Source: Ostreococcus lucimarinus
Taxonomy: Eukaryota
Reading direction: 5' to 3' (one strand)
DNA: 64,000 bases
NCBI GenBank assembly: GCA_000092065.1
Contig: CP000583.1
Shown here: positions 1-64,000 of the stretch, piece by piece
Layout: every line of letters begins with the position of its first letter
Position numbering within the stretch: position 1 is the first letter of the stretch
Program-made: the position numbers and the translations under genes
Notes under the pieces: generated by a model
Database searches by the model: none
Seen by the model: the letters and a program-made list of their open reading frames with translations, nothing else
What the model was told of the DNA's origin: nothing

Positions 1-4
1 GAAA

Positions 5-400
5 TTGCCCGGGGAAATACTCGTCGGTCGACGACCGTTCGCCGACGCGTCCGCCGACGCGTCCGCCGACGCCGCCAACGATCAATACGGCTTTGACCCG
101 CTCGCCGTCGTTGACCCTCCACGAGCGTACGTCTTCAACGTCTGTGTCGCTCCCGAATTCCGCGGTCGCGGCGTCGCGGAAGCCATGCTGCGCGTCTCCT
201 ACGAATATCTCGCGTCTCGCACGCGCGCCGCAGTCGTCTACATTCACGTCGAGCGCGACAACGTCAGCGCTCGACGCGCGTACGAAAAGGCTCTCTTTTC
301 CATCGAGAGCGAAGAGACGCCCGAGCAGAGCGCGAGCGCCGCGCACGAGCCTCGTATTTTGCTTTATCGAGAAATTCTTCGCGCGTCGCCGGCCTTTTGA
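5..400 (+). CDS. GNAT-family N-acetyltransferase, C-terminal fragment (5' end outside the window)
   Basis: The ORF runs to a stop at 398-400. It carries an acetyl-CoA-binding-like motif (RGRGVAEAML) and an ARRAYEKALF segment typical of the GNAT fold. No start is visible in the window. Confidence 0.5.
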   Translation: MPGEILVGRRPFADASADASADAANDQYGFDPLAVVDPPRAYVFNVCVAPEFRGRGVAEAMLRVSYEYLASRTRAAVVYIHVERDNVSARRAYEKALFSIESEETPEQSASAAHEPRILLYREILRASPAF

Positions 401-502
401 ACTTTCAACAAAGATCAGTTGTACAGTAATCAACCGTCTTCAGTACGGGCCTCGCCCCGTCGCCAACGTCAACGCGCGCGCGGTCATCAACAAGAACACG
501 CG

Positions 503-1948
503 ATGGCGTCGATCGTGCTCGCCGGCGGTGCCGCCGCGGCGTTCTTCCGCCAGAAATCCGCGACGAAATCGCAGCTTCAAAAGACAACGGTCGAGAATGA
601 GTCACAGCTTCAAAGCGTCCATCGCGCGCGTATCGACGCCGAATGCGAGCTGGCGCTCATGCACGCCGATCACGAAGACGCGCTTGAACGACTGCGCGAA
701 AGCGAGGCGCGAAACGCGGCGTTGGAGGCGACGATGAAAGAAATGGAGGAACAGCGGGAGGAGACGGCGTCAAAGGTGAGGGCGGAAAAGGAACAGACGA
801 CGAAACTTCGGTTCTCGTTGACTGTGGCGAATGGCAGGATCGATAAAATGCGCAAAGAAATCGATGCGCTCAAGGCGCAGGTAAGCGAGGAGGGGAAACT
901 GTCGGAGGAGAACAAGAGATGGAAAGAACGGGCCAACGACGCGTCGAAAAATTTGGAGACGACGAGGGGACGCGTGCGAGAATTGACGGAGAAGAATGGG
1001 GAGTTGGTGAAGGAAAAGTCTAGGCTTGAGCACGAGCTCGAGGATGCTAAGGCAGCAGAAGCAAAACTGGAGACGGCGCGTGCGCGAAACGTGCAGTTGA
1101 CCGATGAATTAGACGCGAAAAACCAAGAGTTGGCGGCGTCGACGCACGCTTTGCAAGATGCAGAGGTCAATTTTCGACACTCTGAGAGTCAAAATGTGCA
1201 ACTTGGGATCGAGGTAGAAGAATTGCGGGAACAAGTCGTCGCACTACGCGCTCAGGAGATTGAGTTACAAGCCGAGTTGAAAGAAATGCTCGAAACATTG
1301 AATATGGTGACGTCGAACGAGCACGAGGGCGAATTCGAGCGTGACGCCGAAATCGAGCGCATGATGGAAAAGTTGAGCACCCCATTGTCCGAACGTCAGG
1401 GATCTAGTATGGCGAGTGGTGATATGCAGGATGTCAGCCATAGAATGGCCGTCCTGATGGCTCGTGTGGAGGAGTGCAAGACGCCGATGGGGATTTCGAA
1501 AGCGATAGCGGAGTTGGATGAGCTTCAAGTCAAGCTCAGAGATCTTCAGGGCGACGAAGACGACGATATCACTCCGCCTGACGTGAACTCACCGGACGCT
1601 TGGCCCATCTCGCCTCCGTCACCGGTGACGACGTCTAAGAATATATCCGATGATGTTAACATCGGTGAGATTACGCCGCAACGAAGCTTGAACTTTGGCG
1701 ACACGTCGCCGCCGCCGAAAGGCGCCGCGAAGGATGGCATGTGCGCCAAGTGTGGTATCATCCCCATCGCCGATGGATGCGACGGTCGATGCGCGCTCTG
1801 CCATGCGAAAAAGCAGCAAAAGCTCGCGGCTTCGCCGTTACAGCGTGGACTTGCAAGTTTCAAGGACGTCTTTTCGCCATCGAAAGAGAAGAAGGAGGCA
1901 CGATCGGCCAAAAAGTCGAACAAGAAGAAAGGGAACAAGAAAAAGTAA
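503..1948 (+). CDS. Coiled-coil protein with a C-terminal Cys cluster (CAKCG...CDGRCALC, zinc-ribbon-like)
   Basis: ATG at 503 (MASIVLAGG...). Long E/K/L/A-rich heptad-like region. Amino-acid composition is protein-like, unlike the overlapping frames. Confidence 0.5.
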   Translation: MASIVLAGGAAAAFFRQKSATKSQLQKTTVENESQLQSVHRARIDAECELALMHADHEDALERLRESEARNAALEATMKEMEEQREETASKVRAEKEQTTKLRFSLTVANGRIDKMRKEIDALKAQVSEEGKLSEENKRWKERANDASKNLETTRGRVRELTEKNGELVKEKSRLEHELEDAKAAEAKLETARARNVQLTDELDAKNQELAASTHALQDAEVNFRHSESQNVQLGIEVEELREQVVALRAQEIELQAELKEMLETLNMVTSNEHEGEFERDAEIERMMEKLSTPLSERQGSSMASGDMQDVSHRMAVLMARVEECKTPMGISKAIAELDELQVKLRDLQGDEDDDITPPDVNSPDAWPISPPSPVTTSKNISDDVNIGEITPQRSLNFGDTSPPPKGAAKDGMCAKCGIIPIADGCDGRCALCHAKKQQKLAASPLQRGLASFKDVFSPSKEKKEARSAKKSNKKKGNKKK

Positions 1949-1977
1949 TTCGCCTATTACACATGTATGACAACGGT

Positions 1978-3483
1978 TTACATCCTTGCCTTGGTAAATA
2001 TCCCTTTCCCGTCGAACACTATCGTCGTCGCGCGTCTTCGGTCTTGCGCTATCCGCACTACTTCCATCGCGGCGATGTGTGCGGCGACGCATGCCGTCGG
2101 CGCATCCATCCATCCCGAGAACGACGCACGCGTGAAGGACGAGTCCGTGCCTAAACTAACATCCACAACACACGACCCCACGCTCGTACTCGTAATTTCA
2201 ATCACCGGCGATTTTGCCTCTCTCGCGATGGCGACGACTTCGTCGGCGGTGGCGCACGCGCTCGTGCGAACCACGACGTGGTATTTGTACGTTTCTAAAT
2301 CGTCTAAATCGCACAAATCGTCCACTTCGCAATCGTGCCGAACAAATACTTTTGATCCACTCGCCCCGTATACGTCGACGTTACCGACGCCGACGGCGGC
2401 AAGCGCGCAGACGCACGCGTCGTTGGCGAGCGAATCCGTGCCGCACACAAGGACGTACATCTCTCTCAGCTTAGCCAACGCGTCGTAGCCGAAAAGTCTC
2501 GCGTGCGTATCGAAACCCTCGCGATCTTCATCACCGTCTTGCGCGTCGTCGGCATCCATATCGTCCCCGCTCGGAAGAACCTCGTATTCGGACGCGTTTG
2601 GCACGGGCGCCGAGTCCGGGCGATCGGGCTTGTACAACGCCAACGCCTCCACGTGCGTCCACTGATCGCACTCGCGCGCCACTGCGACGGCTTCACTCGC
2701 GTCCAAATAACTCAATATCTTACTCGCCACGACCGCGGCGACGACGCCACACATAGACGCCGTCTCCGGCGCCTCGTCGTCGTCGCCGTTTCCCGGTAAT
2801 CCTTTCCTCGCGTCCGCGCCCGTGATCCCCAACAACGGCCGCGTCTCGGGATGCGCGCGCAAAAACTCCCAGTGCAATCCCGCCTGCAGTTCATCTCGCG
2901 CCTTCGCGTCCGCGTCCACGCCCGCGCTCGACGCCGACAGCGTCTCCGCTAATCTCGCCGTGGCGCTCGGTCGCAGCGCCTCGTACAGCGTCTTCGATCC
3001 CGCGCCGCCGTCGTCCACGAACACGCACCCCGTCGTCGCCTTCGCGCGCGCGTACGCGAACGCGCACGCGCCACTCCCGAGTCCATCTTCGTCGTCGCGC
3101 GTTCTTTTGCACGCCTCCGCCATCGCGCACGCCTCGCTCAGCGCCCCCGGGCCGCACCGCACCGCGACGCGCGCCCCCGTCGCTCGAATCTTCTCCGCGT
3201 CCAGCGCTTCGCCCTCGCGCGTCGACGCGCGCGCGACCGCTCGACCGCACTGACGGTTGATGGTATCAACGCACGCGTCGACGGCGTCGCGTCCGACGTC
3301 GCCGAGCGTCAGCGCGCCGCCCGCGGCTTCGTAATCTTCGAGCGAGACGCGGCGATGTCGACGCGCGTCGTGCACGATGAGCGTCGGATGCGTCGGCGCG
3401 CGGGCGAGAACCGCGGCGAGGGCGTGCGCGACGCCGCCGGACACGCCGGAGATGAGGATCGCGGGAGGATCGGCGCCGCGCAT
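1978..3483 (-). CDS. Hypothetical protein with a possible Rossmann/E1-like segment (VLVCGTDSLANDACVCALAAVGVGNVDVYG)
   Basis: 501-aa ORF with diverse composition (D/E/Y/K present), unlike the GC-artefact ORFs. No confident family assignment. Confidence 0.4.
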   Translation of the reverse strand: MRGADPPAILISGVSGGVAHALAAVLARAPTHPTLIVHDARRHRRVSLEDYEAAGGALTLGDVGRDAVDACVDTINRQCGRAVARASTREGEALDAEKIRATGARVAVRCGPGALSEACAMAEACKRTRDDEDGLGSGACAFAYARAKATTGCVFVDDGGAGSKTLYEALRPSATARLAETLSASSAGVDADAKARDELQAGLHWEFLRAHPETRPLLGITGADARKGLPGNGDDDEAPETASMCGVVAAVVASKILSYLDASEAVAVARECDQWTHVEALALYKPDRPDSAPVPNASEYEVLPSGDDMDADDAQDGDEDREGFDTHARLFGYDALAKLREMYVLVCGTDSLANDACVCALAAVGVGNVDVYGASGSKVFVRHDCEVDDLCDLDDLETYKYHVVVRTSACATADEVVAIAREAKSPVIEITSTSVGSCVVDVSLGTDSSFTRASFSGWMDAPTACVAAHIAAMEVVRIAQDRRRATTIVFDGKGIFTKARM

Positions 3484-3621
3484 GATCGCGGCGGAGTGGG
3501 GACGGGCGCGCGGACGCCGCGGGGCGTCGGTTCGTCGACGCGCGACGCGTAATCGTACCGGACGTCGTGAAACGGACGGCGTGAGACCGCAGCGCGGGTG
3601 CTATGATGAAGGTAATACATA

Positions 3622-5235
3622 TTAATCTTGTTCGAGCGCGGCGAGGCGCCCGAGGAGCTTGGCGTTTTCGAGGGAGAGGGCGTCTTTTTGCGCCTCGCAC
3701 TCGACGATTTCGTTTTGCAGCGCCGCGCACTCGGCGACGATGGTGTCTTTGACGGCCATCATTTCGCGCCCGATTGCGGCCAATTTTTCAAGGTTTCGAA
3801 TCTTTGCTTCTTGTTTGGATAAGGTGGCTTCAAAGTCCGCCTTCATCGCTTCCACGTCCTCGATGGGTGCGCCGACGGAGTTTAACAGCGTTTCCTCGAC
3901 GACGCCTTCGAGCGCGGAGATTTTAGCCTCCAAAGCGACGCGTTCTTGTGAGTGCGATTCGATCGCCGAGCGAAGCGCTTCGTCCCCCGCTAACTCCGCG
4001 CTTCGCACCGCTTCTGCGAGTTCGTCGACTCGGGATTCCAACTCTTCGACGGCGGCGGCGGCGGTTCGCGCCTCATCGCGCGCTCGCTCGAGATCGTCCC
4101 GCAACGTCTGCACGACGCTTTCACTGGAATCGAGCGTTGACTGTGCTTCACGATATGAGGCTTCGAGACGCTCGATTTGCGCGGTCGAAGCCGTCGCATT
4201 TTGCTCGTACTCTTGGCGCTCAGACTTTCGCCGTTGGGCTTCGTCGGAGAGACGGCTCTCCAACTCATCGCGAGCCGACTCTAGCGATGCGATGCGCTCG
4301 AGAAGTTCTACACCTCGATTGACTTCTATGCTGTGCGCGGATTGCGCGTGCGTCAACTTCTCTTCCACCTCGCGAAGTTGTTCGGCCATCTTTTGCTCCT
4401 TCTCCGCGAGCGCGCCCTCAAGTCCCGCCCTGACGCGTCCGAGCTCGTTCGCTTCGGCTCGCGCCTCCTCGAGCGCTACGTTCGATTGGTCCACGGCATC
4501 GACTGCAAGACTCAAGCGTGACTCTATGTCGCTCATCGCCTCAATCGTCTCCTTTTCGAATTCCTCCAGCGTGAGCTCGAGTAAAGTGGCTCGGCGTTCG
4601 GCGGCGGCGCGAGCCGAATCGCCCGATCCGCTCGCGCTCAGAGCTCCTATGCGTTCAGCTGCGCGCAATCGCTCACGCATTTCGCTTTCTAACGCCTCAA
4701 GTCGCGCCTCCTCCTTCTCCGTCGCGCGCTGTAATTCCTCTTCAAGCTCTCTATTCTTCGCCTCACTCTCCTCGAGCATGTGTTGCATCGCGTCCGTCAC
4801 CGCCTGCGCCGTGTCCCGCTCGCGATCGATTCCAGCCTCCTTCGCCGTCTCCAACTCACGCTCGAACGCCGCGCGCATCGCAATCATCTCATGCGCGTGT
4901 GCGTCCTCCATTTCCGTCACCGCGCTCGCATCGCCCGACCTCGACGCCCACCCCTCCTCGAGCGCCGTCAACTCCTCGCGCAGGTGCGCGTTTTCGTTGT
5001 GCGCGTCCCGCAGCTCTTCCCGCAGCCGCGCCACGATCGTCGCGTTCGGCGCCGCGCCGCCGTTCGCGTCGACGTCGTCGGGCGACACGCCGCTGTCTCC
5101 GCGCACGACCGCGCGCGCCGTCGTCGTCGTCGTCGTCGCGCGTCGGGACCGCCTTATCCGCATCGCGCGCGCGCGCGCGTCGTCGCGTTCGCGGCGCGCC
5201 GTCGCGCTCGGCGCGACGGCGAGCGCGCGCGACAT
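3622..5235 (-). CDS. Long coiled-coil protein (A/E/R/L-rich, SMC/myosin-tail-like heptads)
   Basis: 537-aa ORF with charged-heptad composition (ELEEELQRATEKEEARLEALESEM...). The overlapping plus-strand ORF 3659..5305 is S/A/R junk. Confidence 0.5.
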   Translation of the reverse strand: MSRALAVAPSATARRERDDARARAMRIRRSRRATTTTTTARAVVRGDSGVSPDDVDANGGAAPNATIVARLREELRDAHNENAHLREELTALEEGWASRSGDASAVTEMEDAHAHEMIAMRAAFERELETAKEAGIDRERDTAQAVTDAMQHMLEESEAKNRELEEELQRATEKEEARLEALESEMRERLRAAERIGALSASGSGDSARAAAERRATLLELTLEEFEKETIEAMSDIESRLSLAVDAVDQSNVALEEARAEANELGRVRAGLEGALAEKEQKMAEQLREVEEKLTHAQSAHSIEVNRGVELLERIASLESARDELESRLSDEAQRRKSERQEYEQNATASTAQIERLEASYREAQSTLDSSESVVQTLRDDLERARDEARTAAAAVEELESRVDELAEAVRSAELAGDEALRSAIESHSQERVALEAKISALEGVVEETLLNSVGAPIEDVEAMKADFEATLSKQEAKIRNLEKLAAIGREMMAVKDTIVAECAALQNEIVECEAQKDALSLENAKLLGRLAALEQD

Positions 5236-5301
5236 CGTCGTCGTCGTCCTCGCGCGCGGACGCGCCGTCCCGCGCGCGTTGCGCGGCGAAGTGTCGTCAC
5301 A

Positions 5302-6252
5302 ATGACGCGCTTCGCGGCGGTCGAGCTCGCGCGCGGCGCGCGTTTCCGCGTCGCGTCTCGCGAGCGCGGCGCGCGACTCCGCCGTCGCGCGACGCCGACG
5401 CGCCTGACGCCGTTCCCGCGCGACTACGCCGAGCTCGAGCGACAGGCGCGCGAGAGCGTGAAACGATGCGCGAAAGATGGCGTCGAGCTCGTCGAGCTTC
5501 AGTTTCCACCCGGTGGATTGGAACTCGCGAGCGGGGATTTAGAGGGAAACGTCGAGTGTAATCTCACCACCGAGCGGCTGAGAGGGATATGCGATGCGTT
5601 CGTGGCGAACGGGACGGCGAGCACGACGCGCGTGCTGTTTCCGGATCCCACGGAGATGCGGTTGGCGACGACGGGGGCGAACGCGGCGCCGGACGGGATT
5701 CGAGCGCCGGAACAGAGCGACACGCGCGGGTGGTTCGCGGATTGGAAAGGAACGCTAGATTACGTGGATGATCCTAGTTTCATGTCGGTGAGTGGATTCG
5801 ATAAGATATTCGGTGGGAAGAAGAATATTTCAGAGCGGATGAGAGGAGACGAGACGGCGTACGTCGTCGCGTATCCGAGCGCAAATATTTCCGAGTTGGC
5901 GAATACGCGAGATTTGTACGAAGGGTGCGTGCGAGGAACGGGAAAGTCGCTCGTGGTGTGTAACGGCGAGTTGGAACGCACGCGGTCGAATTATTATCCG
6001 CCGTTTTGGAACGCCGGGGAGATGGGACCGTTGCGATCGTTTTGTCGAAAATTTGAAGGCGCGTACGTAATCTATAATTTCAAGGGATCCAATCCCGCCG
6101 TGCTGTTTCGCGTGTACCCGGAGCCGTGGCAGGTATTTCGTCGACGCAAGGGCGGCCGCGACGGGTTGGAGACGCTCGAGCGTGTGTGCACGTTTGAGAA
6201 GTTTGAATCCGTGAAATCCGTGGCGCTGGACGTCTTGCCGCGATACCCGTGA
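5302..6252 (+). CDS. Hypothetical protein (possibly organellar)
   Basis: ATG at 5302 (MTRFAAVELARG...), divergent from the coiled-coil gene that starts at 5235. The downstream 300 aa have normal composition (W/Y/F/N/K present). The upstream part of the ORF-track entry is an R-rich artefact. Confidence 0.5.
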   Translation: MTRFAAVELARGARFRVASRERGARLRRRATPTRLTPFPRDYAELERQARESVKRCAKDGVELVELQFPPGGLELASGDLEGNVECNLTTERLRGICDAFVANGTASTTRVLFPDPTEMRLATTGANAAPDGIRAPEQSDTRGWFADWKGTLDYVDDPSFMSVSGFDKIFGGKKNISERMRGDETAYVVAYPSANISELANTRDLYEGCVRGTGKSLVVCNGELERTRSNYYPPFWNAGEMGPLRSFCRKFEGAYVIYNFKGSNPAVLFRVYPEPWQVFRRRKGGRDGLETLERVCTFEKFESVKSVALDVLPRYP

Positions 6253-6390
6253 TAGCGCGTTGTAGTCTTACTGTCTTACTGAAATGATTCGTGAAACCGT
6301 TCGTGTTAGACGTCTCGGCGTCACGGTGCTCGGCGTCACGGTGCTCGTCGTTGTTGTCTATGTAGCTGTGATATCACACGAGGGAGGTGT

Positions 6391-8088
6391 CTAGTGCCTG
6401 TCGATGTCTTCCAAAATCACCTGGGTCGACGGCGCGAGACGACGAAGATATTTGAACACCCAGAATTTAAATAATACGTCCACGGAGACCGGCACGAAGG
6501 CAACGAAGAGCGAAATGAGTTCTTCTTGTTCCTTCACGCCGTAGTGACCGCCAATGCTACGCAAAAGCGTTTGCCACGCGTCGGCGGAGTGATAGCCGAC
6601 GAGGACGTCCGAGGAGAGCAATAAAATGAAAGCTTGTTGCGCGGGCTCGAGGCTAAAGAATGCGTTCTTCGTCCCAGTGACGACGACTTTGGCTTGATCA
6701 GAGTATACGACAACCATGATCAAGAAAGCAGAGATAAAAACCAAGTCTCCGTACCGGTTGCCTCCGACTTGGATGAAGTGATTGATTTCCTCATCCTCCA
6801 GACGTTGCGCCTCGTGTCGAATCTTTTCCTCCTTTTGAATCGACGTGAGCGGTGCCTCACGACCCATAAGGATGTCAAACTCCATGCGTTGTTGGTAACG
6901 GGTAAGCTTACCGAGAATCTCCGCCTCTTGATCGTCGCGCAGCTCTATCGTGGTCCTGTCCTCGCCCGCTAATTTCAGTTCTTGGCTCACGATGGGATCG
7001 ATGATGGTGAACGTGACAACTTTGGAGATCAAGCTCGGAATGACAAAGAAATTGAACATCCACTTCGCGGCTTCGGATTGCGCAAATTCTTTGACGGCTT
7101 CCGCGAACGATTGACTAAAGTTCGTCTCTTCCTGTTGCTCCGCATCGCCCCCTTCGTCGAATTCGTCTTCCCATTCGCCGGAGAAAAACGCGCTTCCCTT
7201 CTTCTTCGCCTCGACTCGCGCTTGCTGAAGAGCTTTGCGTTTTTCTTGCTCTAGTACGCGCTCTCGCTTCTTGCGCCTTCGCTCGAGCTCTTTTGCGATC
7301 CGTTTCGCGCGACGTTGGCGCTCCAGCGTCTCGAGCTCGTCCACATCGATCGCCGTCTGTCCTAGAATGGCGTCGAATAAATCCGGCGTTCTCGCCTTCA
7401 TCCCATCCAGCGCCGTGCCGTCCAAACGCGAGCTATCCCACGACATACTATCGCCCCATTCTCTCATCACCTTGTCCGCGTCCGTGACCTTGATTTTCGA
7501 CGAACTTTCCTCCTTCTTCTTCCGCTTCGTAAACGTCGCCAACGCGCCGCCGACGTCCACCCCCGTCCACTTCTTCGCCATCTTATTCGACCCGTCCTCC
7601 GCCGCCCGCCCGCTCGACGTCCCGCCGCTCGCATCGCTCTCCTCGCGCGCTAACTCGATCGCGTCTTCCCAATTCCGGTCCGACGCGTCCGCGTCCGCGT
7701 CCGCGTTCGCGCCCCCCTCCGCGGCGGCTTCCGCGTCGTCCCTCTGCGCGATCGCCCGCGGCGCCCTCGTCCCCATCCTCGCGCGCCACGACTCCCGTCG
7801 CGCGCGCGTCCCCGGCGTCACTCCATCGGCGTCCGTTCCGCGCCCTCGCGCGTCGCGCCTCCCGCCGCGCGTCGCCGTTCGAAGCGTCGTCGTCGTCGCC
7901 GACGTGGCCGTCCCTACCCGCGGCATCTTTCGCGCCTGTCGCTCGCGCTCGCGCGCGCGCGCGCTCGCGCGCGTCCGGTTCGACGGGCAAAGACGCGTTC
8001 GCGTCGCTCGCGCGGTCGCGGTGCGCGCGTCGCGCCGCGCGCGTCGCGGTGTGCGCGGGCGCGCGCGCGGTCGACGCGGGACGCACAC
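6391..8088 (-). CDS. Hypothetical membrane protein with a K/E-rich coiled-coil middle and a conserved hydrophobic C-terminal region. The N-terminus is uncertain and may start at an internal Met.
   Basis: The C-terminal 300 aa contain several hydrophobic segments (NFFVIPSLISKVVTFTIIDPI, DLVFISAFLIMVVVYSD, LFVAFVPVSVDVLFKFWVFKYLRRL). The N-terminal 150 aa are R/A-rich and may not be translated. Confidence 0.45.
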   Translation of the reverse strand: MCVPRRPRARPRTPRRARRDARTATARATRTRLCPSNRTRASARARERERQARKMPRVGTATSATTTTLRTATRGGRRDARGRGTDADGVTPGTRARRESWRARMGTRAPRAIAQRDDAEAAAEGGANADADADASDRNWEDAIELAREESDASGGTSSGRAAEDGSNKMAKKWTGVDVGGALATFTKRKKKEESSSKIKVTDADKVMREWGDSMSWDSSRLDGTALDGMKARTPDLFDAILGQTAIDVDELETLERQRRAKRIAKELERRRKKRERVLEQEKRKALQQARVEAKKKGSAFFSGEWEDEFDEGGDAEQQEETNFSQSFAEAVKEFAQSEAAKWMFNFFVIPSLISKVVTFTIIDPIVSQELKLAGEDRTTIELRDDQEAEILGKLTRYQQRMEFDILMGREAPLTSIQKEEKIRHEAQRLEDEEINHFIQVGGNRYGDLVFISAFLIMVVVYSDQAKVVVTGTKNAFFSLEPAQQAFILLLSSDVLVGYHSADAWQTLLRSIGGHYGVKEQEELISLFVAFVPVSVDVLFKFWVFKYLRRLAPSTQVILEDIDRH

Positions 8089-8208
8089 CCGCGTGCGGTG
8101 CCAGTGAGAAAACGAGGCGCATTCGCGCGCGCTTTGGTGGCCGCAGAGCGCGCCTCGCGACGCGCGGGACGCTCGAGGGCGCGCGCGCGCGAAGAAAAAA
8201 ATCCCATC

Positions 8209-10250
8209 ATGGTGCGACCGCGCGCCGCGGACGACGCGCGACGTCGCGAAGCGCCGCGCGAGACGCGTCGACTCGAAGACGCGCGCGGACTGACGACGAC
8301 GCGATCGACGCGCGAAATCGCGGTGTAGGTGGTGCTGTCGGCGGCGATCGTCACCAAGGGCGGTAAAGGTGCGTGGAGAAGATAACGATGCGTCGAACGG
8401 GACGCGCGGGGAGGCGCGGATGCGGTCGCGACGCGCGCGAGGGTGGGATTTCGAGACGAGGGCGGAACGGTCGAGATCAAAGCGAAAGAAGCTCGGTGAC
8501 GGAAGACTGACGGTGGTGACGCGCGTGCGATGATGATGTAGCGCTGGTGTCGAGGCAGTACGTGCAGATGACGCGCGTGCGCGTCGAAGGGTTGCTCGCG
8601 GCGTTTCCGAAACTCGTCGGAAGCGGGAAGCAACACACGTACGTGGAGACGGAAAACGTGCGGTACGTGTATCAGCCGCTCGAGTGCGGGACGATGTACT
8701 TGCTGCTGGTGACGACGAAGGGCAGTAATATCTTAGAGGATTTGGACGTGTTGCGGTTGCTGGCGAAGACGCTGCCGGAGTACACGCAAGGGCAGGTGGA
8801 TGAAGAGGGTGTGTCGTTCGCGGCGTTCGATTTGATCTTCGCGTTTGACGAGATCATCTCGCTCGGGTACAAGGAAAACGTAACGATGGCGCAGGTGAAG
8901 ACTTTCACAGAGATGAACTCGCACGAAGAAAAGCTGCACAAGATGATGATCCAGAGTAAGATCAACGACACGAAGGATGTCATGCGTCGCAAGGCTACGG
9001 AGATCGACAAGGTCAAGCACGAGATGCAGCAATCAGCGATGCAACGAAGCGGAGGTTACGGCGGCCCGAGCCGCGGATTCGGGGCGCGAGATTCGTTCGA
9101 TGCGCGCGGTGGTTTTGGTGGGCAAAGTGGCGGTTTCGGTGGCCAGCAGGGAGGTGGTTTTGGTGGGCAAGGCGGGTTCGGCGACGGCTCGAGCGGCAGC
9201 TTCGACGACGGACGCAACGACGAGTTTGGATACCTCGGCCGCGGCGGCGGCGGAAGTGGCTCGTTCGGTGACGACCACCCGACGAGTGGCGGGTTCAGAA
9301 CCAGGTACAGCGATGACGTGGGCGGATACGGTCAACAGAGCTCCCCGGGTATGCCCCAAAAGTCTCTCGCCGGGCCGAAGAAGGGCATGCAACTCGGTGG
9401 CAAGCCGAAGACGAACCAGTTCCTGGAGAGTTTGCGTGCCGAAGGCGAATCTGTGGACGCAGATTTCGGCATCGAACCTTCTCGACCTGAAATGCCCGTT
9501 GCGGCGGCGCCTGCGGCGGCGCCGACGGAGAGCGTGAGTCTGGTTGTGGAAGAAAAACTCAACGTCACCTTGAACCGCAACGGCGGATTGGAGCAAATGG
9601 ATTTGCAAGGCAACATGCTTCTCGAAGTGCGCAACGAAGACGACGCTCTCATTCGTGTCGTGACCAAGGCGGGTGAGAACGCTGGGTTTCAGTTCAAGAC
9701 GCACCCGAACATTGACAAGGCTCTGCACGCAAACGAGAAAATTTTAGGCTTGAAGGACCCCAACCGTCCGTTTCCGTGCGGCTCGGCGCTCGGCGTGTTG
9801 AAGTGGCGATTCTCCACTAAGGATGAATCTGCGCTGCCTCTCAGCATCAACTGCTGGCCGACGATCAACGGCGGAGAAACCGCGGTGAGCATCGAATACG
9901 AGGCGTCGGATGCGATGGATTTACAAAACGTCGTCATTTCCATCCCGTGCCCGCCGTGCCGAGACCCGCCCGCGGTGAACTCGTGCGACGGCGAATTCCG
10001 ATTCGACGCGCGCAACGGCGTCATGGAGTGGAATATCGAGCTCATCGACGACAGCAATCGAAACGGAAGCATGGAATTCGTCATTCCTGTGGCCGACACA
10101 GAAGCGTTCTTCCCCATCGACGTCCACTTTTCTTCCGCGAAGACGTTCTGCGATATCGAAGTCGCGAGCATCTCTCGCACGACGGATGGCGCCCCCGTGA
10201 CGTTTGGCGGTAGAACGATGATGCTCGTGGACTCGTACCAAGTCGTATAG
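8209..10250 (+). CDS. ARCN1: Coatomer (COPI) delta subunit. Proposed exons: 8209..8211 (ATG only), 8329..8368, 8542..10250.
   Basis: The main exon has a longin-like N-domain ([45 protein letters not shown]) and a mu-homology C-domain collinear with metazoan delta-COP. The upstream micro-exon [13 protein letters not shown] plus ATG restores the conserved [15 protein letters not shown] N-terminus. Introns are 8212..8328 and 8369..8541, each GT...AG with an ACTGAC branch motif about 35-40 nt from the 3' splice site. Confidence 0.8.
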
Positions 10251-10325
10251 ACGTGCGTTGTAATTGCATGAATAAATGAAAGAATCGCTACGCAGTATCT
10301 CTATGATTCTATTTGTCTACTGTAC

Positions 10326-11363
10326 CTACTTTCTAGAGTCCGCCCAAATCGCAGCCGCTACCAATCCGACGACGACGTTTTCCATTTCGCGCTTTCGATT
10401 GAGAAAATTCAAGACGAACATCATCGCCGCAGCGTGCGGTTCCACCGCCGTTCGCAACACGGGAACCACCGCCGACGTCGAGATCAACATCAACGCCTGA
10501 TTGAGCACCAGCATCGTCCGTTGTCGCAAATACTTACGTTTGACGAGCGTTTGCAGGAAGAATTCGAGCACGTACGCCGCATTGAGCAAGAACCAAAACG
10601 CGCGCCACTCAAACAGGCTGATCAAATCCACCGGACGCATCGCCAGACTGACGTTTAATCCGTGCAAAAGCACCGTCTTATACAGCACATACTGCCACTT
10701 CTTCACGCGATACATGCAGCTCTCGAAATCTCGCATCCCGTCCCGATAATTGTTAGAGAACGAATTGATCGGAAAACGACTGCGCGCCGTCCACGCCGAA
10801 GTCGCCAGCAAGCACGCCGTCGCGCGCGTCTCCGCCGAACTTCTCACGAACCACGGCTGAGCGACGCAGTGCACGTACGCAATCTGAAATCCATTCACCA
10901 CGTGGTAAAACGCGTGCTCGAGCATCTCCGCCCCCGTCACCGCCGTCTTCGCGTGCAGCACGCCGCTCCGCACGCCGAGCTGTCGCCGCTCCGCGTGCTC
11001 GTGCGCCTTTGCAAAGTCCCAATGCGCCGTCAGCGTCAGCACGAGCCCACTGACGAACAACATCGCGTCCATCGTCGCCGCGTCGAGGTTCGTCTTTCGA
11101 TGCGCGACGACGTGCGCGCAATATAACGTGAGCACGCCGAGGTGCAGGCTTCCCGAAATTCTGTGTCGACGACCGAATTTACCCAAAAACGCGCGTCTCG
11201 AGCGCGCCGAGACGAGAAGAACGACGGCGAAGTACGACGCGATACACAGAGACGCGCATTCGCGCGCGTCGACGCGCATGCGCGCGTCGCCGCGCGCGTC
11301 GAAGCGCGGCGAAGTCTGCGGAAGCGGCGCTGCGTCCGCAGCGCTGCGTCGCGAATGCGCCAC
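10326..11363 (-). CDS. Hypothetical multi-pass integral membrane protein
   Basis: 345-aa ORF with several hydrophobic helices and His-containing motifs (EHAFYHVVNGF). Divergent partner of the TFIIE-beta gene. Family not recognised. Confidence 0.45.
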   Translation of the reverse strand: MAHSRRSAADAAPLPQTSPRFDARGDARMRVDARECASLCIASYFAVVLLVSARSRRAFLGKFGRRHRISGSLHLGVLTLYCAHVVAHRKTNLDAATMDAMLFVSGLVLTLTAHWDFAKAHEHAERRQLGVRSGVLHAKTAVTGAEMLEHAFYHVVNGFQIAYVHCVAQPWFVRSSAETRATACLLATSAWTARSRFPINSFSNNYRDGMRDFESCMYRVKKWQYVLYKTVLLHGLNVSLAMRPVDLISLFEWRAFWFLLNAAYVLEFFLQTLVKRKYLRQRTMLVLNQALMLISTSAVVPVLRTAVEPHAAAMMFVLNFLNRKREMENVVVGLVAAAIWADSRK

Positions 11364-11439
11364 TCAACGACGCGTGCGGGTGCGCGCTCGAAAGGCGAGT
11401 CGAGTGAGACAGCGCGCGCACGCATCGCGATCGCTCGTC

Positions 11440-12330
11440 ATGGCGGGGTCGTCCAAACGCAAGGCGTCGGTGCTGGAGAAGACGCTGAATAAGTACCGCT
11501 CTGGGCAAAAGGCGGCATCGAAGATCATGACCGCGGCGGCGCGCGATCGCGCGGCGCTGGACGCGCGATCGGAGGCGCAGTACGCGCGCATGAAAGCCGC
11601 GGCGGAGGCGCAGAAGCTCGCGGAGGCGGCGGCGATCGCGGCGATGGAGGCGGAGGCGAAACCCGTGGAGCCGGTCAAGGTGGTGGCGACGAATCTGCTG
11701 GCGAAGCAGAAACACGCGATCGATACGCTCTTCGCGCAGCGACGACCGATGTCGAACGATGATTTGAGAGTTTTCTTGGGCTTTGATTGCAACGTCGGAC
11801 CGCTGTTCGAGTCGCTGAAGAATCACGAGAAGGTTCGATACGACGCGGCGAAGGGGCTGTTCGAGTACAGGGCGAAGCACGACGTGTTGTGCAAGGAGGA
11901 CGTGTTGGAGCTGGTGAATTCGACGCCCGATGGATTAGCGATCGATGAAATCGTCGATGCGTACGTCAAGGCAAAGGATGATGCGATCGCACTCGCGGAA
12001 GAAGACGATGCGGTGATCATGTTGACGAACACGGAGACGAAGAAGAAGGTTTTGTTTAGAAAGCAGCCCGAGTACGAAGTCGACTTGAGTGAAGATTTCG
12101 TCGGATCCTTTCACGACATAGAGATCCCCGAGTACGACGTGGACTTCGATAAGGCGTTGCGCAGAGAGGGGATCGAACCGACACCGCGTCCAGTGTACGA
12201 CTTGGGCCCAGCGCCTGAGGTGGAAAAGAAGAAGAAGAAACGCGCGGTGAACTTTGAGCGCATGAACGTCACCAACGCGCACATGCCCGAGTTGTTCAAG
12301 GCGGCGCAAGTCGACCGATTGGACGGCTAA
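11440..12330 (+). CDS. General transcription factor IIE beta subunit
   Basis: ATG at 11440 (MAGSSKRKAS). The C-terminal half (VIMLTNTETKKKVLFRKQPEYEVDLSEDF...KKKKKRAVNFERMNVTNAHM) is collinear with TFIIE-beta (…ILFFNDKSCQFSVDEEF…KKRRFKTHNEHL). The winged-helix region is similar. Confidence 0.7.
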   Translation: MAGSSKRKASVLEKTLNKYRSGQKAASKIMTAAARDRAALDARSEAQYARMKAAAEAQKLAEAAAIAAMEAEAKPVEPVKVVATNLLAKQKHAIDTLFAQRRPMSNDDLRVFLGFDCNVGPLFESLKNHEKVRYDAAKGLFEYRAKHDVLCKEDVLELVNSTPDGLAIDEIVDAYVKAKDDAIALAEEDDAVIMLTNTETKKKVLFRKQPEYEVDLSEDFVGSFHDIEIPEYDVDFDKALRREGIEPTPRPVYDLGPAPEVEKKKKKRAVNFERMNVTNAHMPELFKAAQVDRLDG

Positions 12331-12482
12331 GTGAGTATTAGCGAGGGACAGTGTAATATGAGTAGATGCTGAAACAGAGTAAAACTTGAATTGAAATCAT
12401 CAAGAGGCGCCGCGTTTTCGTGAGTCGTAAAACAAAGTAAAAGTAATCATCAGGGCGGCTTTGGGCTGCTTAAAGCGTCAAT

Positions 12483-12881
12483 TCAAGACTGACGCATGCA
12501 TTCGTTCGAGATGCCACATTTTCCGAGTGCTTTAACTTCGTCGGACTCGAAGCCATCGTACTTCTTGAGGCAATCGAGAGCGCACTCTCGACCTTCGTCG
12601 CGGCAGTCGCGAAGGCAGCGCGTCGTCATGCGGCACGTCGAATCGTGCGCGCAGTCCTTCAATTCTCGACCACAATTATGAAGGAGGCATCGTAAAACGG
12701 CTCGATTGTCATCGCTGACTTTCTTTCCTTCGCGCACGCGCGCCCACCACCCGTCCGAGCACGGTTTCCACATGTGCTTCTTGTGGTGCTTCCACCCAGC
12801 CTCAGCTGGTTGTGCCACAGCGGCAATCAAGGCGACGATGACGAGCAAGAACGCCCGAGCGCTGAGTTTCGTGTTGAACAT
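12483..12881 (-). CDS. Small secreted cysteine-rich protein (signal peptide plus about 11 Cys in 105 mature residues)
   Basis: The N-terminus MFNTKLSARAFLLVIVALIAAVAQPAEA is a canonical signal peptide. The mature part is rich in Cys, Asp and Arg (CLLHNCGRELKDCAHDSTCRMTTRCLRDCRDEGRECALDCLKKYDGFESDEVKALGKCGISNEC). It sits in a relatively AT-rich spacer. Confidence 0.55.
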   Translation of the reverse strand: MFNTKLSARAFLLVIVALIAAVAQPAEAGWKHHKKHMWKPCSDGWWARVREGKKVSDDNRAVLRCLLHNCGRELKDCAHDSTCRMTTRCLRDCRDEGRECALDCLKKYDGFESDEVKALGKCGISNECMRQS

Positions 12882-13032
12882 TGAAAATGTAAAGTTCGTT
12901 TTCTTTCGCGACGCGCGTCCGTGCGTTGAAGTGAAGTGACTACGAACGAGGGGGCTTCACATGGCATTAAACGAGGCACATGAGTGGCTGTGATTCTCTC
13001 GGCGAGTGTGAGAGCCTCGTTGGGCTTGTTGA

Positions 13033-13045
13033 TTTATAAATCGTC
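13033..13045. promoter_or_regulatory. Palindromic TATA-like element (TTTATAAAT) about 155 bp upstream of the Cys-rich protein start
   Basis: Sequence gatttataaatcg lies in an otherwise GC-rich genome. It is positioned upstream of the minus-strand ATG at 12881. Confidence 0.25.
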
Positions 13046-13197
13046 GCCGATCGCCGCGTGACGTCAACAGACGTGGGCTTTAACGATGCAATCCGAGGTC
13101 CGAGAAGCGTTGCAGATCGCGAGAGGATCGACATCGACAGTAAACCATGTGTTATTCGGTATACAAAAATGCCAAGCGCGGGCTATGATGTAAAGCT

Positions 13198-15315
13198 TTA
13201 CGGCGGAGAGATGAACGCGTGACGCATCGGCTTCACCGCGCCCAGAGGAGTTTCCGGTGGTAAATGAGAAGCGTCGATGTTCCCACTCGCCACGGCATCG
13301 GCCATAATGGCGATAGATTTGATTCCACGCGGTGCTGTTCCTTGACGCTTCGGTGTTTGCACGGTGGCGCCGTACTTGACGTTTCCTTCGGAGTGCATGA
13401 AAGCGGGCGCAGGAGCCGCCTTGACGACTGGAGCCGGTGGTACCATCTCCGCGATAGGTGCCTCGGTCGGCATGACGATTGAAGCGTTCGCAGCGTACGC
13501 TGCTTTTTCTAAATTACGCTGAGCTGTCTTCACATACTGAGTTCGCCAAATCTCTTCGTCACACGTCGCCTCGGCGGCAGCATAAGCAGCGAGACTCGTC
13601 TCGGCGCGGAGTAAAGCCTTGTTGGTCACCAAATGAGCAGCCATTTCACTGCGAAGTAATTCTTCAATCACCGAGCGTGGTGCTGATTGGTCGCACATCA
13701 AATCGAAACGCGACGTCAGCGACGACAGACTTTGTTGCATCCCGATGAGTTTATGCGCCAAAATCGCGCTCCCTTGAATGACGCGATCGTTTTCCGTGCC
13801 GTGCGACGTACCCTCGCCCTTCATCTTTGCCATTTGAATTTGCAGCTGATGCATCGCCGTCTCAGAGTTGCTCAACAGTTGCTCGAGTCGGCCGACTAAC
13901 ACTTTGTATTCCGCTGCCTCTCTCTCAGCCTTGTGCTGACAAAGTTGTGCCGCCGCAGCCGTCATGTGCAGTTCGCACGATCTTGTGATGGCACCGTGAA
14001 GCTCGTCTCGTAGGGAACCATCCGGAATCTGATCAATACTCTCGCGAGTTGCTTGCGCGATTTGTTCCTGCGCGAGCGCCGTGTCCTCATTAATTGCCCC
14101 GAGATCGAGCTCGACTTGACGAATCCCTCGAATTGGTCGAGAAGGAGACATCACTGGCGCTTGAGGCTTGGTCGTCATTCGCGAAGGCTTCACCGGCGAC
14201 ATGGGAATACCACCAACCGAAGTGAGGGCGTCGAGGAGAACACCCATGCCGGCGTGCTGGTCGTCGTCCGACGTGTGCTCGGGCGTCATTTCTCCGTGTA
14301 CACTCGACAGCGACTGACGGGCCTTCTTCCGGCTTCGATCTTTCGCGGCAAGCGTGGACTTGGGAATCGCCGTCGACATCTGCGACGGTAGCACGAAAGC
14401 TGGGACCGTCCAGTGGTTGGACAACCCCTTGCGGTTGCTTCCGCACCCGCATTCAAGCTTGTCCGCGGTGAGAAGAACGTCGTCGCAGTTGCCCTTGGTA
14501 CCGATGATCTGCACCTGGGCGAGCAGTGGGCAAAGCTCGAGCGCTTGTAGGTTGAATCGAGTGACAGTCCACAAATAGTTATCGTCGTTGCCATACCTGT
14601 TCCTGTCGAGGTTTGTTGAGTACTCGTTGCCTTCCGCGTCGGACAACTGATGACGCCTAAGTTCTTCTGGCACTCTGTGCGTACCCGAGTTCAGCGCCAC
14701 AACCTTGGTACGGCGAGTGTTGACGCTGAGTAATTGCAGAATGTTACGAGCACCATCCGTACGTTGGCTTTCAGCCATATCCAAAGCGCGGAGCGTCTGC
14801 AGAAAAGCGCTCGTCACCGATGGACACGCCTCTGTCATCTTTGGCAACTGCTTTTTAACAATCGCCGGAATAGCGTGCTCGTAGTGTTCCCAATGAAAAT
14901 TGATACGATATAAAAGTTGGTTGTTCGTCGGACGTTGCCTCGGCGTCGTCGCGTCCCTCGCCGCGTTGGGGGATTTCATCGTCGCCGGGCTCAACTTTTT
15001 ACCGCCGCTCGCGTGCGAGCCAGCGTTGGACGATTTCCCTACGCTTCTTTGCTGCGTCGACGCCGACGCCTTGAATCCCAAACCCGACTCAATCTTCATA
15101 CGTTTCGCCCCCGTCGCGCCGTTAACGTAACGCCCACCGTCATTCTCCGCATTCGAAGACCTCGACCCGCTCCTCGACATCGTCGACGTCGACGCCTCTG
15201 CCCGCGCTTCCTCCTCCTGCGTCCTCGGCCGCGTTCTCGCCACAAAATCTCCACCCTGAAGTCGGTTCATCGTCGGTTCATACTGCATTTGCCAAAAACC
15301 GTCGTCAGTCGCCAT
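13198..15315 (-). CDS. Hypothetical protein with leucine-rich-repeat-like and coiled-coil regions
   Basis: 705-aa ORF starting MATDDGFWQMQYEP. The middle has LRR-like periodicity (NILQLLSVNTRRTKVVALNSGTHRVPEEL...LQALELCPLLAQVQIIGTKGNCDDVLL). The C-terminal part is predicted coiled-coil. Confidence 0.5.
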   Translation of the reverse strand: MATDDGFWQMQYEPTMNRLQGGDFVARTRPRTQEEEARAEASTSTMSRSGSRSSNAENDGGRYVNGATGAKRMKIESGLGFKASASTQQRSVGKSSNAGSHASGGKKLSPATMKSPNAARDATTPRQRPTNNQLLYRINFHWEHYEHAIPAIVKKQLPKMTEACPSVTSAFLQTLRALDMAESQRTDGARNILQLLSVNTRRTKVVALNSGTHRVPEELRRHQLSDAEGNEYSTNLDRNRYGNDDNYLWTVTRFNLQALELCPLLAQVQIIGTKGNCDDVLLTADKLECGCGSNRKGLSNHWTVPAFVLPSQMSTAIPKSTLAAKDRSRKKARQSLSSVHGEMTPEHTSDDDQHAGMGVLLDALTSVGGIPMSPVKPSRMTTKPQAPVMSPSRPIRGIRQVELDLGAINEDTALAQEQIAQATRESIDQIPDGSLRDELHGAITRSCELHMTAAAAQLCQHKAEREAAEYKVLVGRLEQLLSNSETAMHQLQIQMAKMKGEGTSHGTENDRVIQGSAILAHKLIGMQQSLSSLTSRFDLMCDQSAPRSVIEELLRSEMAAHLVTNKALLRAETSLAAYAAAEATCDEEIWRTQYVKTAQRNLEKAAYAANASIVMPTEAPIAEMVPPAPVVKAAPAPAFMHSEGNVKYGATVQTPKRQGTAPRGIKSIAIMADAVASGNIDASHLPPETPLGAVKPMRHAFISPP

Positions 15316-15862
15316 CTACACGCGACGATGATCGCCGTCGCCGTCGTCCGGCGGTTACGCCGCCGGCGTCGATCGCGGATCGTCATCACGCCCATCTTCT
15401 TCCCCACCACCGCCCACATTCCCTTCCGTTTCGCGCGCGTTTACGAGATCACACCACCACGCACCTTCACCGGCGGTTTCCTCGCGCGAATCTCCCGCAT
15501 CACGCGCTCGCAGGGCGTCGTTCGCTCGATCGGAGTCGTCGTTTCGACACGTCGGTCGTCGTCGCGCGATGATGCCGTCGCCGTCGCGCGGTTCCGGACG
15601 CGTTTCGCGCGCGCGGGTGCGGCGCGTTCGTCTCACGACTTTCTGCTCGATTCGCGCGCGGGCGAGCGCGTTGGCGTCGTCGAGGACGTCGGGCGCGTCG
15701 TCGATTGCCGCCGACCGCCAATGCCGGAACGAAAAATTTGAATTTTGGCGGCAAAAGTGCAGAAGTGGTCAATTCGGCGGCGATCGATCGAGCGGTGCGA
15801 CGAAGGGCGAATGACGCACGCGCGACGAATGATTGACGTAGAATACAAAACGGTGAAGATGA

Positions 15863-17150
15863 CTAGGAAGCGCCGCGGTCGCCGGCGGCGACGAGGGCGC
15901 GGAGCTCGGAGATGCGCTGTTTCGACTTCTCAGCGGCAACCATGAGTTCGATTTCCTTCTCGCCACGGGCGCCGGGTTCGTATTTCATCACCGCCTTGGC
16001 CTTCTTGCGCTCGATCTTGCGGCGAGGCTCGATGATCTCGCGACGCTCGTACGATTTGAGGCGATCGCCAAGGAGAGAGACGCCTGGCTTGAGGGTGCGG
16101 AGGGAACCGCCGTCGAGCTCGTCGGCGAAACGGACGTCGGCGTCGGCTTCTTTGTGACGAAGCTTGCCAAGACGTGAAGGCTGAGACGCGCGACGTTCGG
16201 CGCGAACGGCGTTGCGACGCGCCAGGTTTGCCTTCCTTTCCTCTTCCTCGGCTTCGATCTCTTTGTTCAAAGCCTTGAGGTTGCTCAGGTCTCGTCTGAG
16301 CTGCTTCGCCTTCTTGTTCGCCTGTTCGATCGCCTCCGCCTCCGCGCGTCGCTTGAGCTTGTTTCGCTTCGTTCTAGTGTACTTATCCGCGTTTACCGCG
16401 GGATTGATGCTGAGCTTACCGTCGCCATCGCCGTCTTCGTCGTCCGTCTCGTCTTCCCCGAATCCGCTCTCGAAATACAACTCGTTGACCAAATTCGCCT
16501 CCGCCACGACGTTCGACACGGGCACCGTCACCGGATCTAAATACCTCGCCTGCTTCGCCTTAAACTCCTTCGCGAGCGCAACCGCGACGACGTCTTCGCG
16601 CGCATCTTTCGGGGGATTAAACGAACACCCCGGATGTTCGGGCGCCACCGCCTTCGCGTTCGTCGTCGGCGCGGTGAGTTTCCTCGCCAATTTATTCACC
16701 CCTCTCGCCCGCGGTGCCTTACTCGCCCACACATCGAACACGCCGTCCGCTTTCTTTCCTTTCGAGCCCGCGCCCTTCACCACCGGCTTCGCTTTCCCCT
16801 TGACCCGCACCGCCTCGAGCGCTCGACTCGGCGGCGGGTTACACATCTTCCCCGCCCGCAGCTTCACCGGCGTCGGGTACGCGCGCGCCGCCGGCGCCTT
16901 CTCACACGCCGCATCAATCTTCAGCGCGCGCTGTCGCGCGCGCTCGCGCTTCGTTCCCGCGTTGTCGCGCCCGCGCGCGCCGTTCGAGTCGCCGCCGCCG
17001 CCGCCGGCGCGGTCGACGTAAAACAGCGCGTCGTTCGTCTTCGTCGCCGCGTCCTCGCGCGCGCTCGGCGCGCGGACGGCGTCGGCGACGTCATCCGCGA
17101 GCGCGCGCCAGGCGGCTTTGCTGTTTCGTCGCTTGGGCATCGCGCGGCGG
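15863..17150 (-). CDS. NOP53: Ribosome biogenesis protein NOP53 (GLTSCR2 family)
   Basis: ATG at 17150 (MPKRRNSKAAWRAL). Diagnostic HPGCSFNP motif (HPGxSYNP in the family) and a K/E/R-rich C-terminus. The upstream part of the 836-aa ORF-track entry is an R/S/A-rich artefact. Confidence 0.7.
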
Positions 17151-17165
17151 CGCCGCGACGTCGCG

Positions 17166-18794
17166 ATGTGGCGTCTCGGCGTCTCGGCGGCGTCACTTCG
17201 CGCGCCTCGCGCGCGCGACGCGACGCGATTCGAGCGCCTCGAGCGCGCGGCGCGGCGCGATTCGCGCGGCATGCGTCGCGCGGCGCGAGAGACGATATAC
17301 GCCCTCGCCACCGCGCGCGGGCGCGCGGGCGTGAGCGTCGTGCGCGTGAGCGGGCCGAACGCGCGCGACGCGCTGCGGCTGACGAGACCGCCGGGAGGCG
17401 CGAATTCGAGCGACGGCGCGTCGTCGACGAACGCCGCGGACGCGCGCGCGCGGTCGCGGGCGGCGGAGACGAGCGCGACGGCCGCGGAGCACGGACGGTT
17501 GCGGTTGGTTGAGTTCGCGCGAGGCGACGCGGCGCGCGACGAACCGCCCATCGATGTGGGATTTGTCGCGGTGTTCGCGTCGCCGAGGTCGTTCACGGGA
17601 GAAGATGTGGTAGAATTACACGCGCACGGTTCGGCCGCGGTGCAGCGCGCGCTCATGGACGCGCTGGGGACGTTGGATAATTTTCGCGTCGCCGAAGCCG
17701 GGGAGTTTTCGAGGCGAGCGTTTAGAAACGGGAAGATGGATTTGACGCAGGCTGAGGGGTTGGCGGATCTCTTGGACGCGGATACGGAGGCGCAGAGACG
17801 ACAAGCGATGATGTTGTCGCGGAACGCGGCGCAGAGATCGATGTATGAGACTTGGAGGAAAGAGTTGTTGACGTGCGCCGCGTATTGCGAGGCGGCTTTA
17901 GATTTCGGCGAGGAGGAGGATATAGCGAGCGACGTGGTGGAGAGGAAAGTGCGCGAACGCGTCAAGGCGCTTCGCGATACGTTACAAAAGTATTTAGACG
18001 CACCCGCGCGTGGGGAGCTGATTCGTCGGGGCGTGCGCGTCGCCCTCGTGGGCTCGCCTAACGTGGGCAAGAGTTCGATGCTCAACGCGCTCGCCGGCCG
18101 CGACGCCGCCATCGTTTCGCCGCACGCGGGGACGACTAGAGACGTCCTAGAGGTGTCTCTCGAGCTCGGTGGGTACAAGGTCATCGTCAGCGATACTGCC
18201 GGTCTTCGTGAGACCGAAGACGACGTGGAAAAGCTTGGCATCGCTCGAGCGCTCGAGCGAGCCGAAGACGCCGACGTCGTCGTCGCCCTCGCGGACGCCA
18301 CTAACGACGCATCCAACATCGATCTCAAGGCGCTCAATTTATCGAAAAAGACAATCGTTAACGTATGGAACAAATCCGACGCGCTGAGTGACGGACAAAC
18401 GCGCGAGTTGATGGAGATTGAAAACGAAACCGCCGCGGATGGCTACGAAACCGCCGTCGTGAGCTGCCTCACCGGCGCCGGTCTCGACGGTTTCATCTCG
18501 ACTCTCACGCGCATCGTCGCTCAAAAGTGCACGATCGGCGATGACGCATCCGACGCCAACGATTCCACCCTCGCCATCACGCGTTCGCGCCATCGAGTCA
18601 ACCTCGCTCGGTGCGTCGCTTCGCTCGACGCCGCCGTCGCGCGCGCTCGCGCGTCCTCCGCCTCCGCCTCCGCGCTCGAGCTCGAGGCCGAGGAGTTAAA
18701 GCTCGCGGCGCGCGCCCTCGGTCGCGTCACCGGCGCGTACGACGTGGAAGACGTCTTAGACGTCGTCTTTCGCGATTTCTGTGTAGGAAAGTAG
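17166..18794 (+). CDS. mnmE: tRNA modification GTPase MnmE/TrmE (MSS1/GTPBP3-type, probably mitochondrial)
   Basis: N-domain IYALATARGRAGVSVVRVSGP. G-domain LVGSPNVGKSSMLNAL...TTRD...DTAGLRE. C-terminal FCVGK motif. Starts 15 bp from the divergent NOP53 ATG. Confidence 0.85.
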   Translation: MWRLGVSAASLRAPRARDATRFERLERAARRDSRGMRRAARETIYALATARGRAGVSVVRVSGPNARDALRLTRPPGGANSSDGASSTNAADARARSRAAETSATAAEHGRLRLVEFARGDAARDEPPIDVGFVAVFASPRSFTGEDVVELHAHGSAAVQRALMDALGTLDNFRVAEAGEFSRRAFRNGKMDLTQAEGLADLLDADTEAQRRQAMMLSRNAAQRSMYETWRKELLTCAAYCEAALDFGEEEDIASDVVERKVRERVKALRDTLQKYLDAPARGELIRRGVRVALVGSPNVGKSSMLNALAGRDAAIVSPHAGTTRDVLEVSLELGGYKVIVSDTAGLRETEDDVEKLGIARALERAEDADVVVALADATNDASNIDLKALNLSKKTIVNVWNKSDALSDGQTRELMEIENETAADGYETAVVSCLTGAGLDGFISTLTRIVAQKCTIGDDASDANDSTLAITRSRHRVNLARCVASLDAAVARARASSASASALELEAEELKLAARALGRVTGAYDVEDVLDVVFRDFCVGK

Positions 18795-18970
18795 CCCCCC
18801 TCGCCCGCCTCGCCTCCGAGTCGCGCCGCCGCTCGTCGCGCGCGCGAAATCTGGAAATCGTCCGCGCGGCGACCCCGCGCGACGTCGCATCGCGTCGCGT
18901 CGTGCGCGTTCGCGACGACCTCGCGCGTCACCGCGCCGCGACGACCGGCGCGCGCGGCGAAACGCACGAA

Positions 18971-21355
18971 TCATGGTGCGACGCGCGCGCGATCGATCCA
19001 AGCCTCGCGCGCGCGACGCGACCGCGCGCCGACGACGCGACCGGTGTCGAAAGATGAAGATCGAAGATCTCGACGAACGCGCGGTGATGACGAACGACTG
19101 ACGCGGTGTGACGCGACGCGAACGCCGAGCAGGGGTTCGGAGACGCGCAAGAAGACGTCACGGACGCCGAGGGAGCGCTGTTTCCGATATTCGTCGTGAG
19201 CATGCTCGGGACGTTTTTGATTCCGGCGACGATCGCGCGACTGGCGAGCGCGGCGACGAAGACGGAACGCGGGAGCGGAGAGGGGAAGGGTGACGCGGCG
19301 AGCTCGAAGAAGCAGACGCAGACGATATCGACGGAGATTAGTGACGTAGAGAGTGAATGGGGAAAGGCGGCGATGGCGTCGATGAAACGGCGTAAGATGA
19401 CGACTGGGAGGCGCGTGGGCGGATTGTTTCGAGGGACCAATTTGTGGTACACGCTCGGGTGGATCGTGATGATCGCGCTGTCCGTGTACATCACGAGAAC
19501 GCCGTTACAGGAGAAACGGTTCGATCCGTACGATATCTTGGACCTGCGCGTGGGGGCGAGCACGAAGGAAATTAAGAGCGCGTACAGAAAGTTGTCGCTC
19601 AAGTATCACCCAGACAAGAACCCGGATCCCGCGGCGGCGGTTTATTTCGCCGAGTCCATCGCGCCGGCGTACAAGACGCTGACGGACGATGTCGCGCGAG
19701 AGAACTACGAAAAGTACGGTCATCCTGATGGTAAACAGAGCACCAAGCTCGGCATCGCGTTGCCCGAGCAACTTTTTGGAAAGGGTGGCATGGCGCCGGT
19801 GATGCTCATCGTGCTCGTTGTCGGAGGTATCATGCTTCCGCTTTTCATCGCTATGTGTTCGATCCGTAAAATGAACAAATTTGGTGGAAACAACGTGCTC
19901 AAGCAGACACAGGTTAATTACGCGCGCATGTTAAAGCCGGTGCTCGCGCTCTCAAAGGTTCCGGAGACGCTCGCCGTGGCGCACGAATTCATCGAGACGC
20001 CGTTCCTCGATGGACAAGATGCGGCCGTAAGCCAGCTTCTCAAAGATTACAAGAACGAGTACGAATCGAAAGATCAAAAGCTCATGAAGCGGTTGCCGAC
20101 CATCATCAAAGCACACATGTTGATCCTTACTCAGACGTCCCGGCGTGCGGCTTCGCTTCCACCTGTGCTCTCCGCGGATGCTAAAAAATTGGTGCTCACC
20201 CTGCCTCGATTGATCGAAGAGTTGCTCAAGATCGCAGCGATGCCAATCAACCGCGCCGGTCATTCGTACGCGCGACCGCAGATCAGCGTCATGGAGTTTT
20301 ACCAATGCTTCACTCAAGGCGTGCCTCTTTCTTCGCGAAAGCGAGATGAAGACGGAAACGCGAGTTTGCTTCAGCTCCCACATTTCTCCACGGAAAACCT
20401 CAACGGTGTTGCAAAAAAGTGCAAATCCCTGCACGCGCTGATGAAATTATCGAGCGAGGATCGCAAAAAGCTGTTGATTGGCGCAAGATTTTCTGAGGCC
20501 GCGACGAAGGATGTCGAGCGTCAGCTCGCGGTGATCCCACGTGTGACGACTTTTGAGGCGAAAATATCTGTCGACGACGACGACGACACCATCATGGAAG
20601 GAGATTTTGTCACCGCGAAGCTCAAGATTAAAATTGGACGATCTGGTGGACCGCTAGGTGGCGCGTTGCCTCCGTTACCGTTTTGCGCCGCTGATCGTAC
20701 AGAGGGTTGGCGCGTGTTCGTGTACGATCAATCCACGAACACCCTCTTAGCTAGCTCGACGTTAAAGCAGCGCGATGTAGAGAAGGCTGAGCGCGGGGAT
20801 GAACCTTTGGATTTGTCTGTCCAGTTCGTCGGCTTGCCGAGCGGTATGTACAACGTGGGCGTGTCGCTGATGAGCGACTATTGGATTGGTGTCGACGCCA
20901 AGGTTTCGTGCATGATGAAGGTGCTGAAGCCCACCGCGACGAACGTGGCAGCGCGCGAAGCCAAGTCCGCATCGCGTTCGGACGTCACGAAACCGAACGC
21001 TGAAGTGGAGGAGGAAGAATCGAGCGAATCGGACTATAGCGATGACGACGAGGACGATTACAGCGATGAGGACTATCCTTCGGATGAAACGGGAACGTCG
21101 GAATCCGATGATGAAGCCCGGGCTAGAATTGACGCGATGCGACGTCCTGAACAGACCAAAAACACAGTAAAGGAAGGTGCGACCGCTGCAAAACCGGCGT
21201 CAGTGCCGCAGCGAAAGACATCGACATTTGGACAGAAGGCGGCAGCGGCACGTCCCTCGATTCCAGGGCAAGCGGTTGTCCAGCAGACGCCGGCCACGGA
21301 AAAACCGGTCGTCGCCGAGGAAGTAAAGCCGGATACTGTTGATAACGTAGACTAA
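18971..21355 (+). CDS. SEC63: Translocation protein Sec63 (J-domain plus Sec63/Brl domain). Proposed exons: 18971..18973 (ATG) and 19133..21355.
   Basis: J-domain DPYDILDLRVGASTKEIKSAYRKLSLKYHPDKNP, then GHPDGKQSTKLGIALP and LLQLPHFSTENL, collinear with metazoan SEC63. Conserved N-terminal TM (GALFPIFVVSMLGTFLIPAT) lies upstream of the first in-frame ATG at 19202 with no ATG before the stop at 19109. This implies an ATG-only 5' exon at 18971 with donor GTGCGAC and branch ACTGAC at 19096. The acceptor could instead be 19129 or 19132. Confidence 0.75.
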
Positions 21356-21426
21356 AACACTACACATTGTTCAATGCAACTGGAGCTAAGAACTAAAGAT
21401 CCTACGTTGTTTGGGAGCCTCTCCCT

Positions 21427-22293
21427 TCACGAATGATACCAACGACCCATTCCGGATCCGCGCGCCGGGAACCACACGCCAGCGATGTTTTCGACGTATG
21501 GGTCCCAAATTAGCGCACAATCACATGACTGCACGAGCTTCAACCGCGACAGCGGACGTCGCTCGCACTCCACTCGCAACGCGTCCCAATACTTTTTCGG
21601 ATCGCTCGCCCGCGAGCGCTGCGCCGAAGAGAAATCAACCAAATTCCCGAGCACGACGACGACGACCCCTTTCGCCGCGGCGTAGTCCATCGCGAGCTTG
21701 AAATCATTATCGGACGTCACTATCAACACCACACGATCGCGACCGCGAACGATGGCTTCTATTTGCTCCTCCCGGACGTCCCAGCCCGTCGGCAGCGCCG
21801 CTCTCGCCTCGCGCGCGGCGTCCGCCCAAAACGTCGCCTCCTCGATCGCCGACGCGCGCTCTGTCGCCATCTCGGCGTTCACCCCGCTTTCATCGACCAT
21901 CAACCGTTTTTTCCCGCTGAACACGGGCGCGTCTTCGCCACCGACCGCGCGCGTCAACGCGTCGCCGAGCGCGTCGTCCGCCGCCTCCGAGCTCGACGCG
22001 CACGCCGTCACCTCAACCACCCCTTCCAGCCACTCCCCGTCCTCGGCCAACCTCGCCAGCGTCTGATCGTTCGCGTACGCGCGCACCGGGTGGTTCACGC
22101 GCCCGAACGCGGCGCCCGCGGCGAGCACGCGCTCGAACACGACCGCGGCGGTCGCGCTCTTCGGGCATAGATTATCCAAGTCCCAGTACACGTCCACCGT
22201 GCGCGTCGACGCGGCGCGCGCGAATCTCGGGCGACGCGCGCGTCCGCGCCGCGTCCTCGCGGGCGCCGCGCGCGCGCGCGCGCGCGTCGCCAT
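21427..22293 (-). CDS. NYN-domain (PIN-like RNase fold, MARF1/limkain-b1 type) protein
   Basis: ATG at 22293 (MATRARARAAPAR). Motif VDVYWDLDNLCP resembles the VFWDIENC NYN signature. A second conserved block is VLIVTSDNDFKLAMDYAAAKGVVVVVLG. Confidence 0.5.
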   Translation of the reverse strand: MATRARARAAPARTRRGRARRPRFARAASTRTVDVYWDLDNLCPKSATAAVVFERVLAAGAAFGRVNHPVRAYANDQTLARLAEDGEWLEGVVEVTACASSSEAADDALGDALTRAVGGEDAPVFSGKKRLMVDESGVNAEMATERASAIEEATFWADAAREARAALPTGWDVREEQIEAIVRGRDRVVLIVTSDNDFKLAMDYAAAKGVVVVVLGNLVDFSSAQRSRASDPKKYWDALRVECERRPLSRLKLVQSCDCALIWDPYVENIAGVWFPARGSGMGRWYHS

Positions 22294-22745
22294 GTGCGTA
22301 GAATGTACGGACTGTTTACACATACGACCGGGACATTCGGACATTTGGTCACGTTCCGTGTGTACGCTCGTCACGACACCTCGCGCGCGCGCGTCGCCCG
22401 CGCCGTCTTTACGACGCGCGACGACAGGTGCGCCGGCGACGACGACCCGACGCGACGCGCGCGCGGCGAAGACGACGCGCATCGATCGTTCGACCGCGCT
22501 TCGACGGCCCGCGACGTCGCGCGCGACGCCGAGACGCGGTCGAACGCGCGCGCGGTCGATCGCGCGCGGGCGCGCGCGACGATCGCGTCGGACGGCTCGC
22601 GTGACGCGCGCGATCGCCGCGCGATGACGCGCGCGCGATGATGCTGTCGGGAAAATCATCGTTCGCGCGCGGTCGACGCGCGGGCGGTCGATCGCGCGCG
22701 GGTGATGGGTGAAGCGCGCGCGATGGGGAGGCGCGCAAAGCCCTA

Positions 22746-22821
22746 GTGAGAAGAGGGTTGACGCGACGGAGGCGGGAAGGGCGAGGGACTGACGAATGAC
22801 GCGCGCGTTCGAAAATCACAG
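22746..22821 (+). other. Putative 5'UTR intron of the RPL12 gene (GTGAGA...ACTGAC...cacAG), ending 4 nt before the ATG
   Basis: Donor-like GTGAGA at 22746. ACTGAC branch-like motif at 22787-22792. AG at 22820-22821. ATG at 22826. Confidence 0.3.
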
Positions 22822-22825
22822 AAAG

Positions 22826-23326
22826 ATGCCGCCTAAGTTCGACCCGAACTCCGTTTTGGAGATTTTCATGCGCGCCACCGGCGGTGAAGTCGGCGCTGCG
22901 TCTTCGCTCGCGCCGAAGATCGGTCCGCTCGGTTTGTCGCCGAAGAAGGTCGGGGAAGACATCGCGAAGGAAACCGCCAAGGACTGGAAGGGTTTGCGCG
23001 TGACGGTGAAGCTCACCGTGCAAAACCGTCAAGCGAAGGTGTCTGTCGTGCCGACGGCCTCCGCCTTAGTCATTAAAGCGCTCAAGGAGCCGTTCCAAGA
23101 CCGCAAAAAGGTCAAGGGTATCTTGCACACGGGCAACTGCTCTTTGGACGACATCATCGAAGTCGCGCGCACTATGCGCCCGAGGTCTTGCGCCAAGTCG
23201 CTCGCCGGTACCGTCAAAGAAATTCTCGGTACGGCCAAGTCTGTGGGCTGCACCGTCGAGGGCGAAGACCCGTCGGACGTGCAAGAATCGATCGATTCCG
23301 GGGACATTGAAATTCCGGAAAAGTAG
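22826..23326 (+). CDS. RPL12: 60S ribosomal protein L12 (uL11)
   Basis: [48 protein letters not shown]...[30 protein letters not shown] is near-identical to eukaryotic RPL12 throughout. Confidence 0.95.
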
Positions 23327-23509
23327 ATTTCGCGTTTTGCGTTCGTTAGCCGGAGTGTTATGGAAAAGAGTGATTCCACATTATATCGTCGTCCGCTCGT
23401 CTCGTCGCACGAATTCTCGTCAAGTGCTTGCGTTGTGTTCAATGTCTAATGCGGCTATTATGCGGCGCTACAATAAATCGATTTTGGGATCTTGTTGCGG
23501 GCGGTGGTG

Positions 23510-25783
23510 CTATGTGTCGCTTTCGTTCGCGTCGACCAAGGACGACGACGACGACGACGAACCGTTCTTCTTCGAACCGTTCTTCTTTCCGTTCGTTTTA
23601 AAGAAGGCACCAATACTTCCATTCTTCTTCGAGCCATTCTTCTTCCGGCTTTCGGTGGTCTCTTGCGGCGTGAACGTAGTGGAAATATTCTTTTGTTGCG
23701 CCTCGAGCTCTTGCTGTTGAGCGAGAAGCCGCGACTCCATCTCTGCCATTTCTTCGATGACTGCGTTCATTTCATTTTGAATGGCTTCCATGCGAAGCCG
23801 AATGGCCTCAGAGTCTTCTTCTTTCGCCGGAGTTTGCTTGGAAATTCTAGCGAGCATGGACGACACCTTGTCCTTTGTGTTCTCGACCGTCTTTCTCATC
23901 GCCGGCGCCTTCGGAGTCGTCTTTTCTTCTCGCTCAACGTTTTCTGAAACTTGTCTTTCTTCGTCTTCGGCATCTGGCGCGTTAGGGCGAATCGCGCGCA
24001 AAAGCGTGTTCATGCCTTCATCGAAGCTCTTTCTCGTGTCCTGAGCGGCTCGGTTGACGCGATCATTGATGGACTGCATGCGTGTCTTCCCGATGCCGTT
24101 CGAGGAGAGATTCGACAGCAAGCCGTCGTACTCTTTCGACGTCTCAACGCCGCTCTCCTTGGCCGCTTTTTTCAACTCGGTCGCTGCGGAAACCATAGTC
24201 GTGCGCGCTTCGACTTCCTTGAAGCTCATGGATCGAACCAAGCCTTGTAATCCAACGCGCATCTTCTCGAGCGTCTTTTCCTCCTCTGCGATTTTCTTAG
24301 CGTCCTCACCGTCGTCTCGCATGCGCTGGATCGTCGTAGATTGTTTGGCTATGTTGACTTGCTGGCGTTGGATACGTTTTTCTAACGAAAACATATCAGT
24401 CAACATTCCAGCGGTCTCCGCTACCCAGTTATCACCGCGGCCTTCCTTCACTTCGACCTTGAGCTCGGTGGGGTCGACTTGGAAGAAGCGATGCTTGAGC
24501 GCTTGCTCTGCGCTCGGGCGCTCGCGGGCTTCTTGATCATCCTCGGCTTCGTACGGCCTCGGACGGAGTAAATCTGCCGCCAACTCCCATCCCGCGCCAT
24601 CACCAGCGTCGAGAACAGCCGTCTTCGATCGACTAAGTTGACCTTTGTTCGCTTCTCTCCACTTTTGCAAGTCGTACTTGAACTTTTTCAATCCGCGGTT
24701 GAAGCTTTGCAACCCACTGTTCGTGCGCAAGCTCGGCATGGCGAGCTGCATTAGTACGATTCCAGTGCTATACATATCGAATCGATCTGGTCTGTGTGAT
24801 AGCCATGCCGTGGTACCGGCCGCGAGCGCGACAGGTGCGAACATCTTTCGCAGATCGGGGGCGTCGTCCGTCGGAATTAAAAATTCCTCGGGAGGCGCGT
24901 ATTTCGGATCCATGATGGTTTCATCCGGGGTGAAATTCATCCCAGATCTGAAGCACGCACAAGCGCCGAGATCGATCACTTTAAATTCAGGCGTCGGCTC
25001 TCTCGCGAGCACGAGATTGTGCGGTTTCACGTCGCGATGAACCAACCCGGCGCGATGCATCGCCATCAGACTCGACAAGAGCTGCGAAATCGCGCGTTGC
25101 GTGATCTCGAGTTCCACCGCAGCGTCGCCGCGATACACGTCATCACGATCCAGTAATGCCTTCGCGAGTCCAGTGGGATAATCTGGCTGCGCGAGATATT
25201 GCGCCAACGTGCGATCGCCCTGGTATCTCCACACCAACCACAAGCCTTCCTTGCTCAACGCGTCGTTCGTCCCGGATGCCAACCAATCGTCCCGAGTCAC
25301 GCGAAACGATCCCACGAACTCCGCGCACGCCCCCTTCGCGTCTCGACTCACTCGATCGTTCATCCAAGACTCGATCTCCTGCAACTCCGCCGCGCCCTCG
25401 ACCGTGAGCTTCGGGCGCTTGAGCACCACGGCGTCGCCTTTGCGCAACCCGCGCGCGTCGTTCACCGCCACTCGTCCCTCGTACACCACCCCGAACGACC
25501 CCTCACCGATCTGACGCTCCATCTCAAAGTCACTCTTCTTATACTTGCTCCCGTTCACGACCACCAGCCCCCGTCGTCGTCGTCCCTCGCGTCTCCGCGT
25601 CGTCGCCGCGCGCGCGTCCGCTCGCCGCCCCTCGCCCCGCCGTCCACGCCCGACGCCCGCCGCATCCCGCGCGCCCTCGCGCGCGCCGAGCGACGTCGCC
25701 ATCCCACGCCGACGCTCGACCGCCTCCGCGCCTCTTCTTCGCGCCTCCCTCGGCGCTCGCGCGCGCCTCGCGTCTCGATTCAA
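23510..25783 (-). CDS. STN7: Stt7/STN7-family serine/threonine protein kinase (state-transition kinase-like) with a long charged C-terminal extension
   Basis: Kinase core GEGSFGVVYEG...HRDVKPHNLVL...DLGACACFRSGMNFTPDETIMDPKYAPPEEF...FDMYSTGIVLMQLAMPSLRTNSGLQSFNRGLKKFKYDLQKWR matches the STN7/Stt7 signature ([31 protein letters not shown]...FDIYSLGLIFLQMAFPSLR). R/A-rich presequence. About 330 aa of K/E-rich tail ending in KKNGS repeats. Confidence 0.8.
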   Translation of the reverse strand: MNRDARRARAPREARRRGAEAVERRRGMATSLGAREGARDAAGVGRGRRGEGRRADARAATTRRREGRRRRGLVVVNGSKYKKSDFEMERQIGEGSFGVVYEGRVAVNDARGLRKGDAVVLKRPKLTVEGAAELQEIESWMNDRVSRDAKGACAEFVGSFRVTRDDWLASGTNDALSKEGLWLVWRYQGDRTLAQYLAQPDYPTGLAKALLDRDDVYRGDAAVELEITQRAISQLLSSLMAMHRAGLVHRDVKPHNLVLAREPTPEFKVIDLGACACFRSGMNFTPDETIMDPKYAPPEEFLIPTDDAPDLRKMFAPVALAAGTTAWLSHRPDRFDMYSTGIVLMQLAMPSLRTNSGLQSFNRGLKKFKYDLQKWREANKGQLSRSKTAVLDAGDGAGWELAADLLRPRPYEAEDDQEARERPSAEQALKHRFFQVDPTELKVEVKEGRGDNWVAETAGMLTDMFSLEKRIQRQQVNIAKQSTTIQRMRDDGEDAKKIAEEEKTLEKMRVGLQGLVRSMSFKEVEARTTMVSAATELKKAAKESGVETSKEYDGLLSNLSSNGIGKTRMQSINDRVNRAAQDTRKSFDEGMNTLLRAIRPNAPDAEDEERQVSENVEREEKTTPKAPAMRKTVENTKDKVSSMLARISKQTPAKEEDSEAIRLRMEAIQNEMNAVIEEMAEMESRLLAQQQELEAQQKNISTTFTPQETTESRKKNGSKKNGSIGAFFKTNGKKNGSKKNGSSSSSSSLVDANESDT
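23520..23660. repeat. Short direct repeats (ccgttcttcttcgaaccgttcttctttccgttc...) encoding KKNGS/KNGSKKNGS units at the 3' end of the kinase gene
   Basis: Direct repetition of ttcttc/ccgttc blocks is visible on the + strand. Translated on the minus strand this gives NGSKKNGSIGAFFKTNGKKNGSKKNGSS. Confidence 0.6.
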
Positions 25784-26324
25784 ATATCTTCGAGCTCGTT
25801 ATCCGACGCTTTCGGGTCGTCTTCGCGCCGCTCGCGCGCCCCTCTTCGCCGTCGCGCGCGCGTTCGCGTCGTTTTCGAATCCGCTTCCGTTTCGCGCGTC
25901 GTCGACGCGCTTCCGCGTCGACGCGCGTCCGCGTCCGCGTCGCGATGTCGCGTCGATCGCCCGCGGGATGGGTCGCCGTCCCGCGACCCCCTCGCGTGGA
26001 GTCGCGACCCGTCGATGGGTGTCACGAGACCGGTCGGTCGTCACACACGGACTAACCGCGTCGTAAGGTGCGGAATAAAGTACGGCGTTTCATACACGAT
26101 CGCGCGGTCCGCGACGTCGCGACGTCGCGGTCGCGCGCGCGAGACGCGCGCGCGCGCGCGCGACGCGCGACGCGAGAGACGCGACCGTTCTCGACGCGCG
26201 CGGATTCGCAGAGACGATCGCGGAACCGGCGCGCGACCGCGAAGAGGGAAGAAGGTCTCGAGACGAACGAACGCACGACTCGGCGTCGCGAAGAACGACG
26301 GACGACGGCGCGCGCGCGCGCGCG

Positions 26325-27650
26325 ATGGCGGACGCGCGACGGAGGCGCGATGTATGCGCGACGACGCGCGCGGGCGGGCGACGCGAACGACGCGGCGGGC
26401 GGTCAGACGGCCGGGAATGGGTCGGGACGGCGTCGGGACGACGACGCGCGACGCGCGAGGACGACGCGGAGACGCGGACGCGAACGCGAGGATGGGTGAT
26501 TCGCGACGCGCGCGCGCGTGCGACGGCGGTGACGTCGTCGACGTCGATGGGGACGGCGGGAGGGGCGGGCGCGGGCGCGGGCGGGCGGCGGTGGAGGTTT
26601 TTGGCGGCGGCGGCGACGCGCGCGGCGGCGACGAAGGCGGCGACGGGACGCGGCGCGACGCGCAAGGCGAACGGGGGGGGCGCGAAGCCGCGGCGGCGAG
26701 AGAAAAAGTTGTCGAGGAAGGAAGAGGCGGGTCGGCGGTTGGCGAGCGGGACGCTGGCGACGGTGTGCGTGCGCACGGTGCTCGCGCCGCTGGAGAGGGT
26801 GAAGATTGAGTACCTGTTGAATCGCAGCGCGCTCAAGCTCGAGGCCATGGTGGGGGGGATATTGCGCACCGAAGGCGCGCTCGGATTTTGGAAAGGGAAC
26901 ATGCTCAACATCGCGCGCACGGCGCCGTTCAAGGCGATCAACTTTTGTGCGTTCGACACGTATCGCGAAATCGTCAACCGCACTTTTCCCGAGGGCAGCG
27001 ACGCGAGGAAAATCGGCTTGGTGTGCGCTGGCGCGGGGGCGGGAATGACGGCGGTCGTCACGTGTTTTCCCATGGATGTTTTGCGCACGAGACTGCTCAC
27101 GACGGGTGGGAAGGAAAAGTACGGCTCGTTCTTCGCGTGCGTGAAGATGATGTACCGACAAGAGGGCGCGAGCACGTTTTATCGCGGCATCACGCCGGCG
27201 CTCGTGTCCATGGTTCCGAACGCGGCGGTGTATTATAGCGTCTACGACGGGTTAAAGAACCGCAGATTAGCCCAACTCAACGCAGAGCTCGCGGCGACGC
27301 GGAAGAAGAGCGGATCGAAACAAGCAGAGGAAAATTCTGTGAAAAACATCGAGCAAAAGAACATGATGCTGTACGGCGCCGTCGCGGGCGTCGCCTCGGA
27401 AGCGTCGACGTACCCATTCGAGGTCATCCGTCGGCGAATGCAAATGCAAAGCGGTCGATCGTCCACCGCCATGGTGTTCGGTCGAAAAGCGCTCCTGAGT
27501 ATGGCCACGACGCTTCGCTCCGTCGCGCGCGAATCCGGCTTGAAGAGCCTCTACGCCGGTCTCGGTCCGAGTTGCGTGCAAGTTCTCCCATCCGCCGCGC
27601 TCGGGTACTACACGTACGAGATGTTCAAGCTGCTGTTAGAAGTAGATTAA
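26325..27650 (+). CDS. Mitochondrial carrier family (MCF/SLC25) transporter, possibly an adenine-nucleotide or Brittle-1-type. The real start may be the internal ATG at 26547.
   Basis: Three carrier repeats with signatures PLERVKIEYLL, PMDVLRTRL and PFEVIRRRMQ, and six hydrophobic helices. R/G-rich N-terminal leader. Confidence 0.8.
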   Translation: MADARRRRDVCATTRAGGRRERRGGRSDGREWVGTASGRRRATREDDAETRTRTRGWVIRDARARATAVTSSTSMGTAGGAGAGAGGRRWRFLAAAATRAAATKAATGRGATRKANGGGAKPRRREKKLSRKEEAGRRLASGTLATVCVRTVLAPLERVKIEYLLNRSALKLEAMVGGILRTEGALGFWKGNMLNIARTAPFKAINFCAFDTYREIVNRTFPEGSDARKIGLVCAGAGAGMTAVVTCFPMDVLRTRLLTTGGKEKYGSFFACVKMMYRQEGASTFYRGITPALVSMVPNAAVYYSVYDGLKNRRLAQLNAELAATRKKSGSKQAEENSVKNIEQKNMMLYGAVAGVASEASTYPFEVIRRRMQMQSGRSSTAMVFGRKALLSMATTLRSVARESGLKSLYAGLGPSCVQVLPSAALGYYTYEMFKLLLEVD

Positions 27651-27759
27651 TTCGTCACAGGATCGTTCGCGCGACGATCTGACGATAGATTATTTTAATA
27701 AAAACAGGCGCCGAGGACGCGACCGACGGCGCCGCCCTCCACACCGCGACGCGCTCGAC

Positions 27760-28482
27760 ATGTCCGCGCAGTTCACGCGCGCGGGCGACCCGAACGATGA
27801 CCGCGGTCCGTCGATGATGGTGCGACACGCCGAGCAGCGCGCGCGCGAGGCGGCGGCGAACGCCGACCGGTACCTACGCGAGACGTTCCCGAGAGCGAAC
27901 GCGACGACGCTGGCGCTGGCGCTCAAAGAGTTCAACAACGACGTCGCGCTGGCGAAGGACGCGTTGAAGGAGTTCTTCGAAGAGGAAGACGGAGGCGGTG
28001 GGCGAGGACGGCGACGGGGACGGGGACGAGGCGGGGAGGAGGACGCGCGACGCGACGGAAAGCGACGGCGCCGCGACAAAAAGGAGAAGCGAGAGAAGGA
28101 TAGAAAGCACAAGCGCAAACACAGGCGACGCTCGCGTTCGCGTTCGCGTTCGCGTTCGCGCGAGAGATGGCGCGAGCGACGACGGGACGAAGAGGCGGCG
28201 CCGCGACGCGCGTTCGGTAACGACGAAGAGGAGCGCCGAGCCGAGCTCGCGGAGGCTCGCAAGAAAGACGAAGAGGCGAGACAGAAAGAGATCGTCGCCA
28301 GACTTCGCGCGCACGGCGACGTGAGCGTGATGCGCGAGCAAGAGATACTTCGCCAGAAGTTGCAAATCGCCCATCGCGTCGGCGACGCGAGCGAAGCGGA
28401 ACGCATCAAGGCTTTGCTGTCAGTCGACGACGCGCTCGCGAAAGCCGCGAAGAGTAACTACGGCTTTCGACCCGGAGATTGA
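27760..28482 (+). CDS. CUE-domain protein with an arginine/serine (RS) and K/R/E-rich low-complexity region
   Basis: N-terminal LRETFPRANATTLALALKEFNNDVALAKDALKEF fits the CUE/UBA-like consensus (MFP...AL...N.V..A...L). It is followed by RSRSRSRSRSRERW and a KKEKREKDRKHKRKHRRR region. Confidence 0.5.
   Translation: MSAQFTRAGDPNDDRGPSMMVRHAEQRAREAAANADRYLRETFPRANATTLALALKEFNNDVALAKDALKEFFEEEDGGGGRGRRRGRGRGGEEDARRDGKRRRRDKKEKREKDRKHKRKHRRRSRSRSRSRSRERWRERRRDEEAAPRRAFGNDEEERRAELAEARKKDEEARQKEIVARLRAHGDVSVMREQEILRQKLQIAHRVGDASEAERIKALLSVDDALAKAAKSNYGFRPGD
28134..28163. repeat. (GCGTTC)5 hexanucleotide microsatellite encoding the RSRSRSRSRS tract
   Basis: The direct repeat cgcgttcgcgttcgcgttcgcgttcgcgttcgcg is visible. 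Confidence 0.8.
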
Positions 28483-28540
28483 TCGCGCCGCGCGCGCGTT
28501 TTAGGAAAACTACGCTACTAGATACATTAATCACATTTCG

Positions 28541-29218
28541 CTACCGTAGTCGAGACGCCTTCGCCTTCGTCGTCGTCGCCGCGAGACGCGGATCGAGCCC
28601 CAAAACATCCCCCAAGACGACGTACGCGCACGCCGCGCACGCCCCGACGAGGTGTCCTATCTCGATCCCTCGCAACACGCTGTTCGGCCACGCGAGCCAC
28701 GCGCGCTCCCAATCCAGCGCCGTCGCGCACGCGCCGCACCACGCCCCCGCCGCGCTCCCGAGCGCCGCCGCTCGCGCGCTCGCCTCCCTCGCCGTTCGCG
28801 CGCGCCCGTCCACGAACACCCGCTTCACGTCTTCCCCGTACGTTCGCAACGCTTCCTTCACCGTCTTCTCGTCACCGTCGCCGTCGTCGCGCGCGAGCGC
28901 GAACGCCGTCGTCGTCGTCGCGCTCAGCGCGCGCGCCGCCCGCCACGTCCCGCGCGCCGTCTCCGCCGCCGCGCGCGCGCCCGCGCCGAGCGCGCTTCCC
29001 GCGAACGCCCCGGCCGCGACGAACCACGCGCACGCGCCCAGGACGTGCGCGACGCCCGCGACGACGCCCGCGACGCGCGCGTCCTCGACGCCGCGAACCG
29101 TCATCGCGCGTCCCGCGACGCGCGCCGCCATCACCGCGCGCGTCGCGTCGACGCGCGACGCGCGACGCACCGCGAGCGCCGCCGTCTCGATCGCGCACGC
29201 GACGGTCTCGCGCCGCAT
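28541..29218 (-). CDS. Putative Tim17/Tim22/OEP16-family small membrane protein (tentative)
   Basis: ATG at 29218 (MRRETVACAIETAALAV). Gly/Ala-zipper-rich hydrophobic stretches (AGVVAGVAHVLGACAWFVAAGAFAGSALGAGARAAAE; AALGSAAGAWCGACATALDWERAWLAWP) resemble the GxxxG-rich helices of the Tim17 family. Convergent with the CUE gene and divergent, 81 bp away, from the Strawberry-notch gene. The upper 380 codons of the 606-aa ORF-track entry are the antisense of the SBNO gene and were rejected. Confidence 0.35.
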   Translation of the reverse strand: MRRETVACAIETAALAVRRASRVDATRAVMAARVAGRAMTVRGVEDARVAGVVAGVAHVLGACAWFVAAGAFAGSALGAGARAAAETARGTWRAARALSATTTTAFALARDDGDGDEKTVKEALRTYGEDVKRVFVDGRARTAREASARAAALGSAAGAWCGACATALDWERAWLAWPNSVLRGIEIGHLVGACAACAYVVLGDVLGLDPRLAATTTKAKASRLR

Positions 29219-29299
29219 CGCGCGCGCGTCGCGCGGTGCCGCGGTGCCTCGAATTTCAAGCGTCGCGTCAAACGTCGTCGCGCGTTCGACGCGCGCGCG

Positions 29300-32200
29300 A
29301 TGCGCGCGGCGCCGGGCGACGACGAGGTGATGCGCGACTACGTCCAGCGCCTGGCGGCGCGGCAGATGGAGGCGCGACGCGAGCGGAAACCGCGCGCGCC
29401 GCGAAGAGAGCGCGCGCGCGTCGTCGACGCGGCTCGACCGCGAGACGAGGAGGACGACGCGCGACGACGCGTCGACGCGCTGGACGCGAGCGGTGCGGAC
29501 GGCGAGGGCGACGCGAGGGACGCGGAGTACGAGCGGTACGCGCCGACGCACGGAACGATCGCGGGAGGACCGCATCCGGATCCGGTGGTGGAGACGGGAA
29601 CGCTGGCCAAGGTGGCGCCGCCGAAGCCGACGTACGAACACGGGATACGGGATCTGTGCGACAGCGGTGGACTGAGCGCGCTGCAGATGGAGTGCGTGAC
29701 GTACGCGTGCATGCGACACGAGCAGAGACTGCCGGGAGAGCGAAATGAAAGGGCGGGATTTTTCTTGGGAGACGGCGCGGGCGTGGGGAAGGGACGACAG
29801 ATCGCGGGATTGGTGTACGAACACGTGCGACGGGGAGGGAGACGGGTGCTGTGGGTGAGCACGAGCGCGGATTTGAGGTACGACGCCGAGCGGGATTTGA
29901 ACGATTTGAACGCGAAACCAAAGGTTGAGGTGATTCCTAAAAATACCGCGGCGATGCCGCGCGGAGACTTGAGCGAGCACCTCGACTCGGGCGTCGTGTT
30001 TTCCACGTACTCTTTGCTCACGCAGGGCACGGCGAAAGTCAAGAAGGACAAGTATTCGAACAATGACGAGATTCTGAAGATGATCACCAAGAACAGCCGA
30101 CTGGAGCAGTTTGTGACGTGGCTCAAGGAGGATGAGCGCGGGCCGCTCATAGTTTTTGACGAATGTCACAAGGCCAAGAACTTGTACAACTCGGGTGGCA
30201 AACCGACCAAGACCGCTTTGTGTGTGGTGGCGCTGCAACTCGCGATTCCGGACGCGCGTGTGCTGTATTGCTCCGCCACCGGCGCGAGCGAACCGAGGAA
30301 TTTGGGCTACATGACGCGCCTGGGTCACTTTGGATGGGCCGACACATTCGACATGTTGCAAAAGCTCGAGAGCGCGGGTCTGGGTGCGTTGGAGATGTTC
30401 GCGTGCGGGCTCAAGGCCACGGGAAGCTATCTTTGTAGGACGCTTTCGTACGAGCAGGCGGAGTTTGAACTCGTCGATTGTCCGATTTCGGAAGAGTTGA
30501 AAATGATGTACAATCGTAGCACCGAGTTGTGGGTCTTGTTCAAAAAAGTTGACGAAGCGATTTCCAAGTTACGCGGCATGGGCGGTGAAGAGTGGGTGAC
30601 CGCGAACGAGAAGAGCGCCAAAGCGCTCAACAGATTGTTTTGGGCGACGCACCAGCGATTTTACCGTCAGATGTTGCTATGCGCAAAAGTTCCTGAACTC
30701 GCGAAGCTCGCTCGAAAAGCCGTCACGCAGGAAAACTTGGCTGTTGTGATCGGACTTCAGAGCACTGGTGAAGCCAGCCTCACGCGCATGGCTGACGAAG
30801 CGAACGATGAAGATGACGAAGACTTCGTCAGCTCTCCCGCTGAGATGCTCACGAACTATCTCAAGAACAATTTCCCCACAACTTCGTGCCGCGCGTCTGC
30901 GAACAACGCCAGACTTTGGGACACTGTTTTGGCCGATGTTGTGCGCGTCGTCAACACGTGGTGCTCGCAAGAAACCATCGTCGAAGTGCTTGGTCGTAAT
31001 CCGCTTGATGACAACGTCCCAGCTGCGAACGCGGTTGGTGCCGCGGCGAGGGATGATGACATCGAAGTCGTGCATGAGAAAGGGCTGGACGAGGTGCTCG
31101 CCGAGCGCTTAGAGGCGGCCAAACTCGCCGGCAACTTTCTAGATTTGACGGATGACGACATCGAACGACGCGCGCGAAATGGGGTCAACGAGGCTCAGAT
31201 ACGCGATCTCGAGCGCATGGAGGAAGCAAACGCTGCGAATGAGCAGGCGCGACGAGATCGTCTGATTGCTGAGGAACGTCAGCTGGCAGAGTTGAATCGT
31301 CGACGCGTTGAAGAAGCTTTGGCCGCGGCGCCGTCGCCGAGTTCGAACGATGAAAATTTGCCGCCTCCGATGAGTCCACCGCCAGAACGACAAGCGCTCG
31401 TGGAAAATCGTCAGCAGATTTCACAGTCGGGAAATAAGAGATCTTCTCGGAGCGATGATGGTTCGGATCTGCCGCCCAATCCGCGACAGAAGGTTGCCGG
31501 CGCAATTCGCGACGTCGACATCATCGAGATAGACCTTACTTCTTCAGATGATGAGTCGCGAGATGCTTTCAATTCAAGTGTGCAGAAACGTCGAGAAGAG
31601 TTCGCGCGCAACGGTCAGATACTCAGTGGTGCCGCGCATACTATGGATATTCCGGCGCCGGCTCGTCCCGACGCTCCCGTCGCTTCTGGCTCTGGGATGC
31701 ACTTTTCCCGGGCAAACGCGCCTGATCCGCCCAAACCGGCCGTGAACGCTCTTGAACGACTACGCCGTTTCGTTCCAGCAGATCACGCTCCACCGCGCGA
31801 CGCGCCTCGCGCGAATGCAGGTGTTGTCCGAGTGAAACCCGAGCCTGTTCAAGGAGATCGCCGCCGCGCCGCCGCGCCGGTGAACCTTAAGGACGAGTTC
31901 GCCAACGCAGACGCGGAAGATTCAGACAGCGACGGCGCGCGAGAAGAGCTCTCGGATATGGACGAACCATTACCTGACGATGACGTCGAAAACCAGCATC
32001 TCGTGCACATCCGCGCTCTTTTGCTTCGAGCGGTCGACTCGTTGCAGCTTCCACCAAATCCGCTCGACAATCTCATCGCGCTCTGCGGTGGACACGAGCA
32101 CGTCGCCGAGATGACTGGCCGAAAGCTGCATCAGGTCCGACAGGAGAACGGCAAAATTATGACTCGAAAGCGTATGGACGATACGGACGCCGCGAACGCC

Positions 32201-33763
32201 AAGCTGATGAACATGACCGAGAAGAGAAAGTTCCAACAAGGTGAAAAACTCATCGCGATCATCTCCGACGCGGCGAGCACCGGTATTTCTCTCCAGGCGG
32301 ATAAACGTGTCCAAAATCAGCGTCGACGATGCCATATGACGCTTGAGCTTCCCTGGAGCGCTGATAAGGCAATTCAGCAGTTCGGTCGTTCTCACCGGTC
32401 GAATCAGTCGAGTGCTCCGCTCTATCGCATTCTCATGACGCCGTGCGGTGGCGAACGACGCTTCGCGTCCAGTGCAGCCAAACGTCTTCTTTCGCTCGGC
32501 GCCTTGCTCAAGGGTGATCGACGCGCGCTCGGCGCCGGCCAAAGTCTGCAAGCGTTTGACATAGATAACGCATACGGCTCTGAAGCGCTGAAGCGCATGA
32601 TTTCTGATCTCAAGCGCGACACCGATCCCATGCCGACTGTGCAGTACACGGAGGCGCAGCTTGACGCCATCATCAACATCATTCGAGGCGAGCTCGTGAA
32701 AGTCGGTCTCGCCGACGAAGACAATGGCGACGGGAGGTTTACACTCAAAGGCAACAAAACTAAAAATTCTGGTCTGAAGATCTCCACATTTTTGAATCGT
32801 CTTCTCGGGATGCCTATCGAAATGCAAGAAATTGCATTCGACTACTTTACGCAAACGTTTGAAGGCGTCATCAAGGATCATAAACAACGTGGCAAGTATG
32901 ACTCGGGCGTGACGAATATTACCGGTCAGAGCATCGTCTCAAAGCCAGAACACAACAAAGTTGTTCACAAGTGTCCGACATCTGGTGCTGAGACCAACGT
33001 TCGCTTAGTGGTCAGCGACTCCGGCGTTAAATATCGTCAAGTGTGCGCCATGATGCGCGATTACGAAGAGAATCGAGAGGCCTTGTTCGAAGGATCAAAC
33101 CAGCGTGGACTGTGTGGATTCTACATCGCGACGTACGGGACTATGGCCAAGACGAACCGACCGAACGTCTGTTACGCGCATGAAATTAGGAACATGGGCC
33201 AGCAGAATCAAAATTCGATCAAGAATCCGCAAATGCAGATCACGCGTGCGAATAAGCTCAACGCTTCAAAGATGGACCTGGACAACTTGCAGGCAAACTA
33301 CAAGAGAGTAGAACTTACCGATATTGACGGCGTGCTTCGTTTTCGTGAGCTGTGGAACTTTTGGTATGACTTCTTCAAATCCACGTGTGTGCACGGCAAA
33401 ACGTGTAAGCAGGGTGTAGGGAGGCGGATGTGCGACGCCGGGAAACGTTTCCGGAACGATCTGCTCATTTGCGGCGCCGTGTTACCGGTATGGAATCAGA
33501 TAAATGACCAATTCAAGGGTATGGTGGCCACGGAAGAAGGAACTGTTCGCGAAACTCATTTGAAAGTGATGCGCGCGCAGACCACGCTTGGCGAAAAGAT
33601 TGTCGGATTGAAGCTCGCGTCCATCGCAGTCGAAGATTTTGACGATTACGTTCGATCACTGCAAACCACGATTGAAGACAGAACCAAAGGAGGAGTTGGC
33701 CATGAACGACATGGCGGCGAAATTCACTATGACGAATATTACGATGACGACGATCTGTATTGA
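29300..33763 (+). CDS. SBNO: Strawberry notch (SBNO)-like DExH helicase-related protein
   Basis: P-loop block FFLGDGAGVGKGRQIAGLVYEHVRRGGRRVLWVSTSADLRYDAERDLNDL and DExH box FDECHKAKNL. Helicase-C-like block (IISDAASTGISLQADKR...HMTLELPWSADKAIQQFGRSHRSNQ). Conserved SBNO N-terminal region (HPDPVVETGTLAKVAPPKPTY...LSALQMECVTYACMRH). ATG at 29300. The upstream 216 codons of the ORF-track entry are an R-rich artefact. Confidence 0.8.
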   Translation: MRAAPGDDEVMRDYVQRLAARQMEARRERKPRAPRRERARVVDAARPRDEEDDARRRVDALDASGADGEGDARDAEYERYAPTHGTIAGGPHPDPVVETGTLAKVAPPKPTYEHGIRDLCDSGGLSALQMECVTYACMRHEQRLPGERNERAGFFLGDGAGVGKGRQIAGLVYEHVRRGGRRVLWVSTSADLRYDAERDLNDLNAKPKVEVIPKNTAAMPRGDLSEHLDSGVVFSTYSLLTQGTAKVKKDKYSNNDEILKMITKNSRLEQFVTWLKEDERGPLIVFDECHKAKNLYNSGGKPTKTALCVVALQLAIPDARVLYCSATGASEPRNLGYMTRLGHFGWADTFDMLQKLESAGLGALEMFACGLKATGSYLCRTLSYEQAEFELVDCPISEELKMMYNRSTELWVLFKKVDEAISKLRGMGGEEWVTANEKSAKALNRLFWATHQRFYRQMLLCAKVPELAKLARKAVTQENLAVVIGLQSTGEASLTRMADEANDEDDEDFVSSPAEMLTNYLKNNFPTTSCRASANNARLWDTVLADVVRVVNTWCSQETIVEVLGRNPLDDNVPAANAVGAAARDDDIEVVHEKGLDEVLAERLEAAKLAGNFLDLTDDDIERRARNGVNEAQIRDLERMEEANAANEQARRDRLIAEERQLAELNRRRVEEALAAAPSPSSNDENLPPPMSPPPERQALVENRQQISQSGNKRSSRSDDGSDLPPNPRQKVAGAIRDVDIIEIDLTSSDDESRDAFNSSVQKRREEFARNGQILSGAAHTMDIPAPARPDAPVASGSGMHFSRANAPDPPKPAVNALERLRRFVPADHAPPRDAPRANAGVVRVKPEPVQGDRRRAAAPVNLKDEFANADAEDSDSDGAREELSDMDEPLPDDDVENQHLVHIRALLLRAVDSLQLPPNPLDNLIALCGGHEHVAEMTGRKLHQVRQENGKIMTRKRMDDTDAANAKLMNMTEKRKFQQGEKLIAIISDAASTGISLQADKRVQNQRRRCHMTLELPWSADKAIQQFGRSHRSNQSSAPLYRILMTPCGGERRFASSAAKRLLSLGALLKGDRRALGAGQSLQAFDIDNAYGSEALKRMISDLKRDTDPMPTVQYTEAQLDAIINIIRGELVKVGLADEDNGDGRFTLKGNKTKNSGLKISTFLNRLLGMPIEMQEIAFDYFTQTFEGVIKDHKQRGKYDSGVTNITGQSIVSKPEHNKVVHKCPTSGAETNVRLVVSDSGVKYRQVCAMMRDYEENREALFEGSNQRGLCGFYIATYGTMAKTNRPNVCYAHEIRNMGQQNQNSIKNPQMQITRANKLNASKMDLDNLQANYKRVELTDIDGVLRFRELWNFWYDFFKSTCVHGKTCKQGVGRRMCDAGKRFRNDLLICGAVLPVWNQINDQFKGMVATEEGTVRETHLKVMRAQTTLGEKIVGLKLASIAVEDFDDYVRSLQTTIEDRTKGGVGHERHGGEIHYDEYYDDDDLY

Positions 33764-33902
33764 ACACACAAACTGCGAACGGCGTAAACGTCGACGAACG
33801 CTGAAAAATGCTAAACGTCGCGTTACGTCGAAAAGCTCCGCGCGGAGCTCGTAGATAGCTACAACACTACACTAGAACGATTGAATTGAAATTTGTACAC
33901 CA

Positions 33903-35399
33903 TCAACGCACGCTCGACGCGACAGACTTCGCCGGCAAAGCGATGCAGCCGCTCGCGTCGCATCGCAACACGACCTTCGCCACGACGTCGGCGCCATACG
34001 GAATCGTCGTGTGACCAGTCATTATCCATGCACCATCGGTGTCATCGCGTTCGAAAGTCTGCGTGCAGAGTAGAGTCGCGCCATTGGCGACGGTTTCTAA
34101 TCCAGTGAGCGTTGCGAGGCCCTTTTCGATCGTCACGTCGAGGTCGCTCACTATGATACCCTGCGGTCGGCGATCTGGTCGCAAAACAACGTCCCATCCA
34201 TCGAGACGCGCACCCTTATCGACAAGCGGCGCCAGCGCGCTCTGTCGCGTCTTACTCTTTGACCAAATAGCCGCCATCGCTTCTTCGTCGCCCTCGCCCA
34301 GGGCGCGATAAAAGCCTTCGTGTATGGCGACGATTTCGCTCAATTCGGGCACGTCGCGTGGAAGCGCTTGCGAAATCGCGCCGCGCCCACCGCCCGAGGC
34401 GATTCGAGTGCCTTCCTCCTTCGACGTGAGCGCCTCGGACGAATCTAATGTCGCGCGTTTCCACGCTTTCTCCGCCTCTTCATCTTGTTTGTTCCCCGGC
34501 CGGTTCCGAGGAAACGTGCTCAACAAAACATCCCAATTCGGCGCGCCCACGCCAGAGCCGCGAATCATGCCGCTCGTGGAAATGGTCAAGTACCCGCCCG
34601 ACGCCGCCGCGTCACCCATCAGTCGCCGGAAATACCCGCTCCAATCGTCGTTTCGCGTCGGCCACGCGAGCCATCTTCCCGCGCCGGCGCCCGGAAACGC
34701 CTTAACGACGTCCTTCAAAAGCTCCCACCGTCCCGGTCCGACGTCCGCGACGGCCGACGTCGCCGCCGCGCTCTCGCGCTCGACCACGGGCACGACTAAA
34801 ATCCGACTCTGTTCCAACCGCCGTCGATACGGCGTCGCCGCCATCAAATCTCGCTCCACTTTCGCCGCGTCGCCGTACACCACCGCGACGCGCGCCACGT
34901 CCCGCAGCTCCCCCAGCGCGAACCTCGTCTCCTCCCGAAACTTATTCCTCTGAATCACCGTCATCTTCCCCAGCGCCAGCTCTCGCTGCAACCGCTCCAG
35001 ATCTTTCTTCCGCTTATCCGCGTCAACCTTGGCGAGCGTCGCGCACGCCGCGAGCCCGCCCGCGTTCTCCAGCAGCGCCGCCGTCGCCTCGGCGCTCCCG
35101 CCGCTCCGCGCCGCGTCGCCGATCGAGCTCGGCAGCGACAGCGCGAGTCCGAGCGCGAGCGAGCCGACGAGCGTCAGTCGCGGGTAGAACCACGCCGCGC
35201 GCGACTCCCACGTGCGCAGCGTCGCGTCGTCGAAGCGACCGCCGCTGAGCGCATCGGTGCGCGCGTCGTCGCGCGCGCGCTCGACGACGACGTCGTCGTC
35301 GCGACGCGACGCGCGCGAGGACGCGCCGCGCGCGCGGTCGCGCGCGACGCGCGCGCGACGCGGCGTCGCGCGACGCGGCGACGACGCGACGACGCGCAT
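33903..35399 (-). CDS. Hypothetical protein with an N-terminal hydrophobic segment and a C-terminal NTF2/SnoaL-like domain. Probably organellar.
   Basis: R/A/S-rich presequence and a TM-like WFYPRLTLVGSLALGLALSL. The C-terminal AIHEGFYRALGEGDEEAMAAIWSKS...WDVVLRPDRRPQGIIVSDLDVTIEKG...DGAWIMTGHTT resembles the NTF2-like (DUF4440/SnoaL) fold. Confidence 0.5.
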   Translation of the reverse strand: MRVVASSPRRATPRRARVARDRARGASSRASRRDDDVVVERARDDARTDALSGGRFDDATLRTWESRAAWFYPRLTLVGSLALGLALSLPSSIGDAARSGGSAEATAALLENAGGLAACATLAKVDADKRKKDLERLQRELALGKMTVIQRNKFREETRFALGELRDVARVAVVYGDAAKVERDLMAATPYRRRLEQSRILVVPVVERESAAATSAVADVGPGRWELLKDVVKAFPGAGAGRWLAWPTRNDDWSGYFRRLMGDAAASGGYLTISTSGMIRGSGVGAPNWDVLLSTFPRNRPGNKQDEEAEKAWKRATLDSSEALTSKEEGTRIASGGGRGAISQALPRDVPELSEIVAIHEGFYRALGEGDEEAMAAIWSKSKTRQSALAPLVDKGARLDGWDVVLRPDRRPQGIIVSDLDVTIEKGLATLTGLETVANGATLLCTQTFERDDTDGAWIMTGHTTIPYGADVVAKVVLRCDASGCIALPAKSVASSVR

Positions 35400-35407
35400 C
35401 GACGTCG

Positions 35408-36517
35408 ATGAGTGACGACGACGCGCGGACGCACTTCGCGCCGCGTCGAGCGCGCGCGATGCGCGCGACGACGGCGACGACGGCGACGGCGAACGCGCCG
35501 CGCGCGCGCGCGAGCGACGGCGACGGCGACGCGCGACGGCGACGCGCGACGCGGCGACGCGACGGCGAGCGCGCCGCGAAAAAAGATGACGACGCGGCGT
35601 CGCGGCGCGCGACGTGCGCGGCGGCGGCGCTGACGGTGGCGATGGCGACGACGACGCACGCGCGACCGGTGCGGGCGTACGCCGATCGACGCACGGTGGT
35701 GCGGCGAGAGATAAAGCGCGAGGACTTTGAGTCGCTGCGAGACTTTGAACGCGCGAGGAGCGGCGAACGCGCGAGCGAGTCGGCGAAAGATTCCGAGCGA
35801 GGGATTCCCGTGACGCTGAGCAGCTCGAGCGAGGGCGAGAACGAGAGCGCGATGATGTACACGGAGCCGCCGAGACGGGCGACGGCGCGGAGGAAGGGGG
35901 CGTTCGACGCGCGACGGGCGGCGAGCGCGGCGTTTCAATGGAGCGTCATAGGGGGAGTGGTGTACAGCGTGCGCCGGGCGCAGAGACGGTCGGAAGACGT
36001 GTCGAAGAATCTCGCGCGACGGTTCGCGTACGCCGACGCGGAGCCTGACGCGCTCGTGGGGACGCGTTGGCGCGTGTACGCGGACATAGGACGAGAATCG
36101 GGCACCTGGATGCCCCCGGCGTGGGGGCAATCCGGCATGCGTTTGGTGTGTCCGATCGCCATCGAGTTTAAAGACAACGGCGTCGTCGAACCCATCGCAA
36201 CGGGCGCGTTCACGCCGACGAAGTTTGAAGCGGGCACGTGGAGCATTGACGGTGACACGCTGCGGTTCAACCTGAAGATGGTCGGCGGCTTGCGGCGAGG
36301 CGACATCGAATTCGGCGAAGAGTCGCTGTACTTTAAAACCTTGGCCTGGGGCGATAAAGTCAGCGCGAACAAAGGCCGCATGCTCGTGAACCAAACTCGG
36401 TTCTTAATCCGTCGCGAATGGCGTTCGGTGGGGACGTTTAAGACGGAGCGCATCGCCGCCGACGAAGACGCCGGCGCGCAACTCGTGCCGCCCATGCGCG
36501 TTCGCGTGCCCGAATGA
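35408..36517 (+). CDS. Hypothetical protein
   Basis: ATG at 35408, 9 bp from the divergent gene's start. The C-terminal 200 aa have normal composition (WRVYADIGRESGTWMPPAWGQSGMRLVCPIAIEFKDNG...). The N-terminal 100 aa are R/A/T-rich low complexity, possibly a presequence. Confidence 0.45.
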   Translation: MSDDDARTHFAPRRARAMRATTATTATANAPRARASDGDGDARRRRATRRRDGERAAKKDDDAASRRATCAAAALTVAMATTTHARPVRAYADRRTVVRREIKREDFESLRDFERARSGERASESAKDSERGIPVTLSSSSEGENESAMMYTEPPRRATARRKGAFDARRAASAAFQWSVIGGVVYSVRRAQRRSEDVSKNLARRFAYADAEPDALVGTRWRVYADIGRESGTWMPPAWGQSGMRLVCPIAIEFKDNGVVEPIATGAFTPTKFEAGTWSIDGDTLRFNLKMVGGLRRGDIEFGEESLYFKTLAWGDKVSANKGRMLVNQTRFLIRREWRSVGTFKTERIAADEDAGAQLVPPMRVRVPE

Positions 36518-36593
36518 GCGGCGACGGTGCACACGCGCACGAAATGAATGAATATTATCATAGTTTTAGGGTTCATACCCCCGTAGTCTACTT

Positions 36594-37145
36594 TTACCCC
36601 GAAATTTGCCTGCTCTCGCACCACGCCGCGATTTCCTCCACCGTCGCCTCCATCGCGTCCGCGTTCGCGTTCGCTCGCACCCAAACCTCCTCGTACGCCT
36701 CCTTCGCCTCCTCCACGACGACTTGAAAGATGTCACACTCCACATTTTCCCGTATCTTCTTTTCCGAGTACCCTCGCGCCGCCAACCGATCGTACAGCGT
36801 CGCCGTGTCGTCCACCAGCGTCAGGCACGTCACCAAGTCGAACCACCGCTCCGGGAACAGCTCGCACGAGTGATAATCCACCACGCACGCCTCCCCTCGC
36901 GCCGCGTGCCCCTCGAGCAGGTCTTCCATGCGATCCAACAGCGCGTCCTCGTCCAGCTCGTGCGTGTCCGCGTCCTCGACGTACGCGCCGTGAAAACCTT
37001 CGCGCGCGCACAGCGCCCCGACGTCGATCCTCTTCGCGTCGATTCGCGTCGCCAGCGCGTCCGCGAGCGTCGTCTTGCCCGCGCCCGGGACGCCGGTGAC
37101 GAGGATGAACGGCCTCGCGCGCGTTGCCGCCGTCGTGGGCGCCAT
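36594..37145 (-). CDS. AK6: Adenylate kinase isoenzyme 6 (Fap7/hCINAP)
   Basis: ATG at 37145. Walker A ILVTGVPGAGKTTLADALA and AK6-type collinearity (ACVVDYHSCELFPERWFDLVTCLTLVDDTATLYDRLAARGYSEKKIRENVECDIF). The upstream part of the 463-aa ORF-track entry is an R-rich artefact. Confidence 0.85.
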   Translation of the reverse strand: MAPTTAATRARPFILVTGVPGAGKTTLADALATRIDAKRIDVGALCAREGFHGAYVEDADTHELDEDALLDRMEDLLEGHAARGEACVVDYHSCELFPERWFDLVTCLTLVDDTATLYDRLAARGYSEKKIRENVECDIFQVVVEEAKEAYEEVWVRANANADAMEATVEEIAAWCESRQISG

Positions 37146-37193
37146 GACGCGCTTCCGACGCGCCCGAACGTGCCGCCACTCGCCGTCGCGCCG

Positions 37194-38729
37194 ATGGCGT
37201 CGCTCGTTCGCGTCGACCCGCTGCGACGCGTCGCGGCGAGCGCGGACGACGACCGCGGCGACGACGCGAATCACGACGCGCGCGAGCGCACCGCGGGGCC
37301 GCGCTCGATGCTCGAGGGCGAGGCGCGCGAAGAGACGTACGCGCGGTCGCCGTGCGAGGACCTCGCGCGATTGACGCTCGCGGCGCTCCTGTCCGTCGTC
37401 CAGGCGGCGTGCGCGTGCGCGCTGTGCGCGCTTTACGCGGTGCGCGCGGTGACGCCCGCGCCGGTCGAGCGGTTTACGCGCGCGCGGGCGTTCGACGTCG
37501 CGTACGCGGTGTACGCGAGCGCGCTGGGGCGAGCGGCGCATCGAGGCGCGGTTTCGATGACGCGAGGCGGCGGGACGCACTCGACGGCGCACCCGCCGAT
37601 GGCGTGCGGCGGGAAGTCGGTGATAGTGAGCGTGCCGTTCATGAACGATAATTATTCGTACGTCGTCGTGGATTCGGAAACGCGAGAGGCGTGCGCGATC
37701 GATCCCGCGGATCCCGAGGCGACGCTGGAGTGCGCGAAGAAAATCGGCGCGCGGTTGACGACGGTGTTGACGACGCATAAGCATCACGATCACGCGGGAG
37801 GGAACGGGAGGTTGGTGGCGATGATGGCGGAGGAGGAGAACGGTGCGGTCGCGATGAAGGTGTACGGACACGCGCGAGATGGGTGTCACGGGGTGAACGC
37901 GCGCGTGGAGCACGGGGACGTCGTGCGAGTCGGGCGCGGGACGCGGTTTTTGGTGACGCACGTGCCGTGTCACACGCGCGGGCACGTGGTTTATGGATTA
38001 TTAGGGCAGGAATACGAAGACGATGGCGAGACGGCGCCGTCGCTGGCGGACGTCAAGGCGATGTTCACGGGAGACGCCATCATCAACGGCGGCGTCGGGG
38101 CGTTCTTCCACGGCGACGCCAAGGATTGTTACGAAAATCTTCACGAGCGTCTGGCCGACGTCTCGGACGATTGCTTGGTGTTCAGCGGGCACGAGTACAT
38201 GGAGACCAACTTACGGTTCGCTAAAGCGATCGACGTCGCGGATGAAATCACGGCAAATTGCTTTTTCGCCATTCTGTTGCACCGGCATAAGCGCGCGAGC
38301 ACGATGCCGTCGTCGTTTCGCGTCGAGCGTCGACTCAATCCGTTCTTCAGGTGTCGCGATCGAGAGTACTTGAGAACGCTCGTCGAGACGAAGAAGGAGT
38401 TCGCCAAGGCAAAACAACGACCATGGTGGCACAGATACTTTGGGCCCGACGCGAAAACTCTCGCGGAACGGCGAGAGCGAGAGGTGGAAAACGGCGCGCT
38501 CGCTCGCCTCCTCGCGTCGGCGAATCACGAGTTGGCGGCGACCAAGGAAGAGGCAGTGGCGGGTATGAACATGGTGATAAATTTGATGTCGGATGTGTTC
38601 TCTGAGATAGATGCGAGGAACGGCGACGATGAGGAGCGACGCGTGTTCGTCCAGTACGCGAAGCACGCTGCCGCATCGGGCCACACGCGCGTCGTCGTTT
38701 CGCAGCTCATCGCGCCGGGGCTGGTGTAG
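37194..38729 (+). CDS. Hydroxyacylglutathione hydrolase (glyoxalase II)-like metallo-beta-lactamase with N- and C-terminal extensions
   Basis: VPFMNDNYSYVVVD, then metal-binding TTHKHHDHAGGN, HTRGHV and FTGDAIINGGVGAFFHGD match GloII motifs (THHHWDHAGGN / FTGDTLF.AGCG.FFEG). ATG at 37194, 48 bp from the divergent AK6 start. About 120 aa of N-terminal leader with a Cys/Ala hydrophobic stretch, and about 190 aa of C-terminal extension. Confidence 0.8.
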   Translation: MASLVRVDPLRRVAASADDDRGDDANHDARERTAGPRSMLEGEAREETYARSPCEDLARLTLAALLSVVQAACACALCALYAVRAVTPAPVERFTRARAFDVAYAVYASALGRAAHRGAVSMTRGGGTHSTAHPPMACGGKSVIVSVPFMNDNYSYVVVDSETREACAIDPADPEATLECAKKIGARLTTVLTTHKHHDHAGGNGRLVAMMAEEENGAVAMKVYGHARDGCHGVNARVEHGDVVRVGRGTRFLVTHVPCHTRGHVVYGLLGQEYEDDGETAPSLADVKAMFTGDAIINGGVGAFFHGDAKDCYENLHERLADVSDDCLVFSGHEYMETNLRFAKAIDVADEITANCFFAILLHRHKRASTMPSSFRVERRLNPFFRCRDREYLRTLVETKKEFAKAKQRPWWHRYFGPDAKTLAERREREVENGALARLLASANHELAATKEEAVAGMNMVINLMSDVFSEIDARNGDDEERRVFVQYAKHAAASGHTRVVVSQLIAPGLV

Positions 38730-38805
38730 AGAGGAGGGAGTTTTAGAAGTAGAGAAATGTATTAATCACACGTCGCACGCACGCTCAAATTTTGATTTGA
38801 AACGC

Positions 38806-39924
38806 TTACTTGCCGAGAACCGTCTCGTTGAAGCGTTCGACTTCCTTGGCGGAGCCGATGCAGAGCGCGGTGCGTTGGTCAACGGTGTTGATTTGGACGT
38901 CCAAAACGGAGCCGCCGGTGACGCCGTCAGACGTCTTACCACCAGACTTTTCGACGAGCAAACCGAACGGCGCGGCTTCGAACGCGAGGCGAAGCTTGGC
39001 CGGGGATTTGGCGGAGGTCGGGTTGGAGAACACACCTTGGTTCTTGGTGAATTGCTGGTACACATCCGGGACGAGGCCGCCAGAGTAGCGGAGCGTGTAG
39101 CGTTCGTCCATGTAGTAGTCCAACAACTTCTTGTAGCCTTCGGTGTCTTGCGCGGCGCGCATGTTCGCCGGAGAGAAGATCTTGGAGGTTTCGTTGATCT
39201 TAATGTTCATGCGGGAGCAGATCCACGGCTCGAAGGAGCCGTCCGGAAGTTGGCAACCCTCCGGCGTGCAGCCGTAGGAGAATTCGTAGACGCCGTCGTC
39301 GAGGGCGACGATGACGGTGGTACGCGGACCGTAAAGCGCGACGAGAGACGTGCGCTGGTCGCGGCCGGTGGCACCGAGCAAACCGTCGGCGCCAGTCCCG
39401 GAGGTCGAGTCCCAGATACCGATGATGGTACCGACGGCCCAGTTGTTGTCGACGATGGAGGAGCCGTCGAGCGGGTCCCAGCACACGGTGTACTCGCCGT
39501 TCGGGTTGCACTGCACAACTTCCGGCTCTTCTTCGGACGCACCGTACGCCACAGTTTCAGAGCTCTTCACGCAATCCCACATGAGGTTATCCGCGATCAC
39601 GTCCACGGAAAGTTGCGCGTCACCAAAGGTGTTCGCGCTCCCCTCCACGGTGACGAGCGCCGAGCGCAACGCCTCGGTGATATCCGCGCAGCAATCGAGC
39701 ATCTCGACAATCACCTTGCGCAACTTTTCGTCCGCGCAGTGCTTACCCAAGATGTTTTCAAGGCTCGGGTACGAGTCTTGCTTCTCCGTCGTCGTGTAGA
39801 ACGACGTCGACGAGGCGCCGTATTCGTGCGCTCGCACGTCCCGGCGCACCGGCTTCGCCGCTTGGCGTCGCTTCGTCGCTTGGTGCGTCTTCGCGGAGCA
39901 TCGCGCGCGCGTCGCCGCGTTCAT
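38806..39924 (-). CDS. SBPASE: Sedoheptulose-1,7-bisphosphatase, chloroplast (FBPase superfamily)
   Basis: ATG at 39924. [29 protein letters not shown]...GATGRDQ...LYGPRTT...[15 protein letters not shown]...[22 protein letters not shown] is collinear with SBPase ([29 protein letters not shown]...YTLRYTGGMVPDVNQ...AKLRLLFEVAPLGFLIEKAGG). R/K/T-rich transit-peptide-like N-terminus. Confidence 0.9.
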   Translation of the reverse strand: [372 protein letters not shown]

Positions 39925-40329
39925 CTGTCGTCGTAAAGATCCGCGTTCCCATCGTTCGTCAGTCGCCGCGCGTCCTCGCCGCCGTCTCCCGCCGCGCCGT
40001 CGCCGCGCCGCGCGCGCGTCGTCCCGCCGCCCCGATCGTCTCGCGCCCCATCGCGTCGCGTCTCTCGCCCCCGTCGACGCATCGCTCGCGCGCGCGCACC
40101 GTGGACATGGCGGACATGATCGAGTTCGAGTGTCTTCGCGCGCGTCGCTCGTGCGAGGCGCGGTGTGCGTCGCGCGCGCTCGCGTCGCGCGTCGCCGGCG
40201 AGTGGATAAGATCATTCGGTCCGTGTGTCGATTCGTGTCGATTCGTCTCACGTATGGGCAAACAGTGTACATATCGACGGCAGACGCGCCGACGCCGACG
40301 ACGACGCGCGCACACGGCGACGCGCGACG

Positions 40330-40466
40330 ATGTCGACGACGGCGCGCGCGACGGCGTCGGCGTCGGCGCGACGCGCGACGCCGGCGCGCGCGCGCGGCGC
40401 GACGCGAACGCGCGCGGTGCGCCGACGCGCGATCGCGAGACGCGCGACCGGGGACGGGACGACGCG

Positions 40467-40499
<33 letters not shown>

Positions 40500-41091
40500 G
40501 GCGGCGGCGGCGCGCGCGTCGAAGAAGTGGAAACCGAAACCGCTGCCGTCGACGTTCGGGGACGCGGCGTCGCCGAGAGCGCGGTCGCCGTTCGACGCGA
40601 AGACGGGGGCGACGTCGCCGTTCGAGAAGGCGCCGGGGACGTCGGCGTCGCCGTTCGAGAAGGCGACGAGCGACGGGACGGGTAAACCGGCGAGTCCGTT
40701 CGGGGCGGTGGCGACGCCGGTGACAGAGGGCGGGGCGGCGAGCGGGGACGCGACGACGACGCGCGCGAAGGCGGCGGCGAGCCCGTTCGGGGCGGCGGAG
40801 GCGCGGTCGCCGTTCGCCGCGGCGCCGGGCGCGGCGAAGAGCCCGTTCGGAGGAGCGAGCGCGGCGAAGAATCCGTTCAACGAACCGGAAGCCGCGCTGT
40901 ACGGCGCGAAGCCGGTGGCGAAGAAGCCGGCGGTGAAGGTGGAAGAGAAGACGTCGTTTTTGGAGTCTTTGCCGCGACCGACGCTCGGGCAATTCTTCAT
41001 CGTGTTCTCGTTCGTGACGATCATTTCTTTGATGCTCGGGACGTTTTGGGTCGTCGTCAACGCCGGTGGCGTGCACTTTAACGATTCTTAA
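40330..41091 (+). CDS. Hypothetical tail-anchored protein with eight or more SPF(E/G/D) repeats, an R/A/T-rich presequence and a C-terminal TM helix
   Basis: ATG at 40330 (MSTTARATASASARRATPARARG). Repeats ASPFGAV/SPFEKA/SPFDAK/SPFGGAS run through the middle. C-terminal LGQFFIVFSFVTIISLMLGTFWVVV. The (GACGCG)6 tract at 40468..40503 encodes DADADADADA. Confidence 0.5.
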
Positions 41092-41201
41092 GCCGAGCGC
41101 GACGTGCTCGCACTCATTTATCGCTCGCGTTGCTTTACATTATCCTTGTAGTCGGCAAATAGGTCACACATTCATCGTTTGTTTGTTTGTTCGTTTCTCG
41201 T

Positions 41202-42623
41202 TCATCGCGCGCTCAAGCGGCCTTCGAGGCAAAGCGCGCATACGTAGTCGAACGCATCGCTCGCCGTTTCGGGCGTTCGACGCAATCGCGGGTCGGAAAG
41301 AATGGCGGCGAGCCGCGAGCGCTGCGCCTCCAGCTGCCGAACGAAGCATTCGCGTTGGAGAGAGTCGAGCGAAAGCCGATGGAGCTCGAGCAACGCGCCT
41401 TGCAAGCGCTCGGAAGGCACGCGTCGAATCGCCGCCGTCAGTCGAAGTGTCTGCTCGGAAACCTCCCGCTCGATCGTGTTCGCTCGAAACGCGTGACGAC
41501 TCGCTTCACCGTCCAAGGCTTGTGCTTCCGCGTCGACCCATCGTAGAAAACTCAAGCCGATCGTCTGCGAAGGCGTCGTTCTCGCGCGAGACGTTCGTGG
41601 AAGATTGGAAAGACGATACGTCAACATTCGTCGCCACACGTCGTCGTCATCGTCGCCTTGGTTGCATTCTTCGTCCTCATTCGTGGTGAAGGACGAAAAG
41701 TCGCCGAGCGCGTCGTGGATGCTGGCGCGCGCGCGCGGCGGAAAAATTTCAATTTCCCTCGGCGTCCACGCGGCTTCTTCGGGCGACGACGAATCTTCGT
41801 CGACGTCGCCGGATGAATGCAGCGTACCGAGCGATGACGGCTTCAACGACGAGACCGTTCGTAACGATTTCACGCCCGAACGCTCGGGCGTCACGCACGT
41901 CCGCGTCGGCGATTCGGAATCGGAGCTCTCGCTCAACGTCGCCGGATCGGCGCTCCGTCGACGCATGGCGTTCACGCGCCTCAGTTTCGGCGTCTCACCC
42001 CCCACGACGACGGCGCGGTGCAAACAATCACCGCCATCAACGCTCGCGTCATCGATCGCGCACGCGAGCAGCAAAGCCGCGCCCGAACTTTCCGAAGACG
42101 TGCGCGCCGACGCCGCCGATCCCGACGTCGTCGAGTCCAATCGCGCCGTCGCGTGCGCGCTCGACATCCGCCCGAGCGGCACCACCTCGAGCGCCTCGCC
42201 CATCGTCATCGTCACCGACCGATACTTCACGCGCGCGTCGTCGTCCAGATACGCCAACAGTTTCCTCGTCGCCGTCTCGTCGTCTTCCCCTCCCTCGCCG
42301 CCTCCGATCTCGAACCCGTTCTCGGCGTCCGCGCGCATCTCCTTCGCCGTTCTCTCCAACCGCGCCAGCGTCCCATCCCGTCGCAGCGCCTCGACGAAAT
42401 CCTCCACCAACCCCTCGCTCGCGATTCCCTCGCGTTCGCGTTCGCTCGTCGCGCTCGTCGTCGTCGTCGACGCCCGCCCCGACGACGCGTCCTCGTCGTC
42501 GTCGCGCCCTCGTCCTCCCGTCTCTTCCTCAACTTTCACTTTCGCCTTCGTTTTCGCCCGTCGCGTCGTCTTTCGCGCGCGTCGCGCGATAAACCTTCGC
42601 CACGCGTCGCGCGCGCGCGTCAT
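41202..42623 (-). CDS. Hypothetical protein (acidic/Ser-rich middle, conserved-looking C-terminal 150 aa)
   Basis: ATG at 42623 (MTRARDAWRRF). Protein-like composition. The opposite-strand ORF 41605..42768 is S-rich junk. Family not recognised. Confidence 0.45.
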   Translation of the reverse strand: MTRARDAWRRFIARRARKTTRRAKTKAKVKVEEETGGRGRDDDEDASSGRASTTTTSATSEREREGIASEGLVEDFVEALRRDGTLARLERTAKEMRADAENGFEIGGGEGGEDDETATRKLLAYLDDDARVKYRSVTMTMGEALEVVPLGRMSSAHATARLDSTTSGSAASARTSSESSGAALLLACAIDDASVDGGDCLHRAVVVGGETPKLRRVNAMRRRSADPATLSESSDSESPTRTCVTPERSGVKSLRTVSSLKPSSLGTLHSSGDVDEDSSSPEEAAWTPREIEIFPPRARASIHDALGDFSSFTTNEDEECNQGDDDDDVWRRMLTYRLSNLPRTSRARTTPSQTIGLSFLRWVDAEAQALDGEASRHAFRANTIEREVSEQTLRLTAAIRRVPSERLQGALLELHRLSLDSLQRECFVRQLEAQRSRLAAILSDPRLRRTPETASDAFDYVCALCLEGRLSAR

Positions 42624-42660
42624 GTCGCCGCGCGCGCGTCGTCGCGCGCGTCGGTGCCGT

Positions 42661-42765
42661 CGAGTCGAGCAGTGTCGACTTTCGATCGACATCGATCGAC
42701 ATCGATCGACGTTCCGTCGATCGATCGATGGTCTCGATCGATGGTCTCGATCGATGTTACTCGAA
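42661..42765. repeat. Tandem array of TCGATCGA palindromic units ((ATCGATCGAC)x3, then (TCGATCGATGGTC)x2-3) in the bidirectional promoter between the divergent genes at 42623(-) and 42999(+)
   Basis: Visible as ttcgatcgacatcgatcgacatcgatcgacgttccgtcgatcgatcgatggtctcgatcgatggtctcgatcgatg. Confidence 0.8.
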
Positions 42766-42998
42766 TGAACACGGACCGCGTCCTCGCCCGGTCTCCGGGC
42801 GGCGCGCCGTCGCGCGCGCCGCGGAAGGACGCGCGCGGCGACGCGGCGCGCGGCGACGCGGCGCGCGGCGAACGTCGCGGGGCGACATCGCGCGCGCGGC
42901 GCGGCGCGGCGAGGCGCGAACGGACGCGAACGGACGACGCGAGAGACGCGGTGATTTCGAAACGCGCTTCGACGGAAACGGAACGGCGCGACGACGCG

Positions 42999-43577
42999 AT
43001 GGCGCGCGACCCGAGGGAGATGACGGGAGAGGTGGCGCGCGTCGTCATCGGTGGGGACGTGTTCCAGGTGAACGACGCGGTGTTGGTCAAGGCGCCGGGG
43101 GCGAACGAGCGGTACGTGGGGCGCATCGTGAGCGTGGCGGTGGAGAACGGGGCGGTGAAGGCGCGGTTGTGCTGGTATTATCGACCGCAAGAGACGCGAG
43201 GGGGACGGAAACGGTTTCACGGGGTGAAGGAGTTGTTTTCGAGCGATCACTACGATTGGGTGAGCGTGAACACGATCGATGCGAAGTGCGAGGTGTGGTC
43301 GCTGCGGGAGTATCAAGAGCTCGAGGCGGTGACGGAGTTTGATTTTTACGCTCGGTTTTTGTATCGAAGCTCGCGGGGGGAGTTCCGACCGGAGAAGGTG
43401 CCGGTGTTCTGTAAGTGCGCGGAGCCGTATAATCCCGATCGGTTCATGGTCGAGTGCGATCAGTGTAACGATTGGTTCCATCCCGAGTGCGTCAACGAGA
43501 CGAAATCCAGCGCTTCGCAGCTCGACGTTTGGCGGTGTCCCGACTGTCGATTGAGCAAGATTACGGGCGAGGTTTGA
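42999..43577 (+). CDS. BAH-PHD chromatin reader (EBS/SHL-like)
   Basis: BAH region RLCWYYRPQETRGGRKRFHGVKELFSSDHYDWVSVNTIDAKCEVW. PHD finger VFCKCAEPYNPDRFMVECDQCNDWFHPECV...WRCPDC. Collinear with plant EBS/SHL (HCRWYYRPEE...YCKCEMPYNPDDLMVQCEGCKDWYHPAC). Confidence 0.85.
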   Translation: MARDPREMTGEVARVVIGGDVFQVNDAVLVKAPGANERYVGRIVSVAVENGAVKARLCWYYRPQETRGGRKRFHGVKELFSSDHYDWVSVNTIDAKCEVWSLREYQELEAVTEFDFYARFLYRSSRGEFRPEKVPVFCKCAEPYNPDRFMVECDQCNDWFHPECVNETKSSASQLDVWRCPDCRLSKITGEV

Positions 43578-43822
43578 AACGCGAAATGAGCGCATCGAAT
43601 AATTGAATGTACAAATGAAATCGCGCGCGCGGCACCGTCGCTGAGCACGCGACGGGCGCGCGACGCGAACTTATAGCAAGACGGCGCCGTTCACCCTTAG
43701 ATAATTCGAGTAGCACGAAGCAACTCCATCGCTCGATTAGCACCCAGCACACCACCGAAAAATGGCACGTCTGAAATATTCTATCGCTATATCACAATGA
43801 ATCCGTGCGTCGATCGCCGTCA

Positions 43823-45280
43823 CTACTCGTAACCTTCGCCGATTTCGATGCCTGCGTCGATGAGTGCGTTCCCAGTCGCTTTCATTCGCGCGGCGAACTT
43901 GCACGCCGCGCGGAGCTTTGCCATGCGCAAACGCTTCAAAAGCTGCTTGGCGAGGTGCGCCACGCGAGGGTTGCGCGAGTTTTGCAAATAATCAACCACC
44001 TTAGTGCCGTCCTCGACAATCATGATGGACTGATTTCCGGGCGATAACATCAAGTTGGATAACGCGGTGATGGCGGCGGTTTCCGAGCGCACGTCCCCGG
44101 TCCGAGCGAGCTGAATGATCCATTTTAACGCCCCTTGCTTGCAAAAGCGCTCACCGTTTGGCTCGTACAGCGCTAATTCTGCGATCGCGAGCGCGGCGAA
44201 CCGCTTTACTTCCTGCTGCGGACTGCGCAACATGAAGATGCACGCCTGAATGGCGCCCGTTTTTCCGGCGAGCGCGCGCAAATCGAAATTCGACGCCAAA
44301 TTTTTCAACCCGAGCGCGGCGACTAATTGCATCTCCGCCATATCGATTCGTTCCGACGTGTTCATCGCAATCGTGCAAAACAACTGAATGGCGCGATACT
44401 TGACGAGCGTCTCGCGCAAATCCTTGTTGCGCGCCATGTGCGCGATGACGAGCGCCGCCGCCAGCTTCCGAGCCGGAATCTTATCTCTCGAGAGTTCGAA
44501 CAAAAAAGGCACGTAACCTTTTTTCTCCATCAAATTACTAAATTCGTCGTTCATCGCCAAACGCGCGATGGCGATGAGCGCCCACTTCTCCGTGTCCGTG
44601 TCGTCCGTCTTATCGACGAAGTCGAGAAAGTTTTTAATCAATTGCTCCGGCGCCTTCGCGCTCATCAGCGACGCCACCTCGGGATCATCCGCGATTCTCG
44701 CGAACGTCACCACGCAATTTCTTTTAACCCTCACCCCTAACCCCTTTTCCGTGATCAGCGCCGTCATGCTCTTATCCAGCCCCTCGTCGCTCGCTAAAAA
44801 CCGCGTATCGTCGTGATTCACCAGCGTCGTCAGCGCCCCGCTCGCCGCCACCGCGCGCTCTTTATCTTTCCCCTTGATCGTCGCCACGCACAGTTTAAAC
44901 ATCTCCTTCGTCGCCAGCGCCGTCGCGCAATCATCGTGCAGCGCCAGCGTCTGCACCAGCCCGAACGCCGCGATCTGCGCCTCTCGCTCCTTAAACTCGC
45001 ACAGCCGCGGCAGGCTCTCCCTCAGAAACGTCCCGCGCGTCCTGTGCGTCAGCTTCCCCCACGTCGTCTCCACCTCTCCCGCGATCGCCGCTCGAAGCGC
45101 GCGCATCTGTCGCAGCAAGCGTCGCATCTTCCCCGTCGATCGCTTCCATCCCGCGATGTCGTCCATCATCGCGTGCACCTTGGCGTCCGTCATCGCTTCG
45201 TCCACCGTCTCGCGCGCGCACGTCACGAACGCGATGAACGCGCGCACCGCGCGCACCATGCGACGCCGCGCCACGCGCAT
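43823..45280 (-). CDS. Armadillo/HEAT-type helical-repeat protein
   Basis: 485-aa ORF with recurring 40-aa helical units of the form L..L...L..NL (ALAIAELALYEPNGERFCKQGALKWIIQLAR...AAITALSNLMLSPGNQSIMI), typical of ARM repeats. Confidence 0.6.
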   Translation of the reverse strand: MRVARRRMVRAVRAFIAFVTCARETVDEAMTDAKVHAMMDDIAGWKRSTGKMRRLLRQMRALRAAIAGEVETTWGKLTHRTRGTFLRESLPRLCEFKEREAQIAAFGLVQTLALHDDCATALATKEMFKLCVATIKGKDKERAVAASGALTTLVNHDDTRFLASDEGLDKSMTALITEKGLGVRVKRNCVVTFARIADDPEVASLMSAKAPEQLIKNFLDFVDKTDDTDTEKWALIAIARLAMNDEFSNLMEKKGYVPFLFELSRDKIPARKLAAALVIAHMARNKDLRETLVKYRAIQLFCTIAMNTSERIDMAEMQLVAALGLKNLASNFDLRALAGKTGAIQACIFMLRSPQQEVKRFAALAIAELALYEPNGERFCKQGALKWIIQLARTGDVRSETAAITALSNLMLSPGNQSIMIVEDGTKVVDYLQNSRNPRVAHLAKQLLKRLRMAKLRAACKFAARMKATGNALIDAGIEIGEGYE

Positions 45281-45422
45281 CGCGAGAGTCTAACTAGCGT
45301 TCGTCTTTCAGCGTTCTGTGCGTGTCCGCGTTCTGTGCGCATCCGCGTCGCGCGGTGCCGACGCGTCGATCGTAACGGTCGAACGAAATCGCGAAATCGA
45401 CGCATCGCGACGCGACGACGCG

Positions 45423-46103
45423 ATGTGGACGACGCGGGAGATCGACGGCGTCGCGCGCGCGCTTCGCGAGGTCGCGGACGCGCTCGCGGAGGCGTCGAGC
45501 GAGGCGAAATCGAGGGACGCGCGACGCGCGCGCGACGACGACGACGACGACGATGGACCGGCGCTCGGCGCGGTGAGAGGGGCGACGCTGGCGGGGAACT
45601 GCGCGGTGAAGCTGCGAGAGGCGCTCGAACGCGTCGAGGCGCACGCGGGGGAGGCGTTTCGGGACGTCGAGGGCGCGACGAAGGCGGCGGCGAGAAGGAA
45701 AGCGAGGGGAGGGGAGGCGGGGGAGGGGGACGACGACGACGGGGAGGACGACGCGTTCGAGGATATGTTCGATAAGGATGGGAAACCGCGGCGGGGGAGC
45801 GCGCCGAGGCGGGGACACACGCTGCCGGGGATGAGCGACGCGCTCGGGGAGCTGCGCGGAGTTTTGCAAAAGGTGGGCGTGAAGAGCGCGGCGGCGGCGG
45901 CGGAGGCGGCGGACGATCCGACGAGCTCGGGCGCGGAGGCGGATGGCGAGGCGAGCGAGGTGGAGAGCGAGCGACGCGCGGTGCGCGAACCCGTGGTCGC
46001 GGCGCCGCCGCCGGCGAAGGCGGAAAAACCGCAGTGGATGGTTGAGTTGGCGGCGAAGAACGCGGCGAAGCGCGCCGCGCAAAACTCGAGCGACGCGCGA
46101 TAG
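45423..46103 (+). CDS. Hypothetical acidic low-complexity protein
   Basis: ATG at 45423 (MWTTREIDGVARAL). D/E/A-rich. Divergent from the ARM gene. Composition is less GC-artefact-like than the alternatives, but support is weak. Confidence 0.4.
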   Translation: MWTTREIDGVARALREVADALAEASSEAKSRDARRARDDDDDDDGPALGAVRGATLAGNCAVKLREALERVEAHAGEAFRDVEGATKAAARRKARGGEAGEGDDDDGEDDAFEDMFDKDGKPRRGSAPRRGHTLPGMSDALGELRGVLQKVGVKSAAAAAEAADDPTSSGAEADGEASEVESERRAVREPVVAAPPPAKAEKPQWMVELAAKNAAKRAAQNSSDAR

Positions 46104-46168
46104 CTCGAATCGCGAACGCTTTGCGTGTCTAAATTCCACCGCTATCTACTAATGTTCTACTGCCTGTA

Positions 46169-49100
46169 CTAATTTTGTTTCGCGTTGGCGTTCACGAACG
46201 GCGAGAGCGCGCTCGAAAGCCAACGCGCGGCGTCTTCGTCGGCGCATCGCACGACGATCGACGTCGGCGTCGCCGCGTCTTCGCCGCGGAAAGTCTCATC
46301 GACGTCGTGGAATGATTGATCCTGTTCTCGATGCATCCACCCGAACGCGAATCCATACGCTCGAGCGAACACGCTTTGCGTCTGTGCGAGGGACACGCGC
46401 GTCGATCGCTCCGCTCTCGCGGCGTACACGGAGACGCGATTCCCGTCGCGAAGGACGCCGGAGATGTCCACAAATCTCACGCTCGAGCGCACGTACGGCG
46501 CGTTGACGTCCGATCGATGAACGACGAGCAGTTTCCCACCCGTCAAAACACACATATCGTGCGACGGCCACATCAACGAAGCGGTGGCGACGAATCGTTC
46601 TCGTTTTTCGCTCGAAGCGAGTTTCGCGAGCGTCTCCCTGCCGATGGCCTCTATGAGATGGTACGGCCGTATGGGGTCCATGTATGACGTGGGAAGCGGG
46701 CGACGCGGGCGCATGTACTCCCCTTCGAACGTTTTCGCCGCCGTGAAAAGTCGAAGTCGCCTCGCGCTGAGCTCGGCGCCATCCAGAGCGGCGGCTAAAA
46801 CGCGCGTCAACGCGCTCATCAAGCCGATGACGGAGCCTTCAACCAACCCTCTCACGCCGGCCAGTTCCAGGCCATGCAGTGGTCCATCGATGACATCGAA
46901 GACGACGCGACCGACAGTGTCAAATATGCGCGCCACAAACGTCACCGTCGCCTGCTTCTCGAGATCTTCGACCGTGCCGAGTCTTCTCGGTCGAAGCGAA
47001 AATCGCCGACTGGCTTGGGCGACTTCCAGCGCTTCGAGCCAACCATCGACGACGTCACGCGCTTGCGATAGCGCCGTCTCTCCAGAATGCGCAAACGCAG
47101 CTGTGAGTGCCATTATTACTCGTGGCAACGCGGTTGTCGCCGAACCTTGATGCATCTCATCGAAAGCTTCGATGATTTCATCCCAAAGCCGGCGCGGATC
47201 GCCGAGTAAGGAGTTATGCGCCCAAAGAGAACCGGCGACGATGACGGCTTCCCTAGCGAAATGACGCGCGGCCATCATGCTGACATCTGCCGCCATGAGT
47301 GACGGCTGGTTCATGTGAAAGCCTCGCAGTCGCAAATTCGCGCGATCAACGCCGGCCAACGCTCGTACGGCGACCGGTAATCCGGGTAAACGAGAAAACG
47401 ACAGGACGAGCTCGACATCGTTTATGATGAGTTCTTGTAAGTATACGGACGTAAGCGCGCCCACAGTTTCGCCTTCCAAGCTGCGCTTACGTGCACCGTT
47501 CGCTTTTATCGTCGGTTTCGCAGGAGGCAAGAGCAACTCTGCGTGACGGACGCACGGCGCGATGGCGCGCGGCACGGATTCAATCAATTCATCGTGTAAA
47601 TCGACGAATGCTGGCGCCAAATCAACCTTCAACGAACGTATGACGGGTAAACCATTCAACTTCTGCACCCGTCCGTGCACCTGCAACTCGAGTGCCTCTC
47701 GGGCGCTTTGATGCCGCTCGGGTATGGCTAACACGATTGGTCGTTTCGCTTTGCTGCTTGTGTGATCGACTCGTGCGCTGTGCACGCGGACGGCGCTCTT
47801 GAACTCGGAACCGTCCGCGAGCACCTTCACCGTAATACCACTCACGCGTCCGTACAGCAACTCTTCGTGTCCATGGATCGCACTCACACCAATCCAACCA
47901 CACTTGAACGACACGTTGACGGGGGCTCCGGGGCGTTGGGGCGTCTTCGTCGATAGTCGCGGGCGCTCGGGCGTATCTGCGACGCGACTGCTCAGCGCGT
48001 CTTCAATGATGACAGAGCACATCGGTCCCTCTCTCGTTACCATCACGCGCAAGCACCGCTTGTCTGTCGTCACCACGCTATACGACAGAGTGCGAGTGAT
48101 GTCAAGCGAAATCGGTTCGCCCAACGAAAGATCGCCGTACCCAATGACGAGCGCGCGAGGAAGAGACGAGTCTTCAATCAGTCGCTCTTCGCTCTCCTTG
48201 GGCGCGAGCGTCGCGCGCGCATCATCGGCACCGAGCTGGTGATACCAGATTGACGCGTTCGAGTGGTTCTCGATGGAATGCATTCCGAGCGCGCCGTCGA
48301 TCTCAGTCGGCCGCGCGATGCGAATGTCAAACGTTCCGTCGTCGTTTTCTAGAATCGAGACCGTGATAGTTTCCGTGTGCAACGTACTATCTCCGCCGAG
48401 GTGACGCATCTTCAGTATAGAAGCAGTATGCTCAGGCACATGCACTGGCTTAGACCATTCGAAAACTCCCTTCTCCGGTCTGAACATGATCACTTTGGGC
48501 ACCTTGGAGCGCATGTCAAACCAACGCAGCGGCGTCGCCGAGCGGGGCTGCAACAAATCCACGCTCTCCGTGCCGCCGTGTCGGATCCAAACGGCTTCGT
48601 CTAGCGTACTTTTGATGAGAAACTTTGGTCGTATCATGATCTTTGCCGTCTTGCACAATTTATCGGTCGAAACCATGGAAGCAGTCACGACGAATACATG
48701 CTCGCAAACATCTGAGCCGGCGTCTGAGGGTAGCCTGATTTCAATCGGCAGACCCGTCGGATCGATCCTAAAAGGGCGACTCCACGCGCTTGAAGACTTG
48801 AGCCGAATACGAATCCGTGGACGCCGTTTGATTGACTTGCGCCAATGCGCTGAACTACCGAGAACGGTCGCGCGTTGATCCAGTGAATCCTCGTCGTCGA
48901 CGCCGTAGTCCACGCCGTGGTCCGTCGATACCGTCTGGCGTCCGGGCGTTGATGGCGTGAGAAGCGTGACCGAATCGGCATTCAATCGCAACGACGACTG
49001 TCGCATCAACAACGGGCTTGTTTGTGACAACACATTCGTCGAAGAACTCATACGTCGAAGAGACGGCAAAGCTTGATTCTGCGCAAGTCGAGCGAAAGGA

Positions 49101-52100
49101 GAAGCCGGCGCCGGGGGAGTCTCAAAGTTCTCAGCGTCTTCTATGAAGAGACGGTTCGGAAGCGGTGAGTTCGTTCCTTGGCGTTCTGCATCGGGGTTTG
49201 ACTCGAAAACTTCGATTTCACTCTGCACAGACTCCTCCATCTCAGTGCCATAGAGCATGTCTTCGAGCACGATGGCGCAGGATGTTGAATTCAGCACGAC
49301 GAGTGGCGCGGCGCAGTACAAGGTCCGTGACTGCGTCGCTTCATCGATGTAAAACGTAAAGCGCAAGGAAACGGCTTGTGAAGACGATTTGTCACCTCCG
49401 TCGTGAATCCTTTTCGTATCTCGATCAACATGGTAAATCTCACCGTTTGCCTGACACTTGGCGTTTTTCAAAGCCATCGTGTATTCCGGCACGACGAGCT
49501 CTTCGCACGGCGCATATCCAACGATTTGTGCAGATACCGAAGCAGACCAAGTGGGGTGAGAGGCTGTGAATAAAGTCGACTCACCCGGATTCACCACATG
49601 TGACTCTATGCGCGCATCATGGCCAAATGCATTCCTAGCGCGGCAAGTGACCACCATCTGCAGCGGTAGCGTGTTGACAAATTTCAGCGGCGCGCTCAGC
49701 GCCAGCTGCACGCGTTTGAGTGTCTCGTCGCGAGTCACCGTGAACGCACACGTGTACGGATCAGACGAAGCAATACTATGTTCTTTCGTCACCGAACAAA
49801 GCGATGCCTCGATAGCATCTTCTTTCGCGACCAAATCAGAAAACGCGACAAAGGTACTCCAATTGTGACGACGTCGCCAGAACGCGTCCCCAAAGGGTGA
49901 GCGTGGAGTGGCGTTGGTTTTCGAACGATGGAGCGGGCTGAGGAAAGGTGACCCAGCGGAAGCTTCAGAATCATCCACCTCATCCACGGAGATTTCTCCA
50001 AAATCTTCATCCGGCGACACCACGCGCCATTGCACGTTTTTAGCTAAGCGCAGGGGTATCGGAAGCCACACACTTTCGCCGGGAAGTATCGGGCCGAAAA
50101 TCGTCGCCGGCAGCGTCGCACTTTGCTGAAAGCACATCACGATCGGGGCGTTCGTGCCATTCAAAATTGCGACGTCCGAACGAAGCAATAGTTCATATCG
50201 ATTCACCTTGTTCGAGCAAGGGCCGATCTCCGCGATGACACGCGCGCAGGAACCGTCCACCATCTGTGCTTCGTATTCCAGCAAGCTCGTCTCCTCGCCA
50301 ATGGTGTCGAGAGAAATTGCCTCGTCTATGTCGACCTGGATGTCTTCAAATTCGAGCGACACGTGAGGAACGCGTTCTTGCGTCGATTCCGATCGATGGC
50401 GCACGCTCGCGCCGTCATCTTCATCGTCATCATTGATCGGCGATGCCCAGTACGAGGCCCCTCGCTCTATGACGCGGTTGGTTTTGCACGCACGATTTTC
50501 CTCGCGCCGCTCAAAGTGCATAACGTTTGTGTCACCCGCGATAGTTTTACCCGCCCCGGCGGACGTGATTTCGCCACCACGAACTAACGTGAGCGCATAA
50601 GCGACGTTGAATCCAGTGGCGTTCGTCATCTGATAAGTGCAAGGTCCAAAAGTCGTCGACTGTTCGAGATCCGCGATGGGCGCTTGCGCCGCTTGCGCGA
50701 TGATTTGCGTCTTGAGAAGCGCTTCGACGACACTATGCGACATTGTTATTTCGATCCCAGCCGCAACGTTGATGTTGACACTCTCAAATAGAAACTCTGG
50801 CGTGAGCTTGATTGACGTCGAAACGCGCATGGGTTCAAGAATGGGTTCCCAAGCCGCTTTCACTGGATGCAAGTAGTCCATCTCTACATCCATCGATGCG
50901 CTTCCATCCACGCCAGAGCTCGAGCTCTTAACATCAACACGCGCGTCCGTCATCATGACTTGCAAAACTGGCACAACGATGTGGACCTGTGCGTGTTCCA
51001 GGCACGCACTCATGGACTCTACGTTGATGGAAAGATCGAACTCGTGTGGGCTTGAACTCGAGGGCAATTGATCATACGCCTCTATGGCGTTCAAAGTTGC
51101 CGGTTGCGCGAGGATCAGCGCCGAAACTTCTTGTATCAAGTGTAAAGAAACTTCGTTTGCGCGTGCGCGCATCTCATGTACAGTAACGTCCATTTTCGGC
51201 ACGACTTTGCGCGCAAAGTGTTCAGGAGATGTGGGCGGCAAAGTCATTCTACTCGAAAGTCCAATAACTTCGGCGAGCGTAAACATGATTGATGAACCTT
51301 CGAGATCATCTTCATCCTTGCAGTATCCTGTCTCAAGCGTGAACTCATCCAGTGTGAACGTCGCATTGACGCAAGATCCCGCAGTGAACTCATTCAAAGT
51401 ACCCGATTGCCGAGTCTTCAAACGTACGATACGCAGCGGCGCATGGCGCTCGCTCTCTGAACGCCAAGGTAGTTGTACTGTCCAAGTTTCCGTGCGAAAG
51501 TTCGCAGACACGAGAGTTAAAGACAAAGGTGATATCGATGGTGCAGATGTCGTTGTCGACGCGGTCAACACAGGCATTGCCTGTCTCACGCCATGCAAGA
51601 CACTCGTTCCCGCAATGATGTACGGCGCGTTGAACTCGACATCGCCTTTCCCAATGAGCAACTCGGACTTTACTGAGCCTTGGGCGTACATGGCATCCAT
51701 TTTGACAGCCGCACCGGACTCACTCGATATATGAAGCAACGTCGTCGGGTGTTCGATACTTTTGCGTGTGCAAACTTGCAGATCAATAGAGTCCACTCGT
51801 AATTCAGCGAGATGGCCGTCTTCTCGCGGACTCGCGCGCCCCGTCACGTCGAAAAACGTCAACGAAATTTCATCCGCTTCTCTAGCGCTCAACCTGATTC
51901 GTTTCACATTCACGTCGACGGAAGGAATTGAAAACACTTTGGCGTCAGTGATCCCAGGAGAAGCTATAGGTGAACTCTTAGTCAGAGAGGGCATCTTTGG
52001 AATCGATTCCGAGACGACGACCAGTCGCCGCACGTCTGTGGGGGTAATTTCAGCGCCAATACTCCCCACCTGCACCTTCGCCGCGTTTGAGGCGCTCCCG

Positions 52101-55100
52101 AAAGAATGAGTAAAATGTACATCCTCGACATCGAGTAATGAAGTAGAAAACTCGGCGTTGAGAATAGAGAGTAACATTCTAGGGAGCTCAAGTTCCACGT
52201 GCGAGGCATTGCCTCGAATCTCCATGGCACGCGTCGTGAGCGCAACCGCTTCCTTTTCGCCCGACTCTTCAAAGAGCTTGAACGACATGGGTTCAATGGA
52301 GCCGTGTAAAAATAGTGACAACGAGTCTGCGATATCGAACGTCGCTACACAACTCCACGCCCTGTCGAACTCACCACGGACGGAACGACTCTGAATAGGG
52401 CTCGCGACGTGCAGACGTTCACCAAAGAACTTCTTGACGTCTTTCGTAAGGCGGGCAAACTCTGATAGCGTTTCGAGTACATTTTGCGTAACTCTTACGT
52501 CGATGGCTCCCAATTCGATCGTACCCGCGATTCGTGCGCAGACGTGAGCTTTCAGTATAGAGTCCTTCGGCGAGCAACGCACAATTTCTGTTTGCGCCGA
52601 ATCAGCGTCCATGTGCACGCCAGATACCGTACCTACGCTTGATTTCATCCTCCAATCGTCGCTCGAACCCTTCGTGGCGATACTGATGTCCGTGACCGTG
52701 TAATGCATTCGGCCTGATGCGCTATTCAAATTCAGCGCGATCTTTTCTAAGTTGAATCGAAGCCCAGAATCCACGGCGAAGGGCGTCGAACTCGCAGTTG
52801 TCTGTACAGAGACGTCTGCAAAGGCTTGGACCACGTGAACCACCGCCGCGACGCTTACCGGATCGAAGTTGAGTTCGATCGGTTCCAAGTCTACCATCGT
52901 CACATCGGAATCGAATATTGTCGCATCGTTCACGACAGTAAGTTTCACTCCTTCAGCTATAGCAGCGGAGGCGTTTGCCGCGGTCATCCACGCGCCGTCG
53001 ACGTGTGCGAAACTACGAGTTTGCAAAACAAATTCAGACAACTCTTCCAGGGCGCGCCACGCTTCCTTTGCATCGTAAGCATAATCCATCATCGCTGAAG
53101 CTTCGTCTACCAATCGATCAAACGATCCATCATCGCGTGATCGCGAACCGTTTTCCTGGCAAAAGACAATCTTTTCCGCGCCAAACGCCAACGCAGCCGA
53201 CGTCTCCACATCGATCGATGGCGGTGCAGTTTGAGCGGGTACGACAAGTAAGGGTGAATCGATCTCAACGAGCACAGGTATCGCTTGTATCCCGTCGCCA
53301 AGGAGCTTGATCATCTTCAACCTGCACTCTGGCGAGCGATTGTTCAACCCCAAAGTCGCTCTTCGTAGTGCTTGCCAGTAAGGTCCATCTCTGATACTCG
53401 CGAAACCCGCGAGCACTTTGGCCGTTGACGGTCGAATAGCCATACCGTGTGGCGCCATCTTCACGTGCACGTTTACGAGCACGTCCAGCGTCGCGCACGC
53501 ACTCGGATTCAACTTGATCGTAACCGCTCGCTCGCCATCAGTTTCTCGAGACCAAATCATATCCTCAGCAACACCCGAGCTCGAGTCCTCAGCGTGCACG
53601 CGATCGACGTGTATCTGCGTCTCACTGACGACACCTTCGTCATCGGCGAAGAGAGCACCATGCGCCAGTGATATGTTATTCGCCGTGAACCGTAATCGAT
53701 TCTCCGCCGCGTCTCGAATCGTCATCGAGACGCCGGGAATCTCCACAGATACTTCTGGCTCAAAGTCACCGACTGATTCTGATGCCGACGCATATTTTGA
53801 TGACACGTTGACATAGTTGTAAGCTTTGGAGATGTAACTCGTGCTCTTGGCATAGAGATAGCTCGTGAGACTCGTTGACGTCTGTTTTGACTCTGGCATT
53901 CTTCTTATCTGCTCCGCGGTCTCCTCCGCATCATCGCCGCTGGTGTCGAATATATCCGCGGCGCTGTATGACGAGTGATACGAAGGAAACATGCTATCCA
54001 TCATATCATCTTCTGTCTCTTGAAGACTCGCCACCTTGCGCTCGACAAGCGATGTGATGAGCTCAACGTCATCCGCCGTGAGCCTCGTCTCAAACTTTTG
54101 TAAATGTTCAGGCATCGTGATTCTCTGCCCACGTTTGCGCTCGACGCACACCTCGACGTACGCCTCGAGCTGTGAGCGCCCATGTCTAAGTCTATCTAGC
54201 ATTCGAGCGCGATGGTGCTCTCCGCGCGGCACCGTCGCCCTGACGGCGTATCTCCACCAATCGACGGGATTCTTCGTCTTTGGTCTACGTTCGCCGTGCG
54301 CTCTTCTCTTCGTCCACATATCAATCTCATCGCGCACCAAAAGCAACATCTGCGCCTGCGAAGCGCTAATATTCGTTTCTAGAACGTCTCGAACGTCTAT
54401 CTTCGCGACGTATTTCGATGCCTTCGGGCGAAGGAATCTCGCGCGCCGCGCGCGTTTGCGCAAGTGCACGTCCATTCGCACGCGACCGTTCGGTCCCACG
54501 ACATCGTGCTGCCCCGACGTCTCACCATCATCCACGATGAGCGACAGTCCTGTTATTTCGACGCGCTTCATCGCGTCTCCGCTGAACGACGCGTCGCCCG
54601 CGTCGTCGTCGTGCTCGGAAGTCTTTGTTTTCTTTCGCTCTGGCTCGCCGTCGTTCGCGTCCTCGTCATCCTCCGCTGACCGAGCGCTCGACGTCTTCCC
54701 TACGCTCTTCATCGTAAACCGCTCGATGCTTCCTCGCAATCGCCCGACGTCACCCTCCCGCCCCGAACCCGTCGCCTTCGTCGCGTACGTCGCGCTCGCG
54801 CGTCGACACTCCACCGATAAACGCTCAAACGCCGCCGCGAACCACGCGTTGGACCACGCCGACCCTTTCACCATCTCTCGCGCGTGCGTCTCCATCGCGC
54901 TCGCGATGTGTTCCATCGCTTTCTCCCTCGCGTCCCGTCGTTCGCGCAGCGCATCCGAGTCGACCCCATCACCCGAGTCGTCTTCGTCTTCTTCGTCGTC
55001 GTTCGGCGCCTCCGCCTCGACGTCGACGCCTTCCACGCGCACCCGAAGCGTCTCCTCTCGCTTCCCGAACACCGCGTAGTGCACGTCGATCGTCTCGATG

Positions 55101-55288
55101 CGCACTCGCGTGAGTTTTATCCCCAGGTTCAGCTCGCGATTGAGCGCGTCGCAGTTCACGGACACGTTTCGCAGCGAAAGTTTTCGTCGCAGCAGGGCGA
55201 TGCGCAGGGTGTCGGAATTGACGCCGTCGAGGTAGCGATTGAGCGCGCGCGCGAGCAAAGGCGCGAGTATGGTGTGCGCGCCGATCAT
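46169..55288 (-). CDS. VPS13: VPS13-like bridge-like lipid-transfer protein (chorein-N family), 3039 aa in a single exon
   Basis: N-terminus MIGAHTILAPLLARALNRYLDGVNSDTLRIALLRRKLSLRNVSVNCDALNRELNLGIKLTRVRIETIDV matches the chorein-N pattern (LLNRFLG.YV.....QL.IG...G...L.NL.L...AL..L.LP). Size and extended-beta composition throughout are typical of VPS13. Uninterrupted 9.1-kb ORF. Confidence 0.75.
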   Translation of the reverse strand: MIGAHTILAPLLARALNRYLDGVNSDTLRIALLRRKLSLRNVSVNCDALNRELNLGIKLTRVRIETIDVHYAVFGKREETLRVRVEGVDVEAEAPNDDEEDEDDSGDGVDSDALRERRDAREKAMEHIASAMETHAREMVKGSAWSNAWFAAAFERLSVECRRASATYATKATGSGREGDVGRLRGSIERFTMKSVGKTSSARSAEDDEDANDGEPERKKTKTSEHDDDAGDASFSGDAMKRVEITGLSLIVDDGETSGQHDVVGPNGRVRMDVHLRKRARRARFLRPKASKYVAKIDVRDVLETNISASQAQMLLLVRDEIDMWTKRRAHGERRPKTKNPVDWWRYAVRATVPRGEHHRARMLDRLRHGRSQLEAYVEVCVERKRGQRITMPEHLQKFETRLTADDVELITSLVERKVASLQETEDDMMDSMFPSYHSSYSAADIFDTSGDDAEETAEQIRRMPESKQTSTSLTSYLYAKSTSYISKAYNYVNVSSKYASASESVGDFEPEVSVEIPGVSMTIRDAAENRLRFTANNISLAHGALFADDEGVVSETQIHVDRVHAEDSSSGVAEDMIWSRETDGERAVTIKLNPSACATLDVLVNVHVKMAPHGMAIRPSTAKVLAGFASIRDGPYWQALRRATLGLNNRSPECRLKMIKLLGDGIQAIPVLVEIDSPLLVVPAQTAPPSIDVETSAALAFGAEKIVFCQENGSRSRDDGSFDRLVDEASAMMDYAYDAKEAWRALEELSEFVLQTRSFAHVDGAWMTAANASAAIAEGVKLTVVNDATIFDSDVTMVDLEPIELNFDPVSVAAVVHVVQAFADVSVQTTASSTPFAVDSGLRFNLEKIALNLNSASGRMHYTVTDISIATKGSSDDWRMKSSVGTVSGVHMDADSAQTEIVRCSPKDSILKAHVCARIAGTIELGAIDVRVTQNVLETLSEFARLTKDVKKFFGERLHVASPIQSRSVRGEFDRAWSCVATFDIADSLSLFLHGSIEPMSFKLFEESGEKEAVALTTRAMEIRGNASHVELELPRMLLSILNAEFSTSLLDVEDVHFTHSFGSASNAAKVQVGSIGAEITPTDVRRLVVVSESIPKMPSLTKSSPIASPGITDAKVFSIPSVDVNVKRIRLSAREADEISLTFFDVTGRASPREDGHLAELRVDSIDLQVCTRKSIEHPTTLLHISSESGAAVKMDAMYAQGSVKSELLIGKGDVEFNAPYIIAGTSVLHGVRQAMPVLTASTTTSAPSISPLSLTLVSANFRTETWTVQLPWRSESERHAPLRIVRLKTRQSGTLNEFTAGSCVNATFTLDEFTLETGYCKDEDDLEGSSIMFTLAEVIGLSSRMTLPPTSPEHFARKVVPKMDVTVHEMRARANEVSLHLIQEVSALILAQPATLNAIEAYDQLPSSSSPHEFDLSINVESMSACLEHAQVHIVVPVLQVMMTDARVDVKSSSSGVDGSASMDVEMDYLHPVKAAWEPILEPMRVSTSIKLTPEFLFESVNINVAAGIEITMSHSVVEALLKTQIIAQAAQAPIADLEQSTTFGPCTYQMTNATGFNVAYALTLVRGGEITSAGAGKTIAGDTNVMHFERREENRACKTNRVIERGASYWASPINDDDEDDGASVRHRSESTQERVPHVSLEFEDIQVDIDEAISLDTIGEETSLLEYEAQMVDGSCARVIAEIGPCSNKVNRYELLLRSDVAILNGTNAPIVMCFQQSATLPATIFGPILPGESVWLPIPLRLAKNVQWRVVSPDEDFGEISVDEVDDSEASAGSPFLSPLHRSKTNATPRSPFGDAFWRRRHNWSTFVAFSDLVAKEDAIEASLCSVTKEHSIASSDPYTCAFTVTRDETLKRVQLALSAPLKFVNTLPLQMVVTCRARNAFGHDARIESHVVNPGESTLFTASHPTWSASVSAQIVGYAPCEELVVPEYTMALKNAKCQANGEIYHVDRDTKRIHDGGDKSSSQAVSLRFTFYIDEATQSRTLYCAAPLVVLNSTSCAIVLEDMLYGTEMEESVQSEIEVFESNPDAERQGTNSPLPNRLFIEDAENFETPPAPASPFARLAQNQALPSLRRMSSSTNVLSQTSPLLMRQSSLRLNADSVTLLTPSTPGRQTVSTDHGVDYGVDDEDSLDQRATVLGSSAHWRKSIKRRPRIRIRLKSSSAWSRPFRIDPTGLPIEIRLPSDAGSDVCEHVFVVTASMVSTDKLCKTAKIMIRPKFLIKSTLDEAVWIRHGGTESVDLLQPRSATPLRWFDMRSKVPKVIMFRPEKGVFEWSKPVHVPEHTASILKMRHLGGDSTLHTETITVSILENDDGTFDIRIARPTEIDGALGMHSIENHSNASIWYHQLGADDARATLAPKESEERLIEDSSLPRALVIGYGDLSLGEPISLDITRTLSYSVVTTDKRCLRVMVTREGPMCSVIIEDALSSRVADTPERPRLSTKTPQRPGAPVNVSFKCGWIGVSAIHGHEELLYGRVSGITVKVLADGSEFKSAVRVHSARVDHTSSKAKRPIVLAIPERHQSAREALELQVHGRVQKLNGLPVIRSLKVDLAPAFVDLHDELIESVPRAIAPCVRHAELLLPPAKPTIKANGARKRSLEGETVGALTSVYLQELIINDVELVLSFSRLPGLPVAVRALAGVDRANLRLRGFHMNQPSLMAADVSMMAARHFAREAVIVAGSLWAHNSLLGDPRRLWDEIIEAFDEMHQGSATTALPRVIMALTAAFAHSGETALSQARDVVDGWLEALEVAQASRRFSLRPRRLGTVEDLEKQATVTFVARIFDTVGRVVFDVIDGPLHGLELAGVRGLVEGSVIGLMSALTRVLAAALDGAELSARRLRLFTAAKTFEGEYMRPRRPLPTSYMDPIRPYHLIEAIGRETLAKLASSEKRERFVATASLMWPSHDMCVLTGGKLLVVHRSDVNAPYVRSSVRFVDISGVLRDGNRVSVYAARAERSTRVSLAQTQSVFARAYGFAFGWMHREQDQSFHDVDETFRGEDAATPTSIVVRCADEDAARWLSSALSPFVNANAKQN

Positions 55289-55440
55289 GTGCGTCGATCG
55301 TGCGCCGCGCGCGCGGCGCGTGCGGCGCGTGCCGCGCGTGGCGCGCGAGAGAATGACGAAAGCGAAAAGTTCGTTGGTCGAGCGCGCGACGCGACGGGAC
55401 GGGACGGGACGCGGCGATGGAATAACATGAATGAATTACA

Positions 55441-56508
55441 TCACGAAGGCACGGGCACCGCGCCTGGGACGCGCTCTGCGTCTTCGTCTCCGGGCGCCAA
55501 CGCCTCGTCGATCTCGCGATCGCTCACGGGCGGCGGCGATTTGCCCTTGGCGACGTCATATCCTTTGCGGCGCTCGCGCGGCGCGGGACCGGTGGATACG
55601 ATGGAGTACGCGGCGTTTAAGACGTCGTATCGCGACGTCGTGAGCGTGCGGTTGGCGAACACGGCCGCACTGAGTCGTTTGGTGAAATCACCGCCGGGCA
55701 TTTTATCGCCCTCGTCGATGTCGATGTCTTGCATGCGAACGTCGAACGCGTTGTCCACCAAAGTCAACGCGTAGTCGGCTTGCACGACTTTACTCGTCGG
55801 CCCGTTTCCTCGCAATTCTCCCGTGCGCACGATGGTGAACGTCCATCCATCCGCGACACCGCCCGGTTTCACCGTTTTCGCCGCGCGGCGGCGTATCATG
55901 TCCTCGCACGCGACGCAATCGTCCAACGGCGCGCCGCCTCGAAACGTCTTGCGATTCATATACTTGAACGGATCGACGTCTCGCCGTTCGACGCCGATTC
56001 TCGACATCAACACCACGCGCCGCAATCTCGGGAACCGACCGCCGTCGATCGCCTCACAAAACGTCTCCACGCACGCCTTGAGCTTCTTCGAGCTCTCCTC
56101 CGCGAATATCACGCACGTCGTTCGCTCGCGCGTCGCCGTCTCGCCTCCCAGCGTCTCCCCGAGCTCCGCCGTCTCCACCCCTTGTTCGTCGAGCATCTCC
56201 AGCGTCTTCGCGTGCGGGTACACCAGCGTCGTCGATCGCACGTCTCGCGGATTTCGCACGCCCTCGAACGCCTCGCGCGGCAGCGCCGCGACGACGCGCA
56301 CGTCGCTCGACTTTTCGTTTCGCTTCAGCTCGACCGCCGACGTTTGCGCCAGCCGTTCGAGCGCGCCGGTGACGACGACGACGTCGCGCGCGGCGTCGAG
56401 CGCGCGCGGCGAGACGCGCGCGCGTCGCGGCGTCGAGCGCGCGTCCCGCGCGCGTCGCGACGACGCGCGCGGCGTCGCGGTCGACGGCGCGCGGCGCACC
56501 GACGCCAT
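55441..56508 (-). CDS. Hypothetical organelle-targeted protein with a possible NAD(P)-binding Rossmann N-terminus
   Basis: ATG at 56508 (MASVRRAPSTATPRASSRRARDARSTPRRA presequence), then DVVVVTGALERLAQ. The rest has normal composition. No family assigned. Confidence 0.45.
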   Translation of the reverse strand: MASVRRAPSTATPRASSRRARDARSTPRRARVSPRALDAARDVVVVTGALERLAQTSAVELKRNEKSSDVRVVAALPREAFEGVRNPRDVRSTTLVYPHAKTLEMLDEQGVETAELGETLGGETATRERTTCVIFAEESSKKLKACVETFCEAIDGGRFPRLRRVVLMSRIGVERRDVDPFKYMNRKTFRGGAPLDDCVACEDMIRRRAAKTVKPGGVADGWTFTIVRTGELRGNGPTSKVVQADYALTLVDNAFDVRMQDIDIDEGDKMPGGDFTKRLSAAVFANRTLTTSRYDVLNAAYSIVSTGPAPRERRKGYDVAKGKSPPPVSDREIDEALAPGDEDAERVPGAVPVPS

Positions 56509-56519
56509 CGCGCGACGCA

Positions 56520-57845
56520 ATGGCGACGCGCGTCGCCGGCGCACCGCGCCCGCGCGTCGTCGCGCGCGCGTCGCGACGCGCGACCGTCGCGCGTTCGAGC
56601 GACGGCGCGTTCGACTGCGCGCACTGGCCGCGGTGCGCGGGATGCGTCGACGTCGACGCGCCGCTGCGACCCGAGGCGGAGGCGCGCGCGCGCGCGTACT
56701 TTGCGTCGCTGGACGCGCGCGCGGGCGAGACGGGCGAGACGCGCGAGACGCACGAGACGTATCGCGGACGCGCGACGCGATGGCGCGTCAAGGCGAAGCT
56801 CGCGGCGCGCGCGCACGAGGGCGAGACGCGACTGGGGCTGTTCGCGCGAGGCTCGCACGCGCTGGAGCCCATCGACGACGCGAGCGGGTGCGCGGTGTCG
56901 GCGATCGCGGTCGAAAGAGCGATGGCGCTGGTGCGAGAGGTGTGCGCGTCGATGGATGTGAAAGGGTACGACGAAACGACGGGGAACGGGGAGCTGCGGT
57001 ACGCGCAAATCGTGGCGCAGACGAGAACGGCGGGACAGTGGGACGCGGCGAAGGACGAAGACGCGCGAGCGGCGATTTCGTTGGTGTGGAACGCGCGGAA
57101 GATGACGCCGCGCGCGATGGCGGTGTGCGAGGAAATCGCGCGAAGGGGTGGAGATTTCGTGCACGGGACGTGGGTGAACGCGCAAGACGCGCGAAATAAC
57201 GTGATTTTTAACAACGACGGGTGGCACCACGCGACGGGCGAGCGAGAAACGCACTCGTACACGCCCAACGGTGCCAAGGTGTTTTATCTGCCGGGAAGCT
57301 TCATGCAAGCCAACGCGGAGGCGTACGGAGAGTTGCTCAAGCGCATGCCGCGACACGTGCCGAAGAACGCGCGCGTCGTCGAGATGTACGCCGGCGTCGG
57401 CGCCATTGGTTTTTCGCTTCTGACGAACGACGCGCTCGGCGTGAAGAGCTTGCGATGCGTGGAATCGTCGAGCGCGGTCGCCGAAGCGTGGGAACGCACG
57501 CGTGGCGAGTTACCAGAAGATTTGCGAGGTCGAGCAAGTTTGCAAGTCGAAAAGGCGGAGCGCATCGCCGTCGAATCGACGAAGGATTGCGACGTTCTCA
57601 TCGTCGACCCGCCTCGAAAGGGACTCGACGCCAAGCTGCGCGCCGTGCTCACCGACGTCGATGGTCTGAGCGATGACTTGCAAACTTTGCTTTACGTGTC
57701 GTGCGGATTTGAATCATTCATGCGCGACTCGGACGAGTTATTGGCGAGCGGCGTGTGGCAAATCCGTCATCACGAGAGCTTCGTGTTCTTCCCAGGCACG
57801 AATCACATCGAAATCTTTGCCGTGTTTTCGCGCACGCCTTATTAG
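56520..57845 (+). CDS. RumA/TrmA-family RNA (uracil-C5)-methyltransferase with an N-terminal Cys cluster. Probably organellar.
   Basis: N-terminal CAHWPRCAGC Fe-S-type Cys motif. SAM-MTase core VVEMYAGVGAIGFSL...VLIVDPPRKGLD...LLYVSCGFESFMRDSDEL...FFPGTNHIE matches the TrmA-family motifs DPPR.G, YVSCNP..L.RD and FP.T.H.E. Starts 11 bp from the divergent upstream gene. Confidence 0.75.
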   Translation: MATRVAGAPRPRVVARASRRATVARSSDGAFDCAHWPRCAGCVDVDAPLRPEAEARARAYFASLDARAGETGETRETHETYRGRATRWRVKAKLAARAHEGETRLGLFARGSHALEPIDDASGCAVSAIAVERAMALVREVCASMDVKGYDETTGNGELRYAQIVAQTRTAGQWDAAKDEDARAAISLVWNARKMTPRAMAVCEEIARRGGDFVHGTWVNAQDARNNVIFNNDGWHHATGERETHSYTPNGAKVFYLPGSFMQANAEAYGELLKRMPRHVPKNARVVEMYAGVGAIGFSLLTNDALGVKSLRCVESSSAVAEAWERTRGELPEDLRGRASLQVEKAERIAVESTKDCDVLIVDPPRKGLDAKLRAVLTDVDGLSDDLQTLLYVSCGFESFMRDSDELLASGVWQIRHHESFVFFPGTNHIEIFAVFSRTPY

Positions 57846-57905
57846 AGTGTAGTCGATTAGAACGGTCCTTAGCTAGGCCTAGCTAGTTGTAGCGATTAAG
57901 TAGTT

Positions 57906-59153
57906 TTACTCCTCCTTCCTTGGGGGAAGAATGAATATGTTTGAGTGCATCCCGAGACATCCCGTGACTTGCGCGCAAAGCGTCGCGCTTCGGTGAAGCA
58001 ACAAAAATAACGCGGCGCCGAGGAGGATGCCGCCGATGAACATGTTGCCCGCGGGCACAAATGTCGTCATGATCATGATGAACCCGCTCAACCAGTTGAA
58101 CAGCGGCCAATCGGGGTCTGAAACGCGCAGGCGCATGATGCTCATCTCGGCTTCGGCGAAGAGAAGCATGCTCGTGGCGTGCGCCAACGCCAAGTTTGGC
58201 GCAAAATACAAGCACACGCCGTGAAACAACTCGTTGACGATGCAAAACAACGCAATACGCGTCGGATTACGATGCTTTGGCCAGTGTGGTGGCACTTCTT
58301 TTGCCGTGACGGTGCGATAAAACGTCATCGCGCGAGATCGCACGCCGAACAACGCCCCGCCGTCGACGAGCAGGCGCACCACGCCTCGCTCGCCGATGAT
58401 GGGTAGAGTGATCGTAAACGCATTCATCGCGTCGCTCCCAACGAATCCGAAGACAATCATACTTATTTGCAACAGGATCTGCATCTCTTGCACGTCAAAA
58501 GCGGTGTTCACAGGTAACAATCCCGTGTACGTGCTCGAAACCGTGTCGACGGCGAAAAAAATCCGGCTCGACGTCATCATCATCACCGCGAACGCTCTCG
58601 CCGCGGGCGTCGCGATACCGACGGCCAATAAATCAACGAAAATAATCCCGTACACGCACGTGCAAATCGCATCGCATCCGTGATCGACGACTTCTCCCAA
58701 CGGCGACCCGCTCTTCGTTCGTCTCGCTTGCTTACCGTCGATGCCGTCCGCCGTCTGATACGCAAACATTAAAACAGCGCTCACCGCGTACATCCACGAC
58801 GGCGCGGTGTGCGCCAGCACTGGCGTGTGCGTCCAATACAACGCGTACGTCACCATCACCAACATTAATCCGCCGAACGTCAACGCGTTCGGCGCCACCC
58901 ACAGCGGACACCACCGTTCGACGACGTACGTCCACCATCGCTCCAAAAACAGCTTCTCAAACGACGTCGACGGCGGTGATGTATACTTGTACGAGTGCAC
59001 CTGCGCGCACGTGCGCTCGGACGCGCCCACGTGCGCGCGTTTCGCTTCGCGCTCATTTTTTTGGGCGTAGCACACCAAGTCCTCGTTCGACCCATCGTGT
59101 CCACCGCGCGTCAGCACATCGAGGCGCGCGCGTCGAACGGCGGCGATCGGCAT
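57906..59153 (-). CDS. CDP-alcohol phosphotransferase (choline/ethanolaminephosphotransferase, CPT1/EPT1-like)
   Basis: Catalytic motif DGIDGKQARRTKSGSPLGEVVDHGCDAI matches D-G-x2-A-R-x8-G-x3-D-x3-D. N-terminal WTYVVERWCPLWVAPNALTFGG and multiple TM helices. Confidence 0.85.
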   Translation of the reverse strand: MPIAAVRRARLDVLTRGGHDGSNEDLVCYAQKNEREAKRAHVGASERTCAQVHSYKYTSPPSTSFEKLFLERWWTYVVERWCPLWVAPNALTFGGLMLVMVTYALYWTHTPVLAHTAPSWMYAVSAVLMFAYQTADGIDGKQARRTKSGSPLGEVVDHGCDAICTCVYGIIFVDLLAVGIATPAARAFAVMMMTSSRIFFAVDTVSSTYTGLLPVNTAFDVQEMQILLQISMIVFGFVGSDAMNAFTITLPIIGERGVVRLLVDGGALFGVRSRAMTFYRTVTAKEVPPHWPKHRNPTRIALFCIVNELFHGVCLYFAPNLALAHATSMLLFAEAEMSIMRLRVSDPDWPLFNWLSGFIMIMTTFVPAGNMFIGGILLGAALFLLLHRSATLCAQVTGCLGMHSNIFILPPRKEE

Positions 59154-59317
59154 CGCGGCGGCTTTCGATCTTCGCGTCCGCGTCGCTTCGGGTCCGCGCG
59201 CGCGACGTCGGCGTCGTCTTCTGCCGTCGCGTTCGGCGGGACTCTCGTCGTTCCAGTGTCAACGAGATCTCATCGCGCGCCCTTCGTCCTCTGCGCGCGA
59301 ATCCGGGACGCGGCGCG

Positions 59318-61231
59318 ATGGCAGGCGGTGTTGCGGTGGCGTCGGGAGAGATCCGGCACGGCGATAGGGTCTTCAGTGGGAACTCTGGCCCCGCGCAGCG
59401 CGAACAACCCATAAACAAAGAACTCATCGCGCACTTCAAAAGCAAGGGAGACAGTGTGTCCTGGGGCATCGCTGCAAGCATAGAGAACTACGAGGAGGAT
59501 ACGAAGAGGCCAGTGTTGTCGGGCGCATGCATCGCGTCGCTCTACGACCAAGAGACCGAGCGCGAGTTGGCAGAGGAGGTGGAGAACAGAATTGAGCGGG
59601 TGCTAAGCGACGACGCAGCCTTGTTGAAAATACGTCGATATTTGAAGACCTTCCACGCGGACGAGCGCGAATGGGATGTGAGAACGTGTGCAGCGGCGGC
59701 TCGAGGGGGCAACTTGGAGTGTTTGAAATATCTGCACGAGCACGGGTGCGCGTGGGATAAGAGTGCGTGTGAAGCGGCGGCTCAAGGTGACCACTTGGAG
59801 TGTTTGAAATATCTGCATGCGAACGGGTGCACATGCGATGAGAGTGCGTGTTTAGCAGCGGCTGAAGGTGGTCACTTGGAGTGTTTGAAATATCTGCACG
59901 AGCACGGGTACCCATGGAGTGAGTGGGTGAGTTTAGCAGCGGCCGAAGGCGGTCACTTGGAGTGTTTGAAATATCTGCACGAGCACGGGTGCGTATGGAA
60001 TAAGAAAACGTGTCGAGCAGCGGCTCGAGGTGGCGACTTGGAGTGTTTGAAATATCTGCACGAGCACGGGTGCGCGTGGGATGAGAGTGCGTGTGAAGCG
60101 GCGGCTCGATGTGGTCATTTGGAGTGTTTGAAATATCTGCATGAGCACGGGTGCCCGTGCGATGAGAGTGCGTGTGAAGCGGCGGCTAGCTGTGGCGACT
60201 TGGAGTTTTTGAAAGACCTGCACGAGCACGGGTGCCCATGGGATGAGAGTGCGTGTGAAGCGGCGGCTCTAGGTGGTCACTTGGAGTGTTTGAAATATCT
60301 GCACGAGCACGGGTGCGTATGGAATAAGAAAACGTGTCGAGCAGCGGCTCGAGGTGGCGACTTGGAGTGTTTGAAATATCTGCACGAGCACGGGTGCGCG
60401 TGGGATAAGAGTGCGTGTTCTGCAGCGGCTGGACGCGGTCACTTGGAGTGTTTGAAATATCTGCACGAGCACGGGTACCCATGGAGTGAGTGGGTGAGTT
60501 TAGCAGCGGCCGAAGGCGGTCACTTGGAGTGTTTGAAATATCTGCACGAGCACGGGTGCGTATGGAATAAGAAAACGTGTCGAGCAGCGGCTCGAGGTGG
60601 CGACTTGGAGTGTTTGAAATATCTGCACGAGCACGGGTGCCCGTGCGATGAGAGTGCGTGTGAAGCGGCGGCTAGCTGTGGCGACTTGGAGTTTTTGAAA
60701 GACCTGCACGAGCACGGGTGCCCATGGGATGAGAGTGCGTGTGAAGCGGCGGCTCTAGGTGGTCACTTGGAGTGTTTGAAATATCTGCACGAGCACGGGT
60801 GCGTATGGAATAAGAAAACGTGTCGAGCAGCGGCTCGAGGTGGCGACTTGGAGTGTTTGAAATATCTGCACGAGCACGGGTGCCCGTGCGATGAGAGTGC
60901 GTGTGAAGCGGCGGCTAGCTGTGGCGACTTGGAGTGTTTGAAATATCTGCGCGAGCACGGGTGCCCGTGCGATGAGAGTGCGTGTGAAGCGGCGGCTCTA
61001 GGTGGTCACTTGGAGTTTTTGAAAGACCTGCATGAGCACGGGTGCGCATGGGATAAGAGTGCGTGTTCTGCAGCGGCTCGAGGTGGTCACTCGGAGTGCT
61101 TGAAGTACTTGCACACGCACGGGTGCCCCGGGAATAAGCGTGCGTCTGAAGCGGCGGCTGGAGGTGACGTCATGGAGTGTTTGAGTTTGAAGTACTTGCA
61201 TAGATCGCTCAAACGAAAGATTTACAGGTAG
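59318..61231 (+). CDS. Ankyrin-like repeat protein: about 18 tandem 27-aa units of HLECLKYLHEHGC(P/A)WD(E/K)SAC.AAA.GG
   Basis: ATG at 59318. The first 58 codons of the ORF-track entry overlap the CPT gene and were excluded. The repeat shares the AA..GHLE.LK.L...G core with ankyrin repeats but is 27 aa rather than 33 aa. Confidence 0.75.
   Translation: MAGGVAVASGEIRHGDRVFSGNSGPAQREQPINKELIAHFKSKGDSVSWGIAASIENYEEDTKRPVLSGACIASLYDQETERELAEEVENRIERVLSDDAALLKIRRYLKTFHADEREWDVRTCAAAARGGNLECLKYLHEHGCAWDKSACEAAAQGDHLECLKYLHANGCTCDESACLAAAEGGHLECLKYLHEHGYPWSEWVSLAAAEGGHLECLKYLHEHGCVWNKKTCRAAARGGDLECLKYLHEHGCAWDESACEAAARCGHLECLKYLHEHGCPCDESACEAAASCGDLEFLKDLHEHGCPWDESACEAAALGGHLECLKYLHEHGCVWNKKTCRAAARGGDLECLKYLHEHGCAWDKSACSAAAGRGHLECLKYLHEHGYPWSEWVSLAAAEGGHLECLKYLHEHGCVWNKKTCRAAARGGDLECLKYLHEHGCPCDESACEAAASCGDLEFLKDLHEHGCPWDESACEAAALGGHLECLKYLHEHGCVWNKKTCRAAARGGDLECLKYLHEHGCPCDESACEAAASCGDLECLKYLREHGCPCDESACEAAALGGHLEFLKDLHEHGCAWDKSACSAAARGGHSECLKYLHTHGCPGNKRASEAAAGGDVMECLSLKYLHRSLKRKIYR
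59690..61150. repeat. Tandem array of near-identical 81-bp coding repeats with duplicated higher-order blocks of about 250-490 bp
   Basis: cacttggagtgtttgaaatatctgcacgagcacgggtgc recurs every 81 bp. The block 59880..60080 repeats at 60470..60660. The block 60148..60400 repeats at 60640..60890, almost base for base. Confidence 0.85.
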
Positions 61232-61254
61232 CGGAAAAATTACGCGAATTGAAA

Positions 61255-62580
61255 TCAAATACCTACGAAATCGGCGTACGCCGGACAGAGCCTACGACAG
61301 TGGCGAAATAAACGCATCGCTTCCATGGCGTCGCCCGAGGTCTCCGCGTCCACGGCGCGCTTGTGCAGGGCGTACGCCTCGGCGCCGACGGCGTCGGCGA
61401 ACGCCGGCGGCTCGCGAGCGTACATGACGTCGGTGCGAATGATGAATTTCACCGCGCCCTCGCCCACGGGCGCGCCCTCGTGCGGAATGTCTTGTCGAAA
61501 CACCAGAGCAGTGCCTCGCGCGCACGGCGCGGCGTCGGCGATCCATTCATCCGGCCAACGGTATCGATCGTCCTCGTCGCGCACGAATTTCGACGGCTCA
61601 AAGTCGCTCGGCGGCGCGAACATCGACGTCTCCCCACCTCGCGCGCAATCGTTCAGGTACACCAAGACGCTATAAAACGAACGCGTATTGAAATCTTCGA
61701 TCGTCGCCCCGTCGGTGTGCGGTGAAAAGTGCCCGCGTCCAGAGTATCGATTAAACAACAAGTGTTCGTTCACGCCTCGCGCCACCCATCGTCCGCGCGC
61801 CCCCGCGCCGTGCGTCTCATCCTCCTCAATCGTGATCTCCGGCGTCGCGTGCGGTTTCAATCGCGCCCACAGCGCTTCCGCGACCGTCTTCGACATCACC
61901 TCCACCGTATCCGCGTTCCTGAACGATTTTCTATTCCTCGCCTCCGCGTCCTCGTGCCAAAAGCTCAACCGTCCCGACCGCCGCGCGGCGTCCACCAGCC
62001 TTTCGCACTCCGTCGCCGTCAGCACGTCCCGCGCGACGAACGCATCGAGCGGGCTCGCGCACCTTCGCGCGCTCGTCGTCGCTTCGTCACCGCGTCGCTC
62101 GACCGCGTCGTCGAACGGTTTCGCGTCTTCGGCGCACGCCTTCTCCACGGGCGTCACCGCGCTCTTATCGACGTCCACGAACGCGCGCGACATCGCCTCG
62201 ACGACGGCGTCGACGACGGTCGCGTCGCCGCCGCCGTCGTCGCCGCCGCGCGCGTCGACGCTCGACCGTTCGGTCGACCGTTCGCGGCGCGGCGCGGCGA
62301 GCTGTGCGGCACTGTCGAGCGCGATGGAACGCGTCGCGCGCGCGTCGTCGCGCGCGGCGACGGTCGGGGCGTCGCGTGCGGGGACGGGGAACGCGCGCGC
62401 GACGACGGCGTCGCGCGGCGCGCGCGCGACGACGGCGCGGCGCGCGCCGGCGGCGGCGTTTCTTTCGTCGGTGTCTCGAAAGTGTCGTCGCGGAAGGACG
62501 ACGACGACGGGAGCGCTGGCGATTCCGGACACCGCGTTCACGGTGGCGACGATGGCGGTGATGCCGATGTACGCGCTCAT
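61255..62580 (-). CDS. Prolyl 4-hydroxylase-like 2OG-Fe(II) oxygenase. The start is uncertain: ATG at 62580 or internal ATG at 62193.
   Basis: Catalytic core LFNRYSGRGHFSPHTDG (HxD) ...FYSVLVYLND...GGETSMFAP...VFRQDIPHEGAPVGEGAVKFIIRTDVMY carries the second His and the basic residue. The N-terminal 130 codons are A/R/V-rich and overlap the divergent ABA4 start. Confidence 0.65.
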   Translation of the reverse strand: MSAYIGITAIVATVNAVSGIASAPVVVVLPRRHFRDTDERNAAAGARRAVVARAPRDAVVARAFPVPARDAPTVAARDDARATRSIALDSAAQLAAPRRERSTERSSVDARGGDDGGGDATVVDAVVEAMSRAFVDVDKSAVTPVEKACAEDAKPFDDAVERRGDEATTSARRCASPLDAFVARDVLTATECERLVDAARRSGRLSFWHEDAEARNRKSFRNADTVEVMSKTVAEALWARLKPHATPEITIEEDETHGAGARGRWVARGVNEHLLFNRYSGRGHFSPHTDGATIEDFNTRSFYSVLVYLNDCARGGETSMFAPPSDFEPSKFVRDEDDRYRWPDEWIADAAPCARGTALVFRQDIPHEGAPVGEGAVKFIIRTDVMYAREPPAFADAVGAEAYALHKRAVDAETSGDAMEAMRLFRHCRRLCPAYADFVGI

Positions 62581-63016
62581 GATCGCGAGCCCGCGGTCGA
62601 AGCGCGTGCTCGCGATGGTGGAGTCGAAGGCGTTGTTTTGGGTGCTCGGAGCGTGTTATCTGTGCGCGGCGGGGGCGTCGTTGGCCTCGGCGCACGTGTT
62701 CGACGCGGCGAGAGCGGTGCTGAATGATCGTTCAGCGCCTTTGGTGACGAAATTCGTGACGCTGGTGAGCGAATTCATGGCGACGTCGGAGACGGCGGCG
62801 AGCGCGTGGGTACACCTGTTGTCGTTGGATTTCTTCGTGGCGAGATTCGTGTACTTGGATTCGGCCAAGTATAGCTCGAGCGCGGGGGATTTGGTGGCGC
62901 GGATACCGGTACGGCACTCACTTATTTTGTGCTGCATGTTCGGACCGCTCGGGCTGATTTCGCACGCGCTGACGCGGGCAATTTGGAACACGTACGTCGT
63001 CGTCGACGTGGTGTGA
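62325..63016 (+). CDS. ABA4: ABA4/DUF4281-family plastid membrane protein (neoxanthin-synthesis-related). The start is tentative.
   Basis: FTVATMAVMPMYALMIASP...SETAASAWVHLLSLDFFVARFVYLDSAKYS...VRHSLILCCMFGPLGLISHALTRAIW is collinear with Arabidopsis ABA4 (AVLPFYTLMVVAP...[24 protein letters not shown]...[26 protein letters not shown]). An R/A/S/T-rich transit-peptide-like leader begins at ATG 62325. Confidence 0.55.
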
Positions 63017-63091
63017 CGCGACGCCGACGACCGAAGATCGGAAGTTTGTCGAATGTATCAATACAAAAGAATGCTGTGATTTGAATTTGAA

Positions 63092-63991
63092 TTATTGCGC
63101 CTCCTCCGTAGCCTTGCGCTTGTTTGCCGCCGGCACGTTGATTTTGAACAACCCGGGATTAGCGGCGTGCGAGCTCTCGCCAGATTTGAAGTCTGCTTTC
63201 GCCGCCTTGACGAGCGCGTTGACGCGAGCGATGTAGTCGGGGATGCTAAACTTCTTCTTTGTGCTGTCGTACGCCATGTATCGAATCTTGCCGAAAACTT
63301 CGCGTTCTTTCCAACCTTGATCGTGCACGCCCACGATGGACCACATGCATCCGACGTAGCCGCTCGGATCGCGACCATCCAGCGAGTACGTGTCGTTCAA
63401 ATAAATTGCAAACTTCAACGCTTGCTCGGGCGACTCGGTCCACTCGAGAATCTTCTTCGCCCAATACATTCGACAAAAGCCGTGCATCTTACCTCCATAA
63501 CGCAACTCTCGCTGGGCGGCGTTCCACAGATCGTCGTGCGTCTTCGCCCGCTCGAGTTCTTCGAGCGAGTACAAGTACGGACGCTTGTCACTCGCATGCA
63601 GGCGAAGCGTGTCCTTGGCCCAGTCGTACTTTTGTCCCTCAATCTGATCGTACTTCGGGCTGTAGTAGCAAAAGTTGTCGGACAACTCTCGACGAACGAC
63701 GAGCTCTTCGAAGAACGACTCATACGCGGGCGGCGACGCCTTTCCGACGGCTTTCTTTGCCTCGAGCGCGCATCGCTGACCAGAAATCTGCCCAAAGTGC
63801 AGCCAAGGCGACAGCCCGCTCAGCGCCTGCGGCTTGGATGGATCGTTGCGCTTCTCGTACAACTTCATGCGTGAGTTCACAAAGTCGTCCAAAACAGCGT
63901 GCGCCGCGGTTTCGCCCGGGATCGCCCACGTCACTTCCGGCACCGCTTGCCCGCGCGACAGCGCCTCGGCGATGATGTCGTCCCACTTCAC
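63092..63991 (-). CDS. Class II CPD photolyase, C-terminal FAD-binding part. The N-terminal part lies beyond the window end.
   Basis: LSGLSPWLHFGQISGQRCALEAKK matches the class II signature LSPYLHFGQIS. Also WAKKILEWTESPEQALKFAIYLNDTYSLDGRDPSGYVGCMWSI. The ORF runs to the window edge. Confidence 0.85.
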   Translation of the reverse strand: MKWDDIIAEALSRGQAVPEVTWAIPGETAAHAVLDDFVNSRMKLYEKRNDPSKPQALSGLSPWLHFGQISGQRCALEAKKAVGKASPPAYESFFEELVVRRELSDNFCYYSPKYDQIEGQKYDWAKDTLRLHASDKRPYLYSLEELERAKTHDDLWNAAQRELRYGGKMHGFCRMYWAKKILEWTESPEQALKFAIYLNDTYSLDGRDPSGYVGCMWSIVGVHDQGWKEREVFGKIRYMAYDSTKKKFSIPDYIARVNALVKAAKADFKSGESSHAANPGLFKINVPAANKRKATEEAQ

Positions 63992-64000
63992 CGCGTCGAG

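Follow-up and report, generated by a model that had tools for sequence, protein, structure and literature searches.

A lineage-restricted Ostreococcus gene with a probable hairpin-less ankyrin array that varies in its number of 81-bp units

Introduction

An ankyrin family expanded in the Mamiellales, pico-PLAZA HOM000035, was described together with the genome of Bathycoccus prasinos; it has 149 copies in Bathycoccus, 56 and 9 in Micromonas, and 17, 6 and 6 in Ostreococcus, and no known function (PMC3491373). Its members carry C-terminal ankyrin repeats behind an N-terminal part that lacks a database match, an organization that the gene reported here shares. The gene lies in a 64,000-nucleotide stretch of Ostreococcus lucimarinus contig CP000583.1, here called the window, and encodes a long array of 27-residue units. 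A literature search for a 27-residue ankyrin class or motif found nothing relevant; of the wider family, the Bathycoccus genome paper gave the only description.

The explanation that we consider probable as a whole is that an Ostreococcus picoalga carries here a protein-coding gene that is accessory and restricted to its lineage, that the array is its C-terminal repeat domain, folded as a hairpin-less ankyrin solenoid that offers a binding surface, and that the array turns over by recombination.

Results

Gene organization

The features of the locus are collected in Table 1. The Met codon that opens the gene (MAGGVAV...) is also where gene callers start the copies on allelic contigs from metagenomes, and it agrees with the start of the relatives (MADGDTAEVELEEIRCGN...). 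The reading frame remains open through 19 units. Relatives end in ...EHNSRKRKTSS, and the basic tail of the window protein may act in nuclear targeting.

No family in Pfam was found for the N-terminal module. Among 1.84 billion proteins it has 24 representatives, of which the 23 other than the window's own allele are 64-76% identical to it over the matched stretch. Comparison with copies in a related contig gives a dN/dS of 0.42-0.54. AlphaFold2 models the module with low confidence (pLDDT 33-74), too low for inclusion in the fold search. No relative of the module occurs among IMG/VR viral contigs, and a viral origin was rejected on that ground. Composition is uninformative as to a foreign origin of the array, since GC3, 0.60, is at the low end but close to the 0.62-0.81 of neighbouring genes; that candidate was dropped. 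The rest of the 64-kb window contains neither another N-terminal module nor any ankyrin unit or Psf3.

Table 1. Features of the locus, in window positions
Feature	Position	Strand	Basis
Complete ORF, 637 aa + stop: N-terminal module, ankyrin array, basic tail	59318..61231	+	ORF listing, translation
Orphan N-terminal module, 118 aa	59318..59671	+	no Pfam match; restricted to close relatives of the alga
18 full 81-bp units, each a 27-aa putative hairpin-less ankyrin repeat	59672..61129	+	array structure, Pfam Ank, DARPin alignments, predicted solenoid
Degenerate terminal unit (GNKRASEAAAGGDVMECLSLKYLH), basic tail RSLKRKIYR, stop	61130..61231	+	translation
255-bp block (about 3 units), copy 1	60143..60397	+	0 mismatches to copy 2, offset 486 bp (6 units)
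255-bp block, copy 2	60629..60883	+	exact match to 60143-60397
204-bp block, copy 1	59870..60073	+	0 mismatches to copy 2, offset 567 bp (7 units)
204-bp block, copy 2	60437..60640	+	exact match to 59870-60073
175-bp block, copy 1	60518..60692	+	0 mismatches to copy 2, offset 243 bp (3 units)
175-bp block, copy 2	60761..60935	+	exact match to 60518-60692
Left flanking gene, CDP-alcohol phosphatidyltransferase, anchor for alleles	57906..59153	-	exact protein on 391 contigs
Right flanking gene, 2OG-Fe(II) oxygenase family, anchor for alleles	61255..62580	-	flank search
Segment with the whole gene and upstream region, where alleles differ	59233..61242	.	absent from the 'empty' allele L007
21-bp CGTCGTCTTCTGCCGTCGCGT, single copy in the window	59212..59232	+	doubled as a direct repeat flanking 1012 bp in the Psf3-type allele

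Structure of the array

Tandem Repeats Finder reports one array at 59671-61184 with a period of 81, 18.7 copies, 81% matches, 0% indels and a score of 1813. A repeat search of the array placed all 18 copies at exact 81-bp spacing. In the coding register that begins at 59672, 18 full 27-aa units with the consensus WDESACEAAARGGHLECLKYLHEHGCP are followed by a degenerate nineteenth. The initial annotation had proposed about 18 consecutive ankyrin-like units, and the same motif and number were recovered here in another phase.

Averaged over all pairs, units are 83.2% identical in nucleotides and 71.8% identical in amino acids, and five pairs of units are identical. Against that 83% mean stand the block duplicates of 255, 204 and 175 bp, which show no mismatch at all; further exact matches of 132 bp and 123 bp also occur inside the array. 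Exact repeats of 175-255 bp within 1.5 kb cannot have arisen by chance. The multi-unit blocks, noted earlier as recurring almost base for base, are thus exact, at positions within about 5-35 bp of those first given, and they bear out the recent expansion or homogenization proposed with them, since exact multi-unit duplicates show that duplication or homogenization was very recent. With three duplication events that left no substitutions and wild alleles of 2 to 18 units, the gene is a clear natural example of a repeat protein, folded on the prediction, that is changing in length now.

Ankyrin identity and predicted fold

Five Pfam ankyrin models score above their gathering cut-offs (in brackets, in bits): Ank_4 at 197.7 (22.7; E 9.7e-60), Ank_2 at 175.8 (27.3; E 2.5e-52), Ank_5 at 153.6 (27), Ank at 106.5 (21.1) and Ank_3 at 81.3 (22.3). 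The HMM search therefore upholds the assignment to the ankyrin family. Sequence matches in PDB are DARPins and FEM1, aligned with a six-residue gap in each repeat that falls exactly at the hairpin. In the AlphaFold2 model, residues 120-334 have a pLDDT of 81-95, and pairs of helices of 9-10 residues recur every 27 residues, joined by six-residue coils; the modelled repeat region is free of strands. The best Foldseek matches in PDB are Espin1-AR, ankyrin-1/B, DARPins and FEM1 (E about 1e-8). The helix-turn-helix solenoid that had been anticipated is thus predicted with confidence, and its nearest solved folds are ankyrin domains. Homology and the model together mark the units as true members of the ankyrin family in which the six-residue beta-hairpin is missing.

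Each 27-residue repeat would form two short antiparallel helices, with a six-residue loop (C-P/A/V-W-D/N-x-x) leading to the next pair, and the 18 units would stack into an elongated solenoid. To judge from the predicted structure and its best matches, the array would share the stacked helix-turn-helix pairs of the canonical ankyrin repeat, and the motif G-H-L-E-x-(L/V)-K-x-L is conserved at the helix-helix turn, here GGHLECLKYL. The canonical repeat differs in having 33 residues, whereas all units here have 27, in retaining the beta-hairpin finger that is deleted here, and in its TPLH motif at the start of helix 1, which is absent here and replaced by (S/T)-A-C-x (S/T-A-C-E/R/L). Conserved Cys at three positions in each unit and conserved Trp in the loop further distinguish the array from it.

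Constraint and variable positions

Differences between units fall at unit positions 1-7, 11-14 and 27, which correspond to the loop, the start of helix 1 and the helix-helix turn. By our own mapping from the alignments, variable positions 11-12 coincide with the randomized DARPin positions 13/14; the remaining ones, in the DARPin alignment, surround the deleted hairpin or occupy the site of the TPLH His. The pN/pS ratio is 0.21 at scaffold codons vs 0.93 at variable codons. Because the variable positions fall on loop and helix-turn sites that include those randomized in DARPins, the array is most likely a modular protein-binding surface, as far as homology and structure prediction can indicate. 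Homology, conservation of the frame and site-specific constraint together rule out a non-coding satellite.

Distribution of the 27-residue period

The 27-aa unit with its CPW loop had been taken for an unusual class, a view that the homologues contradict. Of the 54 top homologues that could be scored, 51 have 27 aa as their dominant period, and the same period is found in 26 giant-virus loci, the viral sources being giant-virus MAGs from IMG/VR and viral genomes of 1.8-2.5 Mb. The homologues come from Cymbomonas, Bathycoccus (among them the B. prasinos protein P0059), a diatom, Balamuthia and many metagenomes. Other members are comparably homogeneous: amino acid identity within the arrays of P0002 and P0118 is 0.76-0.96, vs 0.73 in the window. 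Protists and giant viruses commonly carry this type of repeat, of which the array is a newly seen member. Relatives that carry the same N-terminal module have 3-7 units, vs 18 in the window.

Alleles that differ in unit number

The exact window protein has no record in the protein collection searched, and alleles were therefore reached through the flanking genes. The left flanking protein has an orthologue in O. tauri that is 70% identical, and the flanking genes point to an Ostreococcus species other than O. tauri. Metagenome contigs with flanks about 99.9% identical to the window carry 2-18 units, with a gap of 100 Ns at the array in one of them. The intergenic length is 2101 bp in the window, 1615 bp in an allele with six fewer units (486 bp), and 1291 bp in alleles with ten fewer (810 bp), which exist in two versions that differ from each other. 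Further alleles have about 12 and about 13 units. The differences in length among full-length alleles are exact multiples of 81 bp, and all ankyrin alleles have the first four units and the terminal one in common. Shorter alleles contain 21-, 31- and 51-mers that are missing from the window, as well as unit variants absent from it, such as CVWHESACEAAALGGH, PWSEWVSLIAAEGGH, SVAARCGH and CVWDEIACRAAARGGH. An independent contig of 957 kb (L004) has the same 18 unit anchors in 2110 bp, vs 2101 bp in the window; its interior differs from the window at 112 positions, including frame-breaking indels. This only other full-length copy could owe its indels to polishing errors or could be a pseudogene.

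Contigs with near-identical flanks that carry anything from 2 to 18 units, or Ns, confirm the suspicion that the array is a hotspot of assembly collapse, and two explanations by assembly have to be weighed. In one, the window itself is at fault, its unit count and exact blocks having arisen when a shorter or differently ordered array was mis-joined or over-expanded. Exact repeats of 175-255 bp are longer than short-read k-mers, the short-read allelic contigs have 2-13 units or, in one case, the 100-N gap, and the interior of L004 disagrees with the window at those 112 positions and indels, all of which this explanation would accommodate. We nevertheless judge it very unlikely, for L004 independently arrives at 18 anchors and almost the same length, and a mis-join of noisy reads would not leave the frame intact and the units spaced by exactly 81 bp, free of indels. 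In the other, a single fixed allele of 18 units was collapsed by assemblers, and the differences in unit number among contigs represent no real polymorphism. The shorter alleles do lose only interior units and retain the four unique ones at the start and the terminal one, just as collapse would have it, and the exact repeats exceed the k of 119-141; the explanation is nonetheless doubtful, because shorter alleles contain k-mers and unit variants that the window lacks, and the two 1291-bp alleles are not the same. De Bruijn contigs hold only k-mers that are present in the reads. Since k-mers absent from the window are seen, other haplotypes of the array must exist in the samples.

The locus is therefore both an assembly-collapse hotspot and truly polymorphic in unit number, because alleles with flanks about 99.9% identical differ by multiples of 81 bp, some of them with variants absent from the window. 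The spectrum of alleles is uncertain to the extent that metagenome contigs may be chimeras of strains and that short-read assemblers collapse repeats. The 1.5-kb array is beyond short-read resolution, and most public metagenome assemblies of this abundant alga give it the wrong size.

Turnover of the array

Growth, shrinkage and homogenization of the array could proceed by out-of-register homologous recombination or by replication slippage. Exchanges within the invariant segment LECLKYLHEHG would yield both the exact duplications of 2-3-unit blocks in the window and, in the wild, alleles that differ in the number and order of units. Such a recombination mechanism is what we infer from the array and its alleles. 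Amino acid identity between units is 0.73 within the array vs 0.71 to the arrays of sister species. Because these values are nearly equal, it is the exact DNA blocks that carry the signal of concerted evolution, together with a single substitution found across the array: 17 of the 18 units have His (CAC) at their position 24, which is mostly Asn in the relatives examined.

Psf3-fusion, module-only and empty alleles

Between flanks about 99.9% identical, the locus takes several forms: ankyrin, two Psf3-fusion forms, module-only and an empty site. Alignments of L007 and L003 to the window end at 59232 and restart at 61243, and L007 equals L002 minus the DNA between the two copies of the 21-bp sequence. 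In the Psf3 class, a diverged second copy of GINS Psf3 is fused in frame to the same N-terminal module; the abundant Psf3 group P0217 is a candidate for the native gene of the species. In the terminal stretch of the window gene (61130-61231), the peculiar sequences 'GGDVM' and 'SL' fall at the two ends of the ectopic Psf3 insertion carried by alleles L019, L043 and P0318. The fusion protein was found at the locus in 14 contigs (10 shown) from different samples and assemblers. Chimeric assembly was rejected as an origin of these alleles, since at the right junction they have only 12-17 bp in common with the allele of the window, and the protein recurs in those 14 contigs.

Discussion

Two further readings concern what drives change at the locus. 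Partners of the N-terminal module include GINS Psf3, the C-terminal winged helix of MCM6, an MCM3-like winged helix, the N-terminal domain of Hat1 and short ankyrin arrays. The array might be just one among a set of C-terminal cassettes that a young gene family, found so far only in Ostreococcus-like contigs, can exchange; in this family a conserved upstream region and the N-terminal module of about 100 aa would be joined in frame to unrelated partners by a recombination-driven or mobile process. We hold this to be distinctly unlikely. Were it true, it would be a module-plus-cassette system in a free-living eukaryote, a previously undescribed route to chimeric genes in marine phytoplankton that might yield proteins acting as replisome decoys or modulators, perhaps as part of a conflict with viruses. 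Conflict also figures in another reading, in which the array is a rapidly diversifying recognition surface, engaged in host-virus or intragenomic conflict, with unit turnover that is selected and not neutral. That variation sits on the inferred binding face, with the contrast in pN/pS between variable and scaffold codons, would suit it, as would a dispensable gene with widely varying alleles, amplification of the same repeat subclass in giant-virus genomes, and the excess of units in the window over the 3-7 of relatives with the same module. Yet pN/pS is not above 1, viral contigs lack the N-terminal module, and neutral birth and death in a dispensable gene explains the same data, and the reading seems to us unlikely. 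The accessory gene with a C-terminal ankyrin domain that turns over by recombination is the explanation we prefer. The locus also shows that a haploid picoalgal genome, compact as it is, carries dispensable and structurally hypervariable genes beyond the known outlier chromosomes.

Comparison with known systems sets the array among several groups. Compared by description only, HOM000035 differs in that the N-terminal module found here occurs in only 24 protein clusters, and the 27-residue period, intragenic homogeneity and population polymorphism are absent from its description (PMC3491373). The 27-residue 'GHLxCLKYAHExGCPW' proteins of diatoms, Cymbomonas, Balamuthia and giant viruses have the same period and the same motif, and their arrays are often equally homogeneous; their N-terminal parts differ, and they are 35-59% identical to the window array. 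With coding minisatellites that evolve by unequal crossing-over, the array shares in-frame units set head to tail, higher-order block duplications, edges that are conserved while the interior is dynamic, and whole-unit differences between alleles. It departs from them in its unit, which is, on the predicted structure, a folded repeat with scaffold positions under purifying constraint rather than a low-complexity spacer.

Structure of the array and its gene

The array is real and recently expanded, and its hairpin-less units are encoded in an accessory Ostreococcus gene (Table). Tandem Repeats Finder reports one array in the window, at 59671-61184 (period 81, 18.7 copies, 81% matches, 0 indels, score 1813), and a repeat search places 18 copies at a spacing of exactly 81 bp. 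Read in the coding register from 59672, 18 full units of consensus WDESACEAAARGGHLECLKYLHEHGCP are followed by a degenerate 19th, and the ORF closes with this last unit and a basic tail (...GGDVMECLSLKYLHRSLKRKIYR). Compared pairwise, the units are on average 83.2% identical in nucleotides and 71.8% in protein, with five identical pairs. The initial annotation had noted near-identical tandem units and recurring multi-unit blocks; both are real, and the blocks (255, 204 and 175 bp) are exact.

Unit types along the array run 1 2 3 S N 6 C L N 10 S N' C L N' C* 17 18 19, with [C L N], [S N] and [N C] forming the duplicated blocks, and the identity of block copies ends inside or adjoining the invariant LECLKYLHEHG segment. 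The array probably evolves by out-of-register exchange between units. Average amino acid identity is 0.73 within the array, scarcely more than the 0.71 measured against sister arrays, so the case for recent exchange depends chiefly on the exact DNA blocks. Unit position 24 is His (CAC) in 17 of the 18 units and mostly Asn in the relatives examined, an array-wide substitution that points to homogenisation. Differences between units cluster at positions 1-7, 11-14 and 27, where pN/pS is 0.93, versus 0.21 at the remaining scaffold codons.

The window is gene-dense, with GC of about 60%, and its CDP-alcohol phosphatidyltransferase, the left neighbour, has an O. tauri orthologue at 70% identity, from which we infer an Ostreococcus species other than O. 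tauri. Low GC3 is no sign of a foreign array, since a VPS13-like ORF is equally low (0.62). CG-rich low-complexity tandem repeats lie near gene starts at three places, one of them within the 5' part of the 2OG-oxygenase ORF, where an Arg/Ala/Asp-rich stretch is encoded.

Features of the locus, its alleles in metagenome contigs (L) and related proteins (P)
Feature	Location	Length	Content
ORF with array	59318 (ATG)-61231, +	637 aa	N-terminal part; repeats; degenerate last unit and basic tail
Exact duplicate block	60143-60397 = 60629-60883	255 bp	
Exact duplicate block	59870-60073 = 60437-60640	204 bp	
Exact duplicate block	60518-60692 = 60761-60935	175 bp	
VPS13-like ORF	46169-55288, -	3039 aa	
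Low-complexity repeats	56357-56609; 55302-55347; 62349-62458		periods 9-37; last in 2OG-oxygenase ORF
Between flanking genes	window	2101 bp	18 full units and degenerate unit
Between flanking genes	L004 (957-kb contig)	2110 bp	18 unit anchors
Between flanking genes	L008	1615 bp	6 units fewer
Between flanking genes	L005, L009	1291 bp	10 units fewer; L005 differs from L009
Between flanking genes	L002	1156 bp	Psf3 replaces array
Between flanking genes	L006 (962-kb JGI contig)	528 bp	N-terminal module alone
Between flanking genes	L003	191 bp	100 Ns included
Between flanking genes	L007	144 bp	no gene
Module-ankyrin-Psf3 allele	L019 5300-6900; L043; P0318		full Psf3
198-aa ankyrin gene	L020 8013-8609; L030, L031, L034-L036 from ~5519	198 aa	
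Module with other partners	P0190, P0193/P0195/P0198/P0199, P0207, P0212, P0181; L037, L038		module 70-80% identical; replication/chromatin protein fragments or zinc finger

Repeat-number alleles

Both flanking proteins are unchanged on hundreds of metagenome contigs, and the flanks of allelic contigs match the window at about 99.9% identity. Scanning JGI and NCBI metagenomes at the DNA level adds alleles of about 12 and about 13 units, and versions with 2-6 units occur among protein clusters. All ankyrin alleles have the first four units in common, and the terminal unit as well. Collapse of repeats by assemblers surely contributes to the shorter alleles; pure collapse of a single allele would not account for them, because they hold k-mers, and entire unit variants, that the window lacks. 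The unit count of the window is supported by L004, a contig whose interior differs from that of the window and includes frame-breaking indels. Relatives that share the N-terminal module have just 3-7 units, which makes the 18-unit state an expansion. The module-only allele, L006, has lost the whole array and retains a 121-aa ORF; its junction is no multiple of 81 bp.

Psf3-bearing and empty alleles

In 14 contigs read (L002 and L010-L018 among them), a GINS Psf3-like ORF stands in place of the array, in frame, and the upstream region and N-terminal module are identical to the window over the first 514 bp of the locus (59154-61254). The fusion protein, P0151, carries the JGI name GINS subunit 3; a Pfam search of it gave no match, and its likeness to Psf3 orthologues was seen by eye. 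Psf3 of this type has a truncated C-terminus, and a 27-bp tandem duplication occurs at its start (YYDVNDFFT/YYDVNDFLA).

Sequences from three assemblies (L019, L043 and P0318) run from the module through 1.5-4 ankyrin units into Psf3, by a join (...EAAAGGDV-M-RAYYDV...) that keeps the reading frame in L043 and P0318. The last unit of the window (GGDVM...SLKYLH, 61130-61231) bears the same two junction peculiarities, 'VM' and 'SL', and this suggests that it derives from a Psf3-bearing allele or has exchanged sequence with one. Beyond Psf3 (...AAFKD), L043 switches abruptly to AT-richer unrelated sequence that could be an insertion or mark a chimeric contig.

In the nearest abundant Psf3 group, and likewise in one more distant relative, Psf3 is flanked by a HAD hydrolase gene on one side and a LON-substrate-binding/RING gene on the other. 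The Psf3 of the ankyrin locus, just 69-73% identical to the abundant group and itself rare, we read as a second copy that is ectopic and has diverged. In the abundant group, Psf3-bearing contigs also encode, 2.4 kb from native Psf3 and adjoining the LON/RING gene, another small 27-residue ankyrin protein of 4-5 units, with a different N-terminus and a basic tail.

The allele without a gene, L007, equals the Psf3 allele minus the 1012 bp that a 21-bp direct repeat, CGTCGTCTTCTGCCGTCGCGT, flanks on both sides; the window has this repeat once (59212-59232). L007 represents an empty site or a deletion, the difference reflecting either insertion with duplication or deletion between the repeats. The empty allele was seen in this one contig; scaffold L003 breaks at the same two boundaries around its 100-N gap.

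The N-terminal module and its partners

The 118-aa N-terminal module (dN/dS 0.42-0.54) gave no match in a Pfam search. Among 1.84 billion proteins only 24 represent it, 23 of them, all but the window's own allele, at 64-76% identity, and no viral relatives of it were found. The module is followed in related contigs by short ankyrin arrays, a Hat1 N-terminal domain (within about 8 kb of the contig end, beside duplicated OTU genes), an MCM6 C-terminal winged helix, an MCM3-like winged helix (a weak match), a treble-clef zinc finger, a Psf3 fragment or unassigned sequence. Joins to replication or chromatin fragments may represent gene-fragment capture or gene-caller read-through; because the ORFs come from prokaryote-style gene finders, with in-frame joins alone detectable, these fusions are candidates only. 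The locus is of interest for wild alleles that vary both in repeat number and in what comes after the module, and this module-plus-cassette pattern merits closer study.

The 27-residue class and comparison with known ankyrins

The repeat class, initially described as unusual, is common, and the array itself therefore belongs to a known kind. A homologue search matched 1982 proteins among 8000 candidates scored, with Cymbomonas, Bathycoccus, the diatom Seminavis, Balamuthia and Heterococcus among the sources; of the 54 top matches that could be scored, 51 have 27 residues as their dominant period, and 26 IMG/VR giant-virus loci, including viral genomes of 1.8-2.5 Mb, share motif and period. Other members of the class equal the window array in homogeneity. 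The subclass is amplified in giant-virus MAGs and the 1.8-2.5 Mb viral genomes (L045-L070), one genome of 2.47 Mb having at least 10 loci. A family expanded in Mamiellales, with ankyrin repeats at the C-terminus and an orphan N-terminus, is described in the Bathycoccus genome paper, which counts 17 copies in O. lucimarinus and offers no function (PMC3491373). Our literature search found no description of the 27-residue period itself.

Five Pfam ankyrin models match the array far over their cut-offs (best Ank_4, E 9.7e-60), bearing out the ankyrin-like character first proposed, and a PDB sequence search matches DARPins, consensus ankyrins and FEM1. Structure prediction, which the initial annotation had put forward as a check, agrees: an AlphaFold2 model of residues 1-334, built with 24 relatives, has pLDDT 81-95 over residues 120-334, with pairs of 9-10-residue helices recurring every 27 residues and joined by six-residue coil linkers; that region has no strands. 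Foldseek against PDB ranks Espin1-AR, ankyrin-1/B, DARPins and FEM1 first (E about 1e-8), at TM-scores of 0.45-0.53, values that the disordered N-terminus depresses. Aligned with PDB ankyrins, the window units need a six-residue gap per repeat, at the beta-hairpin (GADVNAxDxxGxTPLH versus GCPWDE------SACE). Together, matches, gap and model identify the unit as an ankyrin repeat of 27 residues, predicted to be hairpin-less. By our own mapping, unit positions 11-12 would match the binding positions randomised in designed ankyrin repeats (13/14), and the other variable positions would fall near the missing hairpin and at the His of TPLH.
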